Numbered from the stretch's first letter, positions 1 to 19,087 are shown. The stretch: DNA of 19,087 nt from Paramicrosporidium saccamoebae KSL3 (GCA_002794465.1 MTSL01000191.1:26029-45115), one strand, 5' to 3'. Numbers and translations are program-made. The notes: generated from the sequence alone by a model not told the origin.

Positions 1-76
1 TATTAGTGAATGCAGATCTAAAGATGCATTAGCGAGTATAAATTTACTATTTACAAGCTAGTATAGATTCAAAGAT

Positions 77-620
77 TTATTCATCTCCATCGCTAGAGAT
101 GAGGGCAGAAATTTGCATTTTAGATCTACCAGCATTCTTTCGCTTCTTAATGGCAGCATCTTCATCGTCGGAAGCATCTGTCCTGGGTTGAACTGGTGTT
201 TTGTCGTCTGAACGGAGAGTACGTTTTGATGGTGTCGTCGGGTTTGACGGGTCTTCTTCAGGGATTTCTTTGACCATGTCTTTCAAAAAGTCAAACTCTT
301 CATTTCCGAATACAACTCTACGTCTACCACAATCAACACAGGGTCACGATCATTACACAGTCCCACGAGAAATTCGGTTGGCGCCTGGGTGGAGCACTTT
401 GGTTGCACGGTCAATTAGCCTTTGCAGAAAGAGCTCGAGTGCTTTAGCTAATGATGAGGCAACATGGGCCAAATGAATTACAAATGACGATGGGAGTCGT
501 CTGGGCCACTTTTCCAATTTCTTCGTCTGCTTGCATTATCTTCTTAATGCGGGCCTACCATCAGGTCAGAGTTCATTTGTAGCTTACCATGGGAAACTTT
601 GTTTTATATTTGCTGGCCAT
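77..620 (-). CDS. DRAP1: NC2 alpha subunit (DRAP1/Bur6), histone-fold transcription regulator; 4 exons, 147 aa
   Basis: Manual splicing: exons 620-588, 554-482, 447-357, 323-77; GT-AG introns 587-555 (33 nt), 481-448 (34 nt), 356-324 (33 nt). Product [50 protein letters not shown]...EEFDFLKDMVKEIP matches the DRAP1 motifs [19 protein letters not shown] and FDFLKD. The ORF track shows only the last exon. Confidence 0.95.
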
Positions 621-684
621 GCTGGAGAATTCTCTGTCTGCTGCAGAAACGCACGAAAAATTGCAACAAATAATTTTTTATATT

Positions 685-1575
685 TTACTGGTGGCTCATA
701 TGATCTACAAGACGAACATAGGCAGTTGGGACGAAGCCTTCCGACAGAGTCCGTGTATTCCTAACAAATGTCCAACCAGACGAGTCATCGGAACCGTTGA
801 TCTCAAGTTCATCGCCTGGAACAAGTTCAATGCCACCACTGTTGTCGGTGGGCTTGAATGCATACATGGCTAGTCCAGGTTTAGTTGGCCGTCTTGACAG
901 CCGATTACGGAGGATTAAATACGCACCTGACAACAAGATGGTCGGAAGTACAAGAGTTTTGACAGTCTTGGAAATATTTGGACCCCTTTGAGCCTTTGCA
1001 GATAATTTAGCATTGGGTAAAGTATTCGGGCATTGTTGTGCTTTGGACAGCCGTAACAGATTGACAACCCACATGAGGCATGATTTTACAACATTGATCC
1101 ACATGCCGAGATGCTCTTTCTTTAAATTACGGAATTGCTCACCAACCGCAACAATAGACATGATGGAGGACCACGCAGCATAATAGGTCGAGTCTAGCAT
1201 GTAGACCAGTCCCCCAAAAGCCTTTACGATGGAGGTCGTTGTTTCAATGAGAACTCTGATTCGATGCTCAACAGAGCCGAGAATGGTGTTAGTTGGCATA
1301 AATCGGTCAGGAATCTGCGGCATTTGGTAATTATATCCTCCTCCATAATATGGCGGATTGTAATTTGGACCATAAAATTGGCTGGTCCGGTTATTATACG
1401 GCGGTGGGAAATAAGGTTGTTGGCCTCCGAGGCCCTGTACAGGAATGGGATTTGAACATTCCGCCGATCCTGGGCTCCAGCTCGATTTAATTGTAGAGAG
1501 CACAGAGGGCGACTCGTCACGACTACGTTCCCAAGGTTTTAACGGGACGGGCCCAACTGGCTCGTCTACTGTCAT
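685..1575 (-). CDS. PEX13: Peroxin 13, peroxisomal docking protein with C-terminal SH3 domain
   Basis: N-terminal PxKPWE motif; Y/G/P-rich segment; core SIVKAFGGLVYMLDSTYYAAWSSIMSIVAVGEQFRNLK; hydrophobic segment; SH3-like tail (AMYAF...ELVPGDEL...GW...EGFVPTAYV). First ATG is at 1575; the track start at 1590 is a TTG. Confidence 0.93.
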   Translation of the reverse strand: MTVDEPVGPVPLKPWERSRDESPSVLSTIKSSWSPGSAECSNPIPVQGLGGQQPYFPPPYNNRTSQFYGPNYNPPYYGGGYNYQMPQIPDRFMPTNTILGSVEHRIRVLIETTTSIVKAFGGLVYMLDSTYYAAWSSIMSIVAVGEQFRNLKKEHLGMWINVVKSCLMWVVNLLRLSKAQQCPNTLPNAKLSAKAQRGPNISKTVKTLVLPTILLSGAYLILRNRLSRRPTKPGLAMYAFKPTDNSGGIELVPGDELEINGSDDSSGWTFVRNTRTLSEGFVPTAYVRLVDHMSHQ

Positions 1576-1921
1576 CAACGCACAGCTCAACAGTTATTTC
1601 ATTTAGTGTTAAGTTTTGTTAGGCATCAGCAGTGTGACATAATATGCAAGATGTAAGATGTTAGTAATAAGTCGTAAGGATCATTATGCCTACGCACAAG
1701 AGTTGCTATTGCACACGCCTAATGGGAGAGTTGGTTTTGTGGGAGTGGGGTGCATTGATGGGCGAATCTGTTTACTAGAGTACGTGGTGCCTTTATGGGT
1801 CGCCACCTGATCATGCTCTAAATAGATAGTATCATTCCTTAAAAGCGAATTGGTTCACTACGCACCAAGGCTGCTGTAGATAATTGCACGGTCCAGTAGT
1901 TTATTTTCCTCGGAATCAAAT

Positions 1922-4900
1922 CTAAATGGACTTTATCAAGGCCATCATGGAATTAATCTTGTCCTTCAGTGATTTCATTTGACTCTCTGGAATCCGGTCC
2001 TTTAGGGTAGCTACATGAGCCGTCAGCCCGTCTATCAATGGTGTCCACAATGATGCAGCTTCGGTGCCAATAAAGTGCCGAGATTTTGCAATCAACGAAT
2101 TTATAATAGGCAGCTCATCGCGAAAGTGCGCGACAGTGGCCTTTGCCAAAAAGCCTTCGGGATTGATGCTGGATAGATACATTGACAATAAAGACTGGAA
2201 GAGCGCGATACCCATTTTCTTCAAAATATCATCGTTCAAAGGTTTTTTCAGCACGGGCTCGACAAATCGGATTATCTTTTCTCTTGTGTAAAGTCGCGAA
2301 GTGGCGAGAAGATCCATGGTTTCAGAACTAGACACTAACTGGATCAAAGTAGACGGTGATTTGAATCGAAGCTGTTCAAAGAATGACAAAAAATTGACAT
2401 CGTGAGACTTGTCACCACCTTTGATGAACTTTATCCAAATCGGATGCAAGAGGTCATTCAGGCCCGCGTCCAGATGCTGATTGCCGCTAAATACGTACCA
2501 AAAAGCCAGGAACGATCGACGCAGGTCCATAGGGCTTCCGTTTACATTTTCCGAGAGGGACTGGGTCAATGACTTTAATAAGGCGGCTGTCTCTGCTCGT
2601 GCCTCATCCGAAATTACTGCCGGTGGCTTTGAGTAGAAAGAATCAAAAATTGAAGTAACCTTTCCGACAAGTTCCTTGTCCTTTGAGTACTTTGTGTTCG
2701 CCACTTTGTCTTTTGAGACACTGTGGATTCTTAACACCTCCAAAAGCGTCGGGATCATCTTGACTTTGATGCTAAAATGCTGCTCTGGTAATGATTTTTG
2801 CACAATAATCTGTAACCAGTCGCACAATCGCTGCTTGAAATGGATTAGATTTTGTCGGCTAACATCGTTTGCCGATTGGTGGGTTTTGCGTGCGGTCATG
2901 ATAGCTGAAAGCTGCATATCTAATAGTTCCAATTCTTTCGGATCAGCGTCCTGGATATCCATAGTTTCTGGCTCGCTAGATTCAATGTGATTTTCCGTAG
3001 CAATTCGGGGTCTCTTGGCATCTGAATCGTCCGAGCTGTCGTTGTCGTCATCTTCAGTCTCATCTTCCACTTCATCTTCCGCCTCATCCTCCATTTCATC
3101 TTCCGTCTCATCCATCATCTCGTCGTCATCCATGATTTCATTTTCGGCACCTGGAACAACAGTTAGAACACGGAAGATGGATTCATAGCTTTCACGCGTC
3201 AAAAACGGAACTAACAATCCGAACATTTCATCAGATATTTTTCGCAGTAGCGCCGAGGATCGTGCTTGCCATTGAACAAGAATGTCCACCAAGACGTCAA
3301 CTGGGTGATCCTCATCAGTAATATTGTCCAAGCCTTTCCGGAGTCTATCAACACATTCGCGCATATCATCAAAAATTGTCGCAGACGCGAGTGGATCGAG
3401 AACCAGCAAAAGACGTCCCGTCAGTGTCATGGTCATGAGCACCTGATAGTAACACTGCATATCGCTGCTTAGATTCGATTTTTCTGTTCTTTTCTGGACT
3501 CGACGGGTAATTTCAAGAGCAACATTCCACGCATCCTTCACCGGGTCATCCAAGGCTTCAAAATTCTTTTTACCAGATTTGCTGGAAAGATCGAAATGCT
3601 TATCAATAGAGCCTAGACAACACGAAAGAACTTTATCGCGACCAAAATCACATGGCAAGTGCGATAAGGACAAAATCTTAACCAGTGCACTTTGGACGCG
3701 AGATGAGATTTTGCTGTCAGCGTCTTGTCTTTCAAGTTTCATGCTAACCAGAGACGACAGAATGCTCTGGATGGCAACCACGGATGACAAAAAGGGGCTT
3801 CCAGGCTTCAATAGGTGGAGATGAAGGTCAGCAAGACGCGTTTCGGCTACGGCGGAGAGTTCCATGCTTTCTGTCGCAGAGAGAACAGTATCAAGATTTT
3901 CAACGCTTAGATCGGAAAGCATATTTGAGGCGAAATCAGTGGCATTCTCTTGAACGCATGTTCTCAACACCTCGACTGCAATCGACGGATTTTCAACAGC
4001 AAGTTGCTTGAGATTAAAAGTTTGCTGTTGGGAATTTTTAACCAAAAATTCAATAATAGATTCGCTCAATAAATCCTGAATGTCGTTTGTCTCCAGAGAA
4101 ATTAAGTCTGCTAGTAGCTTTTGTAGCACTGGTTCACCGAGTTTCGCTCTATGCATCAAAGTCTGCGAAATCTCCAGCCAGCACTGCTTAAATGCACCGG
4201 TTCCAGAAAGCGAGACGAGCAGGGAGCGGTATAACGCAAAAGCTGAAGGAGAATCGAGATGGTTAGCATCCACGCACGACAATAAGGGCAGGAACCCGAT
4301 CGGCTGTGAGAAATCAGCATCAAATCCGGCAATCTTCTGTGCGAATGACGGTAACGAGAATTTTGAACGCAGCGCAAGGACTAGGGCGATGGCTTTTGCG
4401 GAGAAACCTTCATCAGCCAGCACACACTCAACATGGGCCAAGCACACATTTCTGACCTTTTCGTCAATAGAAGACAAAATATCAACGATAGTGGATTGCG
4501 CCAAGTAGCACAAACCGTCTTTTGACTTCCAGATTCCCATGCAGTCCACAATCATTTCTTTGGAAATGTCGGCAACCGGAATATACGCTGCTAAGGCGTT
4601 AAAGGCCAATAATTTTCCAGAAAACATGGCACTTTCTTCCGTTAAATTCATTCGCGAATCACCCGAGACGGCGTCTTTTGATAATGCTTTGCGGATCCAA
4701 GACAGCATAACTGGGGCAGGTAGATCGTTTTGATATTTCTGTAAGACTGCGACAAGGGTAAAGGCGTAGCTGAGCTTGGTATGAGCAGATATGGATGCCA
4801 GACCTCGTATCAAACGTTTCAGAGTATATGTGACACCAACAGAGCATTTGCCTTTCAGCTCCCCTTGCTCATAGAGAAAAGGGGTGGTTTTCGAGATCAA

Positions 4901-5047
4901 GGTCGGGTGGCAATCTGAGTCACACAGAGACAAAATATCTATCGCTATTGCCTCAAGTGGTGCATCAAGGTTCATCAACGAGGAAAGCAGTTGGGGAAGC
5001 TGTTCGGGAACCCCATAGGCGTTACTGACGGGACTCTCGACAGTCAT
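1922..5047 (-). CDS. POL5: Pol5/MYBBP1A family nucleolar ribosome-biogenesis protein ('DNA polymerase phi' family), 1041 aa
   Basis: YTLKRLIRGLAS near the N-terminus; VDVLVDILVQWQARSSALLRKISDEMF followed by an acidic tract; then HFKQRLCDWLQI. This is the typical Pol5/MYBBP1A motif order. Single long ORF. Confidence 0.85.
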   Translation of the reverse strand: MTVESPVSNAYGVPEQLPQLLSSLMNLDAPLEAIAIDILSLCDSDCHPTLISKTTPFLYEQGELKGKCSVGVTYTLKRLIRGLASISAHTKLSYAFTLVAVLQKYQNDLPAPVMLSWIRKALSKDAVSGDSRMNLTEESAMFSGKLLAFNALAAYIPVADISKEMIVDCMGIWKSKDGLCYLAQSTIVDILSSIDEKVRNVCLAHVECVLADEGFSAKAIALVLALRSKFSLPSFAQKIAGFDADFSQPIGFLPLLSCVDANHLDSPSAFALYRSLLVSLSGTGAFKQCWLEISQTLMHRAKLGEPVLQKLLADLISLETNDIQDLLSESIIEFLVKNSQQQTFNLKQLAVENPSIAVEVLRTCVQENATDFASNMLSDLSVENLDTVLSATESMELSAVAETRLADLHLHLLKPGSPFLSSVVAIQSILSSLVSMKLERQDADSKISSRVQSALVKILSLSHLPCDFGRDKVLSCCLGSIDKHFDLSSKSGKKNFEALDDPVKDAWNVALEITRRVQKRTEKSNLSSDMQCYYQVLMTMTLTGRLLLVLDPLASATIFDDMRECVDRLRKGLDNITDEDHPVDVLVDILVQWQARSSALLRKISDEMFGLLVPFLTRESYESIFRVLTVVPGAENEIMDDDEMMDETEDEMEDEAEDEVEDETEDDDNDSSDDSDAKRPRIATENHIESSEPETMDIQDADPKELELLDMQLSAIMTARKTHQSANDVSRQNLIHFKQRLCDWLQIIVQKSLPEQHFSIKVKMIPTLLEVLRIHSVSKDKVANTKYSKDKELVGKVTSIFDSFYSKPPAVISDEARAETAALLKSLTQSLSENVNGSPMDLRRSFLAFWYVFSGNQHLDAGLNDLLHPIWIKFIKGGDKSHDVNFLSFFEQLRFKSPSTLIQLVSSSETMDLLATSRLYTREKIIRFVEPVLKKPLNDDILKKMGIALFQSLLSMYLSSINPEGFLAKATVAHFRDELPIINSLIAKSRHFIGTEAASLWTPLIDGLTAHVATLKDRIPESQMKSLKDKINSMMALIKSI
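3053..3112 (-). repeat. 12-bp coding tandem repeat, 5 copies, encoding (DExE)5 in the Pol5 acidic tract
   Basis: Minus strand GATGAGACGGAA GATGAAATGGAG GATGAGGCGGAA GATGAAGTGGAA GATGAGACTGAA = DETE DEME DEAE DEVE DETE. Confidence 0.8.
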
Positions 5048-5060
5048 ACGATAAATCCGC

Positions 5061-5070
5061 TACCCCGGTC
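5061..5070. promoter_or_regulatory. Candidate cis-element TACCCCGGTC in the 36-bp divergent POL5/RSL1D1 gap
   Basis: Sits 13 nt from each start codon. An identical 10-mer occurs at 9914-9923 before RRP12. Function is inferred. Confidence 0.5.
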
Positions 5071-5083
5071 CGGCGAAACAAAA

Positions 5084-5892
5084 ATGGAGTCGGGACGGTT
5101 GTCTGAACAGGTAAAGACGCCCTTGGTTCCTAATTCTGGTAGGCCAAAAAAGCCGTATCTGCTCTGATCAAGCACGAAAGCCTCACTTCTCTGAAAGATG
5201 CTGGTTCCAGGAAGAAGCTCATAGCAGAGGATGAAGCTGCTGCCGATAGTCTCATCTATCTCGTTATCAACTTTAGCAAAATGTCTGAAAAGTTTTCCCT
5301 TAAGCCTGTACGTATGGCCGTACCTCACCCGTTCCGTGATGTTGGTGATGAAGATTTGTCAGTGTGCATCATCACAAAGGATCCCCAGCGCTTCTTCAAG
5401 GACCTCATTAACCCACTGCAGTTAAGCTCAGTCACAAAGGTGGTGGGCATCTCCAAACTGCGCTCCAAGTTTAAGCCGTTTGAAGCCAAGAGAATGCTAT
5501 GCGCATCCTTTGATCTGTTTGCAGCTGACACTCGCATCATTCCCATGTTGCCGAAAATCCTCGGTAAGACGTTCTTTGAGAAGAAGAAGCAACCAGTGCC
5601 CGTAAACTTGACAAGCACCAACCCAGAAGAGATTAAACAAGAAATTCAGGAAGCGGTTGAAGCGACATACTTTTTCCAGACGGGAGGGTCAAATACGTCG
5701 ATTACAGTTGGCAAGTCTTCTCAAACGCCCGAGCAGTTGGCTGCGAACATTGAAGCTGTTATTAAGCAGCTTGCAGCAAAGCTTCCTTCGGGACTAAGCA
5801 CAATTCGTACTATTCATGTGAAAACCAAAGAATCTGCTGCCCTGCCGATCTATGTTCGCGACGTTTTGGCGAAAAAGGCGAGTAGCGAATGA
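5084..5892 (+). CDS. RSL1D1: Ribosomal L1 domain-containing protein (RSL1D1/Utp30/Cic1 family); 2 exons
   Basis: Exons 5084-5110 and 5143-5892; intron 5111-5142 (32 nt, GTAAAG...CTAAT...GGTAG). Product MESGRLSEQAKKAVSALIKH...KPVRMAVPHPF...VCIITKDPQ...KVVGISKLRSKFKPFEAKRMLCASFDLFAADTRIIPMLPKILGKTFFEKKKQPVPV...IHVKTKESAALPIY carries the family motifs. Confidence 0.92.
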
Positions 5893-5918
5893 TTTATTAG
5901 ATAAATACAGAATTCGAT

Positions 5919-5989
5919 TACTAGACAGTAGGTGTAGTGTGTACTAGGCAGAAGATGTGTGTACTAGGCAGTAGATGTGCTTACTAGCC
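5919..5989. repeat. About 20-bp tandem repeat (2 near-perfect plus 2 degenerate units) overlapping the MoaE stop codon
   Basis: GTGTGTACTAGGCAGAAGAT (5937-5956) and GTGTGTACTAGGCAGTAGAT (5957-5976) differ at 1 position. The TACTAG core recurs at 5919, 5942, 5962 and 5982. Confidence 0.85.
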
Positions 5990-6425
5990 TTTGGCTACCA
6001 TCTCCTTTGATTACTTTTTTCCATAGGGGCACCCGCTCCTTCATGCCCTCAGTTATCTTGTCTATGGCCAGCAGGGCATCCTTCCTGTGTTTGCTGGTCA
6101 CAACGACGACGGAAGTTACTTCCCCCACAAAGACAGTGTCTACCCGATGCACTATTGATACACTTCCAATACGTCCTTCAAGATGCAGTCTAACCTCAGA
6201 CAGCAGGCGTCTCGTCTCGCCTACAAAAAGTTCTGCACAAGTTTCATAGTCAATCCCTTGAATTCTTTCTTCCTTGCCTTGCCGTTCGTCCAGTTCTCGA
6301 ACCATGCCACAGAAGGTTGCAATAGCACCAAACTGCCCTGCATCCGACCTGATGAAAAGGTCGTGCTGTATTTGACTGACATTAATCGGTTCTGTCGTGA
6401 GGTGTACGAAATCCTGTAGAGTCAT
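5964..6425 (-). CDS. MOCS2B: Molybdopterin synthase catalytic subunit-like protein (MoaE/MOCS2B), divergent
   Basis: GAIATFCGMVRE, DYE, SIVHRV..V.VGEVTSVVVVTSKHRKDA and KERVPLWKK follow the MoaE motif order. First ATG is at 6425 (MTLQDFVHLTTEPI); the track start at 6449 is a GTG. Confidence 0.85.
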   Translation of the reverse strand: MTLQDFVHLTTEPINVSQIQHDLFIRSDAGQFGAIATFCGMVRELDERQGKEERIQGIDYETCAELFVGETRRLLSEVRLHLEGRIGSVSIVHRVDTVFVGEVTSVVVVTSKHRKDALLAIDKITEGMKERVPLWKKVIKGDGSQRLVSTSTA

Positions 6426-6464
6426 TTGTGTGGCTTTGAACCAAGCCACTGCCTGTTAAATTGA

Positions 6465-7205
6465 CTAAGAATTTACTGATCTTGTCGAAAATCTCTGTTT
6501 AAAATGATCAAGAAACGTATTATAATTGAACGAATCAGGGTCATGATTAAACCTTTGGATCCAAGAATATGAGCCAGTGGTGTACAAATCAACACAAGAA
6601 TGTACGAGCTCAAGGGCCTGTTCACGGGTAATCAAACCTCCGTCAAACTTGGCACGTACCAGGCCAAGCTGTCTCTCCTCTAATAGATCACTGAAACCTT
6701 GAGCAGCAAGACGAACCGGAGCGGCCTCGCCAAATCTTTGAAAGTCATCCAAGGTTGAGAAAACGGCGCATCCGGTAGTGCCAGTTAGATGATGCTGGAC
6801 CATAAAATTGCAGTGCCCCTTCCCCACGGCGAGAGGAATAATAAACTACGACATGTCTTAGCACCCATAACAGCCATATTGTACAGTTGGGCTTTCTTGT
6901 CCTCTCTGCAGCAGCCACTGCGAAAAGGGCGTTGAGGGAACGGAAAAGCCAACTGATAATGGCTTCTTCTCAAAATATTTTTTCCAAATGTCTGCAATAG
7001 TGTCAGAGCCTAGAACTCGAACTTTTTCCACATCAATAATGTCAGAGAGCTACGGATAAATTGGGTGGACGATTTCTAGGCTTACCTTTTGATAGAGGTT
7101 CACAGATACTCCAGAAGAGGGTGTGCTCTTTGTATATTTGTCATAATAATTTGAATGCGAAGCGAATCGTCGGGGCCATAATGATAGGTTTTTCATGGGC
7201 TGCAT
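6465..7205 (-). CDS. ATP11: Mitochondrial F1-ATPase assembly factor Atp11 (ATPAF1); 3 exons
   Basis: Exons 7205-7086, 7049-6885, 6845-6465; introns 7085-7050 (36 nt) and 6884-6846 (39 nt). Product has a presequence-like start (MQPMKNLSLWPRRFASH), then KLSDIIDVEKV...IADIWK, ESPTFIIPL, FSTLDDFQRFGEAAP and FNHDPDSFNY. An alternative in-frame ATG is at 7196. Confidence 0.88.
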
Positions 7206-7227
7206 CTCGAGCAGGGCCTTGGCGGCT

Positions 7228-7961
7228 ATGAATGACGAGCAGGTAGAGGAGCTCGAAGTGCTACGAAGCATTTACGATGACAGACTGCTAGGTATCCCTA
7301 TTCCGTATCGAGGCATCATACGACTGTGTAGAATTGGAGGATTCTCCATTGAGACTTCGGATTACCGGCATTAACGGGTACGGTGTTGGTACATTTTCGT
7401 CCAAGGCCTTTTATATCCCTAGGACTGAATCTGGAAGTGGAGTTTACACCAAACTACCCACACGAAATGCCCAAATACTCAATAATTATTACTTCCGGAA
7501 AGCTGAGCGACCTGGAAGGTCTGAACCGACATGTTTTGGAAGAGGCAGAAGGGTCTATTGGGATGGCTATGATATATACTCTCGTATCTTGCATGGAAGA
7601 TTGGCTTTCTAAGAATTGTAAATCTATGGAAGATGCAAAAGCATCTAAAAAAGAGAGCACCGAGAACAAAGAAGTGCCAATATCATTAAGGGGTGGTCCC
7701 GTCACACGGGAATCGTTTGCAGTTTGGAATGAAAAGTACCTGGGAGAACTTTGGCAAGCAGCGATGCTAAGAGACAAAAAAATTGCTGAAGCGGGCCCCT
7801 CCAAACTTACAGGCCGACAGCTGTTTGAACACAACAAGGCTTTGGTTACATCAGATGCAACATATGGCGACGAAGCAGATATCGTTGTGAATGAGGTTCT
7901 CTTTGAGGGATTGGATGATTTAGAGGTTGATGATTTTGAATATGATGATGAAAGCGAATAA
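7228..7961 (+). CDS. GIR2: RWD-domain protein Gir2/RWDD1 (DFRP2, DRG GTPase partner); 3 exons
   Basis: Exons 7228-7291, 7332-7388, 7423-7961; introns 7292-7331 (40 nt) and 7389-7422 (34 nt). Motifs EQVEELEVLRSIY, FTPNYPHEMP, GMAMIYTLV, GPVTRESFAVW, KLTGRQLFE, and an acidic C-terminus. Confidence 0.9.
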
Positions 7962-8015
7962 ATTTCTTTAGAGGCTACTATCAATCTAGCTTTAATTGGC
8001 CAAAGGACACGAACA

Positions 8016-9458
8016 ATGTTATGGCAACGCGTTCGACCTTTAATTACAACCAATCCCGGAAGAAAAGGTCATTTTTGGCTGTCGAACATGCACTCGAAAA
8101 AAGTCCCGAAGCCGGCAAAACGAGCCTCATGCTATGGGGAGAAAGATGTCTGGGCAATTTTCACGCCGTTGGCTGTTCAGCACAACTCCGTAAACTTGGG
8201 TCAAGGGTTTCCCAATATTCCTGCTCCTGACTTTGTCAAAGTCTGCAAATTTCAGCCTTTAATAATTTTGTAGGAGTCTGCCTGCAAGGCTGTAGACTCC
8301 AATTTGAATCAATATGCTCCTTCAAAGGGTCTTCCTCGTCTTAGACAAGTAGACTGGGGAGGGATCTCAACTTGTAGGCCTTGGCAGATTCGTACAGTAG
8401 CATGTTTACGCGCCAACTCGACAGAGATCGTGAAGTGCTTGTGACACAGGGAGCTAATCAGGGAATCGCCGTCGCCATGCAGGCTTTTATTGAGCCTGGA
8501 GACGAAGTGATTTTGATTGAGCCGTTCTTTGATATTTACAAACCATCCGTTGAAGTAGCGGGTGGCAAGGTAGTGACCGTCCCTCTTAGACTCAAAAAGG
8601 AATTTACTGGAGTGATATCCGCCAACGAATGGGTACTAGATTTTACTGAATTAGAAGGAAAAGTGTCTTCAAAGACCAAGGCAATCTTAATCAACAATCC
8701 CCACAACCCAACTGGAAAGCTCTTCTCCAAGGAGGAATTGCAAAAGATTGCTGATGTTGCTATTAAAAACAATTTGCTCGTGCTCTCTGATGAAGTGGTA
8801 CAATCCCATTCCATGACAATAGCATTTATAGTACGATCGCCTTGTTTACGGGCAGCCATTTGAGCGAATTGCCAACTTGCCTGGAATGTGGGAGAGAACG
8901 CTTACATTTGGCTCTGGAGGCAAGACTTTTGGGGTCACTGGATGGCGCATTGGATGGATTATTGCGCCGGATCACCTGATCAAGTACATTTTGGCCGTGC
9001 ACGCCCGCACCGTCTTCACCACCCCCACTCCCCTCCAGGATGCCGTTGCTGCCGGTTTGGAACATTGCCAAAAGAGCAACTACTTTGAAGAGACTTGCAA
9101 AGATTACCAGCGCCGCCGAGATAGCGCGATGCAAATCTTTACAGATTTGGGTCTGCCAGTTGCCGTTCCGCACGGTTCATACTTTTTCATGGTCAATACT
9201 TCAAAAATCCAAGTCGATTTGCCAAAGCGCCAGTCTGAAGAGTCTGCTGATCCAAATGTTATGGAAACCCGGGACTATGCAATGTGCCGCTGGTTGACAA
9301 CAGAGTTTGGAGTCACTGCTATTCCGCCCTCCGCTTTTTATGAACCCGAGAATAAGAGCATGGCCGAGAACTTGATTCGGATCTGTTTTTGCAAATCGGA
9401 CGAGACTCTTGAAGCTGCTCGTGAGCGTCTCCAAAAGCTGAAGCAGTACATTAACTAG
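8016..9458 (+). CDS. BNA3: Kynurenine/glutamine aminotransferase (Bna3/KYAT family, PLP class I/II); 4 exons
   Basis: Exons 8016-8240, 8274-8348, 8378-8797, 8832-9458; introns 8241-8273 (33 nt), 8349-8377 (29 nt), 8798-8831 (34 nt). Motifs VNLGQGFP, NQYAPSKG, VTQGANQG, EPFFDIY, NNPHNPTGK, SDEVYDRL (spans the third junction), GSGGKTFGVTGWRIGW (PLP lysine), IPPSAFY, RICFCK. Confidence 0.93.
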
Positions 9459-9652
9459 TGAACCGTTGTACTGGTGTCAGGATGTGAAGTGGCGGATTGA
9501 TCTGATTGCATATTAGCACTATGTTTGTAAGCCCAAAAATTGGTAGTAAACGAATGCCATATTGTCCCAGACAAATAACAGTGACAGTCCGTGGTGACTC
9601 TTCCCACCACACGCCCCTACTAGTCCTATGGCTAAGCATCTGGAGTAAGGTT

Positions 9653-9670
9653 AAAAAATTTATACCAAAA
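9653..9670 (-). terminator. Pol III terminator T-tracts downstream of tRNA-Gln
   Basis: Minus strand T4 at 9670-9667 and T6 at 9658-9653, starting 8 nt after the tRNA 3' end. Confidence 0.65.
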
Positions 9671-9678
9671 GTGAGCAA

Positions 9679-9749
9679 TGGTCTTACCGAGAATCGAACT
9701 CGGGTTACAGGATTCAGAGTCCTGGGTGCTACCGCTACACCATAAGACC
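9679..9749 (-). tRNA. tRNA-Gln (anticodon CTG), intronless
   Basis: GGTCTTA TG GTGTAGCGGTAGCAC C CAGGA CT CTG AA TCCTG TAAC CCGAG TTCGATT CTCGG TAAGACC A: perfect 7-bp acceptor stem, 5-bp anticodon and T stems, TTCG T-loop. Confidence 0.97.
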
Positions 9750-9913
9750 GCATTGAAAGTTGCAAATTATAATATCATAACCCTCAGTTAAAATGCCGCT
9801 GGTAGTGTACTGCCGCTGATATGCGACTGGGTTTTAATTGTATGCCTCATATTACATCAGTACTCTAAAGTGTGTCTCGGGGTAGTATTCTCGGTCGTGC
9901 TCTAAAAAAAGAG

Positions 9914-9923
9914 TACCCCGGTC
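9914..9923. promoter_or_regulatory. Candidate cis-element TACCCCGGTC upstream of RRP12 (inverted core copy CGGGGTA at 9878-9884)
   Basis: Identical to 5061-5070 and 11 nt before the first in-frame ATG of RRP12. Confidence 0.5.
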
Positions 9924-9934
9924 GGCCAGTTGGA

Positions 9935-12900
9935 ATGTCGCGACGGAAGGGGCGTACTACCTCTGCAGTAGAAGGGACCAAGGGTCTTCCTTCGGTCCAG
10001 ATGCAAGAGTTTGGAGCTGATGACGCCTTCCGTAGCATCAGATACAACCGAAACACTCAACTTGAGAACCAGAAGCTTGCGCTTTCCTTGCTTGAAGCTA
10101 CCGAGACTGTACGGATCTAAATAGCATAGAGTAATCTTTAGACGTTGAGAGAGCAGAAGCTCGACTTTGTGGCTGAAAACTATTTTATGGCTCTGTGGCC
10201 TCTTTTAGATAACGAAGACAAGGAGAACGCAGGTTCCATGGGAAAGGGACAAGCCTGTGATTTTAGCACCTCAGTTATATATCTCGTCTCCTTTGTTGTT
10301 CCTCAGCTCAAGACTGAGTTTATCCAAAGGGAGTACTCTCTGATATACGCCAAGCTCTCGGGCGCCCTAGAGCGTTTCGTCAGTGTTGCTCCGTTTGTTC
10401 GTTCTGCTATAGCTGTTCTACAGGCCGTCCTCTGTGCCTTTGATGCTGCAGCCTGGGAAGACAAGGAATCACTGAAGGAACTGTTATCCCACCTTTTGCA
10501 GCTCGCAGTTGATCCCCGACCCAAGGTGCGCAAGCTTGCTCAGGATTCAGTGTTGGCCTTTTGCCGCTGCGATGCCTTTGTCAGCGGCGACCATCCTGCA
10601 AAGGGAGACGTTTTGAATTTTTTTACCGGACTGCTTCAGCGCGCCTCTCGAAAAGACTCAGTGGATGCACTTCATATAATTCCTTTGCTGCGTTCCATGG
10701 CACCGCAGATGACACACGAAGAAGTCACGGCCTTGGCTGTTCCACTTTTAAATACTGCAGGCTTGGGTAATAACCACCTCACGATTGCTGTCTATAACTT
10801 TGTTGCTTTACTGGGTGACATGTGTCTTGGTTCCAGACCGGATCTCCTCACTGCTGATTGTTCTCGAATTATGATGAAATTTATTCAGCAGCAGCGTCCA
10901 GACGTCACGGTGTCTGATCTCATCCCTGCCTGGCTTAATGTTTACTGCAAAGTTCTTCGTGTCAACTCGCTGTTGGACAATACTGTTGATTTGTCTCAAA
11001 ATTTCAATCTAATCTTGGAGTACTTGGTGTCCACAGAAGCGAACATTCTCCAATCTATCGAGGAGGGCCTTCGTCTTGTCTATTGCCTGGTGGCAGTAGA
11101 ATCACTTGGTGCAGTCATCTGCCAAGAGCTGGGAAAATGGCTTCACATGAAGAATGCCGCCGTGGCACCGTACGTCATTCGTAGTATTGGTGATTTCTGT
11201 CGAGAATCAGGCTTTGACGTGTTACAATGTTCACAAGAGTTGCTCAAATTGCTAGCCGAGATGCATGATTCGAAGCAAGCCAAGCACGCTTTTCTAATTG
11301 AAAAGGCGATCGGCCAATACGTTTCTCGTTACGGGCCTGAGGCTATCCTTGAAGTTATTCCACTGAACCTTGATGGCCACGCTGCTCCTCGCGCATGGCT
11401 CCTCCCAGTTTTAAAGGACAATGTATCCCATGCAAATCTTGAGTACTTCAAGTCGACACTTGTTCCACTTGCTGCCAAACTTGATTCTAAATGTGAGCAG
11501 TACAAAAAGTCGGGCAAGCTGAATGATGCCAAGGTTTATCAGGTTATTGTGCATCAAATTTGGGCCACCCTTCCTGCCTTTATGACGTTCCCCAAGGATT
11601 TTTCAGCAGTTATCGATGCCTTGGCACCTGTTCTTGGACAACAGCTCAACAACAATCCTTTGCTACGCCCAGTTATTGCCAATGCCTTGACGTCTTTCAT
11701 CAGGAGAGGCCAGTCTTTGGAGAATGATGTTGATAATGTTGCCGGAGAAGAACTGTGCATCCTGGCGGCTTCTGATATCCAAAAGATATCCAGTTTTAGC
11801 GGAAACTTTCTTCCCATTCTTTTCAACATTTACGGCACCACTGAGCCAGAACAGCGTGGATATCTATTGACTTGTATTGAGGCCTTCCTTAGCATCACAC
11901 CGATTGAGACGATCCACAACTACTTTGAACGCATCGTCGCTCGACTCCAAGCTCAAAGTGGCCATCCTGATGAATTGATTTCTCTGCTAGAAATTTCTTC
12001 CGTCCTTGTTGTTCGTTTGGATGTCACCAAGGACTACGCAGGGTTGATGAGTGTTATTCTTCCCTTGATGTCTAGCACCGAAGTTTCTGTCCAAAAGCGT
12101 GCATACCGCGTTGTTGGCGATTTGCTGTCACGTGAAGACTACACAGTTGATTTAGACCAACTGGAAAAGGCGCTGATTGCTGCTTATGAAGCTCACACTA
12201 TTGACTCGGCAGTCAAAAAAGTCCGGTTCCGAGTTCTTCTCAAGTTGACTTCTCAGCTATCTGATGATTCGCTTCACATTATCCCACTGTTCCTGCCTGA
12301 AACTGTGCTTGGAACGAAGGAGGTAAACCAACAAGCCCGCCTGCTGGCATTTGAACTGCTTCTTGCGTTTGCTCGCCGCATGTCGCGTGGTGGTTTGATA
12401 ATTGCTGGAAAGACGGGTGGAATGTTGGCAAATGACACGACTGCATCACTTGATGAATACATGACAATGCTGGTGGCTGGATTGGCTGGATCGACACCTC
12501 ACATGATTAGTGCTTCCATTATGGCAATTGCTCGTGTTTTATTTGAAATGCGATCTTCCATCAACGCCGAATTGCTGTCGGTACTTTTTGGTGATATTAT
12601 CTCCATCCTCCACTCGCCTTCCCGTGAGGTAGTTAAATCTGCTCTTGGGTTTATCAAGGTGACGCTTGCGTCTGTCCACAAAACTGACGACGGGGTCGAT
12701 TTACTGGACGGGCATTTGGGAGAGCTTATCAATGGACTATTGACCTGGTCAAATGAGCACCATCAGCAATTCAAGGTCCGTGTCCGTCACTTGATGGAAC
12801 GTCTCGTTCGTCGTTTTGGATTTGAGCGCGTCTGGGAATTGACTCCAGTTGCTCACCAAAAGCTGTTGACTAATATTCGCAAAAGACGCGAGAGATTAAA

Positions 12901-13549
12901 GCGCCAAAAGCAACAAGGAGGGGTCCCTGAGAATGATACTGCAGAGCCAGAATATGATGGCGACAAATTTGATTCGATAACTAACATTAGCATGATTACC
13001 AAGGCCGGTGCTGCTGGCCTTCGTGCTTCTTCAAAATTCGAGTCGGCCCTCAATGATTCTGACAGCGAGCTTGAGGATTCTGATGAGGACGAAATCCCTG
13101 CTGATTCCATCCTTCATGATCTTGCCAACGTCGATAACGATGATGAAATTGAAACAATTCTCAGTCGTAAACTATCCTTGGCTACTTCGCTCTCACGATC
13201 TGCTCCGACAAAGAAACGTGTCGTTCGAGAGGACTCTTCTGACGATGAAAATGTTCGCTTAGATGACAGCGGTAAGATGATGATCAGCGAGGAAGACACG
13301 GAGGAGGAGAATGACGATGATCACGACGATGAACCAGCCTCTGGGAAGAAGCAAGTCCGATTTGCCAGTGAAGCGAAGCATTCGCAGAAACGCGCAAAGA
13401 AACAGCGTGGAGATGCCAAACGTCGTGACGACAAATTTGAACCTTTTTCATATCTTCCCATGACCCGTGCCACCAAGAAGAATTCCGGTCAAGCCAGTGC
13501 TAACGGCAATGGCAAAAAGACGCCTAAATACTATATGAAGAGAGCATGA
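9935..13549 (+). CDS. RRP12: Ribosomal RNA processing protein 12 (HEAT-repeat, NUC173 domain); 2 exons
   Basis: Exons 9935-10108 and 10142-13549; intron 10109-10141 (33 nt). Motifs IR...LENQKLAL.LLEA..TL.EQ, DPRPKVRKLAQ, RAWLLPVLKD, QIWATLPAF, LPILFNIY, SREVVKSALGFIKV, RRFGFE, GDAKRRDDKFEPFSYLPM. A second candidate start is at 10001. Confidence 0.95.
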
Positions 13550-13677
13550 AGACGCCAAGCTAATAATGTTAGAGTATACCTCTGGACTATGGCCCGTATA
13601 TAAAGGGTCTGTCTTTACCACAAACCTTACAAATAGACATTATTATTCATTCGTTATTATTCTACTACCTAACAGAG

Positions 13678-14691
13678 TCAGTGTTTATTAGCAACGTAAT
13701 CGAGGACTCGACGCGTCTTTATCGAAATGGCCCTTTGATACCACATCAAGGTCCTCATCAGATCCCGACCAGCTATGACAACGACGCCGCCCAGTACTGT
13801 TCTATGAAATGGATCCATTTTAGTGACTCTGCCAAACAGTGCATATCCAACGGCGGACGAGATAACTGGCAACAAAAGGGTGGAGACGGTGCCGATGACG
13901 CTAATCTTTAGAGTGCGATCCTCCATCTCCTCATCCACGGTAGAGTCAAAACTGGAAAATGGACTAAATCCATCCTCTTCCTCTTCAAAGGGAGTGTTGG
14001 CACTTGGCACCAGCCTCTCCCTTAGAGCCGGGAGCATTATTTGTCGCACAATCCCCTCATATGCAATCGCCATCAGTGGAATCATTGACGCCAATGTGCT
14101 GTATGGAAGCGGCCAGCGCAGTCTCAACGACTGTGGGCCCGCCCAGACCAGTGCTGGAATGAAGGGATGGAGCCACTGCAGGCCACTATATCGCAGAGAC
14201 AATACATACAAAGAAAGCAGCGGCATCCCAATGGTGACACGCGAGGCAGACACTATGTGCTGTACAGTGGCGGGTCCCCGCAAAGAGGAGAACAGCTTGA
14301 CAAGCTGAGGACGGCCGAGGACAGCTGCTGTAGTGCCGACTCCATATGCAAAAGAAACAAGATATGCGCTTGCGACGAAACCACCCAAGCTCGCATACAT
14401 TAATATCCGCTCTTTCATGACCACGGAACGGTCTAATATCCTCAAAATCCATCGTGGCAGGACATACTCTTCAGCCATCCGATATTCAGTGTGGCACTGT
14501 GGACACTGTGCCGAGGCCGCTACCAGTGAATCCCCTTCGGCACGTTTGTCAAGCCACGACAGCAGACATTTTTGGTGCACCCACCGAGAGGTGCCCCGAC
14601 AGCGACACGGCCGAACCCACTCTTCTGCAGATGCTGCCTGGCCTTCCTCAAAGCATATCCAACACTGCCGCCCACTTTCCTGGCTATCCAT
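13678..14691 (-). CDS. MARCH5: RING-CH (MARCH5/MITOL-like) membrane E3 ubiquitin ligase
   Basis: CWICFEE...EEWVRPCRCRGTSRWVHQKCLLSWLD...CPQCHTEY (C4HC3) closely follows MARCH5. Four or more hydrophobic segments follow, and the C-terminus reads RRVLDY. First ATG is at 14691; the track start at 14712 is a TTG. Confidence 0.88.
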   Translation of the reverse strand: MDSQESGRQCWICFEEGQAASAEEWVRPCRCRGTSRWVHQKCLLSWLDKRAEGDSLVAASAQCPQCHTEYRMAEEYVLPRWILRILDRSVVMKERILMYASLGGFVASAYLVSFAYGVGTTAAVLGRPQLVKLFSSLRGPATVQHIVSASRVTIGMPLLSLYVLSLRYSGLQWLHPFIPALVWAGPQSLRLRWPLPYSTLASMIPLMAIAYEGIVRQIMLPALRERLVPSANTPFEEEEDGFSPFSSFDSTVDEEMEDRTLKISVIGTVSTLLLPVISSAVGYALFGRVTKMDPFHRTVLGGVVVIAGRDLMRTLMWYQRAISIKTRRVLDYVANKH

Positions 14692-14743
14692 GTATCGCCA
14701 ACTGAGAGCCAATCAGAACCATCTTTATAATATCCGGACTATC

Positions 14744-15187
14744 CTAATATGGCAATTTTTTCCTAGCAGCTGCAATCTTTTCCTCCACTCGTGTCTACAG
14801 TGTAAGAGAGATGAGAGTTGTGTCTGCACCTGACGCCATTCCTCCACGTTCTGGTTCATCTTGGCAACTTGCTGCTTAACGAAATCGTATCTACAAGGAT
14901 AACGCCGACTACCATGTGTACTTGATTTCTCGGCATGCATCCCGATAGGTAATGTCGGGAGGGATGTAAATGCTCGTATCAGGAGGGGGAATAGGCGGTA
15001 GTCCGACCTTGACGGGATCAACCCCGACTAGTAATAGTTTTTCCCGAAGTCGTGCTGTGCGTCCAGGCGGGAACGCAGGCGGCAAAACTCCGCTTTTTGT
15101 TTTGCGAGGCATAAACTCGGCCGGTTTCAGCACCAACTGACCGGCAAGAATCCGCTTGAATATTGAATCTGGAGGTCGAATCACCAT
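14744..15187 (-). CDS. Probable mitochondrial ribosomal protein mL59 (MRPL25-like); 3 exons, 125 aa
   Basis: Exons 15187-14922, 14890-14830, 14794-14744; introns 14921-14891 (31 nt) and 14829-14795 (35 nt) match the local intron style and join two track ORFs. Product MVIRPPDSIFKR...AEFMPRKTKSGVLPPAFPPGRTARLREKLLLVGVDP..VGLPP...REIKYDFVKQQVAKMNQNVEEWRQTRVEEKIAAARKKLPY. The gene model is well supported; the family call is from remembered motif resemblance only. Confidence 0.55.
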
Positions 15188-15248
15188 GATGAAATGCAAA
15201 TTGTTTATTCTTATAATTCCAGGCAAGACTGAAGGCTTTTGATTCGTT

Positions 15249-15382
15249 ACATATTCATAAAGTTTGCGGTTGCAATCAAGGCTGGGGGCGCAAACCCTCA
15301 CATATTCATATAGTTTGCGGTTGTGATCAAGGCTGGGGGCGCGAACCCTCACACATTCATATAGTTTGCGGTTGCGATCAAG
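15249..15382. repeat. 51-bp tandem repeat, about 2.6 copies
   Basis: Units 15249-15299, 15300-15350 and partial 15351-15382; consensus ACATATTCATATAGTTTGCGGTTGYRATCAAGGCTGGGGGCGCRAACCCTC. 4 mismatches between units 1 and 2, and 2 between unit 2 and the partial unit. Confidence 0.95.
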
Positions 15383-15488
15383 ATCTTTTATTGGGGGGTT
15401 GACCTGTAGATGTACACTCTTACAGTTGCTGGTCCGTAAATATAAAATAGCTCTCTCTCACACCTCTTACACCTTCCACACATTCTTG

Positions 15489-18400
15489 TCAGTCAACCAT
15501 GAGACGGGGTGTTATGCTCATGCTCATTAATTCTTGACAGAGCAATTTAAAGGCATAGGGGATTCTGACTTGGGATATCTGGGTCTTGTTGCGACAGGCC
15601 CGACACTCAAAACTTCCTTTGCGTAGATTGGCCACCGCCATCAAGCCACATAAATCACATACAAATACACGGTATTGATCAGATACTTCAAACAGACGCT
15701 CCTTTAAAAACTGGGACGCTCCATGGGAAATCATACAATCGCGTTCCATCTCACCAAAACGAAGACCACCGTCACGGGATCTACCTTCCACAGGTTGCCT
15801 TGTCAAGATCTGGACTGGACCGCGAGCACGAGCGTGAATTTTGTCATCCACCATGTGCTTGAGTCGCTGGTAATATGTGGGACCCAAGAAGATTTGGGCC
15901 GCCAGCTTCCTCCCAGTGTGGCCGTTGTACATGACCTCGTATCCACGCTGTTGGTAGCCGTTCGCCTGAAGCATATTTGAAATTGCCTCAACTGTGACAT
16001 CGGTGAAGGGAGTTGCATCACCTTCCTCGCCCGTGAGTGCAGACACTTTACCAAGAAGACACTCGACCAAATGACCAATTGTCATACGACTAGGAATGGC
16101 GTGGGGATTAATGATAATGTCGGGAGTGATTCCCTCGGCAGTGAATGGCATATCTTCCTGTCGATAAGTGATGCCCACCGTACCCTTCTGTCCGTGTCTA
16201 CTGGCAAATTTGTCACCCATTTGAGGTTCACGTTTAGAACGGATGCGCACTTTTGTAAATTTGAATCCCTCGGCGTTCGTTGTGACCATTACCTGGTCAA
16301 CAATTCCGTTTTCCGTTGATCTCAATGGCGTGCTGGCATCACGGTGGGTGTGTTGAGCAGTACGTTGGCCAAGCTCTTCGCTATTCTCAGGCAATGGGAC
16401 TAGCTTTCCAATAATGACATCTTCGCCTGCAACCCGCGTTCCGGGAGCAACAAGTCCATCGGCTTCAATTTTTTCATAAGTTCCATGTCTCATCCTAAGA
16501 GTGTACTCCCTCTCGGGTCGTGCAAATTCCTCGGCCTGTAACATGCCAACTTTTCTCTCCTCGTCTGTATATGTTCTATAAAAAATTGATCTAAATAATC
16601 CGCGATCAATTGCACTCTGGTTCATAATGACGGAATCTTCCTGATTGTATCCAGAGTAGCAAGCAATGGCAACGATGGCATTCTGTCCGGCCGGCAACTC
16701 GCGGAAATGCAAATACTCCATGGACCGGGTTGTGACAAGAGGCTTCTGGGGATAAAACAGCAAATGTGCCATTGTATCCATACGCAGCTGATAGTTTGTC
16801 GCATAAATTCCCATCGCCTGCTTGCCCATGGCAGATTGATAAGTATTACGGGGCGACTGATTATGATCAGGGAAGGGAATGATGGAGGCACAAATTCCAA
16901 GAATCATGGACGGATGAATCTCGCAATGAGTATACTTGTTGGTGTAGGGTTCTTTCTGACGACGAGACTCGGCTAATTCATCTGGCGTCATGCAAATCAT
17001 TGCACTCTCCTCCTCTTCAACATCGATGAATTCACAGACTCCAGTTCTAACCAATTGCTCCCATCCAAAGTTGCTAATCTCCTTTTGTTGTAATTGGGCA
17101 ATGTGCGCCTTTCGCAATAGTAGTCGTTGCTGTCCGTCATCAACGATAAAAAGCGGCCGACAGCAGCGGCCGGCGTCGGTAGAAAGACGAAGCTCTTGAT
17201 CGCGAATGTCACGAACAATAGAAACTTCAGAGTTAATGTCACCGCATCTCCGGAGACGACGCAATGTACGGACAAGATGCTCCGGCTCACGATGGATACC
17301 AATCCAGCTTCCATTCAAAAGAATCTTGGTGGCTTCTGGGATGACAGCCGGCGATATTTCTTCCAAATTTTCCATGGTCCAATCTTCAAGGAATTTCAAG
17401 ATCGGCTGTGTGGAAGAGCCCACGGAAATATAAGCCATCAGAGCCAAATTCTTGACAAGACCACAGGCTTGACCTTCTGGGGTCTCAGCGGGGCATACCA
17501 TGCCCCAGTGAGTATTGTGCAGCTGACGGGGTTTGGCAAGTTTGCCTTCTCGTCCAATTGGCGTGTTTACTCGGCGAAGATGAGACAGCGTGGAAGCATA
17601 GGTGTATCGATTCAAGACTTGCGACACTCCTGCCCTGCTCATCATCCCTTTACTCTGTTCTCCCCAATTACCCGTGGCCAAGGCATACTTTAAGCCGTTA
17701 GTAATGGTGTTGGACTTGACAGCAAGAGTCAGATTAAACTCTCGATTGGTGTCGATGCACTTTTGTAGATACTTTCCAACATCCCGAGTCAGCTTACGGA
17801 AGAGAATCCGGAAAAGGAATCCCAAAAGAGGGCCACCCAGATCCATCCTCTTCTTTCCATAATGGTCGCGATCATCCAGCTCACGTCGTTCCAGGGCCAC
17901 TTGAAGCAGCTTGTTAATCATGTAGCCAAAGAAAAAGGCCTTTTTGGTCTCTACAAACTCGCTAGTTCCCAAATGGGGCAAGAATTCCTTTTGAAGAATT
18001 TCACGTGCATACTTGATACGCTTCTCTCTTGTGGCCCCCACAGTCATACCACGCTTTCCAATATAATCGAGAGCAATATTCTGTTCTTGAATCACAAATG
18101 CCTCTTCAATGCAAGGCTTTAACAGCTCAAGCATGTGCTGGTCCTTGAGTTCATGACAAATGTGCTCTAAAATATCTCGATCCGAGACGATTCCCAGTGC
18201 ACGGAACACGACAAAAATCGGAATGTCTTGTTTGATGTATGGCAGGGTGCAGCGGATATATTGGCCAGAGACGCCGCGTTCTGTCGAGCGAGACATTTTA
18301 ATAGCAAGCGGACTGAGTTGACGAGTTCCCTTTTCCGCAAGAGAGCGAATCTCGGAAACGTAAGAGTATGGGGAGGGGGCTGGCTTTGAGTGGACATGTA

Positions 18401-19046
18401 CCAAATTTGTGGCCATTCTCTCTTGACCTATCAATACCTTTTCAGAGCCATTAATGATAAAGTATCCTCCTTGATCATAGGGACATTCATTCAGCTCAAT
18501 CAAATCCTTATCTCCAAGATTATTCAAAAGACAAAACTTGCTTCGAAGCATGATGGGCACACGGCCAATAAAGACTTTGGATAGTTCCTCCGTCTCAATT
18601 TCCGTCTCCTCATCTCCATCCACCTCTACCGTTCGCTTTCTCATATCAATATATAAGGGGGCCGAATACGTCAAGTCACGAAGCCGCGCCTCATTGGGAA
18701 ACATGGGCTGCGTACTTCCATCCGACTCGGTCATGGTCGGTTTGCTCAGGTACACCTGTCCAAACTCGATTTCAAACCGCTTGGGGAACTCGGAATCCAC
18801 TCCAGCAACACTACTAGTTGTCTCCAGAACGAGCCTAGAATTCTCGTCTACGATTTCTTGCATAGTGTTCTCGATAAACTCGTTGAACGAGTCTAGCTGC
18901 TGGCGGACCAGACCTTTTTCTTCAAAAAATGAAGATATGACTGTCCAACAGTCTTCTTGCGTGATGGTCTCCTCCTCTTGTTGGTCTAGTTAATGAATAA
19001 GGTTCATGAAAAAGAGATGAATACAGTTAGAGGACTTGTCGATCAT
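15489..19046 (-). CDS. RPB2: RNA polymerase II second-largest subunit; 2 exons, about 1172 aa
   Basis: Main exon 18985-15489 ([30 protein letters not shown]..., [62 protein letters not shown]). A short first exon 19046-19025 (MIDKSSN) joins in frame through the 39-nt intron 19024-18986. The exact 5' end is less certain because a CAG precedes the ATG by 4 nt and a further exon could lie outside the window. Confidence 0.97.
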
Positions 19047-19087
19047 GACCCTGGTTAATGAGCAGCTTAGTGTTATGTGTAATGTGT

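What the first reader, a model, noticed from the sequence alone, without database searches (positions are those of the whole stretch)
5048..9934. Same 10-bp element TACCCCGGTC just upstream of all three ribosome-biogenesis genes
Seen: the 36-bp gap between the divergent POL5 and RSL1D1 start codons has TACCCCGGTC exactly in its centre (5061-5070, 13 nt to each ATG). The identical 10-mer lies 11 nt before the RRP12 ATG (9914-9923), with an inverted TACCCCG core at 9878-9884. I did not see it ahead of the other eight genes. Established: Pol5, RSL1D1/Utp30 and Rrp12 belong to the co-regulated Ribi set. Yeast uses PAC/RRPE elements for this set, which I do not see here. The element resembles but does not equal the Reb1 site TTACCCG, and microsporidia have CCC/GGG-like motifs near start codons. 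Inference: a lineage-specific Ribi regulon element acting very close to the start.
Basis: partly seen in the sequence, partly recalled or inferred. Interest (0 to 1): 0.7.

Follow-up and report, generated by a model that had tools for sequence, protein, structure and literature searches.

The report
Conserved promoter box of ribosome-biogenesis genes
A short DNA word, (A)CCC[C/T]GGTC, lies just ahead of the ribosome-assembly genes RRP12, RSL1D1/UTP30 and POL5 in Paramicrosporidium saccamoebae and is kept at the same promoters in about ten related genomes while the DNA around it has diverged, so it is very probably a real, so far undescribed gene-control site for this parasite lineage.

Summary
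TACCCCGGTC lies at 5061-5070, centred in the 36-bp POL5<>RSL1D1 gap. It lies again at 9914-9923, 11 nt before the RRP12 ATG.

The window is from Paramicrosporidium saccamoebae (Rozellomycota). Two copies in this window alone are not significant. The decisive evidence is comparative:
- Ten related, mostly syntenic loci keep (A)CCC[C/T]GG[T/C] within 10-64 nt of the RRP12 ATG.
- Seven keep it, or the variant TACCCCTGC, in the POL5<>RSL1D1 gap.
- The flanks are unalignable, and in two sister species the box is inverted.
- CCCCGGTC is the most widely shared 8-mer among 14 of these promoters (9 of 14). It occurs only 10 times in 140 kb of the loci.
- PAC, RRPE, the Reb1 site and the E-box are absent from these promoters.
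- 79 RSL1D1 loci from other eukaryotes lack the box beyond chance.

The best reading is an orientation-independent transcription-factor site in the proximal promoter of ribosome-biogenesis genes. Weaker variants occur at eEF2 and at a DRG-partner (RWD) gene, so translation genes may belong too.

Still untested are genome-wide regulon membership, the position of the transcription start, and the factor. The Reb1 resemblance does not hold up. A link to the microsporidian 'CCC-like' start signal is possible.

The parts
5061..5070 (+). Box copy 1, TACCCCGGTC, in the centre of the POL5<>RSL1D1 gap; the C-rich strand is the sense strand of RSL1D1
   Evidence: The same 10-mer lies in the orthologous gap of L089 and L093, GACCCCCGGTC in L006, four CCCCGGC[T/C] in L004, and TACCCCTGC in L092 and L095.
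9914..9923 (+). Box copy 2, TACCCCGGTC, 11 nt before the RRP12 ATG
   Evidence: Orthologous RRP12 promoters carry GACCCCGGTC (L003, L089), CACCCCGGTC (L091), CACCCTGGTC (L007), GACCCTGGTC (L004), inverted GCCCCGGTC (L006) and GCCCTGGTC (L008), CACCCCGGCAA (L095) and TACCCTGGA (L092).
9878..9884 (-). Partial inverted copy (CGGGGTA on the + strand, which is TACCCCG), 29 nt upstream of copy 2
   Evidence: Present. No counterpart was seen in the RRP12 upstream regions of relatives apart from the inverted pair in L092. Its function is doubtful.
5048..5083 (.). 36-bp bidirectional intergenic gap between the POL5 and RSL1D1 start codons
   Evidence: The gap is 41 bp in L006, 50 in L089, 40 in L095, 83 in L092 and L093, and 311 in L004.
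1922..5047 (-). POL5 (DNA polymerase phi family), 1041 aa
   Evidence: Pfam PF04931, 5.5e-35. The same divergent pairing with RSL1D1 is seen in L004, L006, L089, L092, L093 and L095.
5084..5892 (+). RSL1D1/UTP30/Cic1-type ribosomal-L1-domain gene, 258 aa, with a 32-nt intron at 5111-5142
   Evidence: Pfam PF00687, 3.3e-47. Splice model. Homologues are named UTP30, cic1 or RSL1D1 by their sources.
9935..13549 (+). RRP12, about 1193 aa, with an intron at 10109-10141
   Evidence: Pfam PF08161 2e-61 and PF25772. Exon 1 and intron. 135 homologues found.
9679..9749 (-). tRNA-Gln(CTG), divergent to RRP12; it bounds the 185-bp region that holds copy 2
   Evidence: ARAGORN and Rfam, 67 bits. The same tRNA sits next to RRP12 in L004 and L089, but it is absent in L006, L008, L091 and L095, which still keep the box.
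19047..19056 (+). Near-match GACCCTGGTT (last base T instead of C), inverted and abutting the probable RPB2 ATG at 19046; a possible weak site
   Evidence: L006 and L008 have CTACCCTGGCC about 85 nt before RPB2, but L004 and L091 have nothing there, so this is not consistent.
7212..7218 (+). Degenerate inverted core (CAGGGCC) 9 nt before the true ATG (7228) of the RWD/DFRP gene; only weak here
   Evidence: The same gene has a full inverted box in distant relatives: GGACCGGGGATCA 6 nt before the ATG in L091, and AACCGGGGCTCC in L092.

Best explanation
The 10-mer is the local form of a conserved promoter box with consensus (A)CCC[C/T]GGTC(R). Looser forms are CCCCGGC and TACCCCTGC. It most likely works on double-stranded DNA as the binding site of a sequence-specific transcription factor that is not yet identified. 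The site lies in the proximal or core promoter, usually 10-15 nt (at most about 60 nt) before the start codon.

Through this site the factor would drive or co-ordinate transcription of the ribosome-biogenesis genes RRP12, RSL1D1/UTP30 and POL5, the last two through one shared bidirectional promoter. Weaker variants probably extend this to some translation genes (eEF2 and the DRG-partner RWD gene). In Paramicrosporidium and its relatives the box would then play the part that PAC/RRPE play in yeasts and the CACGTG core-promoter box plays in animals.

**Shown:** presence, position, conservation, orientation independence, absence from neighbouring promoters, and lineage restriction.

**Inferred:** factor binding, a transcriptional effect, and regulon-wide use.
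For: 1. **Source and relatives.** The window belongs to P. saccamoebae contig MTSL01000191.1. RRP12 and RSL1D1 searches found relatives with 34-53% and 43-97% protein identity. Most of their loci keep the gene order of the window.
2. **Footprint.** All 10 RRP12 promoters examined carry CCC[C/T]GG within 10-64 nt of the ATG, and 8 of them carry the full CCC[C/T]GGTC. All 7 POL5<>RSL1D1 gaps carry it or TACCCCTGC. In an alignment anchored on the box, flank columns hold 0-0.5 bits. The unanchored positions -1 (A), +7 (T) and +8 (C) hold 0.7-1.1 bits.
3. **Specificity within loci.**
   - CCCYGGTC occurs twice in 37 kb of P. saccamoebae, both times at these promoters.
   - It occurs twice in 20.8 kb of L006, at the same two promoters.
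   - All four CCCCGGY in 23 kb of L004 (11.4 expected) lie in the 311-bp POL5<>RSL1D1 gap.
4. **Unbiased word count.** The top 6-, 7- and 8-mers shared by 14 target promoters are all pieces of ACCCCGGTC. CCCCGGTC is in 9 of 14 promoters and occurs only 10 times in 140 kb.
5. **Enrichment.** There are 11 hits in 1,244 bp of target windows against 0.048 expected from the density elsewhere in 182 kb. The Poisson probability is about 1e-22.
6. **Orientation.** The box is inverted at RRP12 in L006 and L008, and at eEF2 and the RWD gene. It serves two divergent genes at once. This points to a DNA-level site rather than an RNA signal.
7. **Known signatures.** PAC, RRPE, Reb1 TTACCCG and CACGTG are absent from all 15 promoters.
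8. **Negative control.** Only about 14 of 79 RSL1D1 loci from other eukaryotes show even a loose 6-7-mer hit in 350-600 nt upstream, mostly in GC-rich contigs.
Against: - Only three Ribi genes (two promoters) could be tested, always the same orthologues. Regulon-wide enrichment is unproven.
- Variants at eEF2, the RWD gene and perhaps RPB2 blur the 'Ribi' label.
- In the very compact AT-rich relative L092, all four promoter-bearing gaps in the locus hold a CCCC[T/G]G element. Two of them are shared with ATP11 and a TTI1-like gene. That fits a general promoter signal equally well.
- The species are related, and L006/L008 are sisters, so the Poisson figure overstates independence.
- There are no transcription-start data, and no factor is known.
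Confidence: 0.6

Rival explanations
1. It is a general start-site signal, not a regulon signal. The box would be the Paramicrosporidium-grade version of the microsporidian 'CCC-/GGG-like' motif, which sits next to the transcription start of nearly every gene. It would mark strong or TATA-poor promoters whatever the gene's function.
For: - In Microsporidia a CCC or GGG motif lies immediately upstream of most start codons, on either strand. Ribosomal-protein genes show AAATTT followed by (T)ACCC(C/T), for example AAAAATTTTTACCCC. It is also found ahead of ncRNA genes.
- Here too the box is C-rich, often TACCCC, 10-15 nt from the ATG, on either strand, and often preceded by an A/T-rich tract. Examples are AAAAAAAGAG-TACCCC at RRP12, ATAAATccgc-TACCCC at RSL1D1, and TAAAATTTcgaca-CCCC in L095.
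- In L092 every promoter-bearing gap has it.
- TACCCC occurs only 6 times in 37 kb, and 5 of those lie within 60 nt of an annotated ATG. One is an unknown gene (CATACCCCCAAATG) and one is a kinase.
Against: - In P. saccamoebae most other genes have no C or G triplet near the ATG: DnaJ, succinyl-CoA ligase, epimerase, Pex13, RING, SET1.
- The conserved part is 8-9 specific bases, not a C triplet.
- In L004, L006, L089 and L091 the roughly 10-20 neighbouring promoters lack it.
Confidence: 0.2
2. It is the site of a Reb1/TTF-I-type Myb 'general regulatory factor'. The factor would keep the promoter free of nucleosomes, insulate divergent genes or block read-through from the upstream gene, without being tied to ribosome production.
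For: - TACCCCGG resembles yeast Reb1 TTACCCGG. The RRP12 copies of P. saccamoebae and L007 continue as GGTCGGCCAG, close to the mammalian TTF-I 'Sal box' GGTCGACCAG. Both comparisons are from my own knowledge and were not tested.
- The location, in a 36-bp bidirectional gap and 107 bp behind the upstream gene in L006, suits an insulator or roadblock.
- Yeast Ribi promoters often carry general-regulatory-factor sites (abstract of PMC5416754).
Against: - TTACCCG occurs in none of the 15 promoters.
- The base before A is T, G or C, and there is one base more than in the Reb1 site.
- The GGCCAG tail is missing from the RSL1D1 copies.
- A general factor should mark many neighbouring promoters, and it does not.
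Confidence: 0.1
3. It is an RNA-level signal in a short 5' leader (like the 5'TOP tract of vertebrate translation-apparatus mRNAs) that controls translation or stability.
For: It lies 10-15 nt before the ATG, is pyrimidine-rich on the sense strand of RSL1D1 and of most RRP12 genes, and a variant lies before eEF2, a classical TOP mRNA in vertebrates (my own knowledge).
Against: It is inverted (G-rich on the sense strand) for POL5, for RRP12 in L006 and L008, for eEF2 and for the RWD gene. One copy also serves two opposite genes.
Confidence: 0.04
4. Chance repeat with no function.
For: Within the window alone, 15 of 200 shuffles give at least two matches when one mismatch is allowed.
Against: The box recurs at orthologous promoters in about ten genomes with diverged flanks, and there are 11 hits against 0.048 expected.
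Confidence: 0.01

Closest known systems
PAC (Dot6/Tod6 site) and RRPE (Stb3 site) of the yeast ribosome-biogenesis regulon
   Same: These are short conserved promoter words shared by Ribi genes, including RRP12, POL5 and UTP30. They are lineage-restricted: RRPE alone in Zygomycota and Basidiomycota, and PAC plus RRPE in the Saccharomyces group (PMC3612091).
   Different: The sequence is unrelated, and neither GATGAG/CGATGAG nor AAAATTTT occurs in any of the 15 promoters. The box here lies 10-60 nt from the ATG. About 60% of PAC and RRPE occurrences lie within 200 nt upstream in fungi. Regulon-wide use is not shown here.
CACGTG (Myc) core-promoter signature of the holozoan Ribi regulon
   Same: It is a lineage-specific box placed in the core promoter of Ribi genes (PMC2570694).
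   Different: The sequence is different, and CACGTG is absent here. The factor is unknown.
Microsporidian CCC-/GGG-like motif, with an AAATTT-like signal at ribosomal-protein genes
   Same: It comes from a related lineage. It is a C run, often (T)ACCC, immediately upstream of the ATG, on either strand, after an A/T-rich tract (PMC2803860; PMC5499648).
   Different: There it is three bases long, lies ahead of nearly all genes and even ncRNA genes, and is tied to 5' leaders under 7 nt. Here 8-9 bases are conserved and only a few genes per locus carry the box.
Reb1 / TTF-I (Myb-type) sites: TTACCCGG and the Sal box GGTCGACCAG
   Same: There is a partial likeness of ACCC..GG and, at RRP12 only, of GGTCGGCCAG. 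These factors act at promoters and are linked to rDNA and Ribi genes (my own knowledge).
   Different: The defining TTACCCG is absent, there is one extra base, and the leading T is not conserved. Binding was not tested.
HomolD/HomolE boxes of fission-yeast ribosomal-protein promoters
   Same: They are start-proximal boxes in TATA-poor promoters of the translation apparatus. HomolE is ACCCTACCCT (my own knowledge; a lead only).
   Different: There is no sequence match beyond ACCCT. Not tested.

Membership tests
Ribi-regulon promoter element (functional class of PAC/RRPE and the holozoan CACGTG box) | Conserved at orthologous Ribi promoters across species while the flanks diverge | tested here: met
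   All 10 RRP12 promoters and all 7 POL5<>RSL1D1 gaps carry it. Flank columns hold about 0 bits.
Ribi-regulon promoter element (functional class of PAC/RRPE and the holozoan CACGTG box) | Absent from promoters of unrelated neighbouring genes | tested here: met
   There is no CCCYGGTC at any other promoter in 37 kb of P. saccamoebae or in L004, L006, L008 and L089. The exceptions are translation-related genes: eEF2 variants, and the RWD gene in L091 and L092.
Ribi-regulon promoter element (functional class of PAC/RRPE and the holozoan CACGTG box) | Statistically enriched upstream of most Ribi genes genome-wide against other genes | not testable with these tools
   Only 37 kb of the 7.3-Mb genome could be fetched, and this holds three Ribi genes.
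Ribi-regulon promoter element (functional class of PAC/RRPE and the holozoan CACGTG box) | Co-regulation of the carrier genes with growth or nutrients | not testable with these tools
   No expression data were available.
PAC / RRPE themselves | Sequence GCGATGAG (PAC) or AAAAATTTT (RRPE) | tested here: not met
   There are no CGATGAG and no AAAATTTT in the 15 promoters. GATGAG occurs once, in the 311-bp L004 gap.
Microsporidian CCC-/GGG-like start signal | C or G triplet within about 15-20 nt upstream of the start codon, on either strand | tested here: met
   CCCC lies at -21 to -18 (RSL1D1) and at -19 to -16 (RRP12), and GGGG at -19 to -16 (POL5).
Microsporidian CCC-/GGG-like start signal | Present ahead of nearly all genes | tested here: not met
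   Most other P. saccamoebae genes in the 37 kb lack it near the ATG. The picture is inconclusive for the compact relative L092, where all four gaps have it.
Microsporidian CCC-/GGG-like start signal | Lies next to the mapped transcription start, with a leader under 7 nt | not testable with these tools
   No 5' end data were available.
Reb1/TTF-I binding site | Core TTACCCG | tested here: not met
   No occurrences in the 15 promoters. The position before A varies between T, G and C.
Reb1/TTF-I binding site | Bound by a Myb-type Reb1 homologue | not testable with these tools
   The proteome of the organism could not be searched, and no binding assay was possible.

The most novel reading that the evidence does not exclude
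The (A)CCC[C/T]GGTC box and its unknown factor may be a previously unrecognised growth-control switch of the Rozellomycota-Microsporidia stem. On this reading it started as a gene-specific site for ribosome-production and translation genes. In the compact, AT-rich descendants it was shortened to (T)ACCC and spread to nearly all genes, becoming the enigmatic microsporidian 'CCC-like' start signal. That would explain where the signal came from and would point to the factor that reads it.
Probability: 0.15. Interest if true: 0.75.

Novelty: new variant of a known kind. Interest (0 to 1): 0.6.

Why it matters
Lineage-specific promoter signatures of the ribosome-biogenesis gene set are known for yeasts (PAC/RRPE) and animals (the Myc E-box). 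They are textbook cases of regulon rewiring. None has been described for Rozellomycota, and I found no paper that holds the motif string in a regulatory context.

These organisms are unculturable intracellular parasites, so a conserved cis-word is one of the few handles on their gene regulation. The box has three practical or conceptual uses:
- It gives a ready search pattern for defining the regulon in the published genome.
- It helps to correct start codons and fused gene models, as the CCC motif did for Encephalitozoon. Several models in this window are wrong.
- It offers a concrete hypothesis for the origin of the microsporidian CCC signal.

Tried and rejected
1. **POL5 homologue search.** It returned only the protein itself, so RRP12 and RSL1D1 were used instead.
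3. **Metagenome scan with an RSL1D1 alignment.** It gave 80 loci, almost all distant eukaryotes. The one clade member (L009) lacks the promoter. The set served as a negative control.
4. **Literature.** Full-text search for CCCCGGTC, GACCGGGG, ACCCCGGT and ACCGGGGT found only unrelated primers and codes. No paper was found for the relatives' accession numbers.
5. **Pol III or tRNA link.** The box stays at RRP12 in L006, L008, L091 and L095, which have no tRNA there. Rejected.
6. **Zinc-cluster (CGG triplet) or Mig1/CreA (SYGGGG) site.** The tolerated C-to-T change (CCCTGG) destroys both the CGG and the SYGGGG pattern. Rejected as a simple match (my own knowledge of the consensus sequences).
7. 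**Palindrome GACC-NN-GGTC.** It holds in L003, L004 and L089. It fails in P. saccamoebae (TACC), in L006 (3-nt spacer, or GCCC) and in the L004 gap copies. Not pursued.
8. **Second inverted half-site at 9878-9884.** Not conserved.
9. **CCCYGGY 7-mer.** Away from the RRP12, POL5<>RSL1D1, eEF2 and RPB2 promoters this loose form occurs at about the same density in intergenic as in coding DNA, roughly 0.2 per kb. I therefore used the 8-mer for the counts and rate the eEF2 and RPB2 sites as tentative.
10. **Unnamed ORFs in relatives' flanks.** Pfam scans turned up no further Ribi gene to test.

Full report
**Observation.**
- TACCCCGGTC occurs exactly twice in the window, at 5061-5070 and 9914-9923, both on the + strand.
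- The first copy is centred in the 36-bp gap (5048-5083) between the POL5 ATG (5047, minus strand) and the RSL1D1 ATG (5084).
- The second copy ends 11 nt before the RRP12 ATG (9935). CGGGGTA lies at 9878-9884.
- Pfam confirms the three genes: DNA_pol_phi 5.5e-35, Ribosomal_L1 3.3e-47, RRP12_HEAT 2e-61.
- By itself the repeat is not significant. With one mismatch allowed, 15 of 200 shuffles of the window give two matches.

**Source and gene models.** POL5 and RPB2 map to NCBI assembly GCA_002794465.1, contig MTSL01000191.1. [quoted passage not shown] That paper does not mention motifs or promoters.

The start codons that matter are sound:
- RRP12 begins at 9935 and has one intron, 10109-10141. 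This gives '...FRSIRYNRNTQLENQK...', which is conserved in all relatives.
- RSL1D1 is best spliced at 5111-5142, giving 'MESGRLSEQ|AKKAVSALIKHE'.
- A tRNA-Gln(CTG) lies at 9679-9749 on the minus strand, so copy 2 sits in a 185-bp tRNA<>RRP12 gap.

**Specificity in the same genome.** I joined the window with the flanks that could be fetched, 36.9 kb in all, bounded by scaffold gaps.
- CCCCGGTC, and the looser CCC[C/T]GGTC, occur only at the two reported sites.
- CCCCGG occurs three times. The third is CTATCCCCGGCAAAC, inverted, 28 nt before the true eEF2 start. That start is an ATG followed at once by an intron.
- DnaJ, succinyl-CoA ligase, epimerase, Pex13, the RING gene and SET1 show no C or G run near the ATG. 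The box is therefore not a universal start signal in this species.

**Relatives.** The POL5 search found only the protein itself. RRP12 found relatives at 53-34% identity, against about 30% for ordinary fungi. RSL1D1 found relatives at 97-43%. Their contigs come from Logan assemblies of sequencing runs, JGI metagenomes and one NCBI assembly, GCA_047514055.1. Most keep the gene order of the window: eEF2 - Pex13 - POL5<>RSL1D1 - MoaE - ATP11<>RWD gene - aminotransferase - (tRNA-Gln) - RRP12 - RING - RPB2.

The box recurs at the same two promoters in every one of these loci. In the tables the number is the distance in nt from the box to the gene's ATG.

RRP12 promoter:

| Locus | Box | Distance (nt) |
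|---|---|---|
| P. saccamoebae | TACCCCGGTC | 11 |
| L003 | GACCCCGGTC | 15 |
| L089 | GACCCCGGTC | 10 |
| L091 (67% GC genome, 34% identity) | CACCCCGGTC | 22 |
| L007 | CACCCTGGTC | 35 |
| L004 | GACCCTGGTC | 57 |
| L006 | inverted GCCCCGGTC | 15 |
| L008 | inverted GCCCTGGTC | 15 |
| L095 | CACCCCGGCAA | 17 |
| L092 (32% GC, very compact) | TACCCTGGA, overlapping an inverted TACCCCTGT | 11 |

POL5<>RSL1D1 gap (distance is to the RSL1D1 ATG):

| Locus | Box | Distance (nt) |
|---|---|---|
| P. saccamoebae | TACCCCGGTC | 13 |
| L089 | TACCCCGGTC | 10 |
| L093 | TACCCCGGTC | 15 |
| L006 | GACCCCCGGTC | 14 |
| L004 | four copies of [T/A]CCCCGGC[T/C], in a 311-bp gap | about 20-216 |
| L095 | TACCCCTGC | 25 |
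| L092 | TACCCCTGC, plus GCCCCTGT on the POL5 side | 11 |

**Statistics and controls.**
- In L006 (20.8 kb) CCCCGGTC occurs twice, at exactly these two promoters.
- In L004 (23.2 kb) CCCCGGY occurs four times against 11.4 expected, all in the one gap.
- A blind count of all words over 14 target promoters (the sister species L008 was left out) puts pieces of ACCCCGGTC at the top for 6-, 7- and 8-mers. CCCCGGTC is in 9 of 14 promoters and occurs only 10 times in 140 kb. The tenth occurrence is in the L091 RWD-gene promoter.
- I took 60 nt before each RRP12 ATG plus the whole gaps as target windows, 1,244 bp in all. They hold 11 of the 18 CCCYGGTC hits in 182 kb, against 0.048 expected (Poisson about 1e-22). 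The species are related, so this figure overstates independence.
- The flanks do not align. In an alignment anchored on the box the flank columns carry 0-0.5 bits. The unanchored positions -1 (A), +7 (T), +8 (C) and +9 (purine) carry 0.6-1.1 bits.
- As a negative control I used 79 RSL1D1/UTP30 loci from other eukaryotes in metagenomes (33-46% identity). Only about 14 show even a loose 6-7-mer hit in 350-600 nt upstream, mostly in GC-rich contigs.

The box is therefore real, selected, and restricted to the Paramicrosporidium-related lineage.

**How it probably works.**
- The box works in both orientations. It is inverted at RRP12 in L006 and L008, antisense for POL5, and inverted at eEF2 and the RWD gene.
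- One copy serves two divergent genes. It is multiplied fourfold where the gap has grown to 311 bp (L004).
- It keeps a tight distance to the RSL1D1 and RRP12 ATGs, 10-15 nt in most species. Its distance to the POL5 ATG ranges from about 6 to 58 nt.
- These properties fit a site read on double-stranded DNA by a sequence-specific factor in the core or proximal promoter. They do not fit an RNA-leader signal.
- The C/T alternation at the fourth position (CCCCGG or CCCTGG, never CCCCAG) shows which changes are tolerated.
- A/T-rich tracts often precede the box: ATAAAT at 5051-5056, AAAAAAAGAG before copy 2, and TAAAATTT in L095.
- Factor, start site and effect on expression are inferred, not shown.

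**Which genes carry it.** Besides the three Ribi genes, looser inverted forms recur elsewhere.
- eEF2: CCCCGGC in P. saccamoebae, and CCCTGGC in L006 and L089.
- The RWD/DFRP gene, a DRG-GTPase partner linked to translation, in distant relatives. L091 has GGACCGGGGATCA 6 nt before the ATG, and L092 has AACCGGGGCTCC. P. saccamoebae has only CAGGGCC there (7212-7218).
- RPB2: a one-off near-match abuts the ATG in P. saccamoebae (19047-19056), and a CCCTGGCC lies 85 nt upstream in L006 and L008. L004 and L091 have nothing.
- The loose 7-mer CCCYGGY, away from these promoters (RRP12, POL5<>RSL1D1, eEF2, RPB2), is at background density in intergenic DNA. I treat these extra sites as tentative.

They point to a 'ribosome production and translation' set rather than Ribi in the narrow sense. 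In L092 all four promoter-bearing gaps hold a CCCC[T/G]G element. Each gap includes a Ribi or translation gene (POL5<>RSL1D1, ATP11<>RWD, an ABCF ATPase, TTI1-like<>RRP12). That locus cannot separate a regulon signal from a general one.

**Comparison with what is known.**
- Yeast Ribi genes use PAC and RRPE, and RRPE alone is reported for Zygomycota and Basidiomycota (PMC3612091).
- Animals and choanoflagellates use a CACGTG core-promoter box (PMC2570694).
- None of these, nor Reb1's TTACCCG, occurs in any of the 15 promoters examined.
- The nearest relative in form and lineage is the microsporidian CCC-/GGG-like motif. It is a C or G triplet right before the ATG of almost all genes. Ribosomal-protein genes show AAATTT followed by (T)ACCC(C/T) (PMC2803860). 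It is also present before ncRNA genes (PMC5499648).
- The box here shares the (T)ACCC look, the position and the strand indifference. It differs in being 8-9 bases long and, in P. saccamoebae and its closer relatives, in being restricted to a few genes.
A likeness of the RRP12 copies (GGTCGGCCAG) to the TTF-I Sal box is from memory only, and the RSL1D1 copies do not share it.

**Limits.** Only 37 kb of the 7.3-Mb genome could be reached. All comparative evidence concerns the same few orthologous promoters, so 'regulon' remains an inference. No transcript 5' ends, expression data or binding data were available. The relatives are unnamed environmental or host-associated assemblies.

**Verdict.**
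- The element is genuine, conserved and lineage-specific (confidence about 0.95).
- Its reading as a transcription-factor site for ribosome-biogenesis and translation genes is the best explanation (0.6).
- The main rival is a more general microsporidian-type start signal (0.2).
- It is a new variant of a known kind of system, of moderate to good interest, and directly testable by a whole-genome scan.

Noticed in passing
window 9679-9749 (-); L004 9596-9666; L089 14377-14447; L092 7116-7186: A tRNA-Gln(CTG) gene sits divergently upstream of RRP12. The neighbourhood is kept in several relatives, and truncated copies lie at the ends of contigs L003 and L007. The NCBI gene model runs straight across it.
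   Followed up: partly
window 8378-13549; 5964-7271; 5084-5892; left flank L001 15413-18781: Several deposited gene models look wrong. (1) Aminotransferase and RRP12 are fused into one 1552-aa protein. (2) MoaE and ATP11 are fused (334 aa), and the fusion overlaps the true first exon of the RWD/DFRP gene (ATG 7228). (3) The RSL1D1 intron is placed at 5139-5197 instead of the likelier 5111-5142. (4) eEF2 is fused to an RrnaAD (mitochondrial TFB-like) gene and lacks its one-codon first exon.
   Followed up: partly
just left of the window (L001 about 15336-15412); L006 340-430 (-); L089 4900-4985 (-): eEF2 starts with an ATG followed immediately by an intron. That intron carries CCATCCATCCATC at the same place in three species. 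In P. saccamoebae the same TCCATCCATCCCA also lies directly before the ATG of an RBM26-like gene, about 4.8 kb right of the window. This may be a second conserved control or splicing element.
   Followed up: partly
window edges: N runs directly before position 1 (183 N) and after 19087 (167 N): The window is bounded on both sides by scaffold gaps. In relatives (L006 567-1250, L089 5079-5700) an NC2-alpha/DRAP1-type histone-fold gene with several small introns lies between Pex13 and eEF2. That is where the P. saccamoebae assembly has its gap.
   Followed up: partly
window 18986-19046 (-): RPB2 probably has a 22-nt first exon (ATG at 19046) and a 39-nt intron (19024-18986), giving [21 protein letters not shown]. 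The listed ORF, and the deposited 1124-aa protein that matches it, start at 18863 and miss this. A near-copy of the box (GACCCTGGTT) abuts this ATG.
   Followed up: partly
L092 (Logan ERR12084936), whole locus: This is a 32% GC relative with no introns called in the locus and intergenic gaps of 38 to about 145 bp, so it looks like a microsporidian. It still keeps POL5<>RSL1D1, ATP11<>RWD and RRP12 close together, and it has a CCCC[T/G]G element in every promoter-bearing gap.
   Followed up: partly
right flank, L002 279-296 and 7008-7023 (window-equivalent about 28576 and 21846): TACCCCC occurs directly before the ATG of an unknown gene (CATACCCCCAAATG) and in codons 2-4 of an LKB1-like kinase. 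TATCGATA lies 4 nt before the SET1-like ATG. It is unclear whether these are related signals.
   Followed up: no
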